In this document: positions 1 through 64,000 of the stretch, in pieces | Numbering within the stretch: position 1 is the stretch's first letter | How the letters are laid out: each line of letters starts with the position of its first letter | Source of the DNA: Arenimonas sp. | GTDB taxonomy: Bacteria > Pseudomonadota > Gammaproteobacteria > Xanthomonadales > Xanthomonadaceae | Length of the DNA stretch: 64,000 nt | Direction: 5' to 3' | Assembly: GCF_044353605.1 (NCBI RefSeq) | Contig: NZ_JBILBO010000008.1 | Coordinates: forward strand, 3,706-67,705 | The notes under the pieces: model-generated | Database searches by the model: none | What the model was told of the DNA's origin: nothing | The model's input: only the letters and a program-made list of their open reading frames with translations | Made by a program: the position numbers and the translations under genes

Positions 1-1080
1 CCGCCAATAAGACTGCACCCGCAGACCTTCGGCCAGTGCGCGGTAGTCGATGTATTGCCGGTGCCATTCACGGCGTTTGGCCACACTGTTGATGCCGATG
101 CCGGCCAGGAAGAACAGCAGGAAAAGGTAAATCATCACATCTTTGGCCATGATGTCCGAGTACATGATGAAGGCGTAACCCATCAGTGCAGCGAGGACGT
201 AAGTGGCGAGAAGGATGCGGCTAACGCGTCGCCGGTATGTCGTTGCGAGCCAATCGGCACCGCCGAAATAACATCCGATCGGACAATCGGTATCCCCCAG
301 GCTTCCGGCTTTTACGATTTCTTCGCGGTACTGTTTGCAATCGTGCTGGTATTCGATTTGCCGACGGAACATGGTGTTGAAGGAGTCCGGCATACTTTTG
401 GAGGGCTGTGCATCATCGCCCGAGATCAGCCAGCGGCATTTCTCGTTGATGTCGGTCTCACTGCTCTGGCGTCCGGCCGGAATGTGATACACCAGTGACT
501 CTTCGTCCAGTCCGAGATTGCCAATGGCGGTCTGCCGGCGGTCGATGGTGCCAGGCAGTGTTCCGTGGAGGTGGTATTCGACGACTTGGGCGGTGCCTCC
601 GAAGTGTCCGTTTTCCGATCCATCCCACAATGCCAGCAGGATATGACAGTGGCTTGAGGTGAACATGCCGGCAAGCGCATATTGTCTGTTGCGCGCGTAG
701 CCGCCATGGCGTATGTCGTCAGGACTCCGGAGGTCCTGAAACGCGAGTTCGAGGCAGGCGCTCAGCGAAAGCTGTCTGTCGAATTCGATCAGTTCGGCTG
801 GGTCGTCGAAATCGCTGCGGTAGAGCGTTGCCGGAACCGGCAGCGCGGCAATCACCCTGATGCCCATTTCGAGCGCGATGCCGGCTACCAGTTGATCGGC
901 TCCTGCCGCCAACGGGCACAAGACCGTCAGCGGCAACTCCGGATAATCCTGCCGCAGCTGGTCGAATAGTCCATGGACCTGCCTTTTCAGGCGCGGTAAT
1001 TCGGTCTCGCGCAGATTCCTATGCCCGGTCACGCCAATGACAAGGCCCGCAGTCTCCATGGGTTGATGTGTGTCAGCCAT
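1..1080 (-). CDS. SLOG-domain protein fused to SLATT-like transmembrane domain (3'-truncated by window edge)
   Basis: Manual translation from ATG at 1080 gives 360 codons with no stop: MADTHQPMETAGLVIGVTGHR...LAAGADQL...LLALWDG...GGTAQVV (SLOG motifs), then two hydrophobic helices and WHRQYIDYRALAEGLRVQ (SLATT-like). Absent from the ORF track. An alternative start is at 1059. Confidence 0.8.
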   Translation of the reverse strand, partial: MADTHQPMETAGLVIGVTGHRNLRETELPRLKRQVHGLFDQLRQDYPELPLTVLCPLAAGADQLVAGIALEMGIRVIAALPVPATLYRSDFDDPAELIEFDRQLSLSACLELAFQDLRSPDDIRHGGYARNRQYALAGMFTSSHCHILLALWDGSENGHFGGTAQVVEYHLHGTLPGTIDRRQTAIGNLGLDEESLVYHIPAGRQSSETDINEKCRWLISGDDAQPSKSMPDSFNTMFRRQIEYQHDCKQYREEIVKAGSLGDTDCPIGCYFGGADWLATTYRRRVSRILLATYVLAALMGYAFIMYSDIMAKDVMIYLFLLFFLAGIGINSVAKRREWHRQYIDYRALAEGLRVQSYWR

Positions 1081-1089
1081 GATCGGATA

Positions 1090-1500
1090 TTATTGGTTCA
1101 CAATCCGGGGATCGCATTTCAGAGTCTCCCCGGTTTGTTTGTTCCGAAGGTTTATTTGGTAATAGACATCCGCCGGGCCGGTGTTGGCATTGAAAATATT
1201 GAGCACGTTGCCGTTTCCGCCGGCCGTTTCTCTGATCTGATCCGAGCCCGGACCCGTGAATGTGGTCGGTTCGAAAACCATGTCATCACCATATAAAAGC
1301 TCGATCTGGATTTTCTTGCCACCTGTTTTCTGCATGACCTCGACGTTGCCGTAGCCATCCGTGCCGCCGCTGAACTGGCAGCCATTGATGTTGAGCTCGA
1401 CTTTGAAGTCCGGCGCATTGCCATTCTGTGCTGAGGTGCTGCTCGACACGGCAGCCATCGCCAAAGCGAGGACAAGGATTTGTGTTTGACTGATTCGCAT
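1090..1500 (-). CDS. Small secreted beta-rich protein ending CDPRIVNQ (DP-EP-like)
   Basis: ATG at 1500 follows an AAGGA RBS. Signal peptide MRISQTQILVLALAMAAVSSSTSA. Paralog of 1590-1928. The track start at 1584 is probably too long. Confidence 0.75.
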   Translation of the reverse strand: MRISQTQILVLALAMAAVSSSTSAQNGNAPDFKVELNINGCQFSGGTDGYGNVEVMQKTGGKKIQIELLYGDDMVFEPTTFTGPGSDQIRETAGGNGNVLNIFNANTGPADVYYQINLRNKQTGETLKCDPRIVNQ

Positions 1501-1589
1501 GTGTTGTCCTTGAGGTTTTGAGCAGGTTCTCAGGTCTGGGACGGCAGGGAATGAGCGGATTGCCAAAAAGCAGTCCGCAGTCATCCGAT

Positions 1590-1928
1590 TTATTTATTCA
1601 CGACCCGCGGATCGCAGAGTACATCGGGGCCTCCGTTCGAGTCGCCGACGATGACCGTATATTTGACATCGGCCGGTGTTCGGCAATTGTCGTCGATATC
1701 GACCCGGCGCTCATTGCCCTTGATGTCGAAGCTGAAATTTTCCAGGCCACTGCCTTGGAATTGGACATCCTTGATGAAGTAGTTCGATGCCGCATTCAGC
1801 GAGACGTGGATTTTCGACGGCCCCTGGCCGACCGAATTTTCGACATTGCCGTTGCCTTTGTTGCCGCCGGAATACTGGTAGCCGCCGTTCTGTACGGATA
1901 ATGAAACCTGCTGATCTGAGTTAGGCAT
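1590..1928 (-). CDS. Small beta-rich protein ending CDPRVVNK (DP-EP-like), no signal peptide
   Basis: AGGAG RBS; starts 1 nt after the upstream stop. Shares SGG..G.GNVE, PADV.Y and CDPR.VN with 1090-1500. Confidence 0.8.
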   Translation of the reverse strand: MPNSDQQVSLSVQNGGYQYSGGNKGNGNVENSVGQGPSKIHVSLNAASNYFIKDVQFQGSGLENFSFDIKGNERRVDIDDNCRTPADVKYTVIVGDSNGGPDVLCDPRVVNK

Positions 1929-1929
1929 C

Positions 1930-4041
1930 TTAGTTCTCCTTAGAGGGGGTGGTGGGTGAAGCCGATGAAACCAAAAAACCGGACTCGGTAGGATCCGGAA
2001 CGAAACGGGGGTCTTTGTAGCCGGCCTTAGACAATTCGGATTCGATTTCTTCCGCTTTTGCGGCTTGGCTGAGGCTGATTGCGATCAATCGTCGGATGGG
2101 ATTGAAATCAAAAATCCGGATGGTCTGGCTGTCCAGAAGCTTGGCTGTCTCGCGCCAGGTATTTTCCGCCTGGCTAGCCTGGCCATCGGCCATCTGCGCA
2201 GAACCAAGAATCAAGACCGATTTCGCCAATTCCGCGACAAGCAGGGGGGATTGGTCGGATTCTTTAAGCAGAGCGGTAACCAGGTTGCGGCTCGTTTCCG
2301 CAGAGATGATGGCTTCTTTGGTTCTACCGTTCTGGAGTATACGCAATGCTTTTTCACGATGCATTCCGGAAAGTATGATTTTATTTTTGGTATTTGAAGG
2401 GTCCTTCGAAATAAGTGTGTCTACTCGGCCAATCAAACCATCTAAATCAGCATCATGGCTGTTCGACCAGCCGCCACGGGGAGTCATCGACAGTCGAAGT
2501 AATTCGGCCTTGTACAGCACCTGAAGCCAATCGGCATTATTCGGATCCTTTTCAGTCAACATTGAAAGAATTCGCAGCGACTCCGCATTGAGGCGTGCGG
2601 CGGAGTCGACATCGCCGATATAGAGTTTTGCGTCGGTCTGGAAGGTCATGTTGGACGCAAAAGTAAAGGTTGCCCGCGCATTCTCATCTTTCAAGTAAAT
2701 CGGACGAAGCAGCTTGGCAATCTCGGTGAAGGCCTCATCGCTGCCGGAAAGATCACCAAGATCCATTTTGCTCGAGCCAATCCAGGACCAGGCTTCCGCA
2801 AGGCTGTAGGCAAGCTCGATGTCATCCGGGGTCTTGGCCAGTTCCTCGGCATTGATGTCGCGGCTGAGGATGAAGTTGTCGAGAGCGACGCGGGTGTTTC
2901 CGCGCGCGCGCGCCATACTGCCGAGATTGGAATACGCATAGGAAAGCTCCATGTTGTAGATCGAGTTTCCTGGGTCTCGTTCGAGGAGCTCACGGCTGTA
3001 CTGCATGTAATTCTTGAAAGCGTTTTCTGCGAGCTTCAGATCGCCACGCTCCCATGCGACATATCCGACCCAGAATTCAGCTTGTCCGAGCTCAAACAGA
3101 TTGTCATTGTTTTTAGGGTCGGCTTTGTAAAGGGCCTGCATCTGCTTGAGCGACTCTTCGAAGGCGATCAGTGCGGCCTTCAGGTCGCCTTTCGATTTGC
3201 GCACTTCGCCGATCTGATGCAGGGCCTTGCCGCGCTCGCGCAGTTCCTTGGGGGTGCCGCGGTCACCGAGCGTAGCGAAGTAATTCATGGCCTGATCGCC
3301 GATGGAGTCCAGGATTTCGAGTTTTCCGATGGGTTCAAGCCGTTCGCGCAGGTCGCCGAGCATGAAACCGATCAGGTTCTCGGCCTGGCTGCGGCGGATC
3401 TCTGACTCACGCTTGGCATTCAAGGCATAGACCGCCAGGCCGATAGTCAGCATCGCGATTAAGACCGCGCCGGCCGCCAGAATCGACCAGAACCGCGCCT
3501 GTCGCTGCGCGTCGCGGCGCTTGAGATCATCAACGCCGACATTCAGCAGGCCTGCCGCGATTTTGAGCATCGCATTGCGTTTGCCGTCACCGCTTGGAGT
3601 GGCATCGGCGGCCAAGGGCTCATGGATGATGTTGCCGTTTTCATCCTGTAGGATTGCGGCCGGAAAGGCACAGTGCGGGGATCGCGGATCCGGACTGCCG
3701 GCCGCCAGAAGACAAAAAATGCGGTCGCCACAGCCGGAGGCCCGGAAGCGGCGAATTTCCTCGTTGACCCAGTGCGAGGCACGTGCCGCCGGAGTACAGA
3801 TGACAATCAGCGCATCCGAGTCGTCCATGGCCTTGCGAATCGACTCGGACAGATCGCCGCCGGAGGCGAGTTCGTCACGGTCGCGGAAAATCGGGAAAAG
3901 TCGGGCGGGGAGATTCTGCTGGCTTTGACGCAGTGATTTCGGCAAGCGGTAGCCTTCCAGTGCACGCTGAAGCCAGCGCGCCCAAGCCTCGTCGCTGTGG
4001 CTGTAACTGATGAATGCCCTGTAATGCCGTTGAACCGCCAT
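1930..4041 (-). CDS. TIR domain - transmembrane helix - TPR-like repeat protein
   Basis: N-terminal AFISYSHSD, IFRDRDEL and SHWVNEEI (TIR motifs with catalytic-type Glu); hydrophobic FWSILAAGAVLIAMLTIGLAVYAL; long helical repeat C-terminus. Confidence 0.85.
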   Translation of the reverse strand: MAVQRHYRAFISYSHSDEAWARWLQRALEGYRLPKSLRQSQQNLPARLFPIFRDRDELASGGDLSESIRKAMDDSDALIVICTPAARASHWVNEEIRRFRASGCGDRIFCLLAAGSPDPRSPHCAFPAAILQDENGNIIHEPLAADATPSGDGKRNAMLKIAAGLLNVGVDDLKRRDAQRQARFWSILAAGAVLIAMLTIGLAVYALNAKRESEIRRSQAENLIGFMLGDLRERLEPIGKLEILDSIGDQAMNYFATLGDRGTPKELRERGKALHQIGEVRKSKGDLKAALIAFEESLKQMQALYKADPKNNDNLFELGQAEFWVGYVAWERGDLKLAENAFKNYMQYSRELLERDPGNSIYNMELSYAYSNLGSMARARGNTRVALDNFILSRDINAEELAKTPDDIELAYSLAEAWSWIGSSKMDLGDLSGSDEAFTEIAKLLRPIYLKDENARATFTFASNMTFQTDAKLYIGDVDSAARLNAESLRILSMLTEKDPNNADWLQVLYKAELLRLSMTPRGGWSNSHDADLDGLIGRVDTLISKDPSNTKNKIILSGMHREKALRILQNGRTKEAIISAETSRNLVTALLKESDQSPLLVAELAKSVLILGSAQMADGQASQAENTWRETAKLLDSQTIRIFDFNPIRRLIAISLSQAAKAEEIESELSKAGYKDPRFVPDPTESGFLVSSASPTTPSKEN

Positions 4042-4136
4042 GCCTTTTATCGTTCCCCTAGGCCCCCGTGCCTTGGCTAATACTACCCTTGAATCAAATG
4101 CTTGGGGCTGTATCAGGAATTATTCTTGAAAAGGGC

Positions 4137-4164
4137 TTGACAGACCGTTTTTTGTTAGTAGTAT
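4137..4164 (+). promoter_or_regulatory. Probable sigma70 promoter of lexA
   Basis: TTGACA (4137-4142), 16-nt spacer, TAGTAT (4159-4164). Confidence 0.6.
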
Positions 4165-4173
4165 TACTACTAA
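4155..4173. promoter_or_regulatory. LexA operator (Xanthomonas-type SOS box)
   Basis: Palindrome TTAGTAG-TATTA-CTACTAA overlapping the -10 element and the lexA start codon. Confidence 0.85.
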
Positions 4174-4829
4174 TGAACATTTCCGACAACCAGCAAGCCA
4201 TTCTCACCTTCATCGCCCAGTGCATCGATGAGCAGGGTGTGCCGCCTTCCCAGACCGAGATTGCCAACGCGCTCGGCTTCCGCGGCGTTCGTGCCGCGCA
4301 ATACCACCTGGACATACTCGAACAAGCCGGATACATCCGCCGCCTGCCCGGACAGGCCCGTGGCATCCGCCTGTGCCACCCGCAATCCGATGAGGATGTG
4401 GAGATTCCCCTGCCTCGAACCCGGGTGGAATCGGCCGGCGATGCCTTGCGTCTGCCCGTTCTAGGGCGGGTGGCGGCCGGCCTGCCGATTGGTGCCGATA
4501 TCCCATCCGACGACTTCGTACTACTGGATCGGGCGTTTTTCTCACCGTCGCCGGATTATCTGTTGAAAGTGAAGGGCGATTCCATGCGCGATGACGGCAT
4601 TTTCGATGGTGACCTTGTGGGCATTCACCGAACCCAACAAGCGCTTTCCGATCAAATCGTTGTGGCCCGCATCGATGATGAAATCACCATCAAGCGTCTG
4701 AAAATCGGTAAGCATGGCATCCGGTTATTGCCGCGCAATCCGGATTTCCAGCCGATTGATGTCCGCCCCGATCAGGATTTCGCCATCGAAGGCCTCTATT
4801 GTGGCCTGATCCGGCCTTCCGGCAAATGA
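4173..4829 (+). CDS. lexA: SOS repressor LexA
   Basis: HTH N-terminus, VAAG cleavage site, GDSM Ser and TIKR Lys catalytic motifs. Start reassigned to MNISDNQ at 4173. Confidence 0.95.
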   Translation: MNISDNQQAILTFIAQCIDEQGVPPSQTEIANALGFRGVRAAQYHLDILEQAGYIRRLPGQARGIRLCHPQSDEDVEIPLPRTRVESAGDALRLPVLGRVAAGLPIGADIPSDDFVLLDRAFFSPSPDYLLKVKGDSMRDDGIFDGDLVGIHRTQQALSDQIVVARIDDEITIKRLKIGKHGIRLLPRNPDFQPIDVRPDQDFAIEGLYCGLIRPSGK

Positions 4830-4982
4830 ACATGTCCATAAATTCCGATACCTACCAACGCTGTTACCTGACTGCCCCGGATATGGACCCGGGCCACACT
4901 GGTTTCGCGGCGGTCTCAGCTTTTGCGACTGCCGCCTTTTATGATTCAACTACCCCAACGAAACAACCCTGAGGAACCGACG

Positions 4983-6014
4983 ATGGATGAGAACAAAAAA
5001 CGCGCGCTGGCTGCAGCCCTGGCCCAGATCGATAAACAATTCGGCAAAGGTACCGTGATGCTGATGGGCGATAAGAGCATCGAAGCGGCCGAAGTCATCG
5101 GCACCGGTTCGATCATGCTTGATCTCGCGTTGGGAATCGGTGGTCTGCCAAAAGGCCGTGTTGTCGAAATTTATGGTCCTGAATCCTCCGGCAAAACCAC
5201 ATTGACCCTGCAGACCATCGCACAATGCCAGAAAGCCGGTGGTACGGCGGCCTTCGTTGATGCCGAGCATGCCTTGGATCCGGGCTACGCCCAGAAGCTC
5301 GGGGTCAATGTCGATGACCTGCTGATTTCACAGCCGGATACCGGCGAACAGGCTCTGGAAATCGTCGATATGCTAGTACGTTCGAATGCCGTCGATATGG
5401 TCGTGATTGATTCCGTTGCGGCATTGACGCCACGTGCTGAAATCGAGGGCGAAATGGGTGAAATGCAGGTTGGTCTGCAGGCCCGTCTGATGAGCCAGGC
5501 ACTTCGCAAATTGACAGGCAACATCAAGCGCAGCAACTGCATGGTCATCTTCATCAACCAGCTGCGTATGAAAATCGGCATGATGATGCCTGGCCAGAAC
5601 CCTGAAACCACCACCGGCGGCAATGCCCTGAAATTCTACGCTTCGGTGCGTCTGGACATCCGCCGCATCGGTGCGGTCAAGAAAGGCGATGAAATCATCG
5701 GCAACGAAACCCGCATCAAGGTGGTCAAGAATAAAATGGCGCCACCGTTCAAACAGGTCATTACCGAAATTCTTTACGGAGAAGGCATCTCGCGTGAAGG
5801 TGAAATCCTTGATCTGGGCGTCGATGCCAAGTTCGTTGAAAAGTCGGGCGCTTGGTACAGCGCGCTCGGTGAGCGCATCGGTCAGGGCAAGGAAAATGCC
5901 CGCCAGTATCTGAAGGATAATCCGAAAATGGCCCTTGAGCTCGAAGCAAAAATCAAGGAAAAGCTCAAGCCGGTCATCGTCCCGAAGAAGCCGATTGAAG
6001 ATATCGAAGCTTGA
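4983..6014 (+). CDS. recA: Recombinase A
   Basis: [32 protein letters not shown]. Confidence 0.99.
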
Positions 6015-6505
6015 TGCGGAGAAAGACCTCGGACCTTCCCGCATACCAGCAGGCTATGGGCCTGCTGGTTCGGCGTGAGCATTCGCGTCGGGAGTTGAAA
6101 CAGAAGCTCCGGCAGCGGGGAAAAGAGGCGGATGAGATCGACACGGCGCTGGAATCGCTGTCCCGGCAGGACTTTCAGAACGATGGTCGGTTTTCAATGG
6201 CTTTGGCCCGGTCCCGCCAGGCTGCCGGCTATGGACCTGTCCGGATTCGGGCCGAATTGGCCCAGCACAATCTCGATGCCGAGGTGATTGCTGAAACGAT
6301 GGCGTCCTTGCCCGAAGACTGGCTGGATACGGCACAGGGTCTGGTGGCGAGACGCTATCTCCGTAAAATCCAGGCCGATCCGGCGCAAAGCCGTAAAGCA
6401 GTGGATTTTCTGTTGCGTCGGGGTTTTGACCAAAAAACCGCTTTTACGGCCGTTAAAATACGTGAATGGCCGGTTGCACCGGATTTAATCGACGAAAGTC
6501 CTTAA
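6011..6505 (+). CDS. recX: Regulatory protein RecX
   Basis: [34 protein letters not shown]; directly after recA. Confidence 0.93.
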
Positions 6506-6578
6506 AATCAGCCGTAAATGGTTTAAAATCAAGGCGTAGCGGTGCATTCGGTGCCGCGTCCCACGCTTCAGGTTAACC

Positions 6579-9245
6579 ATGACACAGATGACGTCGCGCT
6601 CGAGTGCGCAGATTCGCCAGGATTTCCTTGATTTCTTTGCCAGCAAAGGCCATGCCGTTGTGGCTAGCAGTCCGCTGGTCCCCGGTAATGATCCAACTTT
6701 GTTGTTCACCAATGCCGGCATGGTGCAGTTCAAGGATGTGTTCCTTGGCGCCGAGAAGCGCAGCTATACCCGTGCCGTCAGCTCCCAGCGTTGCGTACGG
6801 GCAGGCGGCAAGCACAATGACCTTGATCAGGTCGGCTACACCGCCCGTCATCATACGTTTTTCGAAATGCTGGGAAATTTCAGCTTCGGGGACTATTTCA
6901 AGAAAGACGCCATCCATTACGCCTGGGAACTGCTGACCGAAGTCTGGAAGCTGCCCAAGGATCGCCTTTTGGTCACGATTTACCATACCGATGACGAAGC
7001 ATTCGATATCTGGAATACGCAGATTGGTCTGCCGGAATCCCGGATCATCCGCATCGGTGACAACAAGGGCGCGCCGTTCGCGTCGGACAACTTCTGGCAG
7101 ATGGCCGATACCGGGCCTTGCGGGCCCTGCACCGAGATTTTTTATGACCACGGCGATCATATCGCCGGTGGGCCGCCCGGCTCTCCGGATGAAGACGGCG
7201 ACCGTTTCATCGAAATCTGGAACAACGTATTCATGCAGTTCGACCGCCAGCCCGACGGCACCCTGTTGCCGTTGCCGGCACCCTGCGTCGATACCGGGAT
7301 GGGCCTGGAGCGCATTGCCGCGGTTCTGCAGCATGTCCACAGCAATTATGAAATCGATTTGTTCGATCATCTGATTCGCACCGCTGCGGCTTTGACAAGC
7401 ACGGATGATCTGGGCAACAAATCACTTCGGGTCATTGCCGATCATATCCGCGCCTGTAGTTTCCTGATTGCCGATGGTGTATTGCCATCCAATGAAGGTC
7501 GTGGTTACGTGCTACGACGTATCATCCGTCGTGCCGTCCGTCATATCTGGAAGCTCGGCGCGCTGCGTCCAGAAGGCCTGTTCTGGCGCATGCTGCAGCC
7601 CTTGGCCGAGAAAATGGCCGGCGCCTATCCCGAATTGGAAAGCAAAAGGTCTTTGATTGAGCAGGCTCTGAAAGCCGAAGAAGCGGCCTTCGCGACGACG
7701 CTCGATGCCGGCATGATCCGTCTTGACGGCATGTTGACCGAAGGTGCCAGTGTCATCAGCGGCGAGCAGTTGTTCCTGCTTCACGATACCTTTGGTTGCC
7801 CGCCCGACCTGGTCTTGGATATCCTGCGTGAGCGCGGTTTGGCTCCGGCACCAGATGCGATGGAACACTACGAAACTTTAATGGATAAGCAACGGGAACG
7901 TGCCCGTGGCGCCAGCAAATTCGCCGGCACGATCGGTCTGCCCGCGGAACTGGTTGCCAGCCTGCATGCCACCGAATTCAAGGGCTACGAAAAGCTGGAA
8001 TGTGACGGCTGCCGCGTTGTGGCATTGCTCCGCGATGGGCAGCCGGTATCCGCTCTTGAAGCCGGAGAGCGCGGCATCGTTCTGCTCGACAGGACCCCGT
8101 TTTATGCCGAATCCGGCGGACAGGTCGGTGATGCCGGCGTGTTGTGTGCATCCACGGGCGTGCGTTTTCAGGTCGAAGATACCCAGAAACTGTCCGCTAT
8201 ATTCCATGGCCATGTCGGTGTGATGGATAGCGGCCGAATTTCCATCGGTGACAAACTCTCCGCCCGCGTCGATGACGGCCGCCGCCAGGCGACGGTCATC
8301 AACCATTCGGCGACCCACCTGTTGCATGCGGCACTGCGTAGCGTGCTCGGCGAACATGTCAGCCAGAAGGGATCGCTGGTGACTCCTGAGCGCACCCGTT
8401 TCGATTTCTCCCACTTCCAGTCGGTCACGGCCGAGCAGCTGCAGCGTATTGAAGATTTGGTGAATGCCGAAATCCGCCGAAATGCCGAGGCCGAAGTCCA
8501 TCATATGGGCATGCAGGAAGCGCTCGATTTCGGAGCCATGGCGCTTTTCGGTGAAAAATACGGCGAGCGTGTTCGTGTTCTGCGGATGGGTGATTTCTCC
8601 ACAGAACTCTGCGGGGGCACCCATGTGCACCGTACCGGCGACATCGGTGTTTTCAAAATCCTGTCCGAAGTCGGCGTTGCCGCCGGTGTCAGAAGGATCG
8701 AGGCGACCACGGGCGCCAACGCGGTGGCCGCATTCAAGTATAACGAATCGGTATTGCAGAAAGCTGCTGAGCTTATCGGAGCCCGCAGCCATGATGTTGT
8801 CGATAAGCTCAACCAGTTGCTTGAACGTCAGAAGAAGCTCGAGTTGGCCTTGGAGGCTTACAAGGCCAAGGCAGCCTCCGGGCAGAGCGCTGAATTGGCG
8901 GCCCAAGCGATCGAGATTGCCGGCATTAAGCTCGTCAAACTCCGTATCGAGAGCGGCGATCCTAAAGGACTCCGGGAACTGGTCGACAATCTCAAGGTCC
9001 AACTTCCGGATTCGGTCATCGTTCTGGCTGCGGCGCAGGATGGCAAAGCCTCTCTGGTTGCCGGCGTGCAGGGTAGGGCGCAGACTAAAATCAAGGCAGG
9101 TGATGTATTGGCGCATATCGCCGCCCAGATTGGCGGCAAGGGTGGCGGCAGGGCGGATTTTGCTCAAGGCGGGGGTGAGGACGGCCCGGCGTTGCTCAAG
9201 GCCATGGCCGAGTTAGATGAATGGCTGGCTGGCCGTCTGACCTGA
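6579..9245 (+). CDS. alaS: Alanine--tRNA ligase
   Basis: [47 protein letters not shown]. Confidence 0.99.
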
Positions 9246-9326
9246 GTTATTTGCCCTTGGCCCGAATGTGGTCTAGGATTTGCTTGCGATAATGGAAAAT
9301 GGTTGTGACGTAAAAGGAGTGGTTCC

Positions 9327-9521
9327 ATGTTAATCCTGACCCGACGTGTCGGAGAAACGCTGATGATTGGTGATGAAATCACCGTGACCGTGCTCGGCGT
9401 GAAAGGCAACCAGGTCCGTCTGGGAATCACTGCGCCCAAGGATGTGGGCGTGCATCGGGAAGAGATTTATCAGAAAATCGGCCGGGATTCCAAGGAAAAC
9501 ACCGAACCCAAGTCAGAATGA
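9327..9521 (+). CDS. csrA: Carbon storage regulator
   Basis: [16 protein letters not shown]...HREEIY. Confidence 0.98.
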
Positions 9522-9587
9522 GGTTTACCGGAACGGCCAAAAGCCGTATCATGGACAGCCTGTAGCGGCTACGCCGTTTCAGACCCC

Positions 9588-9680
9588 GGAGAGATGCCCG
9601 AGAGGCTGAAGGGGCTCCCCTGCTAAGGGAGTATAGGGTCAAAAGCCTTATCGAGGGTTCGAATCCCTCTCTCTCCGCCA
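9588..9680 (+). tRNA. tRNA-Ser(GCT)
   Basis: Cloverleaf with long variable arm, anticodon loop CT-GCT-AA, GTTCGAATC, CCA end. Confidence 0.97.
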
Positions 9681-9687
9681 AATTCCG

Positions 9688-9712
9688 AAACCACCCTTGC
9701 GGGTGGTTTTTT
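9688..9712 (+). terminator. Rho-independent terminator
   Basis: AAACCACCC-TTGC-GGGTGGTTT followed by a T run. Confidence 0.8.
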
Positions 9713-9795
9713 CTTGCGCTATTCACATCAATTGGACTCATTGCCCTTGCTGGCGGCGTTATGATGGTTCTCCATCATCGCTTACCGTCAACAGT

Positions 9796-11565
9796 ATGTC
9801 CTCCCTCGATCCAAGCCGTCGTCGTTTTGTACAGGGTATTGCCGCCGGCGGAATGATGGCCGGTTTCGGCGCCTGGCCAGTGTCGGCGCGCGCAGGGCAA
9901 GGCGCTCCAATACTGCGCAGCAGAGATCTGCATCTGCGCATCGGCGAGATGCCGGTCAATTTCACCGGAAAATCCCGAACGGCAGTGGTCGTCAACGACA
10001 GCCTGCCGGCCCCCGAAATACGCTGGCGTGAAGGCGATACGGTAACCGTGCGCGTCGACAATCTGTTGCCGCGCGGGTCCCTGTTCGGCCACACCACGTC
10101 GATTCACTGGCATGGCATTTTGCTGCCGGCCAATATGGACGGCGTGCCGGGAATGAGTTTCGATGGCATTCATCGTGGTGAGTCGTGGCTTTACCGTTTC
10201 CAGCTCAAACAATCCGGTACCTACTGGTATCACAGCCACTCCGGGTTCCAGGAGCAGGCCGGTCTCTATGGCGCATTGATTGTCGAACCGCTTGAACCCG
10301 AACCGTTCCGCTATGACCGCGACTATACCGTGCTGCTCAGCGACTGGACCGACCTGTCGCCTGCGGACCTTTTCAAGCGTCTCAAGCAGATGTCAAGTTA
10401 CGACAATTACGGCAAGCGCACCGTTTCGGACTTCCTGCGCGATACCGAGAAGCAAGGGCTTGCCGGAACTTTGGATGATCGCGGCGCTTGGGGCCGCATG
10501 CGGATGACCCCGACCGACCTCTCCGACGTCAATGCCAACACCTATACCTATCTGATGAACGGAACCACCGGCTTGGGCAACTGGACCGGTTTGTTCAAGC
10601 CGGGGGAGAAAGTGCGCCTGCGTTTCATCAACGGCTCGGCGATGACCTATTTCGACGTCCGCATTCCGGGCCTGAAAATGACCGTGGTCGCCGCCGATGG
10701 GCAGAATGTACATCCGGTCACGGTCGATGAGTTCCGTATCGCGGTGGCTGAAACCTTCGATGTCATCGTCGAACCATCCGGGCAGGACGCATTTACGGTT
10801 TTCGCGCAGGACATGGGGCGGACCGGCTTCGTCAGCGGCACTTTGGCGGTGAGGGAGGGGCTGCGTGCGCCGGTTCCGGCAACGGACCCCCGGGTGATTC
10901 TCACTATGGAGGATATGGGGCATGGGGGAATGGACCATGGCGCTCACGGCGCAGCACCCAAGGCCGCTTCCCATGAAGGTATGGATCACAGCGGTCATGA
11001 CATGGCGTCCATGGCCGAAATGGATCATGGCGGTCAGACCATGCAGCGCCATCCGGACAGCGAGGCCGGCAACCCGCTGGTCGACATGCAGACTATGGCG
11101 CCGGTGCCGAAACTGGATGATCCGGGCATCGGCCTGCGCGACAACGGCCGGCGGGTGCTTGCCTACGCCGACCTGAAGAGCAGTTTCGAAGATCCTGACG
11201 GGCGATGGCCGAAGCGCGAAATTGAACTGCACCTGACCGGGCATATGGAAAAATTCGCCTGGTCGTTCGATGGCATACCCTTTGCCGGGGCCGAGCCGCT
11301 GAAGCTGAATTACGGCGAGCGCGTCCGTATCGTGCTTGTCAATGACACCATGATGACCCACCCGATTCACCTGCATGGACTCTGGAGCGATCTGGAGGAC
11401 GACAAGGGCGGCTTCATGGTGCGCAAGCACACCATCGACATGCCGCCCGGCAGCAAGCGCAGCTATCGGGTGCGTGCCGATGCCCTGGGCCGCTGGGCCT
11501 ATCACTGCCACCTGCTGTATCACATGGAGTCGGGCATGATGCGCGAAGTGCGGGTGGTCGAATGA
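9796..11565 (+). CDS. copA: Copper resistance multicopper oxidase (Tat-exported)
   Basis: SRRRFV Tat motif, HWHG, WYHSH, HPIHLHG, HCHLLYHM, Met/His-rich insert. Confidence 0.95.
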   Translation: MSSLDPSRRRFVQGIAAGGMMAGFGAWPVSARAGQGAPILRSRDLHLRIGEMPVNFTGKSRTAVVVNDSLPAPEIRWREGDTVTVRVDNLLPRGSLFGHTTSIHWHGILLPANMDGVPGMSFDGIHRGESWLYRFQLKQSGTYWYHSHSGFQEQAGLYGALIVEPLEPEPFRYDRDYTVLLSDWTDLSPADLFKRLKQMSSYDNYGKRTVSDFLRDTEKQGLAGTLDDRGAWGRMRMTPTDLSDVNANTYTYLMNGTTGLGNWTGLFKPGEKVRLRFINGSAMTYFDVRIPGLKMTVVAADGQNVHPVTVDEFRIAVAETFDVIVEPSGQDAFTVFAQDMGRTGFVSGTLAVREGLRAPVPATDPRVILTMEDMGHGGMDHGAHGAAPKAASHEGMDHSGHDMASMAEMDHGGQTMQRHPDSEAGNPLVDMQTMAPVPKLDDPGIGLRDNGRRVLAYADLKSSFEDPDGRWPKREIELHLTGHMEKFAWSFDGIPFAGAEPLKLNYGERVRIVLVNDTMMTHPIHLHGLWSDLEDDKGGFMVRKHTIDMPPGSKRSYRVRADALGRWAYHCHLLYHMESGMMREVRVVE

Positions 11566-12374
11566 TGCGCTTCGCGCTGATTTTCTCCCTTATCCTCGCA
11601 TTGCCGGCTATGGCGCAGGAGGCCACGGAATCCGAACCGGATGATTTCTGGAACATGGATACGCCGAAAACACCGATTCCGCCCGTGACCGACGCCGACC
11701 GTGCCGCCGCATTTCTGAAGTTGGCTCATGATCATGCGCATACCCCGGAATGGCAAAGCAAAGTGCTGATGGAAAAGCTTGAACTCTGGGATGCCGAGCA
11801 TGGCACCGGTATGGCGTGGGAAGGCAAGGCATGGATCGGATCCGACATCAACCGGCTCTGGCTGCGCAGTTCCGGAGAGCGGGTGGCCGGCGAGACCGAG
11901 TCTGCTGATTTAGAGTTGCTCTACGGACGCGCGGTTTCGCCCTGGTGGGATGCGGTCGTAGGACTGCGTCACGATGAAAATCCCGGGAGCTCCCAGGACT
12001 TTTTGGCCTTCGGATTGATCGGGCTGGCTCCCTATAAATTTGAAATCGAGGCGAGCGCCTATCTTGGCCAGAACGGACAGTACGGTCTGCGACTCGGTGC
12101 GGAGTACGAGACACTCCTGAGCGGACGCTGGATACTGCAGCCGGTGCTTGAAGCCGAGCTGTACGGAAAATCCGATCCGCAGCGCGGATTGGGAGAGGGT
12201 CTGAATACGCTCGAAGCCGGCCTGCGTCTGCGTTATGAATTCAACCGGAAGTTCGCGCCTTACATCGGATGGAGCCATGTCCGTTATTTCGGAGAAAGCG
12301 CTGATTGGCAACGTTTGGAGGGCGGGCCGGGGCATGAAAACCAGCTCGTTCTGGGCCTCAGGGCCTGGTTTTAA
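11562..12374 (+). CDS. copB: Copper resistance outer-membrane protein B
   Basis: Signal peptide, GLAPYKFE, GLRLRYE, C-terminal GLRAWF; overlaps the copA stop. Confidence 0.93.
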   Translation: MMRFALIFSLILALPAMAQEATESEPDDFWNMDTPKTPIPPVTDADRAAAFLKLAHDHAHTPEWQSKVLMEKLELWDAEHGTGMAWEGKAWIGSDINRLWLRSSGERVAGETESADLELLYGRAVSPWWDAVVGLRHDENPGSSQDFLAFGLIGLAPYKFEIEASAYLGQNGQYGLRLGAEYETLLSGRWILQPVLEAELYGKSDPQRGLGEGLNTLEAGLRLRYEFNRKFAPYIGWSHVRYFGESADWQRLEGGPGHENQLVLGLRAWF

Positions 12375-12429
12375 GGGCGGAATGAGGGTTTCGCGGACTT
12401 AACCTCCGATGACTTGACGGAATTTTCGG

Positions 12430-12458
12430 TTGACGGCAAAGCTGATTTCATTCATAAT
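12430..12458 (+). promoter_or_regulatory. sigma70 promoter of the tRNA cluster
   Basis: TTGACG-N17-CATAAT upstream of tRNA-Arg. Confidence 0.7.
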
Positions 12459-12471
12459 TTCATCCCTCAGC

Positions 12472-12548
12472 GCGCCCGTAGCTCAGCTGGATAGAGCAAC
12501 AGGCTACGAACTTGTAGGTCGGGAGTTCGAATCTCTCCGGGCGCGCCA
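12472..12548 (+). tRNA. tRNA-Arg(ACG)
   Basis: Cloverleaf, anticodon ACG, CCA end. Confidence 0.96.
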
Positions 12549-12565
12549 TTTTTTCAACAGCCCGT

Positions 12566-12642
<77 letters not shown>

Positions 12643-12699
12643 ATCTGATGCACGAAAAGGCTTCCCTGAAACCGTATCGTGGTGCAGAATCCCCTTTGA

Positions 12700-12776
12700 G
12701 CGCCTGTAGCTCAACTGGATAGAGCAACGGACTTCTACTCCGTTGGTTGGGGGTTCGAGTCCCTCCGGGCGCGCCA
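12700..12776 (+). tRNA. tRNA-Arg(TCT)
   Basis: Cloverleaf, anticodon TCT, CCA end. Confidence 0.96.
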
Positions 12777-12787
12777 GTTTCTCCAGT

Positions 12788-12865
12788 GGTGGATGTAGCT
12801 CAGTTGGTTAGAGCATCGGATTGTGATTCCGAGGGTCGCGGGTTCAAATCCCGTCTTCCACCCCA
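12788..12865 (+). tRNA. tRNA-His(GTG)
   Basis: G-1, anticodon GTG, C discriminator, CCA end. Confidence 0.96.
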
Positions 12866-12990
12866 GTTCAAATTACGGCATAATAGCGACAGTCCGTTGT
12901 TGTAACGAAACGGCGCTGGTCTGCGCTTTGCGAGTCCCGTTTACCAAGGGCTTCGCCACGTCCGGCGTCCGAATCATCTGCTCGGTCCAT

Positions 12991-13075
12991 GCGAAAGTGG
13001 CGGAATTGGTAGACGCCCTGGATTTAGGTTCCAGTGGGGCAACCCGTGAGAGTTCGAGTCTCTCCTTTCGCACCA
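12991..13075 (+). tRNA. tRNA-Leu(TAG)
   Basis: Long variable arm, anticodon TAG, CCA end. Confidence 0.96.
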
Positions 13076-13163
13076 TCTGCATGGAAGGGTGCTTCAGTCG
13101 TCAAGCCCGCTTTCCGCGGGTTTTTTCATTTTTTAGCTGCGCAAAGCGCATGTAGGAGTTGTA

Positions 13164-14462
13164 ATGCAAATTTCAGTCGAAAACACCAGCACGCTCGAAC
13201 GCCGCATGACGGTTTCCATTCCTGCCGACCGCCTGTCCTCGGTGATTGACGGTCGTCTGCGCGATATGGCGAGCAAGGCCAACCTGAAGGGATTCCGCAA
13301 GGGCAAAGTGCCGACCAAGGTCATCGAGCAGCGTTTCGGTCCGCAGGTCCGCTCGGAAGCTTTCGGTGAGCTGATCCGTGCCAGTTTTGATCAGGCTGTG
13401 CGTCAGGAAAACGTCCGCATCGCCGGTCAGCCGAGCATCGAGGCCGAGCCGACCGAAGCTGAAAATGAAATCCGCTACACCGCAACTTTTGAAATTGTCC
13501 CGGATTTCGGCACCATCGACGTCACACAGCTGCAGATCAATCGCGTGCAGGCAAAAGTCGCTGATGCCGATATCGATCATATGATCGACACCCTGCGCCA
13601 GCAGCGTCGGACCTGGGAGCCGGTCAGCCGTGTCGCACAGGTAGGCGACTTGGTTGCCGTCGAAACCTTTGCCAGCACCGCTTCGGCACGCGTGCCTGAA
13701 GAGGGTACCGAGAAGGGCGCTACAGTATTGGGTTCGGGCGTCATGTTCCCGGAGCTGGAAGCGCAGCTGTCAGGCATGAATGCGGGTGATGAGCGTTCCG
13801 TGGAAATCACTTTCCCGGCCGATTGGCGTGTCCCGGCGCTTGCCGGTCAAGCCGCCAAAGTGACCATCAAGGCCACCCAAGTTTCCGAGCCGCGTATTCC
13901 GGAAGCCGATGAAGCCTTCGTCAAGAGCTTCGGCGTCAAGAATGGCAAGCTTGAGGTGTTCCGCAACGAAGTGCGCGCCAACCTTGAGCGTGAACTCAAA
14001 GGCATGCTGATGAGCCGTCTGCGTGCGGAAGTCGCCCAGAAGCTGGTCGCTGCCTACAGCCATGTCGAACTGCCGGCCAAGATGATTGAGCAGGAGGCCC
14101 GTAAACTGGCCGCCAATGCCCAGGAGCAGGCCCGCCAGCAAGGGCAGGCCGACGCGGTTTATCCGTTCGATCAGTTCATGGTGCCGGCACGTAACCGTAC
14201 TGCCGCCGGTCTTCTGGTCGGTGAAATCGCCCGCCAGAACGGACTGCAACTCGACTTCAACCGCGTCAAGGAAACCCTGTCGCTCATTGCCTCGACCTAC
14301 GAAGAACCGAAACAGGTCATTGAATTGTACAGAAACGACCCCAACTTAATGTCAGGGCTGCAGAACCGCGTGATGGAAGAGCAGGTCATCGATTGGGTCG
14401 CCGAGCGCGCACAGTCGACCGACCAGGAACTTTCCTTTACTGAAGCGATGCGTCCGGTTTAA
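13164..14462 (+). CDS. tig: Trigger factor
   Basis: GFRKGKVP ribosome-binding motif, FKBP-like middle domain; upstream of clpP. Confidence 0.97.
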   Translation: MQISVENTSTLERRMTVSIPADRLSSVIDGRLRDMASKANLKGFRKGKVPTKVIEQRFGPQVRSEAFGELIRASFDQAVRQENVRIAGQPSIEAEPTEAENEIRYTATFEIVPDFGTIDVTQLQINRVQAKVADADIDHMIDTLRQQRRTWEPVSRVAQVGDLVAVETFASTASARVPEEGTEKGATVLGSGVMFPELEAQLSGMNAGDERSVEITFPADWRVPALAGQAAKVTIKATQVSEPRIPEADEAFVKSFGVKNGKLEVFRNEVRANLERELKGMLMSRLRAEVAQKLVAAYSHVELPAKMIEQEARKLAANAQEQARQQGQADAVYPFDQFMVPARNRTAAGLLVGEIARQNGLQLDFNRVKETLSLIASTYEEPKQVIELYRNDPNLMSGLQNRVMEEQVIDWVAERAQSTDQELSFTEAMRPV

Positions 14463-14498
14463 TCTACCCTGACCACTGCGCATTCGAAGGAGACTGCC

Positions 14499-15122
14499 AT
14501 GGCCGTAACCGAAGGACTCAACCTGATCCCCATGGTGGTCGAACAGACCCCGCGCGGTGAACGCTCATTCGATATCTATTCGCGCCTGTTGAAGGAGCGT
14601 GTCATTTTCCTGGTCGGCCCGATTGACGATTACGTGGCCAATGTCGTTGTCGCGCAGCTGCTGTTTTTGGAAGCTGACAACCCGGAAAAGGACATCAGCC
14701 TGTACATCAACTCGCCCGGCGGCGTGGTTACCGCGGGCCTGGCGATTTACGACACCATGCGCTTCATCAAGCCGGACGTCTCTACCATCTGCGTCGGTCA
14801 GGCCTGCTCCATGGGGTCATTCCTGCTTGCTGCCGGAACCAAAGGCAAACGCTACATCCTGCCGAACTCCCGCGTGATGATTCATCAGCCCTCGGGTGGT
14901 ACCCAGGGACAGGCCAGCGACATCGCCATTCAAGCCAAGGAAATCCTGTATCTGCGCGCCCGTCTGAATGCTGAATTGGCCGAAAACACCGGACAACCCA
15001 TTGAAAAAATTGAGCTTGATGTCGAGCGCGATTACTTCATGGCCGCCGCAGAAGCCAAGGCCTACGGTGTGGTCGATTCCGTTATCGATCGGCGTCCTGC
15101 AGACAGCATCCAGCCGTCTTAA
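14499..15122 (+). CDS. clpP: ClpP protease subunit
   Basis: [27 protein letters not shown]. Confidence 0.99.
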
Positions 15123-15199
15123 TCCCCATTCCCAGGTGCTTTCACCCTGAGCCGCTTGTGCTATGCTCAGAGTGAGTGTCCTTTGCCGAAATCCAGACT

Positions 15200-16483
15200 A
15201 TGACAGACGACCGTAAAACCCGCTCCGGTGACACGACTAAGATCCTGTACTGCTCGTTCTGCGGCAAGAGCCAGCATGAAGTCACCAAGCTGATTGCCGG
15301 CCCCAGCGTGTTCATCTGCGATGAATGCGTGGCGCTCTGCAATGACATCATCCGCGAAGAACTCCAGGAAAAAGCCGGTTCGGCCCGCAGCCATCTGCCG
15401 AAACCCAAGGAAATCCTCGAGGTGCTCGATCAGTACGTGATCGGCCAGCCGCGCGCCAAAAAAACCCTCTCGGTAGCGGTTTACAACCATTACAAACGCA
15501 TTGAATCCCGTGCCAAGAACGATGACATCGAGCTATCCAAATCCAATATCCTGCTGATCGGGCCGACCGGATCCGGCAAGACCCTGTTGGCTGAAACGCT
15601 GGCTCGGCTGCTCAATGTGCCGTTCACCATCGCCGATGCCACCACACTGACTGAAGCCGGTTATGTCGGTGAGGATGTCGAGAACATCATCCAGAAGTTG
15701 CTGCAGAAATGCGACTATGATGTCGAAAAAGCACAGTCCGGCATCGTTTATATCGATGAAATCGATAAGATTTCCCGCAAGTCGGAGAATACCTCGATCA
15801 CCCGTGACGTTTCCGGCGAAGGTGTTCAACAGGCCTTGTTGAAGTTGATCGAGGGCACTGTAGCCTCGGTGCCGCCTCAAGGCGGCCGCAAACATCCACA
15901 GCAGGAATTTCTGCAGGTCGACACCAAGAACATGCTGTTCATCTGCGGCGGTGCATTCGCCGGTCTCGATAAGATCATCCAGCAACGCAGCACCGAATCC
16001 GGCGGTATAGGCTTCGGGGCCAAGGTCAAGTCGTCCGAGCGCAAGATGGATCTGTCCAAGCTCCTGCACGATGTCGAACCGGAAGATCTCATCAAGTTCG
16101 GACTGATTCCCGAGTTCGTCGGTCGTCTCCCGGTGGTGGCCACGCTCGAAGAGCTGGATGAGGCCGCATTGGTCAAAATCCTGACCGAGCCCAAAAATGC
16201 CATCAGTAAACAGTTCAAGAAGCTGTTCGAAATGGAGGGTGTCGAGCTCGAAATCCGTCCAGATGCCTATGCCGCGGTGGCCCAAAAGGCGATGAAACGC
16301 AAAACCGGCGCCCGTGGTCTGCGCACGATTCTTGAATCTGTCCTGCTCGATACCATGTACGAGCTCCCGTCGCTGGAAAATGTCAGCAAAGTCGTGGTTG
16401 ATGAATCGGTAATCAATCATCAGGCAGAGCCATACCTGATCTACTCCAACAGCAGCGCCCCCAAAGCCGCATCCGGCGAATAA
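15200..16483 (+). CDS. clpX: ClpX ATPase
   Basis: CSFCGK zinc finger, [17 protein letters not shown]. Start reassigned to MTDDRK. Confidence 0.99.
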
Positions 16484-16505
16484 TCGCTTGATCGGGGTGT
16501 GACCT

Positions 16506-16533
16506 AACGGAGCCGAGCGGCTCCGTTTTTTTT
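16506..16533 (+). terminator. Rho-independent terminator after clpX
   Basis: AACGGAGCC-GAGC-GGCTCCGTT followed by a T run. Confidence 0.8.
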
Positions 16534-16544
16534 ACATAAAGGCA

Positions 16545-16571
16545 CTTGCAAGACGCCCGGAAAAGCCCCAT
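16545..16571 (+). promoter_or_regulatory. sigma32-type heat-shock promoter of lon
   Basis: CTTGCAA-N14-CCCCAT matches the RpoH consensus CTTGAAA-N13/14-CCCCAT. Confidence 0.7.
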
Positions 16572-16609
16572 AAAGGAAGCATGGCGGGCATTCCCGCGTT
16601 GGAGCTTTT

Positions 16610-19072
16610 ATGGATAAAAAACCGTCAAACGATTTCTTTTTGCCCGTGCTGCCTTTGCGCGACGTAGTGGTGTATCCCAACATGGTGATTCCGCTGTTCG
16701 TCGGACGGGAACGTTCGATGAAAGCGCTCGATCTGGCGATGGAAGGGGCCGATAAGCAGATTGTATTGTTGGCTCAACGCAGTCCAGATATCGATGATCC
16801 ACACTCCGAAGATTTATATGACATCGGCACCGTGGCGACGGTCATCCAGCTGTTGAAACTGCCTGACGGCACCATCAAAGTGTTGGTCGAAGGCCTGCAG
16901 CGTGTCCAAGCAACCGAAGTCGCCCTGCATGACGACACCCTGATGGCCAAAGCCGCCATGCTGGACAGTACGCCGGTGAAGGATGCGCGCGAGGCCGATG
17001 TCGCGCAGCGTACTCTTCTGAATCTTTTCGAGCAGTACGTGAAGACCAACCGCAAGCTGCCGCCGGAGTTGCTCGCGACATTGGCCGGAATCGATGATCC
17101 CGGCCGCTTTGCCGATACGGTTGCCGCGCATCTGAGCGTGCGCCTGGCTGACAAGCAACGTCTGCTCGAAACCGTATCCCCCGAGATGCGCCTTGAATTA
17201 CTGATTGGTCTCGTTGAAGGTGAAATCGATGTCCAGCACATCGAAAAGCGCATCCGCTCGCGAGTGAAAACGCAGATGGAAAAAAGCCAGCGCGAGTATT
17301 ACCTCAATGAGCAGATGAAAGCCATCCAGAAGGAACTCGGTGATTCTGAAGATGCGCCCAATGAACTCGAAGAACTCGCTCGTAAAATCGCCGAAGCGAA
17401 AATGCCTAAAGCGGTAGAGACCAAAGCCAAAAACGAGCTCAACAAACTGAAACAGATGTCGCCGATGTCCGCGGAGGCTTCCGTGGTCCGAAATTATCTG
17501 GAGTGGTTGGTCGGCGTGCCTTGGGAAAAGCGTACCAAGGTCCGCAAAGACCTCAAGCTCGCCCAGCAGGTGCTCGATGAAGATCACTACGGGCTGGAAA
17601 AGGTGAAAGACCGGATATTGGAATACCTCGCCGTACAGGCGCGCGTGCAGAAGATGAAAGGTCCGATTCTGTGCCTGGTCGGGCCGCCGGGCGTCGGAAA
17701 GACATCGCTCGGCCAGAGCATCGCCAAAGCCACAAACCGGAAATTCGTGCGCATGGCGCTTGGCGGCGTGCGTGACGAAGCGGAAATCCGGGGGCACCGC
17801 CGGACCTATATCGGCTCGATGCCCGGCCGCATCGTGCAGAACCTCAATAAGGTTGAAAGCAGAAATCCGCTGTTCGTTCTCGATGAAATCGACAAAATGA
17901 GCAATGATTTCCGCGGCGATCCGGCGGCAGCATTGTTGGAGGTGCTCGATCCGGAACAGAACCATAATTTCAATGACCATTATCTGGAAGTTGATCTGGA
18001 TCTGTCCGAGGTCATGTTCATCTGCACTTCGAATTCGATGAATATCCCCGGGCCGTTGCTTGACCGGATGGAAGTCATCCGAATCCCGGGCTATACCGAA
18101 GAGGAGAAGCTGAACATCGCGGTGCGATATCTGCTTCCGAAGCAATTGAAGGCCAGTGGCCTCAAAGACGGTGAGCTGCGCGTCGATTCCGAAGCGGTTC
18201 GGGACATCGTTCGGTATTACACCCGTGAATCCGGTGTGCGTTCGCTTGAACGCGAACTGGCGAAAATCTGCCGAAAGGTGGTCAAGGAAATCGCGTTGGC
18301 AGGCCCGTCGAAGAAAGCGAAAGCCGCAGGCAAGGTGAAATCCTCGAAGTCACAGGCGCTGAAAAAAGTCGGCTCAGCCAATCTCGACCGCTATCTCGGT
18401 GTCCGCCGCTTCGATTTCGGCCGTGCCGAAGAGCAAAGCGAAATCGGTCTGGTCACCGGTCTGGCATGGACCGAAGTCGGCGGCGAACTGCTGCAGATCG
18501 AGGCGACCCTCATGCCCGGAAAGGGACAGCTGATTTTGACTGGACAACTCGGCGACGTCATGCAGGAGTCGGTAAAAGCCGCTTATACCGTGGTGCGTTC
18601 TCGCAGCCTCCAGCTTGGTCTGGATATCGATTTCCACAATAAATTCGATACCCATGTGCATGTGCCTGAAGGCGCAACGCCCAAGGACGGTCCGAGCGCC
18701 GGTGTTGCTATGGTTACAGCATTGGTTTCGGCCCTCTCGAAAGTACCTGTCCGCGCCGATGTCGCCATGACCGGCGAGATCACCCTGCGTGGCCGTGTAC
18801 TGCCGATCGGCGGATTGAAGGAAAAGCTTCTTGCCGCATTGCGTGGCGGGATCCGTACGGTTTTGATTCCTGAAGAGAACCGCAAGGATCTTGCCGATAT
18901 TCCCGATAACGTCACCCGTGACCTGGAAATCATCCCGGTGAAATGGATCGATCAGGTGCTGGATATCGCATTGGTCAAGCCGATTTTGGAACCGAAGAAA
19001 TCCCCGTCTGTCAAGAAAAAAGTCGCCAAAACGCGTTCAAAACAAACACATTCCGGCGTGCGCCCTCACTAA
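16610..19072 (+). CDS. lon: Lon protease
   Basis: [32 protein letters not shown]. Confidence 0.99.
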
Positions 19073-19266
19073 GTCGCATAAAACCCTGCGAAGCCTGCAA
19101 ATAAAGGCTTGCAGGGTATTGCGCATCGCAAGATTCACTGGTATAAATTATTGCAACCGGGCTCTGAACCTTTATTTCAGGCTTCGGCGATATGGTTAAG
19201 TTGCGGGACGACCTAAACTTAATTTCTACATTTTCGCGAAATAATCGCATTGGGAGATTTATCAAA

Positions 19267-19542
19267 ATGAATAAAGCTGAATTCGTTGGTGCCGTAGCCG
19301 AAAAGGCCGACCTGTCCAAAGCCGCCGCCGCCGGCGCCGTTGATGCCGTCATCGAAGTGATCACCAAAGCCCTGAAAAAAGGCGACACCGTGACCCTCGT
19401 TGGTTTCGGTACGTTCTCGGTGCGCAAACGCGCTGCCCGTCAAGGCCGTAACCCGCAGACCGGTGCCACCATCAAGATCAAGGCCTCGAAAAACCCGGGC
19501 TTCAAAGCCGGTAAAGCACTGAAAGACGCCGTCAACAAGTAA
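19267..19542 (+). CDS. hupB: DNA-binding protein HU
   Basis: MNKAEF, GFGTF, GRNPQTG; follows lon. Confidence 0.95.
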
Positions 19543-19613
19543 TCTGGCGTTATTTCCGCCGATTTCTGTTGTCTTCCGGCGGTTAAATGGTGTATGCTAC
19601 GCATCCTGCTTGA

Positions 19614-19688
19614 GGGTGCTTAGCTCAGCGGTAGAGCGTCTCCCTTACACGGAGAGGGTCGGGGGTTCGAAACCCTCAGCACCCACCA
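19614..19688 (+). tRNA. tRNA-Val(TAC)
   Basis: Cloverleaf, anticodon TAC, CCA end. Confidence 0.96.
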
Positions 19689-19708
19689 GCGCTTCAAGCA
19701 AATGAACT

Positions 19709-19785
19709 GGAGTGGTAGTTCAGTCGGTTAGAATATCGGCCTGTCACGCCGAGGGTCGCGGGTTCGAGTCCCGTCCACTCCGCCA
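19709..19785 (+). tRNA. tRNA-Asp(GTC)
   Basis: Cloverleaf, anticodon GTC, CCA end. Confidence 0.96.
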
Positions 19786-19791
19786 CTGTTG

Positions 19792-19820
19792 AAAAGGCAC
19801 CTTCGGGTGCCTTTTCTTTT
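19792..19820 (+). terminator. Rho-independent terminator
   Basis: AAAAGGCACC-TTCG-GGTGCCTTTT. Confidence 0.85.
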
Positions 19821-19885
19821 TCGTGCGTTCCGGTGCCAAAAGCTTCATAATAGTGGCCTTGCCCAATCCGGTTCCGCGCCCCGCC

Positions 19886-21829
19886 ATGCTTCAGAATATT
19901 CGTGAAAACTCCACAGGCCCAATCGCCAAGCTAATCCTGGTCATGATCATTGCCGTCATGGCATTTTTCGGTTACGAGGGTCTGAATCCTCCCGGAGCCG
20001 GCAACTACGTGGCCAAAGTAACCAAACCCGGAAAACTGCTGGGCTATGGTGAAGATTCAATCGAGGTTTCGGTCGCCGATTATAGCCGCAGGGTTGATCA
20101 GGTCCGCCAGCAGCAGCGGCAGCAGCAGGGAGAGGCTTTCGATGCCGCAGCATTCGAGAAGCCCGAGAACAAGCGCCGCATCCTTGAACAGATGATCGAT
20201 GAGGCCGTGCTGCAGCTTGGCGCTCAGCAGGCCGGTATCCGGATTTCGGATACGATGATTCGCGAAGAGATTCTCAAGATCGATGCCTTTACTGTGGATG
20301 GCAAATTTGATCAGTCCCGTTATCAGCTGGCCATCCAGCAATTGGGCTACACGCCTGTCCAATTCGAGGAGCGTATTCGACAGGATTTGATGACCCGCTT
20401 CATCGCTGATGAATACGTCAGTTCGGGAATCGCCTCGGACAGCGATGCCATCGCTATGCGCAAGCTTTCCGAGCAGAAACGTGATCTGGGCTATATCGAG
20501 GTCCCGTTGCCGGCACTCGATCCGAATGCCACCGATGCCGAACTCACCGCCTGGTACAACAGCCATAAATCCGATTACCGGACCGAGGAAACCGTCACGG
20601 TAGAGTATGTGGAACTGGAGCAGAATGCCGTCCAGACCGACATCACCGTCGATGAATCGGTTCTGCGTTCACGTTACGAGGACCAGAAAGCCCAATACGG
20701 AACGCCTGAACAGCGTGTGGCGTCGCACATTCTGGTTGAAGTTCCGGCAGGCGCTTCTGCCGCCGCCGAGGCTACGGCCAAAGCCAAGGCGCAAGGCCTC
20801 GCCAAGCAGGCCCAGGCCAATCCAGGCATTTTTGCCGAACTGGCAAAGGCCTCCGATGATCTTGCCAGCAAAGATGCCGGCGGCGATCTCGGGCCGATTG
20901 AAAAGGGTATCTTCGGCGATGCCTTCGACAAGGCGTTCTTCGCCTTGAAGCCCGGCCAGGTGTCCGAGCCGGTCCGTCTCGAGGACGGCTGGCACATCTT
21001 GTTTTACCGTGAGCTGATTGCCGGTACCGCCAAGCCCTTTGAAGAGGTCCGCGCCGAAATCGAAGCCGCTTATCTCAGCTCGGAAATCGAGCGGCAGTTC
21101 AACGACCTCGCCGGAAAGATGATCAATGCCGTCGGCGAAAATGCCACTTCGCTCGAGCCTGCAGCCAAGACCGTTGGCAAGCCCCTGCTGCGAACCGCCG
21201 CTTTCACCCGCCGCGGTGGCGAGGGCATAGCCGCCCTTGATCCGATCCGCAAAGCAGCATTTTCGGATGATGTTCTGGTCGAGCGCCGCGTCAGTGAGCT
21301 CATTGAATTGGAACCCAATCATGTCGTTCTTCTGCGTGTGGTCGACCACAAGCCCGTATCCGTGCTGCCGTTCGCGCAGGTCAAGGATGTGGTGCGTCTC
21401 GCCTTCGTCCAGGACCGTGCCGCCAAGCAGGCCGAAAAAGAAGCCAAAGCGCTACTGGACCGTTTGAATAAGGGTGAAACCTTGGAGCAGGTTGCCGCAT
21501 CGTTAGCACGTCCGGTCATCCCCGCGACTGGTGTCGGCCGTCAGGCGCCCGTACCGGAGCTTCAGCCGGTGGTCCAGGAAGCTTTCCGCCTTGCGCGGCC
21601 GAAGAATGGCAAGCCCGGTGGTTCCGGTATCGCGAAACTGCCGGACGGCGCGTATCTGCTGATGCAATTGAAGTCCGTGAACGAGCCGGACCTGTCGGCG
21701 ATTTCGCCTCAGGAACGTAAAGAAATGACCGGCTATCTCGGCCAGGTCCGTGGTGCCCAGCAGGTCGCTGAATACATCAAGGCCTTGCGCCGCAGCTTCA
21801 ACGTGGTTATTGCCGAAGACCGTCTCTGA
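19886..21829 (+). CDS. ppiD: Periplasmic folding chaperone PpiD (SurA-N + parvulin)
   Basis: N-terminal TM helix, ASHIL, GGDLG, GWHI; synteny after hupB. Confidence 0.93.
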   Translation: MLQNIRENSTGPIAKLILVMIIAVMAFFGYEGLNPPGAGNYVAKVTKPGKLLGYGEDSIEVSVADYSRRVDQVRQQQRQQQGEAFDAAAFEKPENKRRILEQMIDEAVLQLGAQQAGIRISDTMIREEILKIDAFTVDGKFDQSRYQLAIQQLGYTPVQFEERIRQDLMTRFIADEYVSSGIASDSDAIAMRKLSEQKRDLGYIEVPLPALDPNATDAELTAWYNSHKSDYRTEETVTVEYVELEQNAVQTDITVDESVLRSRYEDQKAQYGTPEQRVASHILVEVPAGASAAAEATAKAKAQGLAKQAQANPGIFAELAKASDDLASKDAGGDLGPIEKGIFGDAFDKAFFALKPGQVSEPVRLEDGWHILFYRELIAGTAKPFEEVRAEIEAAYLSSEIERQFNDLAGKMINAVGENATSLEPAAKTVGKPLLRTAAFTRRGGEGIAALDPIRKAAFSDDVLVERRVSELIELEPNHVVLLRVVDHKPVSVLPFAQVKDVVRLAFVQDRAAKQAEKEAKALLDRLNKGETLEQVAASLARPVIPATGVGRQAPVPELQPVVQEAFRLARPKNGKPGGSGIAKLPDGAYLLMQLKSVNEPDLSAISPQERKEMTGYLGQVRGAQQVAEYIKALRRSFNVVIAEDRL

Positions 21830-21857
21830 TATCAGATACCAAAGAAGTGATTTCCTG

Positions 21858-21880
21858 ACGCCCGGCATGCCGGGCGTTTT
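21858..21880. terminator. Hairpin between convergent ppiD and mltD-like genes
   Basis: ACGCCCGGC-AT-GCCGGGCGT followed by TTT. Confidence 0.7.
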
Positions 21881-21887
21881 CACGCGT

Positions 21888-22652
21888 TCAATTGCCGTTA
21901 TCCGGGACTGGTGCAATCGGGTCAGTATCGGCTTCCAGTGGCGTGAATACGGCGTCATTCGGCAGATTGACCCCGAAACTGGCCGGATCGAACATGAAAC
22001 AGCTCAGCGCCCTAATTTTCTTCACGTAGGCGTAAGTGTGGGGAGCAAGACCGGTGGGTAGACGTTTATCGGCATCCGCCTTGGTCAATCCCTGGCGTCT
22101 CAGGCTGACGCGAAGCCGGCTGTCGCCGGCATTGTAGGCCATGATGCCGGTTTGCCAATCGTTGAACATGGTTTGCAGTTTCTGCAGATAGGACAGTGCC
22201 GCATCGGTTGACTGGATGACCGAGAACCGTCCGTCTTTCTTTCCACCAATCTGGAGACCGTAATAGCGGCCGGTTTCCGGCATAATCTGCCAAAGTCCAG
22301 TCGGTCCGCCTTTGGCAACGGCTTTGGGTTGGAAGCGGCTCTCCACGAAAGGAATCAGGGCATATTCCATCGGTAGGCCGCGTTTACGCGCCTGGTAGCT
22401 GACGTGATCGAGTATCGGCAACATCGCAACCAATTGCCGTTCAAAACGCGTTGGATCATGGATGTAATCTTTCATCCATGTGCTCTTGGCGGCGCTCTCG
22501 GTGCAGGATGCCGGATCCAGCGCACCGCTGATGCGGTTGAAGACAACCGCGCCGCTGCGTTCGAACGCTGCCGGTTTCAGTGCGTCCTGGGCGCTTGCCA
22601 ATTCGGCACAGCCCATCGCCGCGATCAGCACCCAGGACGGCCATGGCTTCAT
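21888..22652 (-). CDS. mltD: Lytic transglycosylase (MltD-like SLT domain, no LysM)
   Basis: IPFVES (catalytic Glu), GLWQIMP, AYNAG; next to gloB. Confidence 0.8.
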   Translation of the reverse strand: MKPWPSWVLIAAMGCAELASAQDALKPAAFERSGAVVFNRISGALDPASCTESAAKSTWMKDYIHDPTRFERQLVAMLPILDHVSYQARKRGLPMEYALIPFVESRFQPKAVAKGGPTGLWQIMPETGRYYGLQIGGKKDGRFSVIQSTDAALSYLQKLQTMFNDWQTGIMAYNAGDSRLRVSLRRQGLTKADADKRLPTGLAPHTYAYVKKIRALSCFMFDPASFGVNLPNDAVFTPLEADTDPIAPVPDNGN

Positions 22653-23413
22653 CGGAACTGGTCCTTCCATGCACGCAAGGCAGTAAAGCGGGCCAGGCGC
22701 GTTACCGGCATGAAACCCAGATGCTGCTTCAGGCCGCTGAGGCTTTCGGGGAAGTCTGTTCGCAGGAACGGATTGCAGGCTTTCTCGATGCCGATTCGGG
22801 AGGGCAGGCTTGGCCGCCCGTGCAGGCGTCTTGCCTGGATGTCCTCAAGCAATCGGTCACGATCGGGGTTATTCGGTTCGGCGGCTGCAGCGAATCGGGC
22901 GTTCGATAATGTGTACTCATGCGTGCAACAGAGCAGGGTCTCGTCCGGAAGTTCCGCCAGCCGGTCCAACGAGGCCAGCATCTGCTCGGGGCTTCCTTCG
23001 AAAAGCCGGCCGCAGCCGAGGCTGAACAGGGTGTCGCCGCAGAATAGGACGTCCGTATCGGTATAGGCGATGTGGCTACGGGTATGGCCGGGCACCGCCA
23101 AGACATGGAATGGCGGGAATCCCGGAATCTGCAGGACATCACCATTGCGGGCTATGCAGTCGATGCCGGGGATGCGCTCATCCTCCGGCCCGAAGACGGT
23201 GCCGGTGAAGGCGCCCCGCAGAGCGCTCAGACCGCAGATATGGTCGTTATGATGGTGGGTGATGAAGACCGCCTCGATCCGTAGTCCGTCGGCAACGGCG
23301 CCAAGCACAGGGCCGGCGTCCCCCGGATCGACCACGATGCTGGCCCCTTCGCTGCCTCGGTAGCACCAGATGTAGTTGTCTTCGAAAGCAGGCAACGCTT
23401 GCAGGACTGTCAT
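22649..23413 (-). CDS. gloB: Hydroxyacylglutathione hydrolase
   Basis: DNYIW, THHHNDH, GHTRSH, GDTLFSLGCGRLFEG. Confidence 0.96.
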   Translation of the reverse strand: MTVLQALPAFEDNYIWCYRGSEGASIVVDPGDAGPVLGAVADGLRIEAVFITHHHNDHICGLSALRGAFTGTVFGPEDERIPGIDCIARNGDVLQIPGFPPFHVLAVPGHTRSHIAYTDTDVLFCGDTLFSLGCGRLFEGSPEQMLASLDRLAELPDETLLCCTHEYTLSNARFAAAAEPNNPDRDRLLEDIQARRLHGRPSLPSRIGIEKACNPFLRTDFPESLSGLKQHLGFMPVTRLARFTALRAWKDQFR

Positions 23414-23473
23414 GGAAGGTGACCGTGGCCGTCATTTGACGCACAATAGACTTAGTTTAAACGGTGTCGGCGC

Positions 23474-24085
23474 ATGACGGGCGAAAACAACTGGTTCGAG
23501 ACCGACAAAGGCCAGGCGCTGGCCGCCCAAGGCGTTTCAGCTTGCGCCTCTTGGCTCTGGCCGCTGTGCGGCCACAATGCCCTGGTGCTGCAGCCCTGCG
23601 CACAGGGGTTGCCCTTGCCCGATCTGCAATGCGCTCCCGTTTATCAGCTTCAACGTGCACAGCAGCGTTTTTACGGGGATGTCATCGCCGAAGACGCCCG
23701 ATTGCCGCTGGCCAATGAATGCATGGCATTGGTGTTGGCGGCTTTCGTCATGGAAACCGCCGGCAATCCGGAGGCACTCATCGCCGAGTGTGAACGCGTG
23801 CTGGTCCCAGAGGGGCATTTCGCGCTGTTGACCCTGAATCCGTTTGCACCTGTGCGACTGACCGGCGTCTGGTCGGACATGCACCTCGCAACAGCCGCGA
23901 CATGGTCGGCAAAACTGAGTGAGGCCGGACTTGATCTCATCCGCCATGAACGGCTCGGCAATGCTCGACCGCCGGCACTGTGTTCGGTAAACTTTCTGCT
24001 GTTGCGGAAACGCAAAGCCGCACTGACCCCCTTGCGGAAAAATGCTGCGGCCGTCGCCTTGGCCCGGGAACGAACACCGACATGA
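23474..24085 (+). CDS. YafS-like SAM-dependent methyltransferase-fold protein
   Basis: LPLANECM..V...[10 protein letters not shown]; conserved position between gloB and rnhA. Confidence 0.75.
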
Positions 24086-24537
24086 AAGATGCCATTGCCA
24101 ACGTGCCGCATATCGAAATTCACACGGACGGTGCCTGTTCCGGCAATCCCGGTCCTGGCGGATGGGGTGCCTTGTTGCGTTACGGACAGACCGAGAAGGA
24201 GCTTTCCGGAGGAGAAACCCATACCACCAATAACCGCATGGAGCTTCTCGGTGCCATCTGCGCACTGGAATCGCTCAACCGTCATTGCCGTGTCGATCTG
24301 TATACGGATTCGCAATACGTGCAGAAGGGCATTACCGAGTGGTTGCCGGGCTGGATCAAGCGCGGCTGGAAGAATGCCAAGGGCGAGCCGGTCAAGAATC
24401 AGGATCTGTGGCAGCGTCTGCACGAGGCCAATTCGCGACACAAAGTGCATTGGCATTGGGTAAAGGGTCATGCCGGCCATGCTGAAAACGAGCGTGTGGA
24501 CGGCTTGGCGCGTCTTGCCGCTGAAACCTTCAAATAG
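24082..24537 (+). CDS. rnhA: Ribonuclease HI
   Basis: [29 protein letters not shown]. Confidence 0.98.
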
Positions 24538-24545
24538 GAAAATTT

Positions 24546-25241
24546 ATGCGACAGATTGTTCTCGATACCGAAACCACCGGACTTTCCTGGGAGAAGGGCA
24601 ACCGGGTTGTCGAAATCGGTTGTATTGAGCTGATCAATCGGCGGCCCACAGGCAGAACGTATCAACAGTACCTCAATCCAGGCCGTGACATGGAGCCGGG
24701 TGCGGCCGAAGTCACGGGCCTGACTCTTGACTTTTTGGCCAACAAGCCGCGCTTCGAGGATGTCGTGCAAGATTTCCTGGAATTCATCGCCGGCTCCGAG
24801 CTGGTCATCCACAATGCCGAATTCGACGTCGGGTTTCTGAATTATGAGCTCGGCCTGCTAGGTCCTGCATTCGGTCGCATTGATCGCCATGCCGGCGTGC
24901 TCGACACACTCAAGATGGCGCGTGATTTGTATCCCGGACAGCGGAATTCCCTGGATGCCCTTTGCAAGCGGCTCGGAGTCGATAATAAGCACCGGCAATT
25001 GCATGGCGCGCTTTTGGATGCGGAACTGCTGACCGATGTCTATCTGGCCATGACCTCCGGTCAAACCGGCTTCGGGTTCGATGAGGCCTTGCCGGCGGCT
25101 GATATGGCGAGTACGGAAGTCGTCGTCGCGGTTACTGCGTCGGCTTTCATGCTCCATGCCACGCCGGCTGAGCTTGAGGCCCATCAGTCCCGCATTCAAA
25201 AAATCGCAGATAAGTCCGGAAAATCGCTTTGGGCGGACTAG
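24546..25241 (+). CDS. dnaQ: DNA polymerase III epsilon subunit
   Basis: LDTETTG, HNAEFD, HGALLDA. Confidence 0.98.
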   Translation: MRQIVLDTETTGLSWEKGNRVVEIGCIELINRRPTGRTYQQYLNPGRDMEPGAAEVTGLTLDFLANKPRFEDVVQDFLEFIAGSELVIHNAEFDVGFLNYELGLLGPAFGRIDRHAGVLDTLKMARDLYPGQRNSLDALCKRLGVDNKHRQLHGALLDAELLTDVYLAMTSGQTGFGFDEALPAADMASTEVVVAVTASAFMLHATPAELEAHQSRIQKIADKSGKSLWAD

Positions 25242-25900
25242 GAGAGGCGAAGCAACAACGCGGTCATGTTGTTGTTTGCTTCCCCGCGCAAGGCTTGCAT
25301 CAGCAGTAATTCCACCGACTCCTGGGCGCTGAGGCGGGAATCGCACAGGCCGGCCTCCAGTTCGGGTCCGGAGAATGCCTCTAGCATGCCGTCGGTGCAG
25401 AAAAGCACGGATTCCCCGCGTTTCAAGGCGATACGCGCCTCTGATATGCAGAGTTTATCGGTTGCAGTGACGCCGAGTGCCTGGATGGCATTTGCCGTTC
25501 CGGATTTCAAAAGCCCTCGGGTCTCGGCATCAGATACGATGTTGCGGTACTGCCTGCCATCTGAAAAAATCGCTCTGCAGGTGCCGACCCAGGCCAGTTG
25601 CAGGCTGCCTTCAGAAAGTAGCGCTGCTATGGCGCTGGCGCCGCTTGGCTGTGAGCCCTGTTGCGGACGTTGGATGCGTAGGGCCTGTCCGGCATTTCGC
25701 AAGGCTTCGGACGGACTGTCACCCTGTTGCAGACCTTTGCGCACCTGGTCGCGGACGAATGCACTGGCGATATCGCCCGCATCCGGACCACCCATGCCGT
25801 CGACAACCACGGCCAGACCCGATGCGGCATCCAGATCATAGGTGTCTTCATTCAGCAGACGTTTTCTGCCGGGGTGGCTGATGTGTCCGATTTCAAACAT
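25238..25900 (-). CDS. PP2C-family phosphatase homolog (possibly degenerate)
   Basis: RLLNED, VDGMGG and CTDG present; GDSR changed to GTCR and DN changed to NN. Confidence 0.8.
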   Translation of the reverse strand: MFEIGHISHPGRKRLLNEDTYDLDAASGLAVVVDGMGGPDAGDIASAFVRDQVRKGLQQGDSPSEALRNAGQALRIQRPQQGSQPSGASAIAALLSEGSLQLAWVGTCRAIFSDGRQYRNIVSDAETRGLLKSGTANAIQALGVTATDKLCISEARIALKRGESVLFCTDGMLEAFSGPELEAGLCDSRLSAQESVELLLMQALRGEANNNMTALLLRLS

Positions 25901-26014
25901 GGCGGGAATAGCGTCGGGGCATGCCGATATTATGAACGGTTTGGACCGTTTCGGGGATATACGGCTAGCCAAAAAGGCGTTGGGAACGCTATAATTCCCT
26001 TCTACCATTACGCC

Positions 26015-26104
<90 letters not shown>

Positions 26105-26160
26105 ACTTGTGTACTTATGCCCTTGAAATATAGGGCTTTTATTTTTATTTAATGTTTGTA

Positions 26161-26183
26161 ACTATCAAAACAGCTATCAATTA
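26161..26183 (+). repeat. Putative integrase arm-type sites (left end)
   Basis: ACTATCAAAACAGCTATCAATTA; CTATC at 12-bp spacing; matches 38696-38719. Confidence 0.65.
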
Positions 26184-26794
26184 ATCGACCCCAGCACCAA
26201 CCTCTCGACCTTGCGCATCATTCCTAACAGCGATGCTTTGACGAAATCATCGTGCTCGGCGTTTAGCCGATTGAAGGTGCGCCAATGCATTCCTTTAGGC
26301 TTGTTGCCCGCGCTATTCAGGATTCCATCCTCCCATCCAAGGCTCTCCCTGATCCTGTTAGCACGCCTCATTGCGCGATAGCCCGTGGATTCACGCTGAC
26401 TGATATAGGCCAGCTGTAAACAATGGCGACACGAGAAAAGGCCAGAGTCTCCGATATACAGCAGGGCCACCCGCCGCCCACATCCAATTGCCGGACAGAG
26501 CAGCCAGGCACGCTGGCCTCCAAGTGTGCATGCCGTCCAGTCCAGTCGTACCGGATATTCCATTGGTTGCAAGTTATTGTGCGAACTTTTATGTTTGTAA
26601 TTCAAAATGATCTTGTCGGTCTCTACCTGTAACCTTATCGAAGCCACAGTTTCACCGCCACATTTCCATATCCAGTCGAATGACCGGCCTGGATTCAAGA
26701 GACCATTACGGTTTAACTGCCGTAAATCGAGTGATAGGTAATCACTGGTAGTTTTTTTGCCGATCTGCCGGCTTCCACTTCCCCATCCGCCCAT
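26177..26794 (-). CDS. Hypothetical protein with Cys-rich Zn-finger-like motif
   Basis: MGGWGSG start; CPAIGCGRR...CRHC; PKGMHWRTF. Confidence 0.8.
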   Translation of the reverse strand: MGGWGSGSRQIGKKTTSDYLSLDLRQLNRNGLLNPGRSFDWIWKCGGETVASIRLQVETDKIILNYKHKSSHNNLQPMEYPVRLDWTACTLGGQRAWLLCPAIGCGRRVALLYIGDSGLFSCRHCLQLAYISQRESTGYRAMRRANRIRESLGWEDGILNSAGNKPKGMHWRTFNRLNAEHDDFVKASLLGMMRKVERLVLGSIN

Positions 26795-27025
26795 TTCATT
26801 TACCCCATGATTTGCCGAAATCATCAAGCAACTTTGCAGTTTAGATCCGCATAATCGGTGTTACCATCTAGCCAGACTGACCCCCCCCAATTCAGCTTTC
26901 GAGTATTTCTTTCGGAATTACGCCATATGATCGTGGCAAGTGCATTGAAAATGAGTATTGGTTAATTCCTGCAGGTTGATTGGCAGCCAGCAGTGTTGTC
27001 AGTAAGTCGCTGAATCCTGCTAGGC

Positions 27026-29620
27026 TCAAAATCCCTTTTCGGCTAATGTTGCGGCCGCCGTGACAGATTTTTCAACTGGCATGATGAAAGGCGGTGAAGG
27101 TGTTAAAGGAGGTGATTTCACTTTCACCACACGCCAAGCGATTCGCCCATCGGCCTGTGCTTGTTGGAACTCAAACCCATCCACAATCCGGTTCGCGTTC
27201 TTTTTCAGCATCCAGCCCAATTTCGAGCGATTTATATCACCGCGTTCTTCCACGGGGAATTCGCGCATGGCATCGAGCAGGCTGGTGATGTACTGCGCTG
27301 CTTCGACGGCCTTGCGTACTGTCGTCGCGACCGAACCGAATGCTAAGTACCATTCTGTCATCAAACTGCTGAGTGCATCACTGTCAGGATCATGGCGTAC
27401 CTGGTCCAGAAGTGCCGTGGCTGGATCAGGATGCCCCAGCCACATCAACGGATAGCGGCAATAGTCTGACCACGCACCACTAAAGGTTACTATGCTGTCT
27501 GCCATTACACGCGGCATCCCCGCCATGCGCCATGCCTGGATGATAGTCAGAACCGCTGCCACATACTTTCCTCGGTTCTGGCGCACCTTGTCGACCGGGA
27601 AACCCCTGTAGGTAATAGTCGCAGGTGTCGCGCAGCGCGGATCAATATGGACTGTTAGTACACGTCGCAGCAGATCTCTTATTGGTCCCACATTGTTGCC
27701 AGACCCCAAAAATAAGGTGCGCGTGCTTACTGTCGCCGTCTTGCTCACACCCAGAATCCGGTCGGTAATTTGCTCCGCTGTTAACATTCGTTTGATAGTG
27801 CCGTGAGGTATCCAATCTGTATCCATATCATCGAACTCTATTACAGCAGGGCTAGTCAGCAGCAATGACAGAATCACCTTAGTGGCTTCCTCTGAGGTTG
27901 TTGGGTAGCTCACCTTGGCATTGCCGGCAGGCCCGGCGAAGGCGCCAATCAGTTCGCAAAGATAAGTCTTGCCGCTACCGAACACAGGTGCTCGGATGTG
28001 AAATCCTGGCGCATAAGGTAGCGATGGGCGCACCACGGCAGTGAAGATAGCTGACAACGCCGCAGCTTTATCGGTGGGTGCTACGAAGTGAAACTCTGTA
28101 AGTAGGTCTTCCAGCAAAGCTAGTGCCTTTCGTGCGGCATTGAGTGTTGGGTCAGGAATGTTAAACTCCCGAGCGTCAAATACGCCGAAACGCTGTGTCG
28201 TTCTGTCGTAACCGGCCTGCGTAATAAGCTCGCCATCAGATTCGCGAAAATAGGGTTGTCGTACCACACCTTCTAGCGGGGGCAGATAACGAAAACATTG
28301 GGCATCATAAAGAATACCGGTGTGCCGGGTTGGTGGATCACAGCGTACCCACTCCTGCGCGCGCCCATCGAACTTCTCCCATGTCGCCGCAACCGACAGT
28401 TCCCGTGTCAAGGCCGGCGCACTGGTCGGTACGATAGATGGGTCGCCGCTGGAAGGGTCGGTCGAGATGGAGACAATCAAGTTGCCTGACTGATAATGCC
28501 GACCACGGTTGGCCAGTTCTTTCTCCGCCGCATCCACCACCTGATGCAAATCTCCGGGTACTACGCGGATTACAGGCTTGTGTCTTGCTTCAGCGTTGCG
28601 AACGCCCAAAAATTCGAGCAGGGCTGGGATGCGGTACTTATCGCGGTGCGAGTGCTGGCAACAAAATCCGCCCACCGAATAGAATTCGTCTGGCTCAAAA
28701 TAAGCAGTACCAGTATCCAGTTGATCTGTGTGCTCCTGCACCCACGGGCAGGTCATATCGTGCTTACCGGAACCCAACGGAGTCTTGTACAAGCCGCGTG
28801 CTTTGATTGCCGCTATAACCGGGTTCTCGGCGGCCTTGGGTGTCAGAACCTCATCTATGTCGGTGCCGAGACTGCGCGAACCATTGACTCCACCTGTGGG
28901 CGTTGCTGTTTTCTTCGGACGGCCCTCCTGGGCGGATTCCAGTTGCAAGAGATCCACAATCTCATCCGGTGTATATCGAGTGTCAGGCCGCCATTCGACC
29001 AGTCGACACTGAAACGGTACTCCATTTTTGGTCTTGTGCTTTGGCTTGCCATTAATAGCCACGGGCAGGCGCGCCCAGCGGCTCAACGGACCGGTTGCAC
29101 CTGCATCACATAGCCCTGACTCAATCAACGTGTTGAGCAATCGCACGGCCACTGAGGAATCGGCGATAGGTTCGGCAAGAATGATGCCACCCTGATGATT
29201 GCCGGCGCTGGTCTCGATCAGCCAGGACAACTCAAAGCCTTCCAGGCGATCCAGAGGTACTTTGGTGCCCAGATCATCGAGCATTAAGAAATGACATGCT
29301 GCAAATTGCCCTTTGCGTGCCTTGAACGAGCCATCATTACATGGGTAGAAGCTAGCACATCCGATGTAATTGTTATTTGAGGCGCAAAGGTCGGCGCTCA
29401 ATTGATCGGCGCGCTTGGCCAGCCAGCCACCCAAGCCTGGGTCGCCGCTCTTCGAACACACAGCTACGTATGCGCCCTGAGGTAATTGCGGAAACACCGC
29501 CGCCACAAAATCGGCATTGGATATCTGGATTTCACCGCCTTCACCGCCTTTACCGCAATCATCAGGGCCGGTTGAAAAAACTGTCAGGTTGTCAGGGGCG
29601 GTCATGATGCGAGCACTCAC
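27026..29620 (-). CDS. RepB/AEP-like primase fused to P-loop helicase
   Basis: LMLDDLG and IETSAGNHQ (primase-like), CPW..EH/CCQHSH, GSGKT (Walker A), IEFDD (Walker B); GTG start overlaps the alpA stop. Confidence 0.8.
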   Translation of the reverse strand: MSARIMTAPDNLTVFSTGPDDCGKGGEGGEIQISNADFVAAVFPQLPQGAYVAVCSKSGDPGLGGWLAKRADQLSADLCASNNNYIGCASFYPCNDGSFKARKGQFAACHFLMLDDLGTKVPLDRLEGFELSWLIETSAGNHQGGIILAEPIADSSVAVRLLNTLIESGLCDAGATGPLSRWARLPVAINGKPKHKTKNGVPFQCRLVEWRPDTRYTPDEIVDLLQLESAQEGRPKKTATPTGGVNGSRSLGTDIDEVLTPKAAENPVIAAIKARGLYKTPLGSGKHDMTCPWVQEHTDQLDTGTAYFEPDEFYSVGGFCCQHSHRDKYRIPALLEFLGVRNAEARHKPVIRVVPGDLHQVVDAAEKELANRGRHYQSGNLIVSISTDPSSGDPSIVPTSAPALTRELSVAATWEKFDGRAQEWVRCDPPTRHTGILYDAQCFRYLPPLEGVVRQPYFRESDGELITQAGYDRTTQRFGVFDAREFNIPDPTLNAARKALALLEDLLTEFHFVAPTDKAAALSAIFTAVVRPSLPYAPGFHIRAPVFGSGKTYLCELIGAFAGPAGNAKVSYPTTSEEATKVILSLLLTSPAVIEFDDMDTDWIPHGTIKRMLTAEQITDRILGVSKTATVSTRTLFLGSGNNVGPIRDLLRRVLTVHIDPRCATPATITYRGFPVDKVRQNRGKYVAAVLTIIQAWRMAGMPRVMADSIVTFSGAWSDYCRYPLMWLGHPDPATALLDQVRHDPDSDALSSLMTEWYLAFGSVATTVRKAVEAAQYITSLLDAMREFPVEERGDINRSKLGWMLKKNANRIVDGFEFQQAQADGRIAWRVVKVKSPPLTPSPPFIMPVEKSVTAAATLAEKGF

Positions 29621-29817
29621 TTGCTTACCGACTTCCGGCTCGCCTCTATGCGGCTATTCACCCAGTCATTAATCTCTGCCTCGATCCAGCCAACAGATCT
29701 GCCTTCAAGTGAAATATTTGCGGGGAATCGACCTTCAGAGATTCGAAGATAAATTGAGCTTCGGGATAGGCCCGTGCGGGCTTTGACGGCTGGAAGTCTG
29801 AGTAAGTTGGTGACCAT
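29617..29817 (-). CDS. alpA: AlpA-family regulator / excisionase
   Basis: LLRLPAVKARTGLSRSSIY...GRFP...VGWIEAEINDW; AGGAG RBS. Confidence 0.93.
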   Translation of the reverse strand: MVTNLLRLPAVKARTGLSRSSIYLRISEGRFPANISLEGRSVGWIEAEINDWVNSRIEASRKSVSK

Positions 29818-29872
29818 CTGAGTGTCTCCTGATTACGTGGTGGACGTAATTAAGTTGACCCATATGAAAAAC

Positions 29873-29908
29873 TGTCACAACTTCTGTCAGATGACAAACG
29901 GCGTGACA
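29873..29908. promoter_or_regulatory. Symmetric four-box operator-like array upstream of alpA
   Basis: TGTCA-N7-TGTCA-N2-TGACA-N7-TGACA. Confidence 0.55.
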
Positions 29909-29927
29909 AAATTAAGACATTGAAATG

Positions 29928-30494
29928 TCAAGTAATATTATGTGATTCTGACACAATTTTTTTCAGTATTTCAGTTTCGCGAGTGTTTGCACCAAGTGCT
30001 TTTAACCAATCGTTTAAATCGGACAATTGAACCTTTCTTCCCTTGTTTTTGGCGAACGCAGGATAGTCTTGAATTGCCCTCTCGGCTAATGCCTTCAAAT
30101 GGTTCCAGTATTGGTTTTGTTCAAGTTCCGATACTTGGCTAGATTTTAATTTTGGGTTGGTCAATTCTTTGATATATGGCGCAAAGTCAGGAAATGTTTT
30201 ATGAAAGCGAAAAACACTAGGTTTACTCTTGGCCCATTGGATGGCATCGATCGGTCTTATCCTACGAGCACCATAAAATAAGTCATCGGAATTTGGGCCC
30301 AGAATTACAGCCAAATTACCTACGCTAATGGCGGATTCAATTTCTGCTCTCGCATCATTTGATAGTGTTTCATGTGGTTGTGAAGTATCAATTCCGCGGC
30401 CAGCCAAAAGATATGAAAATTGTTCGACGGTCCAATACTCTTGGCATGCTAACTCGGCCAAGTCCATTGCTGTTATGTTCTTAGTTTGCGACAT
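29928..30494 (-). CDS. Hypothetical protein
   Basis: 188-codon AT-rich ORF upstream of alpA on the same strand. Confidence 0.7.
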   Translation of the reverse strand: MSQTKNITAMDLAELACQEYWTVEQFSYLLAGRGIDTSQPHETLSNDARAEIESAISVGNLAVILGPNSDDLFYGARRIRPIDAIQWAKSKPSVFRFHKTFPDFAPYIKELTNPKLKSSQVSELEQNQYWNHLKALAERAIQDYPAFAKNKGRKVQLSDLNDWLKALGANTRETEILKKIVSESHNIT

Positions 30495-30764
30495 TTATCT
30501 TTTCTCTGGTTGATCGATATAAGATCTAATTCAGGCTGGTGAAAAATCTTTGTTTTAAATACCATTTGAACAGGGTGATCCGGACCGTCGCTAGATATCA
30601 TTGATGCAATACTACACCTGGCTGGAAACTTGTAAACTGGACCAATGATTTACTAGCTAAAGGGCTACCAGAAACGGACGTAGGCCGGGGCCATGTATAG
30701 GGGTGTCTCAGGATTTGATTCTGGGACATGGTAGGCTTTTGGTGCTGACATGCTAGGATAATAT

Positions 30765-31865
30765 ATGAAATCAATGAGTTTACGTCCTATGGGAAACGTC
30801 GTAATGCCAGCAATGGCAACAGAATATATTGGGAGCAAACGTTCACTATTGACGTTTGTAGCTGGTTCTATAGATAAAAAAGTGGGGGCAGGTGGCCGTG
30901 AGGTAACGGATTTATTTTCCGGGACCGGTGTGGTTTCCGCAGCATTTAAGATGCGTGGTTATGCGGTCACTGCCAACGATCATTTGGCTATGTGTTTCAA
31001 TCTCACCTCATCTACATTGCTCAACACTGTAGCGCCAAATTTCTCAAAACTGCCAAAAAGTATTCGTGGCAGTCAGAAGAATGCTTATTATTCAGTGCTC
31101 GATTATCTGAATAAATTGCCGCAAAGAAATGGTGGGTTTATTCATAAGAATTATTCCCCGGCCTCTTTTGAAATGCTGGGATATGAGCGTCGTTATTTCA
31201 CTGAAACGAATGCGATGCGAATTGACACTATTCGTTCCGAAATCGAGAGCTGGGACTCACTTTTAACCAAGGCCGAAAGGGCACTTTTGCTTTCCGATTT
31301 GATCAGGGCTGTAAGTGGAGTTAGCAATATTGCAGGCACCTATGGCTGTTACTTGAAAAACTGGAAACCACGTGCACTCAAAACGTTACAATTGGGACCA
31401 AGCACATTTGTAGATGGCCGTTCGAATGGGCATAAAATTTCCTCTCTGGATGCTGAGTATGCAATCTCCAAATCCAAATCAAGAATTATCTACTGCGACC
31501 CACCCTACACAAAACGACAATATGCAGCTTATTATCATATATTAGAAACTATTGTTCGATGGGATATGCCTGTACTGACTGGTTCAACAGGGCTCAGGAA
31601 CTGGGAAACGCATGCGTCAGATTTTTGCCATAAAAGAAAGGCTGAATCAGCGCTCGAAAATCTGGTTCGCAACGCACGTTGCGAGCATTTTTTCTTGAGC
31701 TATAATGATGATGGACAAATCAAGCATGGGCAAATACTCGAAATTTTAAGTGGATATGGTCGATCGTCATACACAGAAATGCAGTTAAAGCGCTATAGAA
31801 GCAGTAGCTTGCCGCATAAGGGGCCAACAGTGGCCGAGCGTTTGTATCATCTAGAAATGGCGTAG
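30765..31865 (+). CDS. Alpha-class (Dam/FokI-like) DNA adenine methyltransferase
   Basis: YIGSK, DLFSGTG (motif I), YCDPPY (motif IV). True start may be at 30804 or 30813. Confidence 0.88.
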   Translation: MKSMSLRPMGNVVMPAMATEYIGSKRSLLTFVAGSIDKKVGAGGREVTDLFSGTGVVSAAFKMRGYAVTANDHLAMCFNLTSSTLLNTVAPNFSKLPKSIRGSQKNAYYSVLDYLNKLPQRNGGFIHKNYSPASFEMLGYERRYFTETNAMRIDTIRSEIESWDSLLTKAERALLLSDLIRAVSGVSNIAGTYGCYLKNWKPRALKTLQLGPSTFVDGRSNGHKISSLDAEYAISKSKSRIIYCDPPYTKRQYAAYYHILETIVRWDMPVLTGSTGLRNWETHASDFCHKRKAESALENLVRNARCEHFFLSYNDDGQIKHGQILEILSGYGRSSYTEMQLKRYRSSSLPHKGPTVAERLYHLEMA

Positions 31866-31874
31866 GAACTTCCC

Positions 31875-32369
31875 ATGTTAAAACCAGTTAATGCGATCCT
31901 TTGGAGAAAATGTAATCAGGCTACTATTGATACATTAGAAGGTGTTTCAAACGGTCAGTATCACATAGCTCTTCAAACGCATGATTATTCAAGGTTTTTC
32001 ATTGGAGTAGAGAAAAAGAATAATACCGGTTTAGGAGGGTATGAGCTTGACGTTCCAATAGAGCCTTTCTCCGGTCAAAACCCAGTCGATGCATTAACAC
32101 TTACATTCAAGTATATGGGACAAACATCTGCACGTAAGGATTGGAACATACCAGCTCAGCGCCCTGACACAGCTTATCCTCTGTGGAGAAAAGGTCGAGG
32201 ATATTCATCAAGAAAAACAGTTGGCACTCATGACTATATTGTTATAGCACGTGACACCGACGGCAGTTTTCATGCGCGTTGGGTAAGGAGTGCTGATTTC
32301 ATTGCAATTCCAGAGAAATTGAGAACTTTAATGTTGGCATCTGATGCTGGATGGAGCGAGGTACTATGA
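31875..32369 (+). CDS. Hypothetical protein, putative DNA-recognition subunit of the McrBC-like module
   Basis: Basic, beta-rich ORF; its stop overlaps the McrB-like ATG (ATGA). Confidence 0.7.
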   Translation: MLKPVNAILWRKCNQATIDTLEGVSNGQYHIALQTHDYSRFFIGVEKKNNTGLGGYELDVPIEPFSGQNPVDALTLTFKYMGQTSARKDWNIPAQRPDTAYPLWRKGRGYSSRKTVGTHDYIVIARDTDGSFHARWVRSADFIAIPEKLRTLMLASDAGWSEVL

Positions 32370-33604
32370 CTGTTTCAGTTGAAATTGTAGTTGCAGCTTT
32401 GCTGAAACACAAAAATGTATTACTTTACGGCCCGCCAGGCACTGGGAAGTCACACTTGATGTCTGAGGTAGCCAAGCGGTTTGAGCAAAACGCCTCTGGT
32501 TCAGCCGCAACAAACATTGTGATCGATACAAGTGAGGAAAGAGCTCCCTTTAGTGTTGCGACTGTTCCAACTGTAGCTACCCGTTGGGTGACATTTCATC
32601 AAGGATATTCTTATGAAGACTTTGTTTTGGGGATGCGCCCAGAGTCTTCCGCTGGCGGTCTATTCTCGCTTATTCCAAGGCCAGGGGTTTTGCTTGAGCT
32701 CGCAGCAGAAGCAAGGAATGGCAAGGGACTGCTGCTAATAGACGAGATAAATCGAGGAAATACATCTAGAATATTTGGTGAATTTATTACGCTTATGGAG
32801 CCAGAAAAGCGTCTTGGCGAGGATGGTGCGCCAATTGCGACCACCATTACCATTACATTGCCATATCTCGCGCCCGGCGAACGTCTCATCGTGTCAACGT
32901 CACAAGGAGAAGAGGTAATTGAGCGTGCTTTCGCGATGCCTTCTGAATTGTATACGTTGGCAAGCATGAATTCTGTCGACAAATCCATTGCACCAATTGA
33001 CACAGCACTGCGCCGCCGGTTTCATGTGATCAACCTTGCTCCAGCGCTCGATGATTTGGAGTATGCTGTTGGCCTCGAAAGAGGCGACAGCGGAAACCTT
33101 GTGGCATTAGGTGCAGACGCGAGCGCTTTAGATGTGGCCAGAATTGCTGTAGTTGCACTATCAAAGGTCAACAAAGCGATTGGGTTACATCTTGGCGTCG
33201 ATTTCATGCTCGGCCAATGGTATTTGAAAAACTTTTCTCAATTAGACGCAGCAAATGCAAGAAATCAATTATTCGATGTTTGGCTTTATCGGGTGTTGCC
33301 GCAGCTAATTGAGCTATTTCATGGTCGTGGCGATACGCTGGCTTCTATATTGGAAGTTGACGGGTCGCGAAAAAATGGCAGCGGCTTGGTGCTGGTTATG
33401 CCGTCGCCAGACGAGATCGAAAATGGTGCAACCCAATTCGTCATTATGTCTGATCCTTTGCCGACGCAAGAGCAATTGATGAAATATCTCCAGAAGTTTG
33501 CAGGTGTGGTTGAGGCCCCGGCAGCAGTGCCAGCAAGTCCAGCCACTCCATTGCTCAACGAAGCCAATCCTGGGGTGTCGAGTTCGCCAACGGGTGAGGG
33601 ATAA
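32366..33604 (+). CDS. McrB-like AAA+ GTPase lacking an N-terminal DNA-binding domain
   Basis: GPPGTGKS near residue 22, VTFHQGYSYEDF, IDEINRGN, MNSVD (McrB NxxD signature), ALRRRF. Confidence 0.9.
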   Translation: MTVSVEIVVAALLKHKNVLLYGPPGTGKSHLMSEVAKRFEQNASGSAATNIVIDTSEERAPFSVATVPTVATRWVTFHQGYSYEDFVLGMRPESSAGGLFSLIPRPGVLLELAAEARNGKGLLLIDEINRGNTSRIFGEFITLMEPEKRLGEDGAPIATTITITLPYLAPGERLIVSTSQGEEVIERAFAMPSELYTLASMNSVDKSIAPIDTALRRRFHVINLAPALDDLEYAVGLERGDSGNLVALGADASALDVARIAVVALSKVNKAIGLHLGVDFMLGQWYLKNFSQLDAANARNQLFDVWLYRVLPQLIELFHGRGDTLASILEVDGSRKNGSGLVLVMPSPDEIENGATQFVIMSDPLPTQEQLMKYLQKFAGVVEAPAAVPASPATPLLNEANPGVSSSPTGEG

Positions 33605-33609
33605 TTAAT

Positions 33610-34980
33610 TTGAGCATGGTGTCTACAAGTACTGCATTCCTTATTGAAAATGGAAGTTGGTGCCTACTTACTGACATTGTTCCTTCAAGCAAAGTAGACA
33701 CACTAAGATTAAAAAATGATCTCTTAAAAATAGGTAAGAAGCTTCGTAATTCTCTCGGACTTCGTTTTGATCCTTTTGATTTTCGTACCGGTGTAAGCGG
33801 TATTGAAGTATCTGTGTCAGGTATTGCAGGAACAATTAGCACCGGTGACACAGTTCTAGAAATCGCACCCAAGTTTGTACCTCAAGGCATGATATCTGCC
33901 GATTGGGATGCAAGCCTTTTATTACTGATGCAGTATGCAAAAAAGCGTCATATTGCTTATAATCGCTCCAAATATTTATCCGCATCCCGCCATAATTTCG
34001 TTGACTTGATGGCAATAGCTTTCCTTGATTCGGTGGAAGCAGGATTATCGGATCAAATGATTCACACCTATCAAACGCGTGAAGAGCGATTGCCTATAAT
34101 GCGAGGTCGCCTAAATCTTCAGCGACAAATAAAATCCGTCTTTGTCCGTCCTCACTTGTTGGAATGTGACGTTAATCAATTGGACGCCGTGAATCCTTTC
34201 AATGGGTTGCTTAAATGGGCGGCCCAGGCGTTGACTGCTTCTGTTAGATCCTCCAGTATACGACGAAGAGTAAGCGATATTTCACAACTCTTTCCAGGTA
34301 GGCCTGACCGGTCGATCGCAATGAGGGGCATGCAAGTTAACCCGCCCCCACAATTTCGAACATGGACAGGAGCGCTTGAAATCGCCTCAATGCTTTCTGC
34401 AGGCCTCAGTCACACCGCAAGTCGCGGCTCGCAGAATGGTTATTCATTCGTGTTCAATATGGAGAAGCTTTTTGAACATTTCGTTCAATGTAGTTTGCAA
34501 CGGGCTGTGTCACGGGTGGAAAAGCTAAAGCTTACAGTAAATGCCCAGGTTCAAACGGCCTACGCTATGCCGACGAGCGATGGGAAAGTGGTCTTTTATT
34601 CAAAACCAGACAATGTTGTTAAGAATGTAGACAAGGCAGTGGCAATAGTTGACGCAAAATATAAACGCCTTTCTGACCAAAGTGGGGCTAAAAATAAGAA
34701 GCCCGTGAATCAAGACGTATATGAGCTAGTTGCTGCAATGACAGCACAACGCTGTCGTGTAGGATTACTAGTGTACCCAAAAGTGCACGGAGACGCAGAA
34801 CTGTCGGACGGTGATTTGCAAGTTTGGACAGTTGATGCGTTTGGAACAACGCTGCATGTGGGTGCAGTGGCAATTGATTTAGTTGGACTGCATTCGCTAA
34901 ATGACTTGCAAAAAGTTGATCAGAAGCTTGCTTCAGTATTGCAGGACATATTGAGTCAGGCTGAGGTTTCACAATCGTGA
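33610..34980 (+). CDS. McrC-like PD-(D/E)xK nuclease
   Basis: LEIAPKF, RGRLN, FNMEKLFE, KPD...VDAKYK, QDVYELVA. Confidence 0.88.
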   Translation: MSMVSTSTAFLIENGSWCLLTDIVPSSKVDTLRLKNDLLKIGKKLRNSLGLRFDPFDFRTGVSGIEVSVSGIAGTISTGDTVLEIAPKFVPQGMISADWDASLLLLMQYAKKRHIAYNRSKYLSASRHNFVDLMAIAFLDSVEAGLSDQMIHTYQTREERLPIMRGRLNLQRQIKSVFVRPHLLECDVNQLDAVNPFNGLLKWAAQALTASVRSSSIRRRVSDISQLFPGRPDRSIAMRGMQVNPPPQFRTWTGALEIASMLSAGLSHTASRGSQNGYSFVFNMEKLFEHFVQCSLQRAVSRVEKLKLTVNAQVQTAYAMPTSDGKVVFYSKPDNVVKNVDKAVAIVDAKYKRLSDQSGAKNKKPVNQDVYELVAAMTAQRCRVGLLVYPKVHGDAELSDGDLQVWTVDAFGTTLHVGAVAIDLVGLHSLNDLQKVDQKLASVLQDILSQAEVSQS

Positions 34981-37343
34981 AAAAGAATACACTTGAATTT
35001 TCAGAAATTGTTGATGAAGCCTACTTGGCTTTCGCAGAACAAGCCGCACACAATAAAAGTAGGAGTCTTGCGGCCATACATGAATACGCGTTTGCTAGGA
35101 CTATTGAAGCTTCGTTGTCGGCTCTATACGATGCGAAAGGGCTGAATTTTGATGGTTTAGTTAAAACGAGGCGTCTAACTGCTGTAAACAGGCTCGAAGT
35201 TGCAATGCGTGAGTTAGTTGCTAAAGATAAAACTGACGGCGGAGCCGCAGCAAAGGTAGGGGCTTCGTTTGAACAGTTAAGCGGAAAATGCATTGTCAAA
35301 AATGCACAAGAAAAATTAGAAATTTCCACTTCTTCTGAACAAAGGAGTGGAGGCGTTTATTTCACGCCTCCTGAATTAGCCGAAGCCATGCTTGAGCCTG
35401 CACTGCGGAATGCTTTTTCATCTATCTCATCTATTCAAGAATTGCGGCAAGTTTCAATACTTGATCCAGCAGTTGGATGTGGATCATTCCTTCTGGCAGC
35501 CATTCGCATAGGCGCAAAAATATTAGGAGAGAAACAAGGATTTTCAAAGTATTCCAATCAATTGCTAAAATCCGAAATTGCCAGATTCTGCTTATATGGC
35601 GTTGATATCGATCCAATTGCTATTGCGACAGTCAGATCCCTAATCATCGCAGAGATAGGCGACAAAAAGTGGAAGCCACTTGCAATGGATCGTCACTTGA
35701 AAGTAGGTGATGCCATTTGTAGCTCTTTAGCAGATTGGCGCTCATGGTTTCCAAGTCGCAAAAAGCGTGGATTTAGTGTCATAGTAACAAATCCGCCTTG
35801 GAGTAAACTACGCCCACTTCGGCACGAATTTTTTGAACATATTGATGAAAGGGTTAGGTTATATCAGGGTAGTGATCTAGGGCGTTATCTAGATACACAT
35901 TTGAGCGACTTGGTTAAGGCTGGCTGGAATGATCATGTTAATAAGACGATTTTACTTTCTAATAACCTAAAAAACTCTACGGAATATAGGCTGAACTCCG
36001 ACTCATCAGGAGACCCTGATTTATACAAATATTTTGTGGAGAGATCAGTTGCGCTATTGGCAGATGATGGAATTGCTTCGTTGCTTTTACCGTCTGGAGT
36101 GCTAAGAGCCCAGGGGTCTGCAGCATTGCGTCGCTTGATATTTGAGCAAGGCGAAGTGCTAAATCTTGTTGAATATATTAACCGACGAAAGATTTTCGAT
36201 ATACATTCGATGTATAGGTTTTGTTCGATACAATTTAAAAAGGGTCGTCGAGGAGGGATTCTAAACGCAAAATTTGGGGTTGAGGATATCAAAGCAAGCG
36301 ATAATAATGCCAAAAATAGACTTAGCATTAAATATTTATCTGCGGTAGGCGGGGTCGATTCTTTGATACCCGAAGTACGGACTCCGCAAGAAAGAGACCT
36401 GCTTTTGCGCCTATATAAAACTTATCCAACCGCCGCTACAGTATCAGGCCATTGGGCTTTTAAATTCAATCGTGAATTGGACATGACGAATGATTCGTCA
36501 GCGTTTATTGAATCTAATCGGGCAATTAAAGATGGTTACGAACGCCAAGCCGATGGGCGTTGGCTATCAAAAAATTCTGCTATCGCTCTTCTCCCCCTTT
36601 ATGAAGGACGAATGGTTCATCAGTATGATTGTGTTGCTAAATTGTATGTGCATGGTCAAGGCCGATCAGCCAAGTGGAGGGTGCCACGACCTGAAGAGCG
36701 GCAAATATTTCCGCACTATTTTGTGCCCGAACCATATGCGATTTCACGCGGTTGGCAGGCTCGTCCAAGAGCGGCGTATTGTGAAATAAGCGGTCACGCT
36801 AATGAGCGAACAGTGCTTGCAGCCATGATTCCGCCCTTTGCCGTTTGCGGGAATAAAGTTCCGGTCCTGAATTTATATGATGAATCTTATGATTCGCACT
36901 TGCTTTGGCTTGCTTTAGCAAACTCTTTGGTTGTTGATTGGCTGATGAGACGATGGGTTTCTACGACAATAAATCAGTTTTACTGGCGAAATATTCCGCT
37001 GCCACCTCGATCAATGAGCAAGAATAATAGGTTTCTTATTGGTGCTGCCAAATATCTCATAGCGCATGACGAGCTAGTTGAAAATTCTGATGTCTGGTAC
37101 GAGAATCGTGCGAAGATTCGAGCAGCAATTGACGCTGTAGTCCTGGATATCTATGGGGTAACAGATGAAGAGTTGAATGTTATATTAGAGGATTTTCCAG
37201 CATTTCGTGTCTCACATAAGCGACATAAAAACAATGTCCTGTCATTTGAAGAGTTAATAGCAAAAGCACGACAAGCACATCGCTCTGGAAATTTAAATCT
37301 TAAGTCAATTATTAAAGCATCCTCAGGATATGCTTCAGCTTAA
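34977..37343 (+). CDS. Gamma-class adenine methyltransferase with TRD (Eco57I/type IIG-like, no obvious nuclease domain)
   Basis: GVYFTP, ILDPAVGCGSFL, LYGVDID, VTNPPW, LYKYFVE, LPLYEGRMVHQYD. Confidence 0.88.
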   Translation: MKKNTLEFSEIVDEAYLAFAEQAAHNKSRSLAAIHEYAFARTIEASLSALYDAKGLNFDGLVKTRRLTAVNRLEVAMRELVAKDKTDGGAAAKVGASFEQLSGKCIVKNAQEKLEISTSSEQRSGGVYFTPPELAEAMLEPALRNAFSSISSIQELRQVSILDPAVGCGSFLLAAIRIGAKILGEKQGFSKYSNQLLKSEIARFCLYGVDIDPIAIATVRSLIIAEIGDKKWKPLAMDRHLKVGDAICSSLADWRSWFPSRKKRGFSVIVTNPPWSKLRPLRHEFFEHIDERVRLYQGSDLGRYLDTHLSDLVKAGWNDHVNKTILLSNNLKNSTEYRLNSDSSGDPDLYKYFVERSVALLADDGIASLLLPSGVLRAQGSAALRRLIFEQGEVLNLVEYINRRKIFDIHSMYRFCSIQFKKGRRGGILNAKFGVEDIKASDNNAKNRLSIKYLSAVGGVDSLIPEVRTPQERDLLLRLYKTYPTAATVSGHWAFKFNRELDMTNDSSAFIESNRAIKDGYERQADGRWLSKNSAIALLPLYEGRMVHQYDCVAKLYVHGQGRSAKWRVPRPEERQIFPHYFVPEPYAISRGWQARPRAAYCEISGHANERTVLAAMIPPFAVCGNKVPVLNLYDESYDSHLLWLALANSLVVDWLMRRWVSTTINQFYWRNIPLPPRSMSKNNRFLIGAAKYLIAHDELVENSDVWYENRAKIRAAIDAVVLDIYGVTDEELNVILEDFPAFRVSHKRHKNNVLSFEELIAKARQAHRSGNLNLKSIIKASSGYASA

Positions 37344-37421
37344 GTAACAAAAGGACTGGGGGTTGTCTTACTGATCCGTCACCGCACTATTACCGTCTTG
37401 TCAGCCTCGGATTTAATTGCA

Positions 37422-38684
37422 TTAGGCTGTGCCTCGTATTGGCTTGACCACAGCATCAGTCGGTACAGTCGCACAATAAACTGACCAGTCTGCCATCAAA
37501 GCCGCGCGTTTGACGAACTGTGAACCACGCTGATAAGCCCGTTCGACAGCATCTGGTAGTTGATGCGATAGGGCGTGTTCGGCAACTTCACGCGGATAAT
37601 TCGTGCTCTCTGCTGCCCACATGCGAAAGGTGCTGCGGAATCCATGAACTGTGATGCCATTGCCGTTGGCATCCACCCAGACGGGCTTCTCATCGCCGTT
37701 CATACGCCGAATAACGGCGGTTAGAGACATATCCGACAGAGGCTGACCTTTCGAACCGGCAAACACTAGTTCAGCGTCGTCGACTTTGGGCATTGATTCC
37801 AGCAAAGCCAACGCAGCGTGACTCAATGGCACTTGATGTTCGCGTTTGGCTTTCATGCGTACAGCAGGAATTGTCCAGATTTTGCCCGCTATATCGAACT
37901 CGGGCCAGCGAGCACCGCGCACCTCTCCCGACCTGCAGGCGGTCAGAATGGCGAACTCAACCGCTTTAGCAGATACGCACTCACGCGTTCGCAGAGCCGA
38001 CATAAATGATCCGATGTGCTGCCATGCTAGTGATGGATGATTCTTCATCCGGCTGGATTTGCTGATGTTGGCCAGCAGGTTTTTGAGGTGACCCTTCCAA
38101 CGAGCAGGATTCTCGCCGGTACGATAACCGCTGGTGGTAGCCCAGCCCAAAACGGACTCGATACGCCCACGTACACGGCTGGCGGTTTCGGTCTTGCTCT
38201 CCCAAATCGGGGTTAGACACTTCATGACCAGGGAGGTATCAATATCGGCCACGGGCAAATGACCGAACACAGGACTGGCGTAGGTGCTAAGCGTGTTTGT
38301 CCACTGGTCGCAGTGTTTGGCGTTCTTCCATCCAGCCTTGTGCGCAAGGATATACGCTGCGGCACATTGGTCGAAGCTCATCTTCTTGGCCTCGATCAGA
38401 GTAGCTGCGAGCTTGCTTTGTTTCTTGGCTACCAAAGGATTGATGCCCTCGAGCAGCAGTTTCCGCGCAGCCTGAGCTTTCTGCCGTGCCTCGGTCAGGC
38501 TCACGGTATGTGTTGGCCCCAATCCCATCCCGAACGGCTTTCCGGCCACCATGTACCGAAACAGCCATGACTTTGAACCAGTGGAGGTAATCTGAAGCGT
38601 CAAACCGCCCCCGTCGCCATATAATCCTGGCTTGGTGAGTTTGGTGACTTTGAGAGCTGAAAGTCGTTGGTGTTGGCGTGCCAT
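37422..38684 (-). CDS. Tyrosine integrase (P4-like, N-terminal arm-binding domain)
   Basis: GLYGDGGGL, CRSGE, HGFRSTF, ALSH, AYQR. Confidence 0.96.
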   Translation of the reverse strand: MARQHQRLSALKVTKLTKPGLYGDGGGLTLQITSTGSKSWLFRYMVAGKPFGMGLGPTHTVSLTEARQKAQAARKLLLEGINPLVAKKQSKLAATLIEAKKMSFDQCAAAYILAHKAGWKNAKHCDQWTNTLSTYASPVFGHLPVADIDTSLVMKCLTPIWESKTETASRVRGRIESVLGWATTSGYRTGENPARWKGHLKNLLANISKSSRMKNHPSLAWQHIGSFMSALRTRECVSAKAVEFAILTACRSGEVRGARWPEFDIAGKIWTIPAVRMKAKREHQVPLSHAALALLESMPKVDDAELVFAGSKGQPLSDMSLTAVIRRMNGDEKPVWVDANGNGITVHGFRSTFRMWAAESTNYPREVAEHALSHQLPDAVERAYQRGSQFVKRAALMADWSVYCATVPTDAVVKPIRGTA

Positions 38685-38685
38685 G

Positions 38686-38719
38686 CTATCCTAAGACTAT
38701 CAAAATGACTATCAAATTA
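38686..38719 (+). repeat. Putative integrase arm-type sites (right end), overlapping the integrase RBS
   Basis: CTATC at 38686, 38697 and 38709. Confidence 0.65.
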
Positions 38720-38835
38720 TAATCAGATTCAATGGGATTGTAAAGGATCATCTTGGACGATTATATTCCATAACATAATGATATATATGTTAATAATGGA
38801 AACTTCTGGACAATGTCGGACTTCAATCAGGCGGA

Positions 38836-38849
38836 CTCCCTCTCCGCCA
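38836..38849 (+). repeat. att core, distal copy
   Basis: CTCCCTCTCCGCCA identical to the tRNA-Ser(CGA) 3' end. Confidence 0.85.
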
Positions 38850-38857
38850 GTAGTTCT

Positions 38858-38883
38858 AAAGCCCCTGCCAGCAGGGGCTTTTT
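38858..38883 (+). terminator. Terminator, probably the original tRNA-Ser terminator
   Basis: AAAGCCCCTGC-CA-GCAGGGGCTTT just after the distal att copy. Confidence 0.75.
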
Positions 38884-38906
38884 CATTCAGATGGCAATCG
38901 GACCGG

Positions 38907-39671
38907 TCACCGGGATTCCACCAGATGCGCCAGCTGGTTATCGATCCAGTTGATCAGCTGCAGCACTTCATCCGTATCGGCCTGCATCTGGATTTTCTTT
39001 TCCAGTGCCAATGCCAGCTTGGAGAGTGCCTCCAGACCGATGGTCGCCGCCGAACCTTTCAAGGCGTGCGCAAGATTGGCCATACCCGTGCAATCTCCTT
39101 CGGCAAGCATGTTCCGCAACTGAATGCAGTCATCGCGATGGCAGACGATGAAAGCCTCGCGGGCACGTGCCAGCGAGCCGGCATTGCCCAGGAAGCGGGT
39201 TTCGACTTCCGTTCCGGAGGACGCGTCGGCGGTTCTGGCATCGGCTTCTGGTCTTCCGCACGGCTGCAGCCAGCGGGTCAGGCAGCCCCAGAGTTCATCG
39301 GCATCTATCGGCTTGGCGAGAAAGTCGTTCATTCCCGCATCCAGACAGGCAGTTTGGTCGGCATTGCTGGTCGCGGCCGAAAGCCCGACTATTGGCTTGC
39401 TGAAACCGGACTTGCGAATGTGGCGGGTCGCTTCGATGCCATCCATGTCAGGCATCCGGACATCCATGAATACCAAGTCGGGATCGGCGGCAACGAGTGC
39501 GGAACAGGCTTCTCCGCCGGAGCCGGCCAGAACCACTTCGATGCCCGCCATCGCCAGCCATTGGCTGATGATGGTTCGGTTGAAAGCATTGTCCTCCGCG
39601 ACCAGAATACGGCGGCCACGGAATTCCTGGGGAACCGGTACGGATAGCATGGAAGGTTCGATGGCGGTCAT
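38907..39671 (-). CDS. Receiver + Hpt domain protein
   Basis: LVAEDN, FMDVRMP, AKPI, then LAHALKGSAATIG. Start uncertain. Confidence 0.85.
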   Translation of the reverse strand: MTAIEPSMLSVPVPQEFRGRRILVAEDNAFNRTIISQWLAMAGIEVVLAGSGGEACSALVAADPDLVFMDVRMPDMDGIEATRHIRKSGFSKPIVGLSAATSNADQTACLDAGMNDFLAKPIDADELWGCLTRWLQPCGRPEADARTADASSGTEVETRFLGNAGSLARAREAFIVCHRDDCIQLRNMLAEGDCTGMANLAHALKGSAATIGLEALSKLALALEKKIQMQADTDEVLQLINWIDNQLAHLVESR

Positions 39672-39783
39672 GGCAGGGATTTCATACGATTCTAGCACGG
39701 CCGCCTCGGCACTCCGAGGCTTCTGGGCTTTGGATTTTGCTTTACAATGGGCGAGGGAGTGACAAGGGCGTTTCAGACCAGAC

Positions 39784-40470
39784 ATGCATATCGGGATACT
39801 TGAAGACGAAATCACGCAACAGGAGATGTATCGCCTGTGGTTCAGTGCGGATGGATTCAACTGTGACTGTTTCGATACCGCCCAGAAATTCACCGATGCC
39901 CTGCAGTCCGCTAAATACGACATCCTGATCATCGACTGGATGGTTCCGGATGGCAGTGGTATCGATGTGCTGGCCTGGGTGCGCAAAAACATCGGATGGG
40001 ATATTCCCGTGATTTTCATCACGGCAAAGGATGCCGAGCTGGATATCGTGTCCGCTCTCAAGGCCGGCGCCGATGATTATGTCGTCAAGCCGCCGAAACA
40101 CCATGAGTTGATGGCCCGCATTGAATCGCTTGCCCGGAGATCCAAGCCGCCACAGGTTCTTAATTTCGGCGATTACCGGGTCGACCGCGAAAGGCGCTGC
40201 ATCGAAGTCGATGGCAAGGCAGTCGAGCTTACCCAGAAGGAATTCGAGTTAGTGTGTCATATGTTCCAGAGCCCCGGCGTTTTGCTGTCGCGGGTTGCCC
40301 TGCTTGAAAAGCTTTGGGGGCTGAACGCGGATGTCGATACCCGCACCGTTGACACCCATGTCAGCCGAATCCGGCGCAAGCTCGATATCGGCCCTAAGCA
40401 CGGCTGGCAGATATTCCCGGTCTATGGCTGGGGTTATCGAATCGAAAGGGTCGACAAAGCGGCGGAATGA
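39784..40470 (+). CDS. OmpR-family response regulator
   Basis: LEDE, IIDWMVP, GADDYVVKP, LTQKEF, RTVDTHVSRIRRK, YGWGY. Confidence 0.93.
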   Translation: MHIGILEDEITQQEMYRLWFSADGFNCDCFDTAQKFTDALQSAKYDILIIDWMVPDGSGIDVLAWVRKNIGWDIPVIFITAKDAELDIVSALKAGADDYVVKPPKHHELMARIESLARRSKPPQVLNFGDYRVDRERRCIEVDGKAVELTQKEFELVCHMFQSPGVLLSRVALLEKLWGLNADVDTRTVDTHVSRIRRKLDIGPKHGWQIFPVYGWGYRIERVDKAAE

Positions 40471-40583
40471 TCGCCTGGTCATTGCCGTCAATCGGCCGGA
40501 TCCGTTACCCATTATTGCCGAGGGTCAAGGAAGGCGATGTGTGTCCGAACTGAAAACTCTTGGTGGCGGGGCCGTGAGGGACT

Positions 40584-41003
40584 TTACTGTTTTGCCAGAG
40601 TCCAGCCATAACTGGTATTGAACGATTCGACCGGGCAGGCGCTGTTCCGGCTGGCGATGCTTTTTTCATCGACGAAATAAAGCTCACCGATGATATTCCT
40701 GAACGGATAGGTCTTGCAGGGGGCATCGAAACGGATGCTGACTTTGGTAACATGGCCGTCGGCGGCAGTCACCTGATCGCAGGCCTTGGGAGTCAGCAAC
40801 TCCGGCTCGTCACGGCCACGTTGGATTTTCAGCAGGCATTGGTCGGCACCGGTCATCACGATGGTGCGTTTGACTTCGATGTTGGGATCGTCGACTGGCG
40901 GTGGCCGGCTGGCCTGTGCCTCCGGCGTGCTGCTGCTGCATCCGGCGGCAACTGCCGCAAGCATGCCGATACACAGAAATTCAGTGAACGATTTCAATGA
41001 CAT
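40584..41003 (-). CDS. Hypothetical lipoprotein
   Basis: Signal peptide with lipobox VAAG-C. Confidence 0.7.
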   Translation of the reverse strand: MSLKSFTEFLCIGMLAAVAAGCSSSTPEAQASRPPPVDDPNIEVKRTIVMTGADQCLLKIQRGRDEPELLTPKACDQVTAADGHVTKVSIRFDAPCKTYPFRNIIGELYFVDEKSIASRNSACPVESFNTSYGWTLAKQ

Positions 41004-41162
41004 TGCCCCATCCCCAGTGTGTTCCCTGACTTCATAGTAGGGCAAGTCTGGGTTTTTGTGAACCGATTCACATTTTGCTCCGGGAAAGGAGCCAGTGGCA
41101 ATCCGTTCCGATCTGCCAGCATCGACTATAATCCTGAAACCTCAATCGCTTATGAGTCCGTC

Positions 41163-41561
41163 ATGTCTGAAATCCTCGCCCCCGTCTCCTTTGGTGAACT
41201 GCTGGATAAAGTGACCATCCTGCAAATCAAGTCCGAACGGATGAGTGATGCGGTCAAAGTCGCCAATGTCCGCAAGGAACTGAGCGCACTCGAAAAAACA
41301 TGGGCGGCCCATCCGGCTTCGGCGACCGATATCAGCGAATTGATGGGGCAGCTCAAGGCCGTGAATGAGCGCCTGTGGGTCATCGAAGACGATATCCGTA
41401 TCCTGGAGAAAGCCCAGCGTTTCGATGCCGAGTTCATCAAATTGGCGCGCGCGGTTTATTTTGAAAATGACGAGCGTGCGCGGATCAAGAAAGACATCAA
41501 TCTTGCGCTCGGTTCGGCGTATGTTGAAGAAAAGTCCTATCAGGACTACCGCACGCCCTGA
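41163..41561 (+). CDS. DUF6165-like protein
   Basis: PVSFGELLDKVTILQIK, LWVIEDDIR, ARAVYFEND, EEKSY. Confidence 0.8.
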   Translation: MSEILAPVSFGELLDKVTILQIKSERMSDAVKVANVRKELSALEKTWAAHPASATDISELMGQLKAVNERLWVIEDDIRILEKAQRFDAEFIKLARAVYFENDERARIKKDINLALGSAYVEEKSYQDYRTP

Positions 41562-41572
41562 GTCTCTGCGCG

Positions 41573-42616
41573 TCAGCCGTTCTCGGTGCGATAGCGTTCG
41601 AAGCGGGCGATGACATCGTCTACGCCGATCATGGCCATCACCCCGGGGAATTCGACGCGCTTGCCCCACGGCAGCGCGGCGGCCGGTTTGTCCAGAAACT
41701 GGATGGCGGCTTCCGGATAGCGATTGACCGTGTAGCGCAGATCCGAATACGGACCGGAGCGTGTACCATCGGTGCACGCATAGAGACCGAGCACTTTGCT
41801 GCCCATCGCGTTGGCCATGTGTGCCGGCCCGGAGTCCGGGGTCATCACCAAATCAGCCCGAGCCAACAGGGCCAGCAATTGTTTCAGCGTGTCCTTGCCA
41901 ATCAGATCAATCGGTTTCTCCGGCATGGCGGCGATGATCGCGTCGCCCATATCGCGCTCGAGTGCGCTCCGGCCTCCGCATAAAACCACCTGCCAGCCTT
42001 GACCCATGGCATGCGTGGCCACGGCCGCATAGCGATCGGGCAACCAGTTGCGCAGCGCATGGCTGGAACACGGCGAGATCAACAGCGTCCGTTTGCCTTC
42101 AGGCCATTGCGCGGCGGCCCAGGCATGCGCTTCCGGCGGTACCGGCAGCCCCCAAGTCACTTCCGTCTGCCGGAATCCCAGCGGATCGGCGAAAAGCCCG
42201 AACACATCGAGCACATGGTGACGGTCATGCCGGATGCGTTCGTTGACGAACAAACCGTGGCCTTCTTTGGCCCTTTCATGGTCATAGCCGATCCGGCGCT
42301 TTGCCGAAATCACCGCCGACACCAGATTCGCGCGCAGCGCCAGCTGCATCTGCAGCAGCACGTCGAAGCGTCGGCCATCCAGCGCCTGTGTCAGGTCTTT
42401 CAGCCCCTGCAGGCCGGTTTTCTTGTCGAAGGCAATCAGCTCGACGCCTTCAAGACCTTCCATCAGTTTGGCTTCGCCTTTACCGAGAATCCAGGTGATG
42501 CGGCATTCCGGCAGATTTTTCTGCAAGGTCCGGATCAACGGCAGGACATGCGTGGCATCGCCGAGTGCCGATAATCTTAAAATGCACACGGATTTTACGG
42601 CGGCGGTTGGGTTCAC
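41573..42616 (-). CDS. Glycosyltransferase family 9 (LPS core heptosyltransferase-like)
   Basis: LRLSALGD, TPDSGPAHMA. Probable GTG start at 42616. Confidence 0.9.
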   Translation of the reverse strand: MNPTAAVKSVCILRLSALGDATHVLPLIRTLQKNLPECRITWILGKGEAKLMEGLEGVELIAFDKKTGLQGLKDLTQALDGRRFDVLLQMQLALRANLVSAVISAKRRIGYDHERAKEGHGLFVNERIRHDRHHVLDVFGLFADPLGFRQTEVTWGLPVPPEAHAWAAAQWPEGKRTLLISPCSSHALRNWLPDRYAAVATHAMGQGWQVVLCGGRSALERDMGDAIIAAMPEKPIDLIGKDTLKQLLALLARADLVMTPDSGPAHMANAMGSKVLGLYACTDGTRSGPYSDLRYTVNRYPEAAIQFLDKPAAALPWGKRVEFPGVMAMIGVDDVIARFERYRTENG

Positions 42617-42632
42617 TTGGTACACTCTTGCA

Positions 42633-43364
42633 ATGATTGAACGGGATGGCCAAACCGAATGCGTCAACTTCACGGGTGCGGATGGGGTCTGCACGGTGTT
42701 GTATGCATCCCGGCTGTTGCCGGTGCCGGATGCCCGTCAGTTTAACGCAAGTGCTTACAGCTCGGCACGGCCGGTAACCGGACAGGGTGGCCGCGGTGGG
42801 GCCTGGTTTGTTGAAACGTCGACCGGCCAGGCTGTGCTGAAGCATTACCGGCGCGGTGGCCGTGCCGCCTTGTTGTCCGAGGCCTCCTACCTCTATACGG
42901 GCCTTGCGCGTGCCCGCAGTTTCGCGGAATACCGGATGCTGGCAGTGCTGCGCTGTCAGGACCTGCCGGTCCCCGAGCCGATGGCGGCGTTTTGTCTGCG
43001 ATTCGGGTTGACCTATCGGGCGGCCCTGCTGACCCGTTGCATCCCTGAAGCCCGATCCTTTGCCGATCACATCCGACAAGGCGATGCGCCATGGGCGGAG
43101 GCCGGTGCATTGATTGCGCGATTCCATCGTGCCGGCGCCCAGCACGCCGATCTGAATGCCAACAACATCCTGTGCAATGCCGACGGCTTGCATGTCATCG
43201 ATTGGGATAAAGGCCGTATGCGCGGCCGGGCCGGAATCTGGACCGGACGAGTATTGGCGCGCTTGCAGCGCTCGATTGATAAAGAATGTCCGATGGTGGA
43301 CGCTGCTGAACGCTCTGAAGGATTCCAGCGTCTGCTCGCGGCGCATAACGAGGGCTTGGCATGA
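42633..43364 (+). CDS. kdkA: Kdo kinase
   Basis: VLKHYRRGG, HADLNANNIL, IDWDKG. Confidence 0.88.
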   Translation: MIERDGQTECVNFTGADGVCTVLYASRLLPVPDARQFNASAYSSARPVTGQGGRGGAWFVETSTGQAVLKHYRRGGRAALLSEASYLYTGLARARSFAEYRMLAVLRCQDLPVPEPMAAFCLRFGLTYRAALLTRCIPEARSFADHIRQGDAPWAEAGALIARFHRAGAQHADLNANNILCNADGLHVIDWDKGRMRGRAGIWTGRVLARLQRSIDKECPMVDAAERSEGFQRLLAAHNEGLA

Positions 43365-44116
43365 ATTGGCAATTGCGCTTTCTTGGCGTCGGTAATTCGC
43401 AGGCTGCTCCGGTATTGGGATCGGCCAGTGCCGTGCTGGAGCGCGATGGAATACCGCAGCTGCTGATTGACTGCGGCCAGGAAGCCCTGACCGCCTATCT
43501 GGCGCGCTACGGGGAGGCGCCGCAGGCCATCTTCATCACGCATTTGCATCTGGATCACGTCGGTGGCCTGGAACGCCTGTTCTATACGGCTTTTTTCGAT
43601 GATGCCCTGCGCGGCAAGATCAAACTGTTCGTACCGGCAGCCATCGTGCCGGCCATGCAATCCCGATTGGCTGATTATCCGGGCGTACTGGCCGAGGGTG
43701 GTGCCAACTGGTGGGACGCATTCCAGTTGATTCCGGTCAGCACCGGTTTCTGGCATTTAGGTCTGCATTTCTCCGTGTTTCCGGTCCGCCACCATCAGCC
43801 GGATTCCGCCTTTGGTCTGCGTCTGCCCGGAAGCTTCATCTGGACCGGCGATACCCGTCCCATTCCGGAACGGCTTGGCGATGGCGTTGCGGCAGGCGAA
43901 TTGATCGCGCATGACTGCGGGCTGGACGGCAATCCTTCGCACACCGGTCTGGCCGACATCCAGCGCGATTATCCTGCGTCATGGTGGCCATCCTTGGTTC
44001 TGTATCACTACGCCTCAACTGTTGATGGTGAGGTCATGCAGGCCCAAGGCTTCCGTGTCGCTAAGACGGGTCAGGCTTTCGCCCTGCCGACGCCTGTGCC
44101 TGGACCCTTGGCATGA
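43361..44116 (+). CDS. MBL-fold metallo-hydrolase
   Basis: IDCG, THLHLDH, WTGDT. Confidence 0.88.
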   Translation: MNWQLRFLGVGNSQAAPVLGSASAVLERDGIPQLLIDCGQEALTAYLARYGEAPQAIFITHLHLDHVGGLERLFYTAFFDDALRGKIKLFVPAAIVPAMQSRLADYPGVLAEGGANWWDAFQLIPVSTGFWHLGLHFSVFPVRHHQPDSAFGLRLPGSFIWTGDTRPIPERLGDGVAAGELIAHDCGLDGNPSHTGLADIQRDYPASWWPSLVLYHYASTVDGEVMQAQGFRVAKTGQAFALPTPVPGPLA

Positions 44117-45129
44117 TGCCGCAATTACAGGCAGTGGCTCCGGCTCCCGTGACCGATGCCCTTGGTCGACCACTGCGGGATCTGCGCATATCGGTGATGG
44201 AAACCTGCAACTACCGCTGCCCGTACTGCATGCCGGAAGGTACCGTGGATGAAATGGCCCTGGGTGCCAAGCAGCGTCTGGAGTTTTCCGATATTGCGCA
44301 GATTGCACAGGCATTCGTTGCCAATGGGGTGCGTAAAATCCGTTTGACCGGCGGCGAGCCGCTGCTGCGCCGCAATCTTCCGGAGTTGATCGGCTTGTTG
44401 AAGCGGATCGATGGGCTCGAAGATCTTGCGCTGACCACCAACGGATCGCTGCTAGCCGCACAAGCCCATGCATTGCGCCAGGCTGGACTCGACCGGATTA
44501 CGGTCAGCGTGGACGCCTTGGACGAAACGCTGTTCCGGCACATGAGTGGAGGGCGTGGCAGTCTGTCCCAGGTTTTGGAGGGTATCGCCGCCGCCGAACG
44601 TGCAGGGTTCGGACCGATCAAGATCAACTGCGTGGTACAGCGGGGACTGAATGAATCCCAGATTCTGCCTTTGTTCGAGTTTTTCAAAAACCGCGGCCAT
44701 GTCATGCGTTTCATCGAATACATGGATGTCGGAAGTTGCAACGGCTGGCGCAGCGATGAGGTCGTGCCTGTCTCCGAAATCCTGGCCTGCCTGCAGTCCC
44801 GTTATGAGTTGACGCCGATGGCGCCTGCCGCGCCGGGCGAGGTCGCTGCGCGCTATGCCGTATCCGGCGGCGGCGAGGTCGGGTTCATCGCTTCGGTCAG
44901 TGCGCCGTTCTGTGGAGACTGCAACCGTGCGCGCCTCTCGGTGGACGGAAAGCTGTTTACCTGCCTGTTCGCCAGTGCCGGCTTCGATCTGAAACCGTAT
45001 CTGCGTTCGGCTGAAAGGCTCTCGACCGAAATCGGTGCCTTGTGGCGGCACCGCACCGACCGTTACAGTGAAATCCGGCATGCCGCAGATGCCCGTAAAA
45101 AAATCGAAATGTTCTTCATCGGAGGCTGA
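44113..45129 (+). CDS. moaA: GTP 3',8-cyclase
   Basis: [14 protein letters not shown]-terminal CxxC cluster, terminal IGG. Confidence 0.97.
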
Positions 45130-45130
45130 T

Positions 45131-45628
45131 GTGGCCGGAAAGAAAAGTGGCAAACCGCAATTGACCCACATTGATGCCGCCGGACGCCCGGCCATGGTCG
45201 ATGTTGGTGACAAAGCCGTGACCGTCCGCATGGCCAGTGCCAGTGCCGATGTCCGCTTTCCAAAAGCCGTGGCCGAGCAGCTGCGAGGACAGGGCATGCG
45301 CAGTGCCAAAGGTGCCGTTATCGATACCGCCGTCATCGCCGGCACCATGGCGGTCAAAAACACCGCGCAGTGGATTCCGTTCTGCCATGCTTTGGCTATC
45401 GAGGGCTGCGTGTTCCAAATTGACTGGCAGAATAAACAGACCCTGCGCATCCTCTGCACGGTCCGCGTCACCGGCAAGACCGGTGTCGAGATGGAGGCGC
45501 TCACCGGCGCCTCGGCCGCTGCCCTGACGGTATATGACATGTGCAAGGCGCTCAGCCATGCCATCGAAATCGGGCCGGTCAAGTTGCGTGAAAAACAGGG
45601 CGGAAAACGCACGGTGTCAGCTCAATGA
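45131..45628 (+). CDS. moaC: Cyclic pyranopterin monophosphate synthase
   Basis: MVDVGDK, IPFCH, GVEMEAL, YDMCKA. GTG start. Confidence 0.95.
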
Positions 45629-45861
45629 GCGTGACCGTCCTTTATTTCGCGGCATTGCGGGATGCGGCCGGCGTCAATGAAGAGCAGTTGCCCCGACCGG
45701 AATCGCTGCCTGAGCTTTATGCGGTGCTTTGCGGGCAGTACGGCTTCAAGCATGCGCAAAATCAGCTTCGGGTGGCCTGCAACGGCGCCTTCTGCGACTG
45801 GCAATACGTGCCATTGGATGGCGATGTCATCGCGTTCATTCCGCCGGTATCCGGAGGCTGA
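45625..45861 (+). CDS. moaD: Molybdopterin synthase sulfur carrier
   Basis: [10 protein letters not shown]-terminal PPVSGG. Confidence 0.95.
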
Positions 45862-46272
45862 ATGCATTTCCGCATTACCGATTCGGCAATCGATAACCGC
45901 GCCTGGCGTGAAGCGCTAACCGATGCGCGTTGCGGCGCCTACGCGGCCTTTGAAGGCTGGGTGCGCAATCATCATTCCGGACGGCCGGTGCTCGGCCTGC
46001 ATTACGACTGCTACCCAGAACTGGCCGAGCATGAAGGTGAACGCATTCTGGCGGAAGCTCTGGCCCGTTTCGAGATCATCGATGCCCGATGCATCCATCG
46101 TGTCGGCGACTGCGCGATCGGTGACATGGCGGTATGGGTCGGGGTCAGCGCCGCCCATCGCGACGCGGCATTTGCCGCCTGCCGCTGGATCATCGATGAA
46201 GTGAAGTCGCGGGTTCCAATCTGGAAGCGCGAAGGATATGCCGATGGCGAGGCACGTTGGCGCGAGGGCTGA
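45862..46272 (+). CDS. moaE: Molybdopterin synthase catalytic subunit
   Basis: FEGWVRN, HRVG, SAAHR, VPIWKRE. Confidence 0.95.
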   Translation: MHFRITDSAIDNRAWREALTDARCGAYAAFEGWVRNHHSGRPVLGLHYDCYPELAEHEGERILAEALARFEIIDARCIHRVGDCAIGDMAVWVGVSAAHRDAAFAACRWIIDEVKSRVPIWKREGYADGEARWREG

Positions 46273-46276
46273 GGGT

Positions 46277-46385
46277 GGCAGCCCCTGCCGGTTGACCTCG
46301 TCGCCCGAATCAATCAATACCGTTGCTGCCTTCCGGCCCTGGCGGGGTTTTCAATCTATCGTCGCGAGGGCCGACAGGGGCCACC
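46277..46385 (-). ncRNA. ffs: Signal recognition particle 4.5S RNA
   Basis: Minus strand carries CCAGGGCCGGAAGGCAGCAACGG (domain IV) in a long hairpin closed by GGTGGCCCCTG / CAGGGGCTGCC. Confidence 0.88.
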
Positions 46386-46416
46386 ATTGAAACGCGGCGC
46401 TTGGCCGTATCAGAAG

Positions 46417-46509
46417 TGGCGGAGAGAGAGGGATTCGAACCCTCGAAACGGGGTTTAGCCGTTTACACACTTTCCAGGCGTGCTCCTTCGACCGCTCGGA
46501 CACCTCTCC
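46417..46509 (-). tRNA. tRNA-Ser(GGA)
   Basis: Reverse complement folds as a cloverleaf with anticodon GGA, long variable arm and CCA end. Confidence 0.96.
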
Positions 46510-46635
46510 GCAGATGTAAATCACCTGATGTGAACCGCGGATTATACGCGAGCACCGGTCTTTCCACAAGTTGCCTGCCGCTGTTCCGGGCCGGCCCAAA
46601 TATGGCAAAATGAGGCTCTGAATACGGGAAAGCCC

Positions 46636-48255
46636 ATGTCTTATCTGGTTTTAGCACGAAAATGGCGTCCGAAACGTTTCGCCGAACTGGTCGGCCAGCA
46701 GCATGTGGTGCGTGCCCTCAGCCATGCTCTGGAAACCGGTCGTGTGCACCATGCGTTCCTGTTCACCGGTACCCGTGGTGTCGGTAAAACCACCATTGCC
46801 CGGATTTTCGCGAAAAGCCTGAACTGCGAATCCGGAACATCGAAAGATCCCTGCGGCGTCTGCGGCACCTGCACCGACATCGACAACGGCCGTTACCCCG
46901 ACCTGATTGAAATCGACGCCGCCAGCCATACCGGCGTCGATGATGTCCGGGCCCTGATCGACAATGCCCAGTACATGCCCTCACGCGGGCGCACCAAGGT
47001 CTACCTGATCGACGAAGTGCACATGCTTTCGAAAAACGCCTTCAACGCCCTGTTGAAGACGTTGGAAGAACCGCCCGAGCACGTCAAATTCCTGCTGGCC
47101 ACCACCGACCCGGAAAAACTGCCGGTGACCGTGCTGTCCCGCTGTTTGCAGTTCAATCTGCGCCGGCTGGAACCCGAACAGATATCCGGGCAGATGCGGC
47201 ATATTCTGTCGGCTGAAGGCATCGGTTTTGACGCCGAATCCATCGATTTGCTGGCCGAAGCCGCCGATGGCAGTCTGCGTGATGGACTGTCCTTGCTCGA
47301 CCAGGCCATTGCCTACACCGGCGGCAGCTTGCAGGCCGAATTGGTGCAGTCCATGCTCGGTACCGTTGATCGCAGCCAGATCGAACAACTTCTGAATGCG
47401 CTCGGAGCCCGTGATGGCGAGGCGCTGATGGCGGCCATCGAACAATTGGCGTCTTTTGCGCCCGATTTCGAGCAGGTGCTCGACCGTCTGGCGCAGGCCC
47501 TGCATGAAATCCAACTGGTACAGCTGGTCCCGAATTACCGGCCTTCGCTGCAGCGCGTGCCCATCAAGACGTTTGCGCAGCATCTCGATCCCCAACTGGT
47601 GCAACTCTGGTATCAGATGGCGGTGATGGGACGCCGTGACTTGCATTTCGCACCGGGAGCACGGGTCGGATTCGAAATGTCATTGCTGCGTATGTTGGCG
47701 TTCATGCCGGCTGGAGCCGATGCCCAGCCTGTCGTAACGCGATCGGCCCCACCTGTACAGACGACGGCCAGCCCATCGCCATCCCCGGCGCCCCGTCAAG
47801 AAGCTACGGCGCCACCGCCTGCAAAACCGGAACCGGTTGCCGCGGCCGTACCGGCTGATATTCCGGATACGGCGGAACATTGGCTGCAGTTATTGGCACG
47901 TCTTGCACTTAAAGGTCCGCTCGGCCAGCTCGGCGCCCACAGCGGCTTCGTTGCCCGTAACGGCTCACAGCTGCTGCTGTCGTATCCGGCCGATTTGTAC
48001 GAGAGTCTCAGTCCGGCTCTTTGCGAACGTTTTCAGAATGCGCTGAGTGAAGCCTTCGGCAGTCCGGTGCAACTCAAATTCGAGAAACTACGCGATGCCG
48101 CGGCCGAAACCCTGCATGGCCGGCAAACCGAATCCAAACTCAATCGGCAGAATCAGGCCGAAGCCGAGTTTCAGAACCATCCGGTGGTCAACGCCCTTCT
48201 GGCCGAAGGTTCGCAGATCGTTCCGGATTCCATCCGTCCTTTGGAATTGAAGTGA
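46636..48255 (+). CDS. dnaX: DNA polymerase III gamma/tau subunit
   Basis: MSYLVLARKWRP, GTRGVGKT, DEVHML, LSRCLQF. Confidence 0.98.
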   Translation: MSYLVLARKWRPKRFAELVGQQHVVRALSHALETGRVHHAFLFTGTRGVGKTTIARIFAKSLNCESGTSKDPCGVCGTCTDIDNGRYPDLIEIDAASHTGVDDVRALIDNAQYMPSRGRTKVYLIDEVHMLSKNAFNALLKTLEEPPEHVKFLLATTDPEKLPVTVLSRCLQFNLRRLEPEQISGQMRHILSAEGIGFDAESIDLLAEAADGSLRDGLSLLDQAIAYTGGSLQAELVQSMLGTVDRSQIEQLLNALGARDGEALMAAIEQLASFAPDFEQVLDRLAQALHEIQLVQLVPNYRPSLQRVPIKTFAQHLDPQLVQLWYQMAVMGRRDLHFAPGARVGFEMSLLRMLAFMPAGADAQPVVTRSAPPVQTTASPSPSPAPRQEATAPPPAKPEPVAAAVPADIPDTAEHWLQLLARLALKGPLGQLGAHSGFVARNGSQLLLSYPADLYESLSPALCERFQNALSEAFGSPVQLKFEKLRDAAAETLHGRQTESKLNRQNQAEAEFQNHPVVNALLAEGSQIVPDSIRPLELK

Positions 48256-48262
48256 GAATGTT

Positions 48263-48583
48263 ATGAGAGGCAATATCGCCCAGATGATGCAAAAAGCCCA
48301 GCGCATGCAGGAAAACATGCAGAAAGTGCAGGATGAGCTGGCACAGATGGAAGTGACCGGACAATCCGGTGGCGGTGCGGTCAAAGTCACCTTGACCGGC
48401 AAATTCGAAGCCCGCAAAGTCGCTATCGACCCCGGCGTTCTTGGCGATGCTGAGATGCTCGAAGACCTTCTTGTCGCGGCCGTCAATGATGCCGTGGCCA
48501 AAGCCAATGAGGAAAGCAACAAGCGCATGGCTGCGGTCACCGCCGGTATGCCGCTGCCGCCGGGAATGAAGCTTCCGTTTTGA
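48263..48583 (+). CDS. ybaB: YbaB/EbfC nucleoid-associated protein
   Basis: [18 protein letters not shown]; located between dnaX and recR. Confidence 0.95.
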
Positions 48584-49179
48584 GCCAGAGTGACCTGCTG
48601 AGTCAGTTGATGGAATCCCTTCGCTGTTTGCCTGGCGTGGGCCAGAAGAGCGCGCAGCGTATGGCCTATCATTTGCTGGAGCGTAATCGCGAGGGCGGCA
48701 TGCGTCTGGCCACTACATTGCAGGAGTCCCTGAAGCGCATCGGCCATTGTGTCCAATGCCGTGATTTCACCGAACAGGAATGCTGCACCATCTGTGCCAG
48801 TGCCGCCCGTGATTCCTCGCAGCTGTGTGTGGTGGAAACCCCTGCCGACCGGTTGGTGATTGAGTTGGCCACCGGGTATCGCGGACTTTATTTCATCCTG
48901 CAAGGACGGCTGTCGCCCTTGGACGGAGTCGGTCCGCGCGAACTCGGTCTCGATAAACTGGCCAAGCGCCTTGCCGAAGGCGTGATTACCGAAATGATCA
49001 TTGCCACCAATCCGACCGTGGAAGGCGAGGCGACCGCGCACTATCTGGCGCAGCTGGCCCGGCAGTTCGAGGTAAAGCCTTCCAAGCTCGCGCATGGCGT
49101 GCCGATTGGCGGCGAGTTGGAATACGTCGACCGCGGCACCCTGGCGCACGCGTTCGGCACCCGCATCGACATGCCCTGA
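48580..49179 (+). CDS. recR: Recombination mediator RecR
   Basis: [12 protein letters not shown]4 zinc finger, [11 protein letters not shown]. Confidence 0.97.
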
Positions 49180-49187
49180 GGATCATC

Positions 49188-49532
49188 ATGAGTGACAGCA
49201 TCTTCGAAAAAATCATCAATCGCCAGATTCCCGCCGACATCGTTTTTGAAAACGAGGACATCATTGCTTTCCGCGATATCGCGCCGCAGGCCCCGGTACA
49301 CGTGTTGTTTGTACCCAAGCGCCGCTTCGATACCCTCAATGATGTTCCGGACTCCGAAGCGCAACTGCTTGGCGGGCTGATACTGGCGGCAAAGGCCTAC
49401 GCCAAATCCATAGGAATTGCCGATGACGGCTACCGCGTGGTGATGAACTGCAATCGCAACGGCGGGCAAACCGTGTTCCATATCCACATGCACCTGCTGG
49501 GCGGCGCGCCGCTGACCGGTGGCTTTGCCTGA
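49188..49532 (+). CDS. HIT-family nucleotide hydrolase
   Basis: FRDIAPQAPVH, HIHMH. Confidence 0.93.
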   Translation: MSDSIFEKIINRQIPADIVFENEDIIAFRDIAPQAPVHVLFVPKRRFDTLNDVPDSEAQLLGGLILAAKAYAKSIGIADDGYRVVMNCNRNGGQTVFHIHMHLLGGAPLTGGFA

Positions 49533-49548
49533 GCAAGGCAGGGCGGAT

Positions 49549-50145
49549 TCAGTCCGAGTAGCCCCAGGGTGTCGGCGGCGGTGCTACCGGCTTGCTTAAA
49601 TCAAAATCCACCCGGAACTCACGGCCTTCGCGGGTCAGCCGGTAGGTGAATTTTTCCGGGTACACATACATCTGCCACGTATTGCCGTTGGATTGCGGAT
49701 TACCAGCGGCAGTAAACAACTCCTTTGAATACTGGTCTGCCGGAAACGACTGTACCGTGGCCCAGCCGGCATCAAGCGTATGCCCGCCGTACATCGTTGA
49801 TTGATCACTGCTGCCATCTTCGTGGCGGTGGTCGTGTTTGAGTTGCAGTCCAGAGCCGGTTTTGCTGAGCAGCCAAGTCCGCGATCGGTCTTCGCCGACA
49901 TGGAACGGAATCTGAAGCTGGGTATCGGTGCACTTCCGGACATGCATGACCAGACGACCTTCAAAACCCGGCGAGGCCGGATTGTCGATACTGACTTTGC
50001 CTTCGAAGGCTTTTCCGCAGTGGCGACGGATGGCATTGAAAAACGCGTCATGGGTTGGAATCGATACAGGGACCGTCGTGGGTAACGGGCCCGCCAAAGC
50101 GGATGCAGGCATGAGCAGGGCAAGCAGGGCGGCGAGACGGTACAT
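49549..50145 (-). CDS. Conserved secreted hypothetical protein
   Basis: Signal peptide (ASALA), KHDHRHEDG motif. Confidence 0.75.
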   Translation of the reverse strand: MYRLAALLALLMPASALAGPLPTTVPVSIPTHDAFFNAIRRHCGKAFEGKVSIDNPASPGFEGRLVMHVRKCTDTQLQIPFHVGEDRSRTWLLSKTGSGLQLKHDHRHEDGSSDQSTMYGGHTLDAGWATVQSFPADQYSKELFTAAGNPQSNGNTWQMYVYPEKFTYRLTREGREFRVDFDLSKPVAPPPTPWGYSD

Positions 50146-50187
50146 GGTGGACCTCTAGAATAGTGATGATGATTATGATAACCGGTA

Positions 50188-52125
50188 TCAGACTCCGGAT
50201 TCCAACGGTCTGATGATTTTTCCGGAGTGGTGTTTGATATCCGCAATCAGCAGTGACGTTTCATCCGGGTTCAGGGATATTTTAGCGTAACGCCATTGGG
50301 TGTAGCGCCTTGCGATCGCTTTCAGCTCGGTGTCGTCAACCCGCGCCGCGAAATCTGCAGCGGTTTCATGCGTAGCCTTAATGTGGCCATGCTTTTGCAG
50401 TCTCCTTAACAATTTGTGCCAGGCTGCTTCCACCGGGTGTTCCTTGAAACGCGCCTGCTTTGACAAACTGAATACCGTAAACGAAATCAGCCCGGCCAGG
50501 GCCAGCAACACCAGTAGCATCTGCCAGCGATCGGCGCGGGCAAAGCCCATGTTCTTGAACAGTGCCATCTGACGTGCGGCATTGAAGCCGATGACCCAGT
50601 CATTCCAGCGCGAACGCATGAAATCTCCGTAGTCGAATAGGGGCGAGAATGTGCCGCCACCACCGGCATATTGTTCCTGTCCGGCACTTCCTGCCAGCGT
50701 ATCCAGAATGTTTTCGGGCGCGACGGCAGCCGTTGGATCAATCCTGACCCAGCCTTCACCGTCGAGCCAGACTTCGGTCCAGGCATGTGCATCCTTGATG
50801 TATAAAACCCAGTAACCGCCGTAGGGGTTACGGTAACCTCCGGCATAACCGGTGACCACCCGTGCCGGAATGCCAGCGGCGCGCATGAGCAACGCGAAAG
50901 ATGAGCTGAAATGCTGGCAGAAACCCTTGCGGTCTTCGAATAGAAAACGATCCACGGCATCAAAGCGCGGCGGGTCGGTGGCCAGCGTATAACTGAAATC
51001 ACTGCGGATCCATTGCAGCACTCGGGCAATGTAATCGCGATCGCTTCCGGTCTGCGTCCGCCACTGCAGCGCCAGTGCCTGTGTGCGTTTGTTGAATGCC
51101 GTCGGAAAGCCCAAAGCCCGCCGCCGTTCGGCATCGCCCAATTGCCATGTGGCATCCGCTTGCGTCCATGCGGTCGCCGAGTATTGGGTCATCTTCTGGA
51201 TGGGTGTACTGGAATACAGACTTGAGTCGGCACTGAGCGAGTAGGGTTCCGGTGCCTGACGCGGCCAATCCAGGACCGGTAGATACTTCTTTTCCGTCGG
51301 TTCAAGACTGACCCGATAACTGATGTTCGCGTCAGCACCTCCATCCCGTATCGGGGGCGCTCGACCGGGAACGGGCTGGCTGTCCTGTGGATTGCGCCGC
51401 CACTCCATGCCATCGAAATCCCAAAGCACCGGTCCGCGCCAATAGCGCTGCTCCGGGGCCGGAACGGGTCCGGTAAAGTCGACACGGAAGGCTATGCGGT
51501 CATCGGCGAGGATATCCAACCATTGACCGGGCTTCATGCTGTCTCCCAGGCCCGTGCCCTGCTCGGACAGTCCCGGCAGTCCCCATAAGGGGGTTCCGAT
51601 GCGTGGAAACAGCCAGAACAGTGCAACCGCCATCGGCACGGCCATGACCAATGCACGTAACAGTGCTTTAAACGAGGACCAATGCCACTTCTCCGGCAGG
51701 AGCAACGCTCCTGTACTGCTGATCTTAAGCAAGAATAACCAGAACAGCACGCTGATCAGTGAAAATGCCAGCGTCATGGGAGTTTGTACGCTCAATAATG
51801 CCGCGAACGGCAGGAACAAAGCAAAGCCGAGCAGGGCGCGCAGGTCCCGCATGCTTGTTGTTTCAAGACACTTCAGGGCCATCATCAAGGCCAGCATGGC
51901 AGCAGCGGTATCACGTCCGAAACTTCCATGGTATGCAAACAGCAAAAGCAGGAGTGTCGCGCCCAAGACCCCGAGGATCAGAAGCAGATGCGGTTTAGGC
52001 AGGAAATAGGCGGCGGCTAAAACCGCCACAAGCAGCACGATGAGGATTGCAGGCAGCTGGGGCATCAGTGGCAGCACGGCCAAGAGCGTGCAGAGTGCGC
52101 CTGATTTGCGGAGAACCTTAGACAT
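50188..52125 (-). CDS. DUF3488 + transglutaminase-like membrane protein
   Basis: Multiple TM helices, GFCQHF, HAWTEV, VRIDPT. Confidence 0.9.
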   Translation of the reverse strand: MSKVLRKSGALCTLLAVLPLMPQLPAILIVLLVAVLAAAYFLPKPHLLLILGVLGATLLLLLFAYHGSFGRDTAAAMLALMMALKCLETTSMRDLRALLGFALFLPFAALLSVQTPMTLAFSLISVLFWLFLLKISSTGALLLPEKWHWSSFKALLRALVMAVPMAVALFWLFPRIGTPLWGLPGLSEQGTGLGDSMKPGQWLDILADDRIAFRVDFTGPVPAPEQRYWRGPVLWDFDGMEWRRNPQDSQPVPGRAPPIRDGGADANISYRVSLEPTEKKYLPVLDWPRQAPEPYSLSADSSLYSSTPIQKMTQYSATAWTQADATWQLGDAERRRALGFPTAFNKRTQALALQWRTQTGSDRDYIARVLQWIRSDFSYTLATDPPRFDAVDRFLFEDRKGFCQHFSSSFALLMRAAGIPARVVTGYAGGYRNPYGGYWVLYIKDAHAWTEVWLDGEGWVRIDPTAAVAPENILDTLAGSAGQEQYAGGGGTFSPLFDYGDFMRSRWNDWVIGFNAARQMALFKNMGFARADRWQMLLVLLALAGLISFTVFSLSKQARFKEHPVEAAWHKLLRRLQKHGHIKATHETAADFAARVDDTELKAIARRYTQWRYAKISLNPDETSLLIADIKHHSGKIIRPLESGV

Positions 52126-53083
52126 GAGGGAGCAGGGCTAAGGCTTCCAGGCAGCGATGCTGGTGTTCGGCCCCGGAGCCCGATGCCAAACGCACTCCCG
52201 GAATGCTGAGGGCGTAACGGCGCTGTCTTTGTTCGGCCTGCAACACCCACAGGCAGAGTTGTGAGATGCGGGCTTCGTAGTCCAGATGGCCAAGCCGATG
52301 CCAGTCCAAGAGCAATTCGTCGGCATTGCCGTGCTCGTATTCGCGGACTTGCAGATTTCCGGCGCGCGCACTGGCTTTCCAGGCAATCTGTTTACGGGAA
52401 TCACCGCTGCGGTATTCACGCAGGTGATGCGGCTGCTCGGTCTGCTGCCGGCTTTGCCGCCCGCTACCCATATCAGCGGTAGCGAAATAGGCGTTCAAGT
52501 CCCGACCCTGCGGAATCGGATAAACCATGACATCTTCCTGTAGGTTCAGCGTGCACCAGGCGCGTGCAAGGCCGAGTGGGTGCAGGGTTGCAATACGGAT
52601 ACGGTCAATCAGAAGGTAACCGCGTTTTTCCGTCGGAATCGATATCGTTGCTCCGAGCGGTTCTGCACCGAGCATGAAGCCGGTTTCGCACGGTCCATGC
52701 GAAATCACGTAGTGGCGTGTTTGGATTGCGCGCTGTGAAACCAGGACGGTCAGGCTGAGCATCTGGCCAGCGAACACCGGCTGTGGTGTTTGAGAGCGCA
52801 GCTGGAGCCCCAGTAGTGCCAGATGCCCGCCGATCAGGGCGTTGTTGCACAGGCTGATGACCAGAAATCCCAGCAATAGAGCGGCGTTGTTGTTGTAGTT
52901 CAGGCTACCCAGATTCAGCACAGCCAGCGCGATGCCGATGAAAAGACCGAAACGTGTCGGCAAGACGTAGATACGGCGGTTACCGATGACCAGTGGTTGC
53001 GCATCGCGTGGCCCGGCACGCCAAAGCGGAAACCGTCTCAGCCATGCAGCCAGACCTTCGTTGCTGACCGCAGCGCCGACCAT
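52118..53083 (-). CDS. DUF58-family protein
   Basis: YVLPT, LREYRSGD, IAWKASAR. Confidence 0.88.
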   Translation of the reverse strand: MVGAAVSNEGLAAWLRRFPLWRAGPRDAQPLVIGNRRIYVLPTRFGLFIGIALAVLNLGSLNYNNNAALLLGFLVISLCNNALIGGHLALLGLQLRSQTPQPVFAGQMLSLTVLVSQRAIQTRHYVISHGPCETGFMLGAEPLGATISIPTEKRGYLLIDRIRIATLHPLGLARAWCTLNLQEDVMVYPIPQGRDLNAYFATADMGSGRQSRQQTEQPHHLREYRSGDSRKQIAWKASARAGNLQVREYEHGNADELLLDWHRLGHLDYEARISQLCLWVLQAEQRQRRYALSIPGVRLASGSGAEHQHRCLEALALLPHV

Positions 53084-53084
53084 G

Positions 53085-54023
53085 TCAGTCGACGGCAACG
53101 CTGGTAAGCAGCGCTTCGGCCAATTCCCGGTTGTTTCCTTCCACGACTGGATGGATGCGGTGAGCGGCTGCTTCGATGAAAACGGCCTGAATGTCGTTGG
53201 CGCTCACGAAATCGCGTCCTTCGATGTAGGCGTGGGCTTTGCCAGCGGACAGCAGAGACATGCCGGCGCGCGGAGACAGTCCTACCCGGATGCCGGGAAA
53301 CTGCCGTGATTGTGCAATCAGCCGTTGCAGGTAATCAATCAGCGCTTCCGAGCAATGCAATGCCTGAACCTCCGTGCGCAGCTGCCGCAGTGACGCCGGA
53401 TCGGGAAATTCGGACTGAATCGCGTTGCTGCCTGCAACGCCATGTTTGAGCAAGGCGCGCTCCTGCTCCGCCGGAATGTAGCCCATACGGATCCGCAGGG
53501 TGAATCGGTCGAGCTGTGAGTCCGGGAGCGGGAATGTGCCGGACAGATCGGTCGGGTTCTGTGTGGCGATGACCAGAAACGGATCGGGCAACGGGTAGGT
53601 GCTGCCATCGACACTGACCTGGTGTTCGGCCATGGCTTCCAGCAGCGCACTTTGTGTCCGCGGCGGTGCCCGGTTGATTTCATCAGCCAGCAGAATGGCG
53701 GTAAATACTGCACCGGGATGAAATTCGAATCGGCGTTTTTCGGGATCGAATACCGAAACCCCGAGGATGTCGGAGGGCAGGAGGTCCGCGGTGAACTGGA
53801 TGCGTTTGAAGGCCAAGCCAAGTGCTGCGGCCAAGGTCCGGGCCAAGGTGGTTTTCCCGAGACCGGGAAGGTCTTCGATCAGCAGATGACCGCCGGCCAG
53901 AAAAGCGATGAATGCGGATTTGACCGCATGCGGATTACCCAGAATCTGACGATTACAGGTGGCCATGGCCACCTGGAGTTCAGCGCGGATTGGGTTTGCG
54001 GGGCCTTCGGCGGGCACGGACAT
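53085..54023 (-). CDS. MoxR-family AAA ATPase
   Basis: EDLPGLGKT, RIQFTADLLPSD, ADEINR, ATQNP. Confidence 0.95.
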   Translation of the reverse strand: MSVPAEGPANPIRAELQVAMATCNRQILGNPHAVKSAFIAFLAGGHLLIEDLPGLGKTTLARTLAAALGLAFKRIQFTADLLPSDILGVSVFDPEKRRFEFHPGAVFTAILLADEINRAPPRTQSALLEAMAEHQVSVDGSTYPLPDPFLVIATQNPTDLSGTFPLPDSQLDRFTLRIRMGYIPAEQERALLKHGVAGSNAIQSEFPDPASLRQLRTEVQALHCSEALIDYLQRLIAQSRQFPGIRVGLSPRAGMSLLSAGKAHAYIEGRDFVSANDIQAVFIEAAAHRIHPVVEGNNRELAEALLTSVAVD

Positions 54024-54194
54024 CGGCGATTCCGGTCAAATAAGCCATTCTAAACCGCCCCTGTGCAAAACAGGTCAATATTCAGATGTTATAATAAATT
54101 CATAGAGATAGATGCTCGGCTTGGCGTCTCGGACGCCTTTACGCGGTAGCAGCTCTCCCTTTGGGGTCCAGTGAAATCCCGGATGGCCCTTGAT

Positions 54195-54223
54195 TTGACT
54201 CAGGTCGATGAATCCATTAGAAT
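54195..54223 (+). promoter_or_regulatory. sigma70 promoter of the yceD-rpmF operon
   Basis: TTGACT-N17-TAGAAT, 9 nt before the ATG. Confidence 0.65.
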
Positions 54224-54232
54224 TTAGCACTT

Positions 54233-54745
54233 ATGTCTGTCACCTTGCCCCCGCAACTCGATGTTTGGCGCATGGTGGCCAACCAGCGTCGCTTCGAAGG
54301 AAGCCTGCCATTGGCGCATATGCCGCGCCTGGCCGGTGTTCTCGCAGATGCCGAAGGGGACTGCAGCTACGTGGTCGAGTTCTACCGCGATCCGTTGAAG
54401 TTGGATGTCATGCACATTCAATTGAATACGGTGTTTCATCTGATTTGCCAGCGCACACTCGAGCGCTTCGCACTTCCGGTGGCAATCGACCAGCGTCTCG
54501 GACTGATCAGCGATGAGGCGCAGGAAGCCTCGCTGCCTGAAGACATGGAGGCGGTATTGATTGAAGGGCATGGCGAAGTTTCGCCGGCTCAACTGATTGA
54601 AGACGAGCTTCTGCTCGCGGTGCCATTGGTGCCGGTCAATCCGGACGCTTCAGACCTGGATCCGAAATGGAGCGGGGACGAAGCGGTCGAGGAAGAAAAA
54701 AGCAGTCCATTCGCGGCCCTGAAAGCCTTGAAGGACAACACGTAA
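54233..54745 (+). CDS. yceD: YceD/DUF177 protein
   Basis: CQRTLE, IEDELLL, SPFAALK; upstream of rpmF. Confidence 0.93.
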   Translation: MSVTLPPQLDVWRMVANQRRFEGSLPLAHMPRLAGVLADAEGDCSYVVEFYRDPLKLDVMHIQLNTVFHLICQRTLERFALPVAIDQRLGLISDEAQEASLPEDMEAVLIEGHGEVSPAQLIEDELLLAVPLVPVNPDASDLDPKWSGDEAVEEEKSSPFAALKALKDNT

Positions 54746-54772
54746 TATCAGCATTTCGTTTGGAGTCTTACC

Positions 54773-54970
54773 ATGGCCGTTCAAAAATCCCGTCGTACCC
54801 CGTCCACCCGCGGCATGCGTCGTTCGCACGATGCGCTGTCCGCCAAGCAGCTTGCCACCGATCCGACCACCGGTGAAACCCATCTGCGTCACCACGTGAC
54901 CAAAGACGGTTTCTACCGCGGCCGTAAAGTGGTCGACGTCAAGTCGGCTGTCGAAGAAACCGAAGAATAA
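54773..54970 (+). CDS. rpmF: 50S ribosomal protein L32
   Basis: [22 protein letters not shown]. Confidence 0.97.
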
Positions 54971-55057
54971 GGCTTGCCCGGCTGTCGGGTATGCTCTAAG
55001 GTATTTAAGGCGAGCTTCGGCTCGCCTTAAGCTTTTCTGAAACAGGACAACGATTCC

Positions 55058-56032
55058 ATGGCCACATTTTCGCGCATCGCCGGTACCGGCAGCTATCTGC
55101 CCGAGCGGATCCTCACCAACGCCGATCTGGAAAAGATCGTCGACACCTGTGATGAGTGGATTGTCAGCCGCAGCGGCATCCGCGAGCGTCATGTCGCGGC
55201 CGAGGGTGAAACCACCAGTGACCTGGCCTACCACGCTTCTCTGAAGGCACTCGAAGCCGCCGGTCTGCGGGCCGATGAAATCGAGTTGATCATCGTCGGC
55301 ACCACCACGCCGGATCTCGTGTTTCCGTCCACCGCCTGCCTGCTCCAGGACAAACTCGGCATCGGCGGCTGCGGGGCGTTCGATGTCAATGCCGCCTGCT
55401 CCGGCTTCATCTTCGCGCTGAGCGTGGCCGATCAGTTCATCCGTGCCGGCACCGTCAAGAACGCCCTTGTGGTCGGTTCGGAAACCCTGACGCGCTTGGT
55501 GGACTGGAACGACCGCGCAACCTGCGTGCTGTTCGGCGATGGCGCGGGCGCCGTGGTGTTGAAAGCCGACACTGAAGCCGGCATTCTGTCGACCCACCTG
55601 CATTCGGATGGTGGCAAGAAAGAACTGCTGATTTGTCCGGTCGGTCCCTCCAAAGGTTTCGACATCGGCGCGCCCAATGCTGGCGTGAAAATCCACATGG
55701 CGGGCAGTGAAGTCTTCAAACATGCGGTCAAGGCGCTCGACTCCGTGGTCGACGAAACCCTGAACGCCAATGGCCTGAGCAAGGCCGATTTGGATTGGCT
55801 GATTCCGCACCAGGCCAATCTGCGCATCATCGAGGCCACCGCCAAGCGTCTCGATATGTCGATGGACCAGGTCATCGTGACCGTCGACAAGACCGGAAAT
55901 ACGTCAGCCGCCTCGGTGCCGCTGGCGCTGGATGAAGCGGTGCGCTCCGGAAAAATCCAGCGCGGCCAGTTAATGCTTCTGGAAGCCTTCGGCGGCGGCT
56001 TCACCTGGGGCTCGGCACTGATCCGCTACTGA
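55058..56032 (+). CDS. fabH: 3-oxoacyl-ACP synthase III
   Basis: NAACSGF, PHQAN, GNTSAAS, FGGG. Confidence 0.97.
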
Positions 56033-56105
56033 TCCGACCGGACTTGTGAGTACGGTCGAATAACTGGTTTAATGGCGGCCAATCATCCACGGAGCGGCTG
56101 AACCC

Positions 56106-57050
56106 ATGATTTCGCAACTGGCATTCATTTTTCCTGGTCAGGGTTCGCAGTCGCCCGGCATGCTGGCCGAGTTGGCTACCGTGCATCCTGTCATTCTCGA
56201 AACCTTCGCCGAGGCTTCCGAGGGCGCTGGTGTCGATCTCTGGCAGATCAGTCAGGACAATCCCGAAGACCGACTGAACCAGACCGAATTCACCCAACCC
56301 GCACTGCTTGCCGCAAACATCGCGCTCTGGCGACTTTGGCAGATGCAGGGGCTGCCACAGCCGGCAATTCTTTCCGGCCATAGTCTGGGCGAATACGCGG
56401 CGCTGGTCGCCTCCGGCGCACTGTCCCTGAAAGACGGCGCACATCTGGTGCACCTGCGTGGCCAATTCATGCAGGCCGCCGTGCCGACCGGTACCGGGGC
56501 CATGGCGGCCGTACTTGGTGCCGAGGATGCCCAGGTTGAACAGATCTGCAGCGAAGCCAGCACAGCCGATTCCGTGGTGGTGCCGGCCAACTACAATTCC
56601 CCCGGACAAATCGTCATCGGCGGTCATGCCGATGCGGTGGACCGTGCCATTGCCGCACTGCAGACGGCGGGTATCCGTAAAACCGTCAAGCTCGCGGTCA
56701 GCGTGCCCTCGCATACTCCGCTGATGCACGAGGCCGCGTTGCAACTGCAGAACGCCATCGCTGCGGTCATCTGGCAGATGCCGGACCGTCCGGTCATTCA
56801 CAACGTCGATGCCGCACCGAAAACCGACATTGCCGCGATTCAACGCGCCCTCGTCGAGCAGCTTTACCTGCCGGTGCTATGGACCCGATGCACGCAGGTC
56901 TTGGTAACGGCCGGCGTCCGCCACACGGTGGAATGCGGTCCCGGAAAGGTGTTGTCTGGACTGATCAAACGCATCGACAAATCGGTTTCGACCTATAATC
57001 TGGCCAGCGCCGCCGAGTGGCAGGCTACGGCATCACAGACTTTCGAATAA
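56106..57050 (+). CDS. fabD: Malonyl-CoA:ACP transacylase
   Basis: FPGQGSQ, GHSLGE, SVPSH. Confidence 0.97.
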   Translation: MISQLAFIFPGQGSQSPGMLAELATVHPVILETFAEASEGAGVDLWQISQDNPEDRLNQTEFTQPALLAANIALWRLWQMQGLPQPAILSGHSLGEYAALVASGALSLKDGAHLVHLRGQFMQAAVPTGTGAMAAVLGAEDAQVEQICSEASTADSVVVPANYNSPGQIVIGGHADAVDRAIAALQTAGIRKTVKLAVSVPSHTPLMHEAALQLQNAIAAVIWQMPDRPVIHNVDAAPKTDIAAIQRALVEQLYLPVLWTRCTQVLVTAGVRHTVECGPGKVLSGLIKRIDKSVSTYNLASAAEWQATASQTFE

Positions 57051-57059
57051 GGACACGCA

Positions 57060-57803
57060 ATGACCCATGATCTCAGCGGTGAAGTGGTTCTGGTCACCGG
57101 CGCCAGCCGGGGCATCGGTGCGGCGATTGCCGACCTGCTTGCCGCGCGCGGTGCCAAAGTGGTTGGCACGGCCACGACTGAAGCCGGAGCACAGGCCATC
57201 ACGGCCCGTATGACTGCCCTTGGCGGTCTCGGTAAAGTGCTCGATGTCACCGACAGCGCCGCGGTCGAGACCGTCATCGAGGACATTGGCAAGAGCATCG
57301 GCCCGATCAGCGTATTGGTCAACAATGCCGGCATTACCCGTGATCAGATTCTGATGCGCATGAAGGACGAGGATTGGAACATCATTCTCGACACGAATCT
57401 GAGTTCGGTCTACCGCACCAGTAAGGCGGTCATGCGCGGCATGATGAAAGCGCGCAAGGGCCGCATCATCAACATCGCTTCGGTCATTGGTTTGACCGGC
57501 AACGCCGGCCAGGCCAACTATGCCGCCGCCAAGGCCGGAATCATTGCTTTTTCGAAGTCCCTGGCCAAGGAAATCGGCTCCCGTGGCATTACCGTCAACG
57601 TGGTGGCGCCGGGATTCATTCAGACCGACATGACCGACACGCTGCCAGAAGAAGCCAAACAGGCCTTAATGGGGCAGATTGCCTTGGGCAGGCTGGGTAA
57701 CCCGTCTGATATCGCCGAGGCGGTGGCATTTCTGGCAGGTCCGGCGGCAGCCTATATCACCGGCGAAACCCTGAATGTGAATGGCGGTATGTACATGCCA
57801 TGA
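57060..57803 (+). CDS. fabG: 3-oxoacyl-ACP reductase
   Basis: TGASRGIG, NNAG, YAAAK. Confidence 0.97.
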   Translation: MTHDLSGEVVLVTGASRGIGAAIADLLAARGAKVVGTATTEAGAQAITARMTALGGLGKVLDVTDSAAVETVIEDIGKSIGPISVLVNNAGITRDQILMRMKDEDWNIILDTNLSSVYRTSKAVMRGMMKARKGRIINIASVIGLTGNAGQANYAAAKAGIIAFSKSLAKEIGSRGITVNVVAPGFIQTDMTDTLPEEAKQALMGQIALGRLGNPSDIAEAVAFLAGPAAAYITGETLNVNGGMYMP

Positions 57804-57920
57804 CCATTCCGGTCAAAGTTTGATAAAATACTCTAAATCCTGTCCGGCGTGGTTTGGGCCAAGCGCCGGCGGCATGATTCCACAGCCCAAAATCGTTACT
57901 CCTCGGGAGGAGACAGTTTC

Positions 57921-58160
57921 ATGAGCACTATTGAAGAACGCGTTAAGAAAATTGTGGTTGAGCAGCTGGGCGTGAAGGAAGATGAAGCCACCGCCAACGC
58001 CTCGTTCGTGGATGATCTTGGCGCCGACTCGCTCGATACCGTCGAACTGGTGATGGCACTCGAAGAAGAGTTCGAATGCGAAATTCCGGACGAGGAAGCT
58101 GAAAAAATCACCTCGATCCAGCAAGCCATCGATTACATCAAAGCCCACGTCAAGGCTTAA
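57921..58160 (+). CDS. acpP: Acyl carrier protein
   Basis: [11 protein letters not shown]. Confidence 0.98.
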
Positions 58161-58180
58161 TTGCCGGGATAGGGACTGCC

Positions 58181-58207
58181 ACAGGGCCGCTTGATGCGGC
58201 CCTGTTT
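58181..58207 (+). terminator. Terminator after acpP
   Basis: ACAGGGCCGC-TTGAT-GCGGCCCTGT followed by TT. Confidence 0.7.
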
Positions 58208-58221
58208 GCTTCCAGTCGATT

Positions 58222-58899
58222 GTGCCTATTTGCCGGCTCATTGTTTTAACTCTGCTCAGCGGGCTCTGGTTATGGGCAGGCTCGGTTTATTCACCCTGGG
58301 CTGAAGATCTCGATCCACGGCTTTGGCTTTACGATTTCCTGTTCTATTCCGGATACATTCTGCTGTTCTGGGTATTGCTGGAGACGGGGCTGTGGTTGCG
58401 GCGCTATCGGGACGGCATGGCCTCTTTACGCGCACAGTTTACCGGGGCCTTTTTGCTCGTGGTTTCGGGGTTTGTTGTTAACTTGCCCGGTTGGATTGCG
58501 GACACCGAGATCGGCTGGCGCTGGCACGTTCGCATGAGCATCGAGGCTTTAGCGCCGTATGCGGTTCCCGCGCATGCCGATGTAAGGCACCGGGTCGGCA
58601 TGCTTCTGGTCGATACCCAGCGCGAACCCTGTCCCGGCCAATCTTGGCTCTGGTTGGGACGGCCGTTCGGCGGTGGTACCGGCATCAATCTGGCCTTGGT
58701 GCACGGCAGCAGGAATACGGTTCCGAAATCACCGCAAACAGAGGCTTTCCGCTTTCTCCACATGCATGAAAACTGGTGGCTGGCATACCAGAATCCGGAT
58801 TCGTATTCTGTCGAAACGGACGGTACAATAGTCTGCGTTGAAGGCCGGAGCGTGGCATCCCACGCGCAGGGGCTTCGTTTTATCGATTCACTTCATTGA
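58222..58899 (+). CDS. Hypothetical membrane protein
   Basis: Three hydrophobic segments; fills the acpP-fabF gap. Start uncertain. Confidence 0.6.
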
Positions 58900-58945
58900 G
58901 GGCGGCACGGCCGCCCCGAGCTGTCAAAATTCCGGAGTCTCGCTT

Positions 58946-60181
58946 ATGAAACGTCGTGTTGTAGTTACTGGTATGGGCATCCTGTCGCCGCTGGGCAACG
59001 ATCTGGCCAGCAACTGGGATGCCGTCATGAATGGCCGTTCCGGCATTGGCAACATCACCCATTTCGATGCCAGCGCCATGGCGACCCACATCGCCGGTGA
59101 GGTCAAGGATTTCGATCCGAAAGCCTGGTTTCCACCCAAAGACGTCAAGAAGATGGACATCTTCATCCATTACGGTCTGGCCGCATCGTTCATGGCCATG
59201 CAGGATGCCGGTCTGGAAATCACCGAGGCCAATGCCGAGCGTGCCGGCGTGCTGGTCGGGTCCGGCATCGGCGGCATCCGCGGCATCGAAGAGACCGCGG
59301 TCGATCTGTACCTGGGCGGCCCGCGCAAGGTCTCGCCGTTTTACGTGCCGAGCACCATCATCAATATGATCTCCGGCCAGTTGTGCATCATGAAAGGCTT
59401 CAAGGGTCCTAACTTCTCGGCGGTTTCGGCCTGTGCGTCCTCCAACCATTCCATCGGCATGGCCATGCGCATGATCCAGTACGGCGATGCCGACATCATG
59501 GTGGCCGGTGGCGCCGAACATGGCTGTACACCGACCGCTGTTGCCGGCTTCTGCGCCATGAAGGCGCTGTCGACCCGCAATGACGAACCCGCACGCGCCA
59601 GCCGTCCGTGGGACCGCGACCGCGACGGTTTCGTGCTTGGCGACGGCGCCGGCATTCTGGTGCTGGAGGAATACGAACACGCCAAAGCCCGCGGTGCCCG
59701 CATCTATTGCGAACTGGCCGGCTTCGGCGCCAGTTCCGATGCCTATCACATGACCGCCCCGAGCGATACCGGCGATGGCCCGTCGCGTTGCATGGTGATG
59801 GCGATGAAAGATGCCGGTGTCAATGCCGACCAGATCGATTACCTCAATGCACACGGTACCTCCACGCCCTTGGGCGATCTGGCCGAAACCAATGCCATGA
59901 AACTGGCGCTGGGCGATCACGCCTATAAAACCCTGGTCAGCTCGACCAAGTCGATGACCGGCCATCTGCTCGGCGCTGCCGGCGGCGTTGAGGCCGTGCT
60001 GTCGATTCTTGCCATGCAGCATGGCATCGTGCCACCGACCATCAATCTGGAGAACGCCGGCGAGGGTTGCGATCTGGATTACGTACCGAATGTACCGCGC
60101 GAGAAAAAACTCGACGTGGTGATGTCGAACGGATTCGGTTTCGGGGGCACCAACGGCACTTTGGTGTTCTGCAAGCTCTGA
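58946..60181 (+). CDS. fabF: 3-oxoacyl-ACP synthase II
   Basis: VSACAS, NAHGTST, SMTGH, FGFGG. Confidence 0.97.
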
Positions 60182-60189
60182 GGGCCTTC

Positions 60190-61542
60190 ATGGCCCCTGT
60201 CCTCAAGAATCTGTCCGTCGTCGTTGATCCGGCGGCGTTGCAGCGCCTCGATAGGGTGCGTTATCCGCTGCTGCTGCAAAGCGTCGCTGGCGGAAATGCA
60301 TTGTCCCGCTGGGACATCCTGTTCATCGGCAATGGCGAAGGTCTTTATAGCCGCGATGGCAAGACCTGTGGGCTTGATGGGGTAATGCATGACGGCCATT
60401 TTCTTAAGGCCTTTGATGCGGCATTTCAGAACCAGTCCCATGCCGTTGAGGAAGATGACTTGCCCTTTCACGGCGGTTGGGCGCTGTATCTGGGATATGA
60501 AGTCGCCGGTCAGATTGAAACCTCCCTGGACTTACCGGCATTCGCCGGCCCCTTGCCGGATGCACTGGCGCTACGCTGCCCGGCGGCCATTCTTTTCGAT
60601 CGCATTGAAAACCGCTGTCTGGCGGTTGCTGAACCAGGTCATGCCCACTTGCTGACCGCAATCGAGAACGATATTGCCTTAGCGGCGGCCTTGCCGCCGG
60701 TGCAAGACTGGCCAACGGTCGGCGAATGCCATGAAGATAATCCAGACCGTTTCACTTCCGGTGTCGCACGCATACTGGACTACCTGAAAGCCGGTGACGT
60801 TTTTCAGGTGAATCTGTCACGCGCGTGGAATGGCCGTTTTCCGGGTGCCAATGCCGATGCTCTGTACGCGCGTTTATGCAGGATGAATCCGGCGCCATTC
60901 GCCGGCTTGCTGCGGGTTGCCGATTGGGCGCTCCTTAGCTCTTCGCCGGAGCGTCTGGTCAGCGTCAAGGCCGGCCGCGTGCAGACACGCCCGATTGCCG
61001 GAACGCGCCCGCGCATGCCCGGCGATGACGAGGCCGCAAAGATCCGTGAGTTGATCGGCCACCCCAAAGAGCGCGCCGAACATGTGATGCTGATTGATCT
61101 GGAGCGCAACGATCTGTCGCGCGTGTGTGAACCGGGCTCGGTGAAGGTCGACGAGTTGATGAGCGTTGAAACCTATGCGCATGTGCACCATATCGTTTCC
61201 AATGTCACCGGTACGCTCAGGACGGGCACTACGCCCGGATCGGTCATTGCCGCGGTGTTTCCTGGCGGCACCATCACCGGCTGCCCGAAGGTGCGCTGCA
61301 TGGAAATCATCGCGGAGTTGGAGCAAAGCGGGCGCGGTCCCTACACCGGCGCGCTCGGTTATGTCGATGGCAATGGCGACATGGATCTGAACATTCTGAT
61401 CCGCAGCCTGTGGCTGCAGGGCGATGTGCTGCAGCTGCGGGCCGGCGGCGGCATCGTCGCCGATTCCAATCCCGACAATGAACTGCTGGAAACCCGGGCC
61501 AAGGCCAAGGGTCTGCTGCGGGCGATTGGAGCCGTGGAATGA
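60190..61542 (+). CDS. pabB: Aminodeoxychorismate synthase component I
   Basis: GDVFQVNLS, SSPER, PIAGT, KERAEH, FPGGTITG; upstream of pabC. Confidence 0.88.
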   Translation: MAPVLKNLSVVVDPAALQRLDRVRYPLLLQSVAGGNALSRWDILFIGNGEGLYSRDGKTCGLDGVMHDGHFLKAFDAAFQNQSHAVEEDDLPFHGGWALYLGYEVAGQIETSLDLPAFAGPLPDALALRCPAAILFDRIENRCLAVAEPGHAHLLTAIENDIALAAALPPVQDWPTVGECHEDNPDRFTSGVARILDYLKAGDVFQVNLSRAWNGRFPGANADALYARLCRMNPAPFAGLLRVADWALLSSSPERLVSVKAGRVQTRPIAGTRPRMPGDDEAAKIRELIGHPKERAEHVMLIDLERNDLSRVCEPGSVKVDELMSVETYAHVHHIVSNVTGTLRTGTTPGSVIAAVFPGGTITGCPKVRCMEIIAELEQSGRGPYTGALGYVDGNGDMDLNILIRSLWLQGDVLQLRAGGGIVADSNPDNELLETRAKAKGLLRAIGAVE

Positions 61543-62345
61543 GTACCGTGATTTTCCAGGGTAATGACCGCGTTCAAGTGCTGTCTCCGCAGGATCGTGG
61601 CTTGATCTATGGTGACGGTCTATTCGAAACCTTGCGCGCCAGCCGTGGTGATTTGCCTTGGTGGCGCGCGCATTGGCGGCGTTTGCAGCAGGGGGCCGAG
61701 CGCCTCGGTCTGGCATTGCCCGATGAAGGCATGATTCATGCCGCCGCGAAGGAATTACTCGATGCCCGATCACAGGTGCTGAAGATCATCCTGACCCGCG
61801 GCGAATCGGGGCGGGGCTATCTGCCGGTCACAGGGCCGGCCACGTGCATTCTCAGCACGCACCCTTTGCCGCCACCGATTGCCGAACCCTTGCGCCTGCA
61901 TTGGTGCACGACTCCGATTGCGCAGCAGCCGGTGTTGGCCGGCATGAAGCATCTTAACCGTCTTGAAAATGTCCTGGCCCGTCGCGAATGTGCCGACACC
62001 GGCCATGACGAAGGGCTGATGCGCGATCGCGAAGGCCATGTGGTCTGCGCTACTGCCGCCAATGTGTTTGTTTATGCCGGCGGGCAGTGGCATACGCCTG
62101 AACTCTCGCAATGTGGCATTGCCGGCATTGCCCGGGAACATCTGCTGTCCATGCTGGAGCATGTCCACATTGGTCCGCTTACGCGTGCCGGGATGGAAGC
62201 CGCCGATGCAGTTTTTCTGTGCAATGCCGTTCGCGGTATCATGGAGGTCCGCCGTATCGGATCCGTTCCGATCAACGGCCACGCGGACTTGGACGCGCTG
62301 CAACAGCGCTTTCTGGACGCCCATCCGTTTTTTGCTGACGAGTAA
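61539..62345 (+). CDS. pabC: Aminodeoxychorismate lyase
   Basis: YGDGLFET, GMKHLNRL, class IV PLP enzyme motifs. Confidence 0.92.
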   Translation: MSTVIFQGNDRVQVLSPQDRGLIYGDGLFETLRASRGDLPWWRAHWRRLQQGAERLGLALPDEGMIHAAAKELLDARSQVLKIILTRGESGRGYLPVTGPATCILSTHPLPPPIAEPLRLHWCTTPIAQQPVLAGMKHLNRLENVLARRECADTGHDEGLMRDREGHVVCATAANVFVYAGGQWHTPELSQCGIAGIAREHLLSMLEHVHIGPLTRAGMEAADAVFLCNAVRGIMEVRRIGSVPINGHADLDALQQRFLDAHPFFADE

Positions 62346-62348
62346 GGC

Positions 62349-63362
62349 ATGGCCAAGAAAAACCGCTGGCGCAAATACTTTTTTCTCACCGGGATGCTGG
62401 CAATCGCGCTCAGTGTGTTCGGATATTTGCGCTTGCGTGATTTCGGACAGACTCCTTTGCCGCTTCCGGCAACAGCGATGGTAACGGTCGCCAAAGGCGA
62501 TGGCTTGAACCGCGTACTGCCGAAGCTGCGTGCTTCCGGAATGAGCCAGGGTTGGGATTGGCAATGGAAGGTGCTGGCCCTGCAGATGGACATGGCCGGC
62601 CGAATCCATGTCGGTGATTATGAATTCAAGAATGGCATCACGCCCGCCGGTGTGCTGGCCATGCTGGCGAGTGGCGATACCGTCCGGGTGAAATACACCT
62701 TGGTGGAAGGACGCAGTTTCCGGCAAATGCGCGCCGAGCTGGCGGCTTTGTCCGAACTGGATGATGATCTTGCCGGAAAGTCCGATGCGGACATCATGAC
62801 GCTTTTGGGGCGTAAGGGCGTGCATCCCGAAGGCCGTTTCCTGCCCGATACCTACTTCGTACCGAAATCCGGAAAACGCAGTGATCTGCTGCGGCAGGCT
62901 GCCGAGGCCATGGACGTCGCGTTGGCCGCGAGCTGGAACGGACGCGATTCCGGTCTGCCGCTGAAGACTCCGGATGAAATGCTTACGCTGGCTTCGATTA
63001 TCGAAAAGGAAACCGGCAAAGCCGAGGAACGCCCTCAGATTTCCGGAGTGTTCGTGCGCCGCTTGCAGAAAGGCATGCGTCTGGAAACCGACCCGACCGT
63101 CATCTACGGCATCGGTGACGCGTATGATGGCAATATCCGCAAAAAAGACCTGCAGACCGTGACCCCTTACAACACCTACCGTATGCATGGCTTGCCGCCG
63201 ACACCGATCGCGATGCCCGGGCGCGCTGCGCTGGAGGCGGCAGCACATCCGGCGCCGGGCGAGTCCTTGTTCTTCGTGGCCACCGGCGACGGCGGTCATG
63301 TATTCTCCGCCACTTACGAGCAGCACCGCAAAGCGGTGAAAACCTATCAGTTGAAGCCCTGA
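62349..63362 (+). CDS. mltG: Endolytic transglycosylase
   Basis: LASIIEKET, LETDPTV, YNTY, LPPTPI. Confidence 0.96.
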   Translation: MAKKNRWRKYFFLTGMLAIALSVFGYLRLRDFGQTPLPLPATAMVTVAKGDGLNRVLPKLRASGMSQGWDWQWKVLALQMDMAGRIHVGDYEFKNGITPAGVLAMLASGDTVRVKYTLVEGRSFRQMRAELAALSELDDDLAGKSDADIMTLLGRKGVHPEGRFLPDTYFVPKSGKRSDLLRQAAEAMDVALAASWNGRDSGLPLKTPDEMLTLASIIEKETGKAEERPQISGVFVRRLQKGMRLETDPTVIYGIGDAYDGNIRKKDLQTVTPYNTYRMHGLPPTPIAMPGRAALEAAAHPAPGESLFFVATGDGGHVFSATYEQHRKAVKTYQLKP

Positions 63363-63363
63363 C

Positions 63364-63993
63364 ATGCCCCAGAATTCCGGAAAACTCATCAGCATCGAAG
63401 GCGGCGAAGGCGCCGGTAAAACGACGGTGTTCAACGCCATCCGCCAGTTCCTCAGTGATGCCGGCATCACGGTCATCGGTACCCGTGAACCGGGTGGCAC
63501 GGAAGTCGGCGAGCGTATCCGCCAGGTGCTGTTATCGCCCGATCACCGCATCGTGCCGGAAGCGGAGCTGCTGCTGATGTTCGCCTCGCGCGCGCAATTG
63601 GTGCAGAAGCTAGTCCGTCCGGCGTTGGCAGAAGGACAATATGTGCTGACCGATCGTTTCACCGATGCCAGCTTCGCCTATCAGGGTGGGGGCCGCGGCT
63701 TGCCGATGGCACAGATCGAGGCCCTCGAACGGGACTTCGTCGGCATCCGTCCCGATTTGACCTTGCTGCTCGATCTGGGCGTGGAGCAGGGCATGGCACG
63801 CGCACAAGCCCGCGGGCAGGCTTTGGACCGCATCGAGCAGGAGCGTACCGATTTTTTTCAGCGTGTGCGCGAAACCTATCGGCAGCGGGCCGAGCAGGAG
63901 CCGGAGCGTATCGTTATCATCGATGCCTCGCAGCCACAGGATGATGTCGTGCGGCAGGTCCTCGCGGCGGTCGGCCGTTGGATGGCGGCATGA
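63364..63993 (+). CDS. tmk: Thymidylate kinase
   Basis: EGGEGAGKTT, REPGG, DRF. Confidence 0.97.
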   Translation: MPQNSGKLISIEGGEGAGKTTVFNAIRQFLSDAGITVIGTREPGGTEVGERIRQVLLSPDHRIVPEAELLLMFASRAQLVQKLVRPALAEGQYVLTDRFTDASFAYQGGGRGLPMAQIEALERDFVGIRPDLTLLLDLGVEQGMARAQARGQALDRIEQERTDFFQRVRETYRQRAEQEPERIVIIDASQPQDDVVRQVLAAVGRWMAA

Positions 63994-64000
63994 CCCTCAG
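63990..64000 (+). CDS. holB: Probable start of DNA polymerase III delta' (truncated)
   Basis: ATG overlaps the tmk stop (ATGA). Identity rests on mltG-tmk-holB synteny only. Confidence 0.4.

Follow-up and report, generated by a model that had tools for sequence, protein, structure and literature searches.

What kind of system is encoded by four tightly packed genes in a freshwater Arenimonas-like bacterium? The window analysed, a stretch of 64,000 nucleotides (G000:C24:3706-67705), holds four minus-strand ORFs in a tight row, and contig sequence left of the window was used to complete gene 4. The intergenic gaps of 1, 89 and 9 nt given in the initial annotation match the ORF listing and our reading of the sequence exactly. 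Shine-Dalgarno sequences AAGGAG and AAGGA lie 5′ of small protein A and small protein B. The arrangement is far from what chance would give, recurring as it does across a bacterial order. Its features are as follows.

1930..4041, minus strand: gene 1, TIR-TM-TPR receptor-like protein, 703 aa (ORF; Pfam TIR_2, ThsB_TIR, TPR_2, TPR_8)
3622..4023, minus strand: TIR domain, about residues 7-140, predicted cytoplasmic (Pfam match at residues 10-110; alignment motifs)
3757..3759, minus strand: Glu95 codon, TIR catalytic-glutamate position in W91-V-N-E-E95 (alignment; hhalign)
3421..3486, minus strand: single transmembrane helix, residues 186-207 (hydropathy, flanking charge)
1933..3399, minus strand: juxtamembrane motif AExLxGFMLGDL and TPR solenoid of about 480 aa, predicted periplasmic (alignment motif; family profile)
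1933..2544, minus strand: C-terminal TPR segment, residues 500-703, fast-evolving (identity and dN/dS against close relatives)
1590..1928, minus strand: gene 2, small protein A, 112 aa, without signal peptide, SO1698/DUF1888-like beta-sandwich (AF2, Foldseek, profile)
1608..1613, minus strand: Asp106-Pro107 of A, candidate self-cleavage bond, tail PRVVNK (aligned with the SO1698 tail SPDPQIINRP)
1090..1500, minus strand: gene 3, small protein B, 136 aa, signal-peptide paralog of A (identity to A)
1429..1500, minus strand: Sec-type signal peptide of B, residues 1-24, MRISQTQILVLALAMAAVSSSTSA then QN (read from sequence)
1108..1113, minus strand: Asp130-Pro131 of B, candidate self-cleavage bond, tail PRIVNQ (same motif as A)
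1..1080, minus strand: gene 4, SLOG-2xSLATT, first 360 codons in the window (contig reading; AF2)
481..1044, minus strand: SLOG domain, about residues 13-200, YpsA-like (structure model and Foldseek; invariant motifs)
1..282, minus strand: SLATT-type 2-TM module 1, from residue 267 (Pfam DUF4231/SLATT_3; AF2 helix pairs)

Products of the four genes

The gene 1 protein matches the Pfam models TIR_2 (E 6e-14) and ThsB_TIR (E 4e-8), with TPR_2 and TPR_8 barely over cut-off. Throughout an alignment of 25 homologs, the TIR motifs AFxSYSHxD, FxDxxxL and SxWVxxE are invariant, as are Glu95 (E92 in alignment numbering) and the juxtamembrane FMLGDL motif. Glu95 aligns with the Glu of SRWTDAE in a type III Thoeris TIR (hhalign E 2.7e-5). 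The transmembrane helix, called as hydrophobic at residues 186-204, alone has a Kyte-Doolittle mean >2, and its position is conserved; the average net charge is +3.7 on its N side and +1.3 on its C side. By the positive-inside rule, these flanking charges predict a cytoplasmic N-terminus, which would place the TIR domain in the cytoplasm and the TPR region in the periplasm.

The family profile of gene 1 matches solved TPR structures (E 4e-23 to 1e-8). Across the homologs, mean pairwise identity is 31% in the TPR region versus 58% in the TIR domain. Compared with close relatives, the first 100 residues of the TIR are 94-100% identical, residues 101-200 80-92%, the TM and juxtamembrane part (residues 201-300) 98-100% and residues 500-703 48-82%. 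The dN/dS ratio is 0.23-0.29 in the C-terminal TPR segment and 0.03-0.17 in all other segments and genes of the locus. Change is quickest in the predicted periplasmic C-terminal TPR region, where the pattern is sensor-like, and in the small proteins.

As paralogs, small proteins A and B share 32% identity (E 1e-14), and neither matches any Pfam or NCBIfam model. B has an extra N-terminal MRISQTQILVLALAMAAVSSSTSA, absent from A; this signal peptide is conserved in L003, L005 and L006. Searched with Foldseek, the AF2 model of A (pLDDT 85) finds SO1698 at E 4e-7 with a TM-score of 0.78. The A/B family profile also matches SO1698 (E 6e-5), aligning SPDPQIINRP to C-D-P-x-I-x-N-x-P, and both proteins retain the Asp-Pro cut site and tail of SO1698 as C-D-P-x-[IV]-x-N (B ends in KCDPRIVNQ). 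The two paralogs are remote homologs of SO1698, a self-cleaving DUF1888 protein, a relationship that is new. P107 and N111 (A numbering) are invariant in the family alignment, and the tail [DN]P...N occurs in 119 of 120 small-protein homologs; Rhodanobacteraceae members have Asn-Pro in place of Asp-Pro.

Gene 4 is complete on the contig at 563 aa, extending left to G000:C24:3094 (L002:3094-4785), and its homologs fall into more than 3,596 clusters, labelled hypothetical or DUF4231. Its AF2 model (pLDDT 80, pTM 0.83) has long helix pairs at 267-337 and 427-496. Pfam matches, all slightly below cut-off, are to DUF4231 and SLATT_3 at residues 272-357 and to SLATT_1 at 427-549; among 36 relatives, DUF4231 matches 27, SLATT_3 10 and SLATT_1 7. 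The second SLATT-type module (residues 427-554) falls beyond the window edge. In the SLOG domain the motifs GVTGHR, HCH, WDG and GGT are invariant; the domain matches YpsA (2nx2; TM-score on target 0.60), DprA, ShosA and LOG-type proteins at a Foldseek probability of 1.00.

Pfam, profile searches and structure models with Foldseek uphold all four domain calls of the initial annotation (TIR-TM-TPR, A, B and SLOG-SLATT), and the paralogy of A and B and the signal peptide on B likewise stand. It was right about the type of gene 4, which has two SLATT modules, not the one proposed, and the paralogous gene pair, left there as orphans, belongs with SO1698/DUF1888 and its Asp-Pro site.

Co-inheritance of receptor, effector and small partners

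The genes for the TIR receptor and SLOG-SLATT are inherited together and, as a rule, sit side by side. Among 301 genomes of the order, 77 have both, 14 only SLOG-SLATT, 15 only the TIR receptor and 195 neither, an odds ratio of 71 from genome counts; the two genes lie ≤8 kb apart in 51 genomes. Another TIR protein, of about 680-770 aa, is present in 13 of the 14 SLOG-only genomes, encoded beside the SLOG gene in four of them and no more than 6 kb away in another four. The TIR gene may be upstream, downstream or divergent relative to SLOG-SLATT, and the linkage persists whatever the gene order; on a Caballeronia plasmid, a remote SLOG-DUF4231 gene adjoins a TIR gene. Alternative sensors paired with SLOG-SLATT include TIR-TPR, SIR2-TIR and nSTAND1-TM-TPR with a DUF4062 head. 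Two observations count against the circuit proposed below: the genes are unlinked in the complete genomes G028 and G114, and the freshwater Arenimonas group has a 62%-identical SLOG-SLATT gene among housekeeping genes with no TIR nearby.

Presence of the small proteins follows the membrane TIR receptor and not SLOG-SLATT: 34 of the 45 loci that have a membrane TIR contain them, as do 0 of 32 without one. In 1.15 Mb of related loci, all 51 ORFs with the tail motif lie ≤1.2 kb from a TIR or SLOG gene. Relatives mostly carry at least one small partner lacking a signal peptide, and a minority of the partners are Sec-secreted or lipoproteins (signal peptides in about 12% of small-protein family representatives). 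Of two exported representatives examined, L083 directly follows a TIR-TM-TPR gene and L084 a C-terminal fragment. Judged by signal peptides, secretion of a small partner is a lineage feature.

Co-occurrence across genomes, a check that the initial annotation had proposed, was clearly passed by the pair of TIR and SLOG-SLATT (77 of 301 genomes with both). The four-gene linkage that it envisaged holds for this pair, the small proteins following the membrane TIR receptor instead, and its secreted partner is exported here as B, though not in most relatives.

A proposed circuit and its rivals

We lean, by a modest degree, towards reading the locus as a Thoeris-like module for NAD-derived signalling in which a single-pass membrane receptor is the sensor. 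With the TIR domain in the cytoplasm and the TPR region in the periplasm, an envelope cue (a phage making contact or injecting, damage, or a ligand in which the small partner takes part are candidates) would alter the oligomeric state of the receptor. Clustered TIR domains would then cut NAD+ to give an ADP-ribose-derived messenger, the SLOG head of gene 4 would bind it, and the SLATT modules would open or assemble in the inner membrane, causing depolarisation and then growth stop or abortive infection. The small proteins would probably process their own tails at Asp-Pro and may act as receptor co-sensor, ligand or assembly factor; in the Arenimonas lineage, A would be cytoplasmic and B exported to the TPR side. 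We infer NADase activity, messenger, SLOG binding and pore opening from likeness to Thoeris. The interpretation in the initial annotation is partly upheld: it keeps its domains, paralogy, signal peptide, co-occurrence and lack of a full match, its circuit being an analogy with Thoeris.

It seems rather unlikely that the same wiring of TIR messenger, SLOG reader and SLATT instead serves housekeeping envelope or environmental signalling, with SLATT a regulated channel, not a suicide pore. Such a role would suit a periplasm-facing sensor and a chromosomal locus whose position is kept among close relatives, with an amylase gene on one side and lexA-recA on the other. It would also suit retention of the module in a streamlined 2.0-Mb genome and the lack of defence by 'SLOG and 4TM' operons in E. 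coli. Inheritance of SLOG-SLATT looks largely vertical, because its identity declines in parallel with taxonomy; we found no phage copies of the module and only remote plasmid copies, which, like the lack of an obvious defence island at the flanks, counts against our preferred reading. However, occurrence is patchy (91 of 301 genomes overall, 3 of 6 within the genus itself), flanking genes vary across species within a single genus, and receptor and small-partner copy number ranges from 1 to 4. The sensor surface evolves fast, and the partners nSTAND1, SIR2-TIR and extra TIR-TPR are typical of conflict systems.

A further proposal concerns only what the small proteins do. Short peptides are common ligands of TPR domains, and the tail P-x-[IV]-x-N, once self-cleavage at Asp-Pro had freed or exposed it, could be the cognate ligand of the periplasmic TPR region in a processed-ligand/receptor pair. 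B is exported in the Arenimonas lineage, as are the roughly 12% of representatives with Sec or lipoprotein signal peptides, L083 right behind its TIR-TM-TPR gene; the tail is the sole invariant part of a fast-evolving protein, and small partners accompany only TM-type receptors. We nevertheless regard the proposal as distinctly doubtful. Most partners, A included, have no signal peptide despite the predicted periplasmic TPR, which also weighs against the preferred Thoeris-like reading. Tail residues are absent from the deposited sequence of solved wild-type SO1698 chains, the tail is not known to be released in vivo, and an invariant tail facing a hypervariable TPR surface is unlike a co-evolving ligand pair. 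The small protein may alternatively be a cytoplasmic scaffold or a TIR inhibitor.

It is improbable that the TIR is itself an NAD+-depleting effector, as many bacterial TIR domains are (bioRxiv 10.64898/2025.12.03.692087), with SLOG-SLATT an effector acting in parallel or independently, or else a SLOG enzyme: some genomes do carry SLOG-SLATT with no TIR gene nearby, and the invariant His-Cys-His and Thr-Gly-His-Arg motifs are potentially catalytic, but co-occurrence with a TIR protein is near-universal (77 + 13 of 91 genomes), the best structural match is to the YpsA-like clade, in which cADPR-sensing SLOG domains fall (PMC9503650), and a sensor-type head fused to a pore-type module is the usual effector layout.

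Relation to known systems

Burroughs et al. in 2015 reportedly predicted SLATT and SLOG functions, with SLATT as a nucleotide-gated pore beside TIR. Validated TIR and SLATT pairs form Thoeris type VII (ThsB TIR with ThsH), whose signal is canonical cADPR (bioRxiv 10.64898/2025.12.03.692087). There, as here, a TIR gene adjoins a SLATT-type membrane effector, and the predicted logic, in which a TIR-made ADPR derivative would activate a membrane-breaching protein, is alike. The locus differs in a TIR that heads a single-pass receptor with a predicted periplasmic TPR region of about 480 aa (type VII TIR proteins being compared from ~130-aa domain extracts in the preprint tables, not full architecture), in the YpsA-like SLOG head and two SLATT modules of its effector, and in one or two SO1698-like small genes.

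The same 2025 preprint has, among its putative Thoeris types (Tables S1 and S2), a TIR beside an effector labelled 'SLOG and 4TM' or '4TM SLOG'; the arrangement, described as unnamed in the initial annotation, has a listed neighbour and no full match. The likeness to gene 4, an SLOG with four TM helices and an adjacent TIR gene, is by layout description, not by sequence. The listed TIR is not of the gene 1 subfamily (hhalign probability 0.5%), and the searched text of the preprint makes no mention of a membrane TIR, TPR or small partner for this class. With its examples from Streptomyces and Nitrospira, no defence was seen in E. coli (bioRxiv 10.64898/2025.12.03.692087), which counts against our preferred reading, though that TIR is of another subfamily.

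Types I (ThsB TIR with ThsA SIR2-SLOG) and III (several TIRs with a SLOG effector) resemble the locus in pairing a TIR writer with a SLOG reader; the ThsA SLOG domain binds TIR-made cADPR isomers (bioRxiv 10.64898/2025.12.03.692087). The gene 1 TIR weakly matches the ThsB_TIR and ThcB4 models (31 bits against a curated cut-off of 220), but its predicted output is SLATT rather than SIR2, and the TIR is membrane-anchored. PADLOC gave weak TIR matches only and NCBIfam matches were sub-threshold, with no named system in full, as had been anticipated; no Thoeris effector model in either collection matches the locus, a further point against the preferred reading.

SO1698 of Shewanella oneidensis (DUF1888; PDB 3N55 and 3NJF-3NJN, deposited as 'aspartic peptidase') shares the beta-sandwich fold of the small proteins, whereas the A/B family has a conserved Cys directly before the Asp. 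We know of no tie between SO1698 and TIR receptors. The cassette of TIR-TM-TPR, DP-tail protein and SLOG-2xSLATT has no description in the texts searched, including the account of membrane STAND/TIR-TPR conflict systems by Kaur, Burroughs, Iyer and Aravind (2020; PMC7159879), which the locus resembles in that related loci swap in nSTAND1-TM-TPR for the TIR receptor. The nearest named relatives are Thoeris type VII and the unvalidated 'SLOG and 4TM' class, neither a full match, and together the four genes look like a candidate relative, receptor-like in build, of Thoeris anti-phage signalling.

Layout and genomic setting of the cassette

The initial annotation described four tightly spaced minus-strand genes at positions 1-4041, separated by gaps of 1, 89 and 9 nt, and both the ORF listing and a direct reading of the sequence confirmed this exactly. 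Retrieval of the sequence left of the window completed the fourth gene, so that the cassette comprises:

1930-4041, minus strand: gene 1, TIR-TM-TPR receptor-like protein (703 aa ORF)
1590-1928, minus strand: gene 2, small protein A (112 aa ORF)
1090-1500, minus strand: gene 3, small protein B (136 aa ORF)
1080 to beyond the window edge, minus strand: gene 4, SLOG-SLATT protein (full gene 563 aa, at L002:3094-4785 on the retrieved stretch of the same contig)

The window (G000:C24:3706-67705) belongs to a 2.0-Mb assembly of 36 contigs with a GC content of 55%; among public genomes, those closest to it are MAGs of freshwater Arenimonas-like bacteria. Because the ORF caller mis-called some genes at this GC content, locus counts were cross-checked by tblastn and motif scans. 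At 100% estimated completeness the genome is smaller than those of the order's relatives (2.6-6.4 Mb), and the 5.7-kb cassette is nevertheless retained in this streamlined genome.

The cassette is flanked on one side by mutS, cinA and an alpha-amylase gene and on the other by lexA-recA-recX-alaS. The TIR operon and lexA are divergent and have a 131-bp region in common. A palindrome at 4155-4173, TTAGTAGTATTACTACTAA, which we take to be a Xanthomonadales-type LexA box, overlaps the lexA -10 region and ATG. The true start of lexA is probably this ATG at 4173 (MNISD...) rather than that of the longer, GTG-started ORF at 4068. SOS control of the cassette was considered on account of the LexA-type box in the divergent intergenic region, yet it was rejected because the lexA neighbourhood is limited to close relatives.

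Predicted architecture of the four proteins

Residues 10-110 of gene 1 match Pfam TIR_2 (E 6e-14) and ThsB_TIR (E 4e-8), and the motifs AFxSYSHxD, FxDxxxL and SxWVxxE are invariant in an alignment of 25 gene 1 homologs, including Glu95 (25/25) at the predicted catalytic position. TPR matches in Pfam were weak, and a phmmer search of the single protein against PDB returned no match; the profile of the 25 homologs matched solved TPR structures in PDB, with E down to 4e-23. Since this profile recovered only TPR proteins and no TIR structure from PDB, the TIR glutamate was checked by hhalign, which aligned Glu95 with the glutamate of SRWTDAE in a type III Thoeris TIR (E 2.7e-5). Residues 186-204 form one strongly hydrophobic helix, followed by an invariant juxtamembrane motif, AExLxxFMLGDL. 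Family mean net charge is +3.7 on the N-terminal flank of the helix and +1.3 on the C-terminal flank, and from this excess of positive charge on the N-terminal side we infer a cytoplasmic TIR domain and a periplasmic TPR part of 480 aa.

For gene 4, no Pfam or NCBIfam model matches the N-terminal 200 residues, and searches of the protein and its profile against PDB sequences gave nothing useful; only the fold search succeeded. In an AlphaFold2 model built with 36 homologs (pLDDT 80, pTM 0.83), the N-terminal head resembles YpsA (Foldseek probability 1.00, TM-score on target 0.60), with further matches to DprA, ShosA, LOG-type proteins and TRPM N-terminal domains, all of the SLOG superfamily, and is followed by two long helix pairs at 267-337 and 427-496. 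On the strength of these matches and modelled helices, gene 4 is a predicted SLOG protein with two SLATT-type hairpins and four TM helices in total. Pfam and NCBIfam matches to the hairpin regions fall below cut-off for gene 4 itself, with DUF4231 (21.7 bits, cut-off 24.7) and SLATT_3 at residues 272-357 and SLATT_1 at residues 427-550 (21.7 bits, cut-off 26.3; NCBIfam SLATT_1 31.9, cut-off 41). The SLATT assignment is supported at the family level, where 36 relatives scanned singly match DUF4231 (27/36), SLATT_3 (10/36) and SLATT_1 (7/36) at E up to 1e-3. The 36-homolog alignment contains invariant GVTGHR, HCH, WDG and GGT (G161-G162-T163) motifs and a very conserved linker, DYRALAEGLRVQ...FAHDNFLQKQD.ELGWIRN. 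The Rossmannoid fold and Gly-rich nucleotide loop characteristic of SLOG domains are both present, and the best structural match of the head is to the YpsA-like clade, which includes cADPR sensors (PMC9503650).

Small proteins A and B share 32% identity (E 1e-14) and are paralogous. B has an additional N-terminal MRISQTQILVLALAMAAVSSSTSA, absent from A, which is a typical predicted Sec signal peptide and is conserved among its closest relatives. Searches of A, B and five relatives against Pfam and NCBIfam (E up to 0.1-1) identified no family, with only chance-level matches to DUF2846, PepA and a kinase inhibitor, and curated DUF1888 models do not recognise either protein; PADLOC models likewise gave no match to A or B. 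A structure model of A (19 homologs, pLDDT 85) has the beta-sandwich fold of SO1698, a DUF1888 protein of Shewanella oneidensis that was its best PDB match (12 entries, E down to 4e-7, Foldseek TM-score 0.78), and the small-protein family profile matches the SO1698 sequence at E 6e-5. A fold search of A against BFVD returned generic Ig-like matches with TM-scores up to 0.55 and no phage mimic.

PDB entries name SO1698 an aspartic peptidase, and mutants including D116A and P117A mark an Asp116-Pro117 site; the protein reportedly cuts its own Asp-Pro bond and afterwards self-assembles. To our knowledge it is the only studied member of the DUF1888-type family. Its tail, SPDPQIINRP, aligns with C-D-P-x-I-x-N-x-P in the small-protein family (CDPRVVNK in A, CDPRIVNQ in B), so that both proteins have an Asp-Pro followed by a short conserved C-terminal tail, and the alignment points to one candidate self-cleavage bond in each:

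A: Asp106-Pro107, leaving the tail PRVVNK
B: Asp130-Pro131, leaving the tail PRIVNQ

The tail typifies the family. A [DN]-P-x-x-x-N tail occurs in 119/120 word-index homologs, with six or eight residues beyond the Asp or Asn. An exhaustive profile search yielded 398 clusters at 50% identity, all named hypothetical, and the strict pattern C-D-P-x-[IV]-x-N is present in 126 of the top 145 short representatives; most of the other 19 have a CDP or CHP variant and a longer tail. Approximately 12% of family representatives are predicted to be Sec-exported or lipoproteins, and most members, including A, are without a signal peptide. Two exported representatives were located, one directly after a TIR-TM-TPR gene and the other after a C-terminal fragment. 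On a forest-soil contig (L084:613-1413), a lipoprotein-type protein with an Asp-Pro tail is followed by a Sec-secreted paralog, both predicted to be exported.

Co-occurrence, variation and rates of change

The initial annotation staked its operon reading on co-occurrence of the homologs, and this was found for genes 1 and 4. When a single genome was scanned for each species, 195 gene 4 relatives emerged, of which 80, mostly from Lysobacterales, were kept; in about 50 of these 80 loci gene 4 has a gene 1 homolog as neighbour, in three orders or orientations (tblastn). Among 301 genomes drawn evenly from the order, with gene 1 presence defined as a match to its N-terminal 262 residues at E up to 1e-15, gene 4 occurs in 91 and gene 1 in 92, with both in 77, gene 4 only in 14, gene 1 only in 15 and neither in 195 (odds ratio 71, Fisher p 2e-41, ignoring kinship among the genomes). 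The two genes are no more than 8 kb apart in 51 genomes. Gene 1 is missing from 14 genomes that have gene 4, and 13 of these encode a different TIR_2 protein, about 680-770 aa long, which is directly adjacent to gene 4 in four and within 6 kb in four more. In two complete or near-complete genomes of family f6 (G028 and G114), genes 1 and 4 are both present 0.5-2.8 Mb apart, so co-occurrence outlasts the loss of linkage.

The small genes follow the receptor. In 1.15 Mb of related loci, each of the 51 ORFs that end in the tail motif has a TIR or SLOG gene no more than 1.2 kb away. Where a locus has a complete TM-type TIR gene, small genes accompany it in 34 of 45 cases; they were also found in four further loci where this gene is truncated by a contig end or undetected, and in none of the 32 loci without one. 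Their copy number is one to four, and several of the remaining TM-type TIR loci have HP or NA variants of the tail motif. A toxin-antitoxin pairing of small proteins and pore was ruled out, because the small genes track the TIR receptor and not the SLOG-SLATT gene.

Gene 4 itself is patchily distributed (36/87 genera and 3/6 genomes of its own genus), and no homolog of it was found in the phage collection. Its relatives also neighbour genes for soluble TIR-TPR, SIR2_2-TIR and nSTAND1-TM-TPR proteins. Two loci (L028:1-7884 and L080:1740-9746) place such alternative sensors, namely SIR2_2-TIR, nSTAND1-TM-TPR and two tandem soluble TIR-TPR proteins, beside the same effector family, and in this pair a DUF4062-nSTAND1-TM-TPR gene is followed by a gene for an unannotated secreted protein of 736 aa. 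Some Dyella and Rhodanobacter loci have two TIR-TM-TPR genes, up to four genes with DP or NP tails and a single SLOG-SLATT gene; the multi-receptor loci are L066:3665-7873, L043, L046, L052 and L065. A Caballeronia plasmid carries a remote SLOG-DUF4231 gene and, after it, a TIR gene and a WD40 gene. In some freshwater Arenimonas, a gene 4 of 62% identity has patatin or DsbD genes as neighbours and lacks a TIR gene close by.

Sequence conservation is uneven across the cassette. Averaged over pairs, identity is 58% in the TIR domain, 57-60% in the TM and juxtamembrane region and 31% in the TPR part; gene 4 averages 52% and the small proteins 28%. Compared with close relatives, gene 1 identity is 94-98% in the first 100 (TIR) residues, 80-92% in residues 101-200, 98-100% in residues 201-300 (TM/juxtamembrane) and 48-82% in the last 200 TPR residues, where dN/dS reaches 0.23-0.29, against 0.03-0.17 in all other segments and genes. 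Diversifying or relaxed selection on a sensor surface would fit such a pattern, which falls short of proving an arms race. In the related locus L003 (1-820, compared with window positions 1590-2400), dS is 1.25 for the TPR C terminus and 0.75 for gene A, three to four times that of the flanking genes (~0.26-0.36), suggesting that the sensor end and gene A were exchanged together in a recombination tract; since the two adjoin in the DNA, their shared divergence says nothing about their interaction.

Proposed circuit and comparison with known systems

The best-supported reading makes the cassette a Thoeris-like circuit whose sensor faces outwards. A cue would reach the TPR part, upon which the TIR domains would cluster and convert NAD+ to an ADPR-derived messenger; the SLOG head would read this messenger and the SLATT hairpins would breach or gate the membrane. 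Beyond the domain assignments, we infer these steps from precedent: TIR-made 3'cADPR is bound by the ThsA SLOG domain, and a TIR protein with a SLATT protein constitutes type VII Thoeris, with cADPR as the signal (bioRxiv 10.64898/2025.12.03.692087). The writer-reader-effector interpretation of the initial annotation is thus partly supported: comparative genomics supports the wiring of the cassette well, and its chemistry and biological role are predicted.

The small proteins are the weakest part of this mechanism. Their linkage to TM-type receptors and their invariant, putatively cleavable tail point to a role as co-sensor, ligand or in assembly. A more specific scheme, which we consider improbable, is an outside-in pathway with a processed ligand, in outline resembling Toll and its cleaved ligand Spaetzle. 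B would cut itself at the Asp-Pro bond, and B or its tail would engage the hypervariable periplasmic TPR part; receptors would then cluster, the TIR domain would write an NAD-derived messenger and a SLOG-gated SLATT pore would open, with A as a second, inside-facing input or a brake. The exported small protein is a predicted lipoprotein in other lineages.

For the Thoeris-like circuit more generally, a TIR-pathway sensor outside the cytoplasm would, if real, resemble animal Toll-like receptors in layout, with the polarity inverted, and the cassette adds a partner from the family of a self-cleaving protein. Should this reading hold, it would show what kind of cue a TIR receptor facing the periplasm detects, assign DUF1888-type self-cleaving proteins a biological role and account for the 'SLOG and 4TM' effector class, which gave negative results in heterologous tests. 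The cassette is common (~30% of the order's genomes and thousands of protein clusters), and its parts are all annotated as hypothetical or DUF. The window offers a good test case, with a small genome, a compact operon and two natural copies of the partner, of which one is predicted to be cytoplasmic and the other exported.

The initial annotation did not recognise the arrangement as a named system, and our searches agree that none matches in full. PADLOC recognised no system, with weak TIR matches only (E 4e-7 to 2e-2) and none for genes 2-4, NCBIfam models identified no Thoeris effector, and ThcB4 scored 31 bits against gene 1 (cut-off 220); the curated models for known ThsA/ThsB types thus do not cover the cassette. 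Neither the TIR-TM-TPR receptor nor its Asp-Pro-tailed partner is described in the literature searched, whose coverage is incomplete, and the part of the preprint supplement that was searched does not contain the motifs of the gene 1 TIR subfamily.

As in Thoeris generally, gene 1 encodes a TIR protein with a glutamate at the catalytic position, and gene 4, linked by adjacency and co-occurrence, an effector whose signal-binding domain is predicted from the SLOG fold. In characterised Thoeris the TIR protein senses phage invasion and the effector acts inside the cell (bioRxiv 10.64898/2025.12.03.692087). Gene 1 combines its TIR domain with one TM helix and ~480 aa of TPR; for type VII Thoeris, the preprint tables list TIR-domain extracts of ~130 aa. 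The 'SLOG and 4TM' class is unvalidated, and its two tested operons gave no defence in E. coli (same preprint). Its listed Streptomyces TIR aligns with the gene 1 profile at an hhalign probability of 0.5% (E 0.11), a comparison of the TIR only, and the gene 4 model has the predicted SLOG domain and four TM helices of this class beside a TIR gene. Among known systems, the cassette comes closest to this class and to type VII Thoeris.

What the first reader, a model, noticed from the sequence alone, without database searches (positions are those of the whole stretch)
1..1080. Long ORF absent from the ORF track: SLOG domain fused to a SLATT-like pore domain
Seen: 360 uninterrupted codons on the minus strand with IGVTGHR (nt 1038-1018), LAAGADQL, LALWDG and GGTAQVV, then two hydrophobic helices and WHRQYIDYRALAEGLRVQ. 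The plus-strand ORFs listed at 55-969 are its antisense shadows. Inference: a nucleotide-gated membrane effector. There is no Sir2 domain ahead of the SLOG, so an effector output would have to come from the membrane domain or the unseen C-terminus.
Basis: partly seen in the sequence, partly recalled or inferred. Interest (0 to 1): 0.68.

Follow-up and report, generated by a model that had tools for sequence, protein, structure and literature searches.

The report
SLOG-sensor membrane effector beside TIR gene
The ORF is a real, intact gene for a membrane protein with a nucleotide-sensing SLOG domain and four pore-type helices, encoded next to a TIR signalling enzyme, so it is most likely the effector of a Thoeris-like immune system of a class that has been predicted but never shown to work.

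Summary
Window 1-1080 (-) holds the first 360 codons of an intact 563-aa gene that runs off the window edge. That is why an ORF list without open ends misses it.

AlphaFold2 and Foldseek place residues 13-230 in the SLOG fold. The best hit is YpsA (E 7e-7), followed by DprA, ShosA, ThsA-SLOG and TRPM2. The YpsA-clade GxD motif is conserved.

It is a second 2TM module, giving SLATT_3/DUF4231-like plus SLATT_1-like, four TM helices in all.

The gene ends a tightly packed operon with a TIR-TM-TPR protein (catalytic Glu conserved) and two small paralogs. A TIR-TPR homolog lies beside the gene in 56 of 80 Lysobacterales loci. It occurs in 39 of 43 genomes that carry the gene, against 14 of 158 that lack it. 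Distant members in other phyla sit next to other TIR architectures.

The best reading is a TIR-made NAD-derived signal that gates a SLOG-4TM membrane effector. This architecture matches the putative 'SLOG and 4TM' Thoeris configuration of a 2025 preprint, whose two tested examples gave no defence in E. coli. Ligand, pore activity and trigger are all untested.

It is a new member of a predicted kind, of moderate interest.

The parts
1..1080 (-). Codons 1-360 of the 563-aa SLOG-4TM gene. Codons 361-563 lie outside the window at G000:C24:3094-3705 (L002 3094-3705) and hold the linker (aa 363-425), the SLATT_1-like second 2TM module (aa 427-550; TM3 448-466, TM4 about 475-495) and C-terminal helices.
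391..1044 (-). SLOG domain, YpsA-like (aa 13-230). Conserved motifs: GVTGHR loop after strand 1 (nt 1018-1035), GxD motif G60-A-D62 (nt 895-903), WDG (aa 152-154), GGT (aa 161-163).
   Evidence: AF2 pLDDT 84.5. Foldseek: YpsA 2nx2 E 6.9e-7, then DprA, ShosA, ThsA SLOG, TRPM2/5. Conservation.
1..282 (-). First SLATT-like module (DUF4231/SLATT_3-like, aa 267-362, cut at aa 360 by the window edge). TM1 is aa 289-307 (nt 160-216) and TM2 is aa 315-333 (nt 82-138). They are followed by the highly conserved helix WHRQYIDYRALAEGLRVQ.
1090..1584 (-). Small beta-rich protein ending in CDPRIVNQ. The probable true start is M28 (nt 1503), which gives a signal peptide MRISQTQILVLALAMAAVSSSTSAQ. It is a paralog of the next gene.
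   Evidence: The signal peptide was read by eye and from the start of the L004/L005 orthologs.
1590..1928 (-). Small beta-rich protein (112 aa) ending in CDPRVVNK, with no signal peptide. Homologs sit next to TIR-TPR genes in other Lysobacterales loci.
1930..4041 (-). TIR-TM-TPR protein (703 aa). TIR is about aa 7-125 (nt 3667-4023), with the S.WV..E motif and Glu95. One hydrophobic helix is aa 186-204 (nt 3430-3486). A TPR-like solenoid spans about aa 220-682 (nt 1996-3384). It is the presumed signal generator and sensor.
   Evidence: Pfam TIR_2 6e-14, ThsB_TIR 4e-8, TPR. PADLOC and NCBIfam ThsB-like hits. Conservation of Glu95. TM.

Best explanation
The gene encodes the effector of a Thoeris-like TIR signalling module.

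Shown:
- The protein has a cytoplasmic YpsA-type SLOG domain.
- It has two tandem SLATT-like 2TM hairpins, four TM helices in all. All soluble parts are predicted on the cytoplasmic side.
- It is co-operonic and co-inherited with a TIR protein whose catalytic Glu is conserved.

Inferred:
- On a trigger sensed through its TM-TPR part, the TIR domain converts NAD+ into an ADP-ribose-derived signal.
- The SLOG pocket (GVTGHR loop, GxD, WDG and GGT motifs) binds that signal.
- Binding drives rearrangement or oligomerisation of the SLATT helices, which makes the inner membrane leaky.
- The leak stops growth or kills the infected cell, as in abortive infection.

The SLOG lacks a conserved Glu in the position of the LOG-type GGxGTxxE motif (by eye, from memory of the motif), so a sensor is more likely than a hydrolase.
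For: - Fold: the SLOG model has pLDDT 84.5. Foldseek top hits are all SLOG proteins: YpsA E 6.9e-7 (TM 0.61 on the target), DprA, ShosA, TM1055, MoCo carrier, ThsA SLOG with 3'cADPR, and TRPM2/5. The full-length model gives the same set.
- Motif: the GxD signature of the YpsA clade (PMC6459960) is present as G60-x-D62 and is at least 90% conserved in 79 diverse members.
- SLATT: in this protein DUF4231 scores 3e-4, SLATT_3 6e-3 and SLATT_1 2e-4 in Pfam, and SLATT_1 1e-7 in NCBIfam. Of 79 members, 34, 22 and 18 hit DUF4231, SLATT_1 and SLATT_3, and 5 hit the YAcAr SLOG family.
- Topology: there are four hydrophobic helices, and all four long flanks are rich in basic residues.
- Operon: the four minus-strand genes are separated by gaps of 1-9 nt as called.
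- Local linkage: a TIR-TPR homolog lies within 7 kb in 56 of 80 loci, in varied order and orientation, while the flanking genes are not conserved.
- Genome-level linkage: 39 of 43 genomes with the gene have a TIR-headed homolog, against 14 of 158 without it (odds ratio 100, p 3e-25, not corrected for phylogeny).
- Catalytic residue: TIR Glu95 is at least 90% conserved.
- Distant members: some sit beside other TIR architectures. These are a ThsB-like TIR on a MobL contig, a TIR-TPR in Woeseiaceae, a short TIR, a TIR-DUF4190, and a TIR-DUF5050 at a prophage end.
- Distribution: patchy, 43 of 201 genomes of the family.
- Literature: SLATT was predicted to be a nucleotide-responsive pore-forming effector (PMC7159879). 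TIR plus SLATT is Thoeris type VII and uses cADPR, and 'SLOG and 4TM' is listed as a putative Thoeris effector (bioRxiv 10.64898/2025.12.03.692087).
Against: - No Pfam or NCBIfam model reaches its curated cut-off on this protein.
- No experiment exists for the family. The two 'SLOG and 4TM' systems tested in the preprint gave no defence in E. coli.
- In the window the operon lies between housekeeping genes (mutS-cinA-amylase and lexA-recA-recX-alaS), not in a defence island.
- About 30% of the Lysobacterales loci and 4 of 9 distant loci have no TIR within 5-7 kb.
- In about 13 genomes the TIR-headed match and the SLOG-4TM gene are unlinked or on different contigs (two of these are fragmented assemblies). 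Several of those matches cover only the TIR and the start of the tail. This is unusual for a mobile defence cassette.
- No matches were found in PLSDB plasmids or in cultured phage genomes.
- The fourth TM helix is only weakly hydrophobic.
- Ligand, oligomer state and pore activity are unknown.
Confidence: 0.6

Rival explanations
1. It is a physiological ligand-gated channel rather than a suicide effector. The TIR-TM-TPR protein reports an envelope or periplasmic cue. The SLOG-4TM protein translates the NAD-derived messenger into a reversible ion flux or membrane-potential change. This would be analogous to ADPR gating of TRPM2 through its SLOG-type MHR1/2 domain.
For: TRPM2/4/5/8 N-terminal domains appear among the fold matches. 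The operon sits among housekeeping genes. The gene occurs in 21% of family genomes, one copy per genome in all but two. TIR and effector co-occur even when unlinked. The TM-TPR tail is shared with wHTH-nSTAND1-TM-TPR regulators. One small partner carries a signal peptide.
Against: SLATT modules are known only from conflict systems: CBASS effectors and Thoeris VII. The distribution is patchy and the position non-syntenic. Some members lie on a prophage end or a relaxase contig. TIR partners with swapped sensor domains are typical of immune systems.
Confidence: 0.2
2. The SLOG domain is an enzyme, not a sensor. It would be a membrane-anchored nucleotide or NAD-derivative N-glycosidase that makes, matures or degrades the signal, with the 4TM part serving only as an anchor.
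For: Some SLOG clades, such as LOG, are hydrolases, and SLOG domains are proposed to process ADPr derivatives (PMC9503650). Invariant or nearly invariant polar residues H20, R21, D62 and D153 line the predicted pocket region.
Against: No conserved Glu was seen in the position of the LOG GGxGTxxE motif (GGTAxVV in the consensus; judged by eye). The closest structures are the non-catalytic YpsA, DprA and ThsA SLOG. The most conserved parts of the protein are the juxtamembrane helices of the two SLATT modules, which a passive anchor would not need.
Confidence: 0.1
3. The TIR neighbour is coincidental or acts as an independent NAD-depleting effector. The SLOG-4TM protein would respond to some other signal, for example a SMODS/CD-NTase product, or work alone.
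For: About 30% of Lysobacterales loci and 4 of 9 distant loci lack a nearby TIR. SLATT domains also pair with SMODS cyclases by definition of the family name. That definition is from my own knowledge of Burroughs et al. 2015; the paper is not held.
Against: The co-occurrence is strong (odds ratio 100). TIR adjacency recurs in four other lineages with unrelated TIR architectures. No cyclase was seen in any neighbourhood that was inspected.
Confidence: 0.05

Closest known systems
Putative Thoeris configuration 'SLOG and 4TM' / '4TM SLOG' (bioRxiv 10.64898/2025.12.03.692087, Tables S1-S2)
   Same: A TIR gene lies next to a protein with a SLOG domain and four TM helices, and that protein is predicted to be a signal-activated effector.
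   Different: I could not verify sequence relatedness to the preprint's two examples (Streptomyces sp. GKU 895, Ca. Nitrospira nitrosa); some searches were uninformative. From the domain excerpts I saw, the TIRs in the preprint look like short proteins, though I did not see their full lengths. Here the TIR is a 703-aa TIR-TM-TPR protein and the operon adds two small paralogs. The preprint's examples showed no defence in E. coli.
Thoeris type VII (ThsB TIR + SLATT effector ThsH, signal canonical cADPR)
   Same: TIR plus a SLATT-type membrane effector. The presumed output is membrane disruption on binding an ADPR-derived signal.
   Different: ThsH is annotated only as SLATT, and its ligand pocket is modelled between SLATT protomers. 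Here a separate SLOG domain is fused in front, and there are two different SLATT-like modules in one chain.
Thoeris type I ThsA (SIR2-SLOG) and type III ThsD (SLOG effector)
   Same: A SLOG domain acts as receiver of a TIR-made cADPR isomer. The ThsA SLOG bound to 3'cADPR (7uxs) is among the fold matches.
   Different: There is no SIR2 or other enzymatic output domain. The SLOG is closer to YpsA than to ThsA (E 7e-7 against 6e-3). The output is a 4TM membrane module.
TRPM2-type channels (SLOG-like MHR1/2 domain + ion channel, gated by ADPR)
   Same: A SLOG-fold nucleotide sensor is fused to a membrane-permeation module. TRPM2/4/5/8 appear in the fold search.
   Different: This is an analogy only. 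The membrane part here is 2x2TM SLATT, not a 6TM tetrameric cation channel, and the Foldseek matches are weak (E 0.01-0.06).
B. subtilis YpsA (PDB 2nx2), SLOG superfamily
   Same: It is the best structural match, and the GxD/E substrate-binding signature is shared.
   Different: YpsA is a soluble 178-aa cell-division regulator with no membrane part and no TIR partner.

Membership tests
SLOG superfamily, YpsA-like clade | Rossmannoid three-layer alpha/beta fold resembling solved SLOG proteins | tested here: met
   The AF2 domain model has pLDDT 84.5 and pTM 0.84. Foldseek PDB gives YpsA 2nx2 at E 6.9e-7, probability 1.0, TM 0.61 on the target. The next hits are DprA, ShosA, TM1055, MoCo carrier, ThsA SLOG and LOG.
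SLOG superfamily, YpsA-like clade | Glycine-rich loop after strand 1 and the GxD/E motif after strand 2 (PMC6459960) | tested here: met
   GVTGHR (G16, G19, H20, R21) and G60-A-D62 are invariant or at least 90% conserved in 23, 26 and 79-sequence alignments.
SLOG superfamily, YpsA-like clade | Curated sequence model above its cut-off | tested here: not met
   The window protein has no SLOG-family Pfam or NCBIfam hit, even at E<=10. Only 5 of 79 relatives hit PF10686 YAcAr, best E 2e-5. The PDB sequence-profile search found nothing. Membership therefore rests on fold and motifs.
SLOG superfamily, YpsA-like clade | Binds a nucleotide or ADPR-derived ligand | not testable with these tools
   Needs ITC or DSF with the purified domain.
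SLATT (SMODS and SLOG-associating 2TM effector) | Two-TM hairpin with flanking conserved cytoplasmic helices | tested here: met
   There are two such modules. The first has TM 289-307 and 315-333 plus helix 339-362. The second has TM 448-466 and about 475-495 plus helices 498-554. The cytoplasmic flanks are basic.
SLATT (SMODS and SLOG-associating 2TM effector) | Match to a SLATT-clan profile above the curated cut-off | tested here: inconclusive
   The window protein is below cut-off: SLATT_1 21.7 against 26.3 bits, DUF4231 21.7-23.1 against 24.7, SLATT_3 17.2 against 26.3, NCBIfam SLATT_1 31.9 against 41. Relatives carry precomputed PF14015, PF18181 or PF18184. Of 79 members, 34, 22 and 18 hit at E<=0.01.
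SLATT (SMODS and SLOG-associating 2TM effector) | Forms a membrane-permeabilising assembly on ligand binding | not testable with these tools
   No multimer prediction or assay was possible.
Thoeris-type TIR signalling system | A TIR protein with the catalytic Glu, encoded with the effector, with conserved linkage | tested here: met
   TIR_2 6e-14 and ThsB_TIR 4e-8. Glu95 is at least 90% conserved in 44 sequences. Linkage: 56 of 80 loci; 39 of 43 against 14 of 158 genomes; other phyla.
Thoeris-type TIR signalling system | Defence-island or mobile-element context | tested here: inconclusive
   In the window the flanks are mutS/cinA/amylase and lexA/recA/recX/alaS, and GC equals the genome average. 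Elsewhere the gene is found at a prophage end with two serine recombinases, on a MobL relaxase contig, and near a NACHT/STAND gene. There is nothing in plasmids or phages.
Thoeris-type TIR signalling system | Protects against phage; TIR makes a signal on infection | not testable with these tools
   For the matching 'SLOG and 4TM' class, two systems tested in E. coli gave no defence.
Thoeris type I ThsA | SIR2 NADase domain fused to the SLOG | tested here: not met
   The protein starts 12 residues before SLOG strand 1. No SIR2 hit was found.

The most novel reading that the evidence does not exclude
The Lysobacterales version may be an outside-in TIR pathway. The TPR solenoid of the TIR-TM-TPR protein would face the periplasm. 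It would be helped by the small CDPxIxN proteins, one of them exported in this lineage, and would sense an envelope event such as phage adsorption, injection or cell-wall damage. That would switch on the cytoplasmic TIR, whose NAD-derived messenger gates the SLOG-4TM protein. This would make it a bacterial receptor, second messenger and channel cascade with a Toll-like layout, not just another cytoplasmic Thoeris.
Probability: 0.2. Interest if true: 0.75.

Novelty: new member of a known kind. Interest (0 to 1): 0.5.

Why it matters
SLOG-4TM proteins form a very large, cross-phylum family (6,266 clusters at 50% identity), and every source name seen was either 'hypothetical protein' or a bare domain label (DUF4231, SLATT). 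They are the presumed effectors of a Thoeris-like class that has been catalogued but never shown to work. The two heterologous tests in E. coli were negative.

The Lysobacterales operons offer a well-conserved, compact version from bacteria with culturable relatives (Lysobacter, Luteimonas, Dyella, Rhodanobacter). In these the ligand, the pore activity and the trigger could be worked out in a native host.

If the TPR part is periplasmic, the system would also test whether bacterial TIR signalling can be driven from outside the cytoplasm. It would also give a prokaryotic parallel to ADPR gating of TRPM2.

Tried and rejected
- A profile search of PDB sequences with the family alignment found nothing relevant.
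- Pfam, NCBIfam and PADLOC gave no SLOG hit on the window protein. They gave only sub-threshold SLATT hits and a weak CBASS '2TM effector' hit at E 6e-3.
- tblastn against PLSDB plasmids and INPHARED phages found no match.
- I tried to tie the family by sequence to the preprint's 'SLOG and 4TM' examples. A relative of the Nitrospira TIR was found, but its contig did not hold an effector. BLAST of the two published TIR excerpts against TIRs next to our family gave only generic TIR similarity.
- Burroughs et al. 2015 is not held, so statements about it rest on citations in PMC7159879 and PMC9503650 and on my own knowledge.
The paralogs I checked have wHTH-nSTAND1 heads instead.
Neither protein gave a significant NCBIfam match at E<=1.
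- hhalign between the two 2TM modules is only weakly suggestive of an internal duplication (E 1.6e-3, probability 16%).
- hhalign between the two clusters of small proteins is also weak (E 7e-4, probability 26%).
Full report
**Observation.** The minus strand of window 1-1080 is an open 360-codon frame that starts at ATG 1080.

The frame is open at the window edge. ORF lists that omit open-ended frames would therefore not show it.

The window is G000:C24:3706-67705. In the upstream 3.7 kb (locus L002) the frame continues for 203 codons to a stop, giving a 563-aa protein, P0002. Homologs are the same length and align from end to end, down to the C-terminal HAEWTLMHRERPL.

GC by codon position (0.63/0.43/0.69) looks like recA and alaS of the same window. 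The plus-strand ORFs show the mirrored pattern of antisense shadows.

**Anatomy.** An AlphaFold2 model built on 23 homologs has mean pLDDT 79 and pTM 0.81.
- Residues 13-230 form a beta-alpha-beta Rossmann-like domain.
- A long helix (232-262) leads to a first helical hairpin. Its TM helices are 289-307 and 315-333, followed by helix 339-362.
- A helical linker (363-425) leads to a second hairpin. Its TM helices are 448-466 and about 475-495, followed by helices 498-554.
- All four long flanks are rich in Arg and Lys, and the two hairpin loops are short. The SLOG domain, the linker and the C-terminus are therefore predicted to be cytoplasmic.

**SLOG test.** No Pfam or NCBIfam SLOG model hits the window protein, and a PDB sequence-profile search finds nothing.

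The fold evidence is clear. The full model's high-probability Foldseek hits are DprA, ShosA and MoCo carrier, with weaker TRPM matches. A separate model of residues 1-260 (pLDDT 84.5) gives B. subtilis YpsA (2nx2) at E 6.9e-7 with TM 0.61. It then gives DprA, ShosA, TM1055, MoCo carrier, the ThsA SLOG bound to 3'cADPR, LOG and TRPM2/5. Almost all high-probability hits are SLOG-superfamily proteins.

The YpsA-clade signature is GxD/E, proposed to bind substrate (PMC6459960). It is present as G60-A-D62 and is at least 90% conserved in 79 members sharing only about 30% identity. So are G16, G19, H20, R21, W152-D153-G154 and G162-T163. Five of those 79 members hit the YAcAr SLOG family directly, best E 2e-5. 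The loop reads GGTAxVV and, judged by eye against my memory of the LOG GGxGTxxE motif, has no conserved Glu in that position. This favours a sensor over a hydrolase.

**SLATT test.** The window protein gives sub-threshold hits:
- DUF4231 and SLATT_3 on residues 272-357.
- SLATT_1 on residues 427-550 (Pfam 2e-4, NCBIfam 1e-7).
- A weak PADLOC CBASS '2TM effector' hit.

Across 79 diverse members, 34 hit DUF4231, 22 hit SLATT_1 and 18 hit SLATT_3. Several database homologs carry these Pfam assignments precomputed.

The 'unseen C-terminus' is therefore a second SLATT-like module, not an enzyme. The two modules align only weakly to each other (hhalign E 1.6e-3). The most conserved stretches of the whole protein are the juxtamembrane helices that follow each hairpin.

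**Context.** The gene is the last of four minus-strand genes separated by 1-9 nt as called:
- A 703-aa TIR-TM-TPR protein. It scores TIR_2 6e-14 and ThsB_TIR 4e-8, and has one hydrophobic helix at 186-204 and TPR repeats.
- A 112-aa protein.
- Its paralog, called at 164 aa. Both end in CDPR(V/I)VN. The second has a signal peptide if it starts at M28.
- The SLOG-4TM gene.

The operon lies between mutS-cinA-amylase and lexA-recA-recX-alaS. Those names are read from the translations and gene order, not from family searches. Its GC is not unusual.

**Linkage in the Lysobacterales.**
- In 80 loci that encode a homolog, a TIR-TPR homolog lies within 7 kb in 56. Order and orientation vary, while the housekeeping flanks are shared only with the closest relatives.
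- In a sample of 201 genomes of the same family the gene is patchy, present in 43 genomes and 23 of 64 genera.
- A TIR-headed homolog is present in 39 of those 43 genomes, against 14 of the other 158. The odds ratio is 100 and Fisher p is 3e-25, not corrected for phylogeny.
- In about 26 genomes the two genes are adjacent. In about 13 they are unlinked or on different contigs, two of those in fragmented assemblies.
- The TIR motif S.WV..E, with Glu95, is at least 90% conserved in 44 TIR-TPR proteins.
- Small proteins next to the TIR-TPR gene fall into two clusters of 15 and 17 that share a C-terminal DPxIxN ending.

**Beyond the order.** The family is very large: 6,266 clusters at 50% identity reach E<=1e-3 and 903 reach E<=1e-30. 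It extends to Woeseiaceae, Acidobacteria and Bacteroidetes, and nearly every source calls it 'hypothetical protein'.

Of nine distant loci inspected, five have a TIR gene next door, each time with a different architecture:
- A 259-aa ThsB-like TIR on a contig with a MobL relaxase.
- A 740-aa TIR-TPR.
- A 111-aa TIR.
- A TIR-DUF4190.
- A TIR-DUF5050 at the end of an IMG/VR viral contig, beside two serine recombinases.

The other four have no TIR within 5-6 kb. One effector family paired with TIR proteins that swap their sensor parts is the pattern seen in Thoeris systems.

**Mechanism.** Shown: the domain architecture, the predicted topology, the operon structure, the linkage to TIR, and conservation of the TIR catalytic Glu and the SLOG pocket motifs.

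Inferred: the TIR makes an ADPR-derived messenger from NAD+ when its TM-TPR part is triggered. The SLOG domain binds that messenger. The two SLATT hairpins then rearrange or oligomerise and breach the inner membrane.

The inference rests on precedent:
- SLATT was predicted to be a nucleotide-responsive pore-forming effector (PMC7159879; PMC9503650).
- The ThsA SLOG binds 3'cADPR (7uxs appears).
- Thoeris type VII pairs a TIR with a SLATT effector that responds to canonical cADPR (bioRxiv 10.64898/2025.12.03.692087).

I put about 0.6 on this reading. The rivals are:
- A reversible, physiological ligand-gated channel (0.2). It is favoured by the housekeeping context, the unlinked but co-inherited pairs and the TRPM analogy.
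- A membrane-anchored SLOG enzyme (0.1).
- A coincidental TIR neighbour (0.05).

**Comparison with what is known.** The closest description is the preprint's putative Thoeris configuration 'SLOG and 4TM' / '4TM SLOG' (Tables S1-S2). That is a TIR gene beside a SLOG protein with four TM helices. Two examples were tested in E. coli and neither gave defence.

I could not confirm by sequence that those effectors belong to this family, so the identity rests on architecture. Differences from other types:
- Type VII: here there is an added SLOG domain and two SLATT-like modules in one chain.
- Types I and III: here the output is a membrane module, not an enzyme.

The SLOG-SLATT association itself is the origin of the SLATT name (Pfam descriptions; Burroughs et al. 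2015, from my own knowledge, paper not held). The gene is therefore a new member of a predicted, uncharacterised kind.

What I did not find described is the Lysobacterales flavour: a TIR-TM-TPR partner and small CDPxIxN proteins. The TM-TPR tail is 28% identical over 536 residues (E 4e-52) to the tail of wHTH-nSTAND1-TM-TPR proteins in the same family. It thus looks like a portable sensor module.

**Limits.**
- No multimer model was possible.
- No ligand, pore or phage data exist.
- The family has no match in PLSDB plasmids or cultured phages.
- Earlier notes from this scan describe similar TIR plus SLOG-4TM clusters in other genomes. I treated them as leads only. Independently of them, I saw RyR-domain proteins beside two such clusters.

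Noticed in passing
window 4155-4173: A perfect palindromic LexA-box-like site, TTAGTAGTATTACTACTAA. It overlaps the -10 of a TTGACA-16-TAGTAT promoter (4137-4164). It ends at the ATG (4173) of a gene whose N-terminus reads like LexA (by eye, not searched). It lies about 115 bp upstream of, and divergent from, the TIR-TPR start at 4041. It probably reflects lexA autoregulation. Whether it also affects the TIR operon is unknown.
   Followed up: partly
window 1090-1928: Two tandem small paralogs end in CDPR(I/V)VN(Q/K). Only the downstream one has a signal peptide. Small proteins beside TIR-TPR genes in other loci form two clusters (15 and 17 members) that share a C-terminal DPxIxN ending, with weak profile similarity (hhalign E 7e-4). 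No Pfam or NCBIfam family matches.
   Followed up: partly
L098 2442-5870 (-) and L099 1074-4448 (+): The TM-TPR tail of the TIR-TPR protein (aa 167-681) is homologous (28% identity, E 4e-52) to the tail of proteins of about 1,130 aa. Those proteins have a Trans_reg_C winged-helix domain, an nSTAND1 NTPase and a hydrophobic helix at the equivalent place. The tail is therefore a shared sensor module on different signalling heads.
   Followed up: partly
L083 1-918 (+); L095 3578-3880 (+): RyR-domain (PF02026) proteins are encoded next to the TIR and SLOG-4TM pair in two unrelated loci. One of them is on an IMG/VR viral contig beside two large serine recombinases.
   Followed up: no
G095:C22:36775-46415 (not fetched): One genome of the same family carries two SLOG-4TM genes in tandem, flanked by two TIR-TPR genes. 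This is an apparent duplication of the whole module.
   Followed up: no
L092 6001-8511 and 4320-5906: Woeseiaceae members of the family (about 836 aa) carry an extra N-terminal region of about 265 aa with no Pfam hit. A 528-aa gene without any Pfam hit lies between the TIR-TPR gene and the effector.
   Followed up: no
G070:C15:5640-7724, G095:C22:36775-38862, G119:C62:5111-7195, G154:C8:217362-219458 (not fetched): Four TIR-TPR homologs are reported with one in-frame TGA inside the match. This could be a pseudogene, a sequencing error or read-through at the gene end. It was not examined.
   Followed up: no

Follow-up and report, generated by a model that had tools for sequence, protein, structure and literature searches.

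We found that a TIR-TM-TPR gene of Arenimonas sp. is part of a conserved three-component module, together with a small DP-EP-like protein and a putative SLOG-SLATT effector. The gene lies in a window of 64,000 nucleotides of contig NZ_JBILBO010000008.1, the whole stretch of DNA analyzed here, and the domain architecture of its product (P0001), the operon, the co-occurrence of its components and the fold of the small partner are established here. Taken as a whole, the reading towards which we lean is that P0001 would be a type-II membrane receptor, acting as both the sensor and the signal generator of a Thoeris-like TIR module. P0001 would cross the inner membrane once, with the TIR domain in the cytoplasm and a TPR superhelix of about 460 residues in the periplasm. 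A change at the TPR or partner side would be passed through the TM helix and the highly conserved juxtamembrane helices, bringing the TIR domains together so that NAD+ is converted to an ADPR-derived messenger; ligand binding, as the preliminary description supposed, may be what clusters them. The messenger would bind the SLOG-like domain of the neighboring 4-TM protein, and two SLATT modules would open or assemble a pore, leading to membrane depolarization, arrested growth or death, in the manner of Thoeris-like abortive defense. The DP-EP-like protein would be an obligate accessory of the receptor, serving as ligand, co-sensor or regulator, possibly via cleavage at its invariant Asp-Pro.

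P0001 is a real conserved gene. Its reading frame (positions 1930-4041, minus strand) runs for 703 codons uninterrupted by stops, and the start Met is at the same position across 30 aligned homologues. More than 4,400 database proteins matched P0001 and the best 120 have the same architecture of about 700 aa, which rules out a chance ORF. The product is laid out as a TIR domain (residues 9-166), a TM helix (184-207) and about 11 TPR-like hairpins (213-672). The TIR-TM-solenoid architecture read earlier from the sequence was thereby borne out, with a Pfam TIR match, a single hydropathy peak and helical repeats in the AF2 model. PDB sequence searches, with the single sequence and with a profile, found no solved close relative and returned only TPR matches and a marginal match to the L6 TIR.

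Table 1 Features of the TIR-TM-TPR operon, in positions of the window.
Feature	Position	Strand	Basis
TIR-TM-TPR gene P0001, 703 aa, operon gene 1	1930..4041	(-)	ORF/translation, Pfam, homologues, AF2 model
TIR domain, residues 9-166, predicted cytoplasmic	3544..4017	(-)	TIR_2 53 bits, ThsB_TIR 34 bits, AF2
Codon of Glu95, candidate catalytic Glu of W91-V-N-E-E95	3757..3759	(-)	Invariant, 30 homologues
Single transmembrane helix, residues 184-207	3421..3492	(-)	Kyte-Doolittle 19-mer 2.4; conserved in 119 homologues
Juxtamembrane helices and about 11 TPR-like hairpins, residues 213-672, predicted periplasmic	2026..3405	(-)	AF2, Foldseek, HMM, Cys depletion
DP-EP-like partner 1, P0002, 112 aa, ends C-D106-P107-RVVNK	1590..1928	(-)	AF2, Foldseek, synteny
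DP-EP-like partner 2, P0003, 136 aa from ATG at 1500, ends CDPRIVNQ	1090..1500	(-)	AAGGA, homologue lengths, alignment
SLOG-like/2xSLATT 4-TM protein P0126, first 360 codons (putative)	1..1080	(-)	Sub-cut-off SLATT matches, co-occurrence
TAGTAT hexamer, some 40 nt before the TIR gene start	4080..4085	(-)	Invariant in 9 aligned intergenic regions

The N-terminal part of P0001 matched Pfam TIR_2 (PF13676) over residues 10-110 with 53 bits against a cut-off of 28, and ThsB_TIR (PF08937) with 34.1 bits against a cut-off of 21.2. AF2 modeled the TIR domain as an alternating beta/alpha fold (pLDDT about 70-86). The glutamate of the WVNEE motif, described at the outset as intact, is E95: across 30 homologues of 49-93% identity, S89, W91, V92 and E95 are invariant and E94 is variable. 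E95 takes the position of the Glu in the W-x-x-x-E of ThsB TIR sequences given as supplementary data to the Thoeris preprint of 2025. PADLOC matches of P0001 to ThsB and SAVED-TIR were weak and partial (E 4e-7 to 2e-5), and the curated PADLOC models of defense systems gave no match for the module beyond weak partial matches of P0001 and P0126. The TIR domain is ThsB-like and probably catalytic. This TIR family was not found in the available part of Table S1 of the Thoeris preprint (bioRxiv 10.64898/2025.12.03.692087).

Structure prediction, which had been proposed as a check on some 490 aa of helical repeats, gave 22 helices in residues 213-672 (AF2, pLDDT mostly >90), and these are TPR-like. 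Foldseek matched the repeats to TPR superhelices, such as LGN and OGT, the family profile matched consensus TPR proteins in the PDB, and one repeat scored just above the Pfam cut-offs (TPR_2, 28.2 against 27; TPR_8, 26.4 against 25.7). The TM-TPR tail is found behind other heads as well. That such tails follow Ser/Thr kinases had been stated beforehand, and a 918-aa Pkinase-TM-TPR protein (L038) is indeed 37% identical to P0001 over residues 213-680. Trans_reg_C-nSTAND1-TM-TPR proteins have the same tail. The small partner gene is also located downstream of the Pkinase and Trans_reg_C-nSTAND1 versions of the cassette, and tracks the TM-TPR module irrespective of the N-terminal head. The Ser/Thr kinase-TM-TPR proteins and the ToxR/CadC-like wHTH-TM-TPR proteins thus share with P0001 a homologous TM/juxtamembrane/TPR module and the same small downstream partner gene, whereas the output of these one-component regulators is phosphorylation or transcription and that of P0001, through its TIR, presumably a nucleotide messenger. 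A second family of TIR-TM-TPR proteins has a VAVLPFxNxSGD... segment after the TM helix, which we take to be typical of periplasmic TolB-N-like domains.

The operon encodes, in order, the TIR-TM-TPR protein, two small paralogous beta-sandwich proteins and the SLOG-like/2xSLATT 4-TM protein, and the four genes are co-stranded with intergenic gaps of 1, 89 and 9 nt. The conserved TAGTAT hexamer is a possible -10 element of the operon promoter. The lexA gene is divergent from the TIR operon and 130 bp away. Its -10 and start share sequence with a perfect LexA-type palindrome, which precedes TAGTAT by about 75 nt. SOS control of the TIR operon was rejected as unsupported, since the palindrome sits at the lexA -10 and start and only the closest clade has lexA next to the operon.

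The whole P0126 gene encodes 563 aa and runs past the start of the window (G000:C24:3094-4785). Its product contains two separate 2-TM modules, at residues 279-357 and 427-549. The SLOG and SLATT identities of P0126 are putative and come from sub-threshold HMM matches. NCBIfam SLATT_1 and SLATT_3 scored 31.9 (cut-off 41) and 22.1 (cut-off 45), Pfam SLATT_1 scored 21.7 (cut-off 26.3), and a DUF4231 match was likewise below cut-off. SLOG HMMs gave no match to P0126 itself; a 39%-identical relative matched YAcAr SLOG (E 3e-6, 27.4 bits against a cut-off of 28.2), and the GVTGHR and AAGADQ motifs of P0126 read as SLOG-like. PADLOC gave one weak match to P0126, the '2TM' effector PDLC00695 (E 6e-3).

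We compared loci by tblastn and HMM searches. In the Arenimonas genome, TIR_2 and SLOG-SLATT are each represented by a single gene, and both genes lie within the operon. Among 151 genomes of the family, 30 contain both TIR-TM-TPR and SLOG-SLATT, three contain TIR-TM-TPR alone, three SLOG-SLATT alone and 115 neither (Fisher p ~7e-25, uncorrected for phylogeny). The two genes are adjacent in about 21 of the 30 co-occurring genomes and unlinked in 9, and two gene orders were seen, TIR>partner>SLOG and SLOG>TIR>partner. All three SLOG-only genomes carry another TIR_2 gene; in G108 and G079 it encodes a TIR-TM-TPR protein of the second family, and G123 is cut by a contig end. One TIR-only genome has a divergent SLOG-like neighbor. 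P0001 does not stand in isolation; the preliminary description had treated it by itself.

Related pairs are described for Thoeris systems. In type I Thoeris, ThsB is paired with the SIR2-SLOG effector ThsA and TIR-made 3'cADPR is sensed by SLOG, and in type VII the SLATT effector ThsH responds to TIR-made canonical cADPR (bioRxiv 10.64898/2025.12.03.692087). Yirmiya et al. place 'SLOG and 4TM' among the putative Thoeris types, and the two such operons tested in E. coli gave no phage defense (bioRxiv 10.64898/2025.12.03.692087). The Arenimonas operon resembles Thoeris in that a TIR of the ThsB type, its conserved Glu included, is encoded beside a predicted SLOG-like and SLATT-type membrane protein, with a TIR-made ADPR derivative predicted to act through SLOG on the membrane effector. 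However, ThsB is small and soluble in the characterized types, whereas here the TIR heads a 703-aa predicted membrane receptor, the module has a third conserved gene (DP-EP-like) and the locus lies in no obvious defense island. To our knowledge, the characterized Thoeris systems all have soluble TIR sensors and detect infection inside the cell.

The same TIR messenger could also reach the SLOG-SLATT channel in the service of physiological signaling, with P0001 as a general envelope or cell-state sensor and a graded response. We regard this as possible and rather unlikely. An identical sensor cassette is attached to ordinary signaling heads, a Ser/Thr kinase in one case and a transcription regulator of the wHTH-nSTAND1 type in another, and this counts against the preferred reading. 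The module is present in every sampled species of several genera (g46, g34, g7 and g50), and such genus-wide conservation fits housekeeping signaling at least as well as phage defense. No recognizable defense island was found at the locus, where the neighbors are the housekeeping genes lexA-recA-recX-alaS, cinA and an amylase gene, and the module is kept in a streamlined genome of 2.0 Mb. However, the characterized bacterial TIR+SLOG or TIR+SLATT pairs are all anti-phage. The distribution in the family is also patchy (about one third of genomes, 31 of 64 genera), and SLOG-SLATT is gained and lost among close relatives, being absent at the same locus in L006, L010 and L013.

A less probable alternative, which we consider doubtful, is that the TIR is a stand-alone NAD+-depleting effector. 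P0001 would then be a one-protein sensor-killer, and SLOG-SLATT would be independent or merely co-regulated. Many bacterial TIRs are NADase effectors and not signal makers, TIR-TM-TPR and its partner occur without an adjacent SLOG-SLATT gene at several loci of close relatives (L006, L009-L014, L016 and L017), and the 9 genomes with unlinked genes point the same way. However, co-occurrence at the genome level is near-complete (30 of 33), even when the genes are unlinked, TIR_2 is retained in the SLOG-only genomes, in G108 and G079 as the gene of another membrane TIR-TPR protein, and a SLOG domain has no evident input besides a nucleotide signal.

The ATG of P0002 is 1 nt past the stop of the TIR gene, behind AAGGAG, and P0002 has no signal peptide. 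For P0003, AAGGA is located 6 nt before the ATG at 1500 and homologues are 136-137 aa in 16 of 16 cases; the 28 N-terminal residues of the longer ORF are spurious. P0003 has the signal peptide MRISQTQILVLALAMAAVSSSTSA, followed by Q, and a Cys pair. In the family, the signal peptide is absent from about 80% of partners, and about 19% are exported or lipoproteins. The AF2 model of P0002 (pLDDT 92) matched SO1698 of Shewanella oneidensis (Pfam DP-EP, PF08985, formerly DUF1888; PDB 3N55 and 3NJF-3NJN) in Foldseek with an E value of 5e-8, a probability of 1.0 and a TM-score of 0.75 (0.71-0.77), co-linear over the full length, against a TM-score of at most 0.55 for the next-best fold family. The partners keep a C-terminal motif, Cys-Asp-Pro-x-[IV]-x-Asn, that is almost universal. 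In 99 partner sequences P107 is invariant and conservation is at least 90% at C105, D106 and N111, and of the 146 partner representatives examined most carry the motif at their very C-terminal end.

SO1698 is a beta-sandwich of the same size as the partners and, like them, has an Asp-Pro a few residues from the C-terminus. It reportedly cleaves itself between D116 and P117, according to the PDB titles, by a mechanism said to be that of Osipiuk et al. 2012, and we know of no receptor-partner role for it. The partners differ in their C-D-P-x-[IV]-x-N motif and in that sequence similarity is insignificant, and cleavage in them is only a candidate. No partner was above the cut-off of Pfam DP-EP (best E 0.015, matched by 5 of 31 members), partner profiles of 31 and 99 sequences gave nothing significant against the SO1698 chain (E 0.5 with the latter), and Pfam and NCBIfam searches of the partners gave nothing above threshold. 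It is thus the modeled fold and the motif alone that suggest a link to DP-EP proteins. Against a library of viral folds, the partner matched nothing but generic Ig-like structures (TM-score at most 0.55), and it is therefore no evident mimic of a phage protein.

Topology was assessed from hydropathy, charge, Cys content and domain logic. P0001 has one hydropathy peak at residues 184-207 (Kyte-Doolittle 19-mer 2.4; runner-up 1.5), the same lone peak was found in 119 homologues, and the segment is within one long AF2 helix (residues 170-206). The preliminary description had placed one TM helix near residues 185-207 with basic flanks on both sides, and this was confirmed; the segment is the sole strong peak and the flanks carry +5/-3 (N) and +4/-3 (C) charges. 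Sequence features favor an N-in/C-out orientation with the TPR part in the periplasm, because the N-terminal 183 aa lack a signal peptide, because TIR, kinase and DNA-binding NTPase heads all require the cytoplasm, because Cys is depleted 17-fold in the TPR part (119 homologues; 0.10 per 100 aa, compared with 1.74 for the TIR part), and because the net positive charge of the N flank is slightly higher. An N-in/C-out receptor is further supported because the same TM-TPR and partner cassette follows Ser/Thr-kinase and wHTH-nSTAND1 heads. However, the roughly 80% of partners without a signal peptide conflict with a simple picture of the TPR part binding a periplasmic ligand. If the TPR part is periplasmic, most partners could not reach it via the Sec route.

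A self-encoded alarm would accommodate this conflict, and we consider it improbable. The partner would cut itself at Asp-Pro, and the product or the P-x-[IV]-x-N tail would be the TPR ligand, met on membrane breach. A mostly cytoplasmic partner and a TPR part outside would meet only after a breach of the inner membrane, such as that caused by phage holins, injection or kin lysis, and the alarm would fire the TIR messenger and the SLOG-SLATT pore. Partners that are exported or are lipoproteins would represent a derived form, positioned in advance, and the Arenimonas-type operon has one of each kind. A receptor followed by a small gene also recalls, by analogy only, the RRNPP systems (Rap/NprR/PlcR/PrgX and phage AimR): there, as here, the gene next to that of the TPR receptor is small, and the conserved last residues of its product could serve as a short peptide ligand. 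In contrast, RRNPP receptors are soluble and cytoplasmic, belong to Firmicutes and phages, have HTH or phosphatase outputs and use pro-peptides that are secreted and re-imported, whereas here there are a predicted membrane receptor and a folded 110-aa partner, and processing and transport genes are absent. It is very improbable that the TPR part and a signal-peptide-less partner meet in the cytoplasm, with the hydrophobic segment a tether or non-spanning: the prevalence of such partners, their presence whatever the head and the two basic flanks would fit, but a lone 24-residue helix with a Kyte-Doolittle value of 2.4 must separate the N-terminal part from the C-terminal part across the membrane, none of the three heads (TIR, kinase and DNA-binding) would function in the periplasm, the TPR part is nearly Cys-free, about 19% of partners are exported or lipoproteins, and the second TIR-TM-TPR family has its presumably periplasmic TolB-N-like segment after the TM helix.

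The proposed receptor resembles Toll-like receptors in being predicted to be single-pass, with solenoid repeats on one side of the membrane and the TIR on the cytoplasmic side, and ligand-driven TIR clustering is plausible for both. The early comparison with a Toll-like receptor in reverse polarity stood as far as the TIR-TM-solenoid architecture and the reversed order are concerned, with an N-terminal TIR and a predicted type II topology. It did not stand for the solenoid, which is an LRR in Toll-like receptors and an all-alpha TPR here. The enzymatic Glu is also retained in P0001, whose output is probably a small-molecule signal, whereas Toll-like receptors recruit adaptor TIRs. Judged from these features, P0001 is an analogue and not a relative of Toll-like receptors, and nothing besides the shared TIR fold points to common descent. 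According to a survey of TIR systems in E. coli published in 2024, membrane features like those of Toll-like receptors seem absent from bacterial TIR systems (PMC11350192).

If the TPR part were cytoplasmic or the TIR inactive, P0001 would reduce to an ordinary uncharacterized multidomain protein. If the preferred reading is true, P0001, with its TIR enzyme coupled across the membrane to an extracytoplasmic repeat domain, would come closest among bacterial proteins to a functional analogue of a Toll-like receptor, and TIR nucleotide signaling could report envelope events. The module provides a first biological context for the DP-EP self-cleaving fold. It also suggests why E. coli gained no protection from the predicted 'SLOG and 4TM' class in its two-gene form: the membrane context may have been wrong, or a third component may have been missing. 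One cassette drives TIR, kinase and transcription-factor heads, so that finding its input would account for an entire group of orphan receptors in proteobacteria.

The TIR-TM-TPR gene, encoding P0001, lies on the minus strand and is followed in the same orientation by genes for proteins of 112 aa (P0002), 136 aa (P0003), and 563 aa (P0126). For the second small gene, the ORF at 1090-1584 (164 aa, ATG at 1584) is too long at its N-terminus. We assigned 136 aa from the ATG at 1500 because AAGGA precedes it and 16 homologues are 136-137 aa long. P0126 begins nine bases after P0003 and extends beyond the window, and its sequence was completed from the contig. A lexA-recA-recX-alaS cluster (divergent) and an amylase gene (convergent) flank the operon. 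The 2.0-Mb genome, in 36 contigs, has no TIR_2 or SLOG-SLATT gene apart from the two in this operon. We also found a perfect 19-bp palindrome, TTAGTAGTAATACTACTAA, invariant in nine related loci, which overlaps the lexA -10 (TAGTAT, promoter scan) directly before the lexA ATG (4174). The palindrome is presumably of the Xanthomonadales LexA-box type and looks like an element of lexA autoregulation; nothing was found to suggest that the TIR operon is under its control.

Coordinates of the operon genes and related features (positions are those of the window unless a homologue locus, L, or a same-family genome, G, is named)
Feature	Position	Strand	Remarks
TIR-TM-TPR gene (P0001)	1930-4041	-	703 codons, ORF unbroken
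C-terminal motif of P0001	about 2002-2034		residues 670-680
P0002, 112 aa	1928-1590	-	ATG one base past the TIR stop, after AAGGAG
P0003, 136 aa	1500-1090	-	P0002 paralogue with signal peptide; start after AAGGA
Palindrome	4154-4172
Doubled module	L020 9780-13320 and 14551-15864; G095 C22 36775-46415
Orphan SLOG-SLATT gene	L076 5145-6911		genome G108
Trans_reg_C + nSTAND1 + TM + TPR	L064 2046-5393	+	DP-EP-like gene next
Trans_reg_C + nSTAND1 + TM + TPR	L073 2023-5397	+	DP-EP-like gene next
Trans_reg_C + nSTAND1 + TM + TPR	L069, L070		DP-EP-like gene next
Second, unrelated TIR-TM-TPR family	L079 2705-4702	+
Second, unrelated TIR-TM-TPR family	L080 3728-7252	-

We analyzed the domains of P0001, whose Met start agrees with 30 aligned homologues. 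Pfam identified TIR_2 at residues 10-110 (53 bits, cut-off 28) and ThsB_TIR (34 bits, cut-off 21), and the protein partially matched the NCBIfam type III Thoeris TIR model. PADLOC returned only weak, partial matches to ThsB and SAVED-TIR. The preliminary description had noted an intact Glu in a WVNEE motif, which corresponds to W91-V-N-E-E95. In the 30 homologues, down to 49% identity, S89, W91, V92, and E95 are invariant. The ThsB TIR W-x-x-x-E motif occurs as WVRYE, WCPWE, WIQKE, and WVPHE in sequences from a table of the Thoeris preprint (Yirmiya et al., bioRxiv 10.64898/2025.12.03.692087). E95 is invariant while E94 varies; E95 is therefore the counterpart of the ThsB Glu and the candidate catalytic residue. 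The single TM helix proposed near residues 185-207 was recovered as the only strong hydrophobic peak (residues 184-207, Kyte-Doolittle 19-mer 2.4, runner-up 1.5), a pattern repeated in 119 homologues. Structure prediction, which had been proposed for the repeat region, bore out the long helical repeats. In an AlphaFold2 model built from 30 sequences (mean pLDDT 82), residues 9-166 form an alternating beta/alpha TIR fold, residues 170-206 one unbroken helix, and residues 213-672 a further 22 helices, most with pLDDT >90. Foldseek found this region to resemble the TPR superhelices of LGN/Pins, OGT, and designed consensus TPRs, and the family profile matches consensus TPRs by sequence. Outside the TIR domain, the juxtamembrane helices are the most conserved stretch in the 30-homologue alignment. 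A near-invariant A-G-[YF]-x-D-P-R motif precedes a disordered C-terminal tail.

The favoured topology of P0001 is N-in/C-out, with the TPR part likely outside the cytoplasm. A single TM helix would place the N- and C-terminal parts on opposite sides of the membrane, and the N-terminal part, 183 residues long, lacks a signal peptide. The TIR, kinase, and DNA-binding heads found on this receptor type need cytoplasmic NAD+, ATP, and DNA. Both TM flanks are basic, as previously described (+5/-3 on the N flank, +4/-3 on the C flank), and the N flank carries slightly more net positive charge (+1.9 vs +0.7). With these flanks, all sequence features of the preliminary description were borne out. The TPR part also contains 17 times fewer Cys per residue than the TIR part (0.10 vs 1.74 per 100 residues in 119 homologues), with at most one in the TPR part of every protein; such scarcity is typical of envelope-exposed domains. 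The earlier interpretation, in which periplasmic repeats would bind a ligand and cluster a cytoplasmic TIR, is partly supported: its architecture and likely topology stand, its ligand-driven clustering is hypothetical, and it had overlooked the operon and module context.

The 112-aa protein P0002 was modeled as a confident beta-sandwich (pLDDT 92). Its best PDB matches by Foldseek, far ahead of others, were structures of Shewanella oneidensis SO1698 (E 5e-8, probability 1.0, TM 0.71-0.77, full-length alignment). The titles of these entries read 'aspartic peptidase', and D116A and P117A mutants are among them. SO1698 (DUF1888, now Pfam DP-EP) was reportedly described by Osipiuk et al. in 2012 as cleaving itself between Asp116 and Pro117. 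Both share an Asp-Pro near the C-terminus. At the extreme C-terminus of 99 aligned partner sequences, P107 never varies, and conservation of Cys105, Asp106, and Asn111 is 90% or higher; the motif also occurs in most of 146 representative clusters examined. Pfam DP-EP reached E 0.015 at best, in 5 of 31 partner-family members, and partner profiles searched against the PDB placed SO1698 at E 0.5 with a co-linear alignment. We therefore call the partner DP-EP-like, not DP-EP, because the fold and motif match while the sequence statistics fall short, and its cleavage is putative. Nothing specific came from a viral structure library. The C-terminal motif of P0001 echoes the partner C-D-P-R tail, possibly by coincidence.

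In about 80% of the partner family the first beta-strand (MPNxxxxxLDxRN...) forms the very N-terminus and a signal peptide is absent; about 19% has a signal peptide or lipobox. The operon holds both kinds, P0002 without and P0003 with a signal peptide. P0003 has its own Cys pair (TCxF...CDPR), compatible with a disulfide, and cytoplasmic-type partners have C-x3-C-D-P or one Cys. Binding of the partner to the TPR part would leave most partners across the membrane from their target. Binding on the cytoplasmic side would make a target hard to name, since the heads differ.

The same sensor was found behind other heads. As the preliminary description had stated for Ser/Thr kinases, a Pkinase head precedes a TM helix and the same TPR region in a 918-aa protein encoded in a Steroidobacter MAG, and a partner gene comes next. 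The juxtamembrane motif of this protein, RRSQAEGLIGFMLGDLRERLEPVGKLDVLD..., is nearly identical to the TIR-TM-TPR counterpart. The same bacterial family has 1,100-1,200-aa proteins with Trans_reg_C, nSTAND1, TM, and P0001-type TPR regions, putative membrane-bound STAND transcription regulators. Behind at least 4 of the 17 such genes examined lies a divergent partner that ends in CDPQ[MV]xNDP; one of these partners has a signal peptide. Since these heads also have a partner, the partner travels with the TM-TPR module and not with TIR as such. In the second TIR-TM-TPR family, the TM helix is followed by a VAVLPFxNxSGD...YFSDGLSEE segment, which we take to be reminiscent of TolB-N-like periplasmic domains, and then TPRs. 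Membrane TIR-TPR receptors therefore appear to have more than one origin.

We examined module conservation in 36 loci from species-representative genomes. A partner homologue lies directly downstream of TIR-TM-TPR in every locus with enough sequence to tell, about 24 in all (TIR identity 48-95%), and SLOG-SLATT adjoins it in 7 of 36, upstream in some and downstream in others. Among 151 same-family genomes, 30 have both genes, 3 only full-length TIR-TM-TPR, 3 only SLOG-SLATT, and 115 neither (Fisher p ~7e-25, uncorrected for phylogeny). About 21 genomes have the two genes no more than a few hundred bases apart; in nine they are unlinked. Each of the three SLOG-SLATT-only genomes has exactly one other TIR_2 gene: in G108 and G079 it belongs to the second family, which occurs in genomes with an unlinked SLOG-SLATT gene, and in G123 it is truncated by a contig end. 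One of the three TIR-only genomes has a divergent SLOG-like neighbour, and a genus-mate without SLOG-SLATT has no TIR_2 gene. Distant members (~34% identity) keep the trio as TIR>small>SLOG or SLOG>TIR>small. This is strong evidence that TIR-TM-TPR, the small partner, and SLOG-SLATT form a functional unit. In some genomes the module is doubled: besides TIR-TM-TPR and the partner, it has two SLOG-SLATT genes in tandem and another TIR-TM-TPR paralogue.

P0126 begins with a Rossmann-like domain that carries the motifs GVTGHR and AAGADQ. Behind it are two 2-TM modules that match SLATT_3/DUF4231 and SLATT_1, all below cut-offs. One relative of this N-terminal domain, at 39% identity, scored 27.4 bits against the YAcAr/YspA SLOG family (cut-off 28.2). 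In three relatives of ~838 aa (P0155, P0185, and P0194), some from Woeseiaceae MAGs, an insert of ~270 residues with no Pfam match separates the SLOG-like domain from the first SLATT module. An orphan gene in G108, 62% identical to that of P0126, has no TIR gene within 5 kb; its neighbours are a patatin-like gene, a 390-aa ORF (perhaps a glycosyltransferase), and GNAT-looking and SodC-looking genes.

The evidence best supports a Thoeris-like pathway whose sensor would be a membrane receptor. The TPR/partner side would receive an input and relay it through the TM and conserved juxtamembrane helices, and the TIR domains would gather and convert NAD+ to an ADPR-derived messenger. The SLOG-like domain of P0126 would bind the messenger, and its two SLATT modules would then permeabilise the membrane. 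In type I Thoeris, 3'cADPR is sensed by SLOG, and in type VII, canonical cADPR triggers SLATT effectors; 'SLOG and 4TM' is among 29 putative Thoeris configurations, and the two operons of this kind that were tested, from Streptomyces and Nitrospira, failed to confer defence on E. coli (Yirmiya et al., bioRxiv 10.64898/2025.12.03.692087). Bacterial TIR systems seem to be without TLR-like membrane features (2024 E. coli TIR survey, PMC11350192). In the accessible portions of the Yirmiya et al. preprint and the other literature searched, we found neither a TM-anchored TIR bearing a TPR ectodomain nor a DP-EP-like third gene described.

The module may respond to a physiological envelope signal, as suggested by its genus-level conservation, the housekeeping neighbours of the locus, and the pairing of the same sensor with kinase and transcription-factor heads. 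It may also serve in phage defence, for which there are TIR+SLOG and TIR+SLATT precedents. In its predicted TIR signalling the module resembles Thoeris; it differs in its proposed membrane-receptor sensor, so far undescribed, and in having a third component.

Follow-up and report, generated by a model that had tools for sequence, protein, structure and literature searches.

A five-gene cassette with two adenine methylases and a split McrBC-type motor: a probable Type II-like restriction-modification system on a tRNA-Ser-integrated island of Arenimonas sp.

McrBC is the textbook modification-dependent nuclease. In Arenimonas sp., genes for McrB- and McrC-like proteins lie between those for two different N6-adenine methylases, and the question that this arrangement raises is what such an engine does in the company of enzymes that modify DNA. 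The locus is part of a 64,000-nucleotide stretch of contig NZ_JBILBO010000008.1, here called the window, to whose first letter all positions refer.

Five coupled genes on an integrated island

As a first-pass annotation made from the sequence had reported, five open reading frames occupy the forward strand, and its domain assignments proved correct when examined with Pfam and NCBIfam profiles and by motif inspection:

30765 to 31865, forward strand: M1, alpha-class (D12) N6-adenine DNA methyltransferase, 366 aa (Pfam PF02086)
31875 to 32369, forward strand: R1, stand-alone predicted B3-like DNA-binding (site-reading) subunit, 164 aa (predicted model)
32366 to 33604, forward strand: R2, McrB-like AAA+ motor without an N-terminal domain, 412 aa (AAA_5, NCBIfam McrB)
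33610 to 34980, forward strand: R3, McrC-like PD-(D/E)xK nuclease subunit, 456 aa (Pfam PF10117)
34977 to 37343, forward strand: M2, gamma-class Eco57I-like N6-adenine DNA methyltransferase with a C-terminal target-recognition region, 788 aa (Eco57I, N6_Mtase)

The junctions were also as described: a 9-nt gap between M1 and R1, an ATGA overlap between R1 and R2, a 5-nt gap between R2 and R3, and a GTGA overlap between R3 and M2. For R2, the list of open reading frames also allows a start farther upstream (32351), and the ATG at 32366 is the one that produces the overlap with R1; R3 might begin instead at an ATG that follows the TTG by 6 nt. Inspection of the motifs showed that the catalytic motifs of the cassette enzymes are complete. 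A scan for an operon promoter and terminator performed no better than chance. We detected no conserved controller (C) protein, and the genes upstream of the cassette vary among the loci compared. The divergent 188-aa open reading frame at 29928 to 30494 had no family match in Pfam.

The cassette resides on a 12.76-kb island bounded by two copies of a 14-nt direct repeat, the first of which forms the 3' end of a tRNA gene. The features of the island identified by the repeat and by the Pfam scan are as follows:

26091 to 26104, forward strand: attL, 14-nt direct repeat CTCCCTCTCCGCCA, 3' end of tRNA-Ser(CGA) (gene 26015 to 26104)
27026 to 29620, reverse strand: RepB_primase-like protein
29617 to 29817, reverse strand: AlpA
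37422 to 38684, reverse strand: integrase
38836 to 38849, forward strand: attR, second copy of the 14-nt repeat

An Rfam scan detected tRNA only. The G+C content of the cassette is 42-46%, as compared with 57-61% in the flanks, and the cassette is missing from 40 related genomes. Because of the low G+C content, the att repeats and the absence from these relatives, we conclude that the cassette was acquired horizontally on an island integrated at tRNA-Ser.

The arrangement is not confined to Arenimonas. Six other loci in differing genomic contexts (L001, L002, L004, L090, L091 and L092) have the identical gene order, with M1 homologues in the same position, and a Pimelobacter plasmid carries a cassette with a permuted order. 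A total of 352 M2 relatives were found in species-representative genomes, and co-occurrence was counted in the best 79 M2-relative loci, where M1 was present in 61, R2 in 57 and R3 in 55. The commonest order among these 79 loci is M1-M2-R1'-R2-R3, a form that several phyla possess and that 5 of 5426 E. coli genomes carry, strain CFSAN051542 among them. The five-gene block was seen in three different gene orders across phyla. Family members in Pseudomonas, Erwinia, Kluyvera and a few E. coli strains bear generic annotation only. In other hosts, the cassette is accompanied by IS elements, integrases and AbiE. A large methylase that does not share the distribution of its neighbours would, by the terms of the first-pass annotation, have spoken against it; instead, M2 is strongly conserved alongside the remaining four genes. 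All five are intact and closely coupled, and they are inherited together as one mobile unit.

Two adenine methylases, a motor and a nuclease

Both methylases carry N6-adenine motifs (DPPY in M1 and NPPW in M2) and hence do not form an m5C pair such as that of LlaJI. M1 matched Pfam MethyltransfD12 (PF02086) with an E-value of 3.7e-34 and PADLOC MTase_II with 2.2e-78, and the position of its motif I (FSGTG) before DPPY assigns it to the alpha class. M2 matched the Pfam families Eco57I (1.9e-17) and N6_Mtase (2.3e-10); the order of DPAVGCG, NPPW and a C-terminal target-recognition region assigns it to the gamma class. It shows 33% identity over 639 aa to M2 of the Pimelobacter plasmid cassette. 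A gamma-class core joined to a recognition region of its own is what M2 shares with the Eco57I-type and Type IIG enzymes and with the Alw26I, Eco31I and Esp3I methylases. Against the adenine methylase family of the latter, Type IIS, enzymes (TIGR02987) it scored 108 bits, however, which is below the cut-off of 353. Unlike the Type IIG enzymes, which are R-M-S fusions, M2 has no detectable nuclease domain, as neither its N-terminal 118 aa nor its C-terminal 388 aa gave a Pfam match at E <= 1, whereas its archaeal stand-alone relatives are Type IIG-like and carry HSDR_N_2 and TaqI_C domains.

R2 matched Pfam AAA_5 (4.4e-13); its match to NCBIfam McrB (1.6e-23) falls short of the equivalog cut-off, and its best sequence matches in the PDB were the McrB proteins of T. 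gammatolerans (4.5e-28) and E. coli. It contains a Walker A motif (GPPGTGKS, residues 22-29), a Walker B motif (LLLIDEINR), RRRF and the McrB signature in the form MNSVDKS, which is of the NxxD type. The P-loop begins at residue 22 with only about 21 residues ahead of it, and the McrB-like motor does lack a DNA-binding domain. In LlaI and BsuMI, the split R2 motors are without the guanine-specifying N-linker and hydrolyse ATP, GTP, XTP and ITP. Because R2 is also without this linker, to which canonical McrB owes its preference for guanine nucleotides, its fuel is probably not strictly GTP, and the description of the system as GTP-driven is doubtful.

R3 matched Pfam McrBC (PF10117) with an E-value of 4.2e-49, NCBIfam McrC with 1.3e-21 (below the cut-off) and, among PDB sequences, T. 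gammatolerans McrC with 6.5e-5. Its nuclease motif reads KPDNVV...IVDAKYK. Besides PF10117 it matched no Pfam nuclease family, RE_LlaJI included, and it is the sole McrC homologue in the 2.0-Mb genome.

The predicted reader R1 and the divergence of R1'

Searches of Pfam, NCBIfam, PADLOC and the PDB with R1, as a single sequence and as a profile, gave no match, nor did tblastn against 72,556 plasmids. The AF2 model of R1 (pLDDT 88, pTM 0.85) gave BfiI as the top Foldseek match (E = 3.7e-4, probability 1.0), followed by the UbaLAI B3 domain and plant B3 domains. The TM-score with BfiI is a moderate 0.53 and identity to the B3-like matches is 12-15%, so that the likeness is one of fold only. We predict from the model that R1 adopts a B3-like DNA-binding fold.

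The relatives of R1 offer a second view of its role. In L015, an R1-type domain (46% identity, 8e-39) is fused to a McrB-like AAA+ motor (40% identity to R2), and P0018-P0022 share this fused reader-motor architecture, which recurs in many proteins of 545-617 aa; in P0020 the fused gene sits between those for a D12 methylase and McrC. About half of the 87 representatives of the R1 family are proteins of ~500-620 aa with R1 at the N-terminus, and all five that were scanned are AAA_5 proteins. In P0027 and L039, the R1 domain is fused to HNH. Because relatives fuse the domain to a McrB-like motor or an HNH nuclease, R1 would be the detached site-reading domain of the motor, as judged from these architectures and the predicted fold. 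L093 retains an M1 homologue (48% identity) and R1 (45% identity), its nuclease being HNH and its second methylase a beta-class N6_N4 enzyme unrelated to M2. That the second methylase can be non-homologous argues that its role is methylation. Two methylases thus accompany the R1 reader irrespective of whether the nuclease is McrBC or HNH.

The sister family with the order M1-M2-R1'-R2-R3 complicates this picture. R1 and R1' of its major clade did not match in BLAST; hhalign gave E-values of 0.004-0.01, but with a probability of 4-8%. The best Foldseek matches of the R1' model were B3 domains at a non-significant E-value of 0.085, and R1' can thus be called weakly B3-like. In a closely related proteobacterial sister clade, R1' shows 39-60% identity as compared with 80-95% for M1, M2, R2 and R3, and neither M1 nor M2 of that clade contains hypervariable recognition segments that track the divergence of R1'. 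Divergence of R1' alongside conserved methylases is not what one would expect if the specificities of reader and methylases simply varied together. One interpretation is that R1 is an exchangeable, fast-evolving module, shaped by an arms race (for example, phage anti-restriction directed against the reader) or else serving to tether the motor while M2 discriminates. We regard this as unlikely. Were it true that M2 discriminates and R1 only tethers, the system would combine a BREX-like "methylase as sensor" with a McrBC engine.

Relation to known systems and proposed mode of action

An association of McrBC with methylases has already been reported to be frequent and ancestral. The first-pass annotation had pointed to LlaI and BsuMI, published three-gene McrBC-like restriction-modification systems, and the comparison is apt; we extended it to LlaJI, in each case using published descriptions rather than protein alignments. 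In LlaJI (Lactococcus lactis pNP40, with a homologue in Helicobacter pylori), a B3 domain reads an unmodified asymmetric site; the system consists of two methylases, a McrB-like NTPase and a McrC-like PD-(D/E)xK nuclease, and it restricts unmethylated DNA. The cassette likewise has two methylases, a predicted B3-type reader and a McrB-like NTPase with a McrC-like nuclease, and its relatives L015 and P0018-P0022 possess the LlaJI-type fusion of reader and motor. It differs from LlaJI as follows: both LlaJI methylases are m5C enzymes, whereas those of the cassette are alpha-class and gamma-class m6A enzymes; LlaJI.R1 is one polypeptide, whereas in the cassette a separate protein of 164 aa is the predicted reader; R3 matches PF10117 and not RE_LlaJI; and R1 has no sequence match to any solved B3 structure.

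LlaI (pTR2030) and BsuMI (Bacillus subtilis) combine site-specific targeting with a reader split from the motor. They resemble the cassette in having a separate R1 directly upstream of R2 (DNA binding by R1 being predicted in our case), an R2 AAA+ protein without N-terminal domain and N-linker, a McrC-like R3, and methylases that accompany the restriction genes, M1 and M2 of the cassette being in the same operon and co-conserved. By analogy, a loss of strict GTP specificity would be expected in the cassette as well. The readers differ, in that LlaI.R1 is a 329-aa protein of two domains, the first ERCC4-like, whereas R1 has 164 aa and a single predicted B3-like domain; judged from the published description, R1 does not appear to be a homologue of LlaI.R1 or BsuMI.R1. 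LlaI has one methylase and a controller protein, whereas the cassette family is without a conserved controller gene, and the two methylases of BsuMI are in a separate operon. The predicted fold of R1 also recalls BfiI, UbaLAI and the EcoRII-type enzymes, whose plan of a reader domain plus a nuclease is repeated by the R1-HNH relatives; R1 of the cassette, unlike them, is not fused to a nuclease.

The cassette follows the logic of LlaJI in the three-gene split of LlaI and BsuMI. The first-pass annotation had put no name to the layout. It is indeed unnamed, but neither rare nor conceptually new, given the logic of LlaJI and the widespread family: within the LlaJI/LlaI/BsuMI type the cassette is a variant that is widespread, though uncharacterised, and no new kind of system.

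In our view, the cassette probably encodes a Type II-like restriction-modification system of this kind, with a McrBC-type motor. Most likely it restricts DNA that is unmethylated at an asymmetric site, each strand of which has a methylase to guard it; restriction-modification at such a site had been suggested before, and it is the best-supported reading. We infer the recognition site, the methylated strands and cleavage alike, and the asymmetry of the site is deduced solely from the presence of two different methylases. R1, with its B3-like fold, would bind a short asymmetric site only if it is unmethylated, and would dock onto a hexameric ring of R2, whose NTP hydrolysis would be stimulated by R3. 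The R1-R2-R3 complex would then translocate DNA and cut it by means of the PD-(D/E)xK site of R3. M1 and M2, the latter through its own recognition region, would take one strand of the site each and methylate an adenine there. With one adenine methylated per strand, both hemimethylated daughter duplexes would therefore stay protected after replication.

One could envision three alternative scenarios. One scenario, similar to BREX or Type IIG, is that the C-terminal recognition region of M2 senses unmethylated sites and either brings in or licenses R1-R2-R3, with R1 as an adaptor or non-specific DNA clamp. Enzymes of the Eco57I/Type IIG lineage, of which M2 is one, recognise sites for themselves, and the archaeal stand-alone relatives of M2 bear HSDR_N_2 nuclease and TaqI_C domains; M2 weakly matches PglX and DrmMI models (PADLOC/NCBIfam), it is coupled to R3 by the GTGA overlap, and R1' of the sister clade evolves much faster than M1 and M2, which show no matching change. 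However, the best PglX model reached 34.6 bits, far under its cut-off of 900, and no BREX or DISARM partner genes (PglZ or BrxC, for example) were found among the island open reading frames scanned with Pfam, PADLOC and NCBIfam, so that the locus does not qualify as BREX. Moreover, the predicted fold of R1 is that of a sequence reader, relatives fuse R1 directly to motors or nucleases, and the R1-HNH enzyme of L093 is paired with a non-homologous second methylase. This scenario is quite unlikely, and the earlier suggestion that the large methylase recruits McrBC is unsupported, as R1 is the reader module and L093 manages with an unrelated beta-class enzyme. Another scenario is that the cassette is mainly an addiction module, which stabilises the 12.8-kb island by post-segregational killing and for which phage defence is secondary. 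The cassette makes up about half of a small integrase/AlpA/primase island, and elsewhere IS elements, integrases and AbiE accompany it; such a role is nevertheless compatible with the restriction-modification mechanism, as any Type II-like system can serve both ends, and as the main function we think it very unlikely.

The last scenario is a Type IV, modification-dependent McrBC flanked by separate methylases (orphan, epigenetic or protecting against another system). The MNxxD(K/R)S loop, the Walker motifs and the McrC PD-(D/E)xK site are shared with McrBC of E. coli and Thermococcus, which include the closest matches of R2 and R3 among solved structures, and R3 matches Pfam McrBC; canonical Type IV systems, however, are GTP-specific, have no cognate methylases and carry a fused SRA or YTH reader (SRA, YTH or EVE in the wider class), whereas the cassette has two coupled methylases and a predicted B3-like reader. 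Translational coupling of all five genes, block inheritance across phyla in three gene orders, the reading of unmodified sites by B3-like domains of restriction enzymes, and the two methylases that likewise accompany R1-HNH relatives make this scenario the most improbable.

To our knowledge, the few characterised McrBC relatives that restrict unmodified DNA (LlaJI, LlaI and BsuMI) come without exception from Firmicutes or Helicobacter, and they work with m5C or FokI-like methylases. The family to which the cassette belongs is much larger and spans phyla, and it combines D12 and Eco57I-like m6A methylases with a small reader, a McrB-like motor and a McrC-like nuclease. It supplies natural fused and split versions of one reader-motor pair, as well as natural engine swaps (McrBC versus HNH) around one reader, and these variants should be useful for studying the coupling of a reader to the McrB ring and the gain or loss of GTP specificity. 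Such systems are likely barriers to transformation and would contribute new asymmetric m6A motifs to methylomes.

The five genes and the island that carries them

The first-pass annotation had described five open reading frames encoding, in order, an alpha-class methyltransferase (M1), a small ORF (R1), McrB-like (R2) and McrC-like (R3) proteins and a gamma-class methyltransferase (M2). All five are present on the plus strand at the location given there. Pfam, PADLOC and motif inspection confirmed this composition, and the close junctions described were likewise found: a 9-nt gap (M1/R1), an ATGA overlap (R1/R2), a 5-nt gap (R2/R3) and a GTGA overlap (R3/M2).

Cassette genes and the repeats at the island ends
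30765-31865, +, M1, D12-class adenine methylase (Pfam 3.7e-34; PADLOC MTase_II 2.2e-78)
31875-32369, +, R1, 164-aa ORF
32366-33604, +, R2, McrB-type AAA+ protein
33610-34980, +, R3, McrC-like protein (PF10117 4.2e-49; motif PD...VDAKYK)
34977-37343, +, M2, Eco57I/N6_Mtase gamma-class enzyme
26091-26104, repeat copy 1 of CTCCCTCTCCGCCA, 3′ end of tRNA-Ser(CGA)
38836-38849, repeat copy 2 of CTCCCTCTCCGCCA

In M1, DPPY lies downstream of FSGTG, which is the alpha arrangement. M2 carries DPAVGCG, then NPPW, then ~370 more residues; its top curated family is the Alw26I/Eco31I/Esp3I Type IIS adenine methylase, with a score under the family cut-off. R2 has a P-loop (residues 22-29), the Walker B sequence LLLIDEINR, an McrB consensus loop of the NxxD type (MNSVDKS) and RRRF. 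Of the proteins with solved structures, Thermococcus and E. coli McrB match it best.

The cassette is enclosed in a 12.76-kb island with the 14-nt direct repeat at both ends, and its G+C content is 42-46%, as compared with 57-61% in the surrounding genome region. The island also encodes an integrase and AlpA-like and primase-like proteins. R3 is the sole McrC homologue in the 2.0-Mb genome, and R1 is missing from 40 related genomes, 24 species of the same genus among them. Similar short motifs, ACTATCAAAAcaGCTATCAATTA and ACTATCAAAAtgACTATCAAATTA, lie just within the island ends (26160-26185 and 38696-38722) and may be integrase arm-type binding sites. Two minus-strand island ORFs have no family, at 26177-26827 (216 aa) and 29928-30494 (188 aa); the latter, divergent from M1, could be a regulator.

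R1 as a predicted reader domain

R1 had no family match in Pfam, PADLOC or NCBIfam, and only 13 close homologues among 5.8 billion clustered proteins. The AlphaFold model built from these homologues was confident (pLDDT 88, pTM 0.85), and its sole significant structural match was BfiI (E 3.7e-4, probability 1.0); the UbaLAI B3 domain and DNA-bound plant B3 domains came next. Because of these matches, R1 is predicted, at the level of the fold only, to be B3-like, the type used by restriction enzymes to read unmodified sites.

Searching 1.84 billion representatives with a profile gave an R1 family of 87 members, about half of which are roughly 500-620 aa long and carry the R1 domain near the N-terminus (residues ~3-165); an AAA_5 McrB-like domain lies C-terminal to it in all five long members scanned. 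A 547-aa protein from a Bacteroides fragilis MAG matches first R1 (46% identity, 8e-39) and then R2 (40% identity, 4e-80), and R3, M1 and M2 homologues lie downstream. A second fused R1-motor form sits between an McrC gene and a D12 methylase. We therefore conclude that R1 is the detached N-terminal predicted reader domain of an LlaJI.R1-like protein.

The R1 domain is also joined to HNH nucleases (proteins P0027 and P0083 and locus L039). At another such locus, L093, the R1-HNH enzyme is 45% identical to R1 and adjoins an M1 homologue (48% identity, 2e-105), whereas the other methylase is an unrelated beta-class N6_N4 enzyme. Thus, the reader and M1 travel together, and the nuclease engine and second methylase can each give way to a non-homologous counterpart, which speaks for methylation as the role of the second methylase. 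The earlier suggestion that the large methyltransferase recruits McrBC is accordingly disfavored. Two methylases lie alongside the R1-HNH fusion both at L093 (Logan SRR33230323 contig) and at L039:3637-4563 (Sphingomonas tabacisoli), and the R1-HNH proteins seem to form a so far undescribed family of Type IIS-like enzymes that shares the window's reader.

Conservation of M2 and gene order

The first-pass annotation had counted the large methyltransferase as part of the cassette, and its co-conservation is in line with this. An M2 alignment scan of species-representative genomes gave 352 relatives; at the best 79 of these loci, HMMs made from seed cassettes detected M1 at 61, R2 at 57 and R3 at 55. 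Four M1-M2 loci had no R2, and in three of them the sequence ends within ~1.2 kb of M2 or an R1-HNH fusion replaces R2. The fourth (L073, Morganella morganii) has an enterobacterial-clade M1-M2 pair and ample downstream sequence with no R1′ (the small ORF of the sister family described below), R2 or R3, and may be what remains of a cassette that decayed, with its methylases left as orphans. Most partnerless M2 relatives are DPANN archaeal proteins of ~990 aa that combine HSDR_N_2 nuclease, Eco57I/N6_Mtase and TaqI_C domains, and are Type IIG-like on account of the first and last of these. These closest stand-alone relatives are frequent in MAGs of Micrarchaeota, Woesearchaeota and Nanoarchaeota (L038, L043, L054, L058, L060, L068-L072, L078, L081-L086).

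In the M2 tree, loci with the window's gene order group as a single small clade. This order is also present in Massilia mucilaginosa, in two MAGs and on three metagenome contigs, in neighbourhoods that all differ (IS66/AbiE, integrases, transposases). The commonest order is M1-M2-R1′-R2-R3, in which the conserved ~190-aa R1′ ORF separates M2 from R2; members of the Actinomycetota, Pseudomonadota, Bacteroidota, Bacillota, Cyanobacteria and others carry it. Among complete E. coli genomes, 5 of 5426 have this form, and the only labels given to the genes there are DNA adenine methylase, Eco57I-domain protein, hypothetical protein, AAA ATPase and McrC. On a Pimelobacter simplex plasmid the order is M1-M2-small ORF-R2-R3, and the M2 encoded there shares 33% identity with that of the window across 639 residues. 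At L046:4453-7968 and L050:14862-17977, a canonical-length McrB/McrC pair abuts the M1-M2-R1′-R2-R3 cassette, placing two McrBC-type systems in tandem.

A proposed restriction mechanism

The best reading of the cassette is a restriction system against unmethylated DNA. R1 would read an asymmetric site, the R2 ring with R3 would translocate DNA and then cut it, and M1 would protect one strand and M2 the other. The published logic of LlaJI comprises a B3 reader, two methylases, an McrB-like NTPase and an McrC-like nuclease; the window's cassette appears to follow it, with the restriction functions divided among three genes as in LlaI and BsuMI, and also fits the general logic of Type IIS systems. 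The earlier proposal of a restriction-modification system for an asymmetric site is retained. The description "GTP-driven" is not: split R2 motors lack the N-linker that confers guanine specificity on McrB, and they hydrolyse ATP, GTP, ITP and XTP (2026 preprint). Because the R2 of the window is truncated in the same way, the system should probably be called "NTP-driven".

A minority reading is that a methylase rather than R1 discriminates the site, or that R1 is under arms-race selection. It draws on a closely related proteobacterial group of M1-M2-R1′-R2-R3 cassettes, in which R1′ identity is 39-60% versus 80-95% for M1, M2, R2 and R3, and neither methylase has a hypervariable segment. The fast divergence of R1′ is seen in loci L044-L069; between L061 and L069, identities are 92% (M1), 91% (M2), 39% (R1′), 84% (R2) and 92% (R3). 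The major-clade R1′ is only weakly B3-like, and its homology to the window's R1 is unproven.

As to the restriction system favored here, a published report describes the association of McrBC with methylases as frequent and probably ancestral, and leaves the details to a future paper. Our literature search found no paper on this particular gene composition, and PADLOC, NCBIfam and PGAP supplied only generic names, in line with the first-pass remark that the layout was not one that it could name. The cassette is therefore uncharacterised, and it belongs with a known kind of system rather than in a new category.
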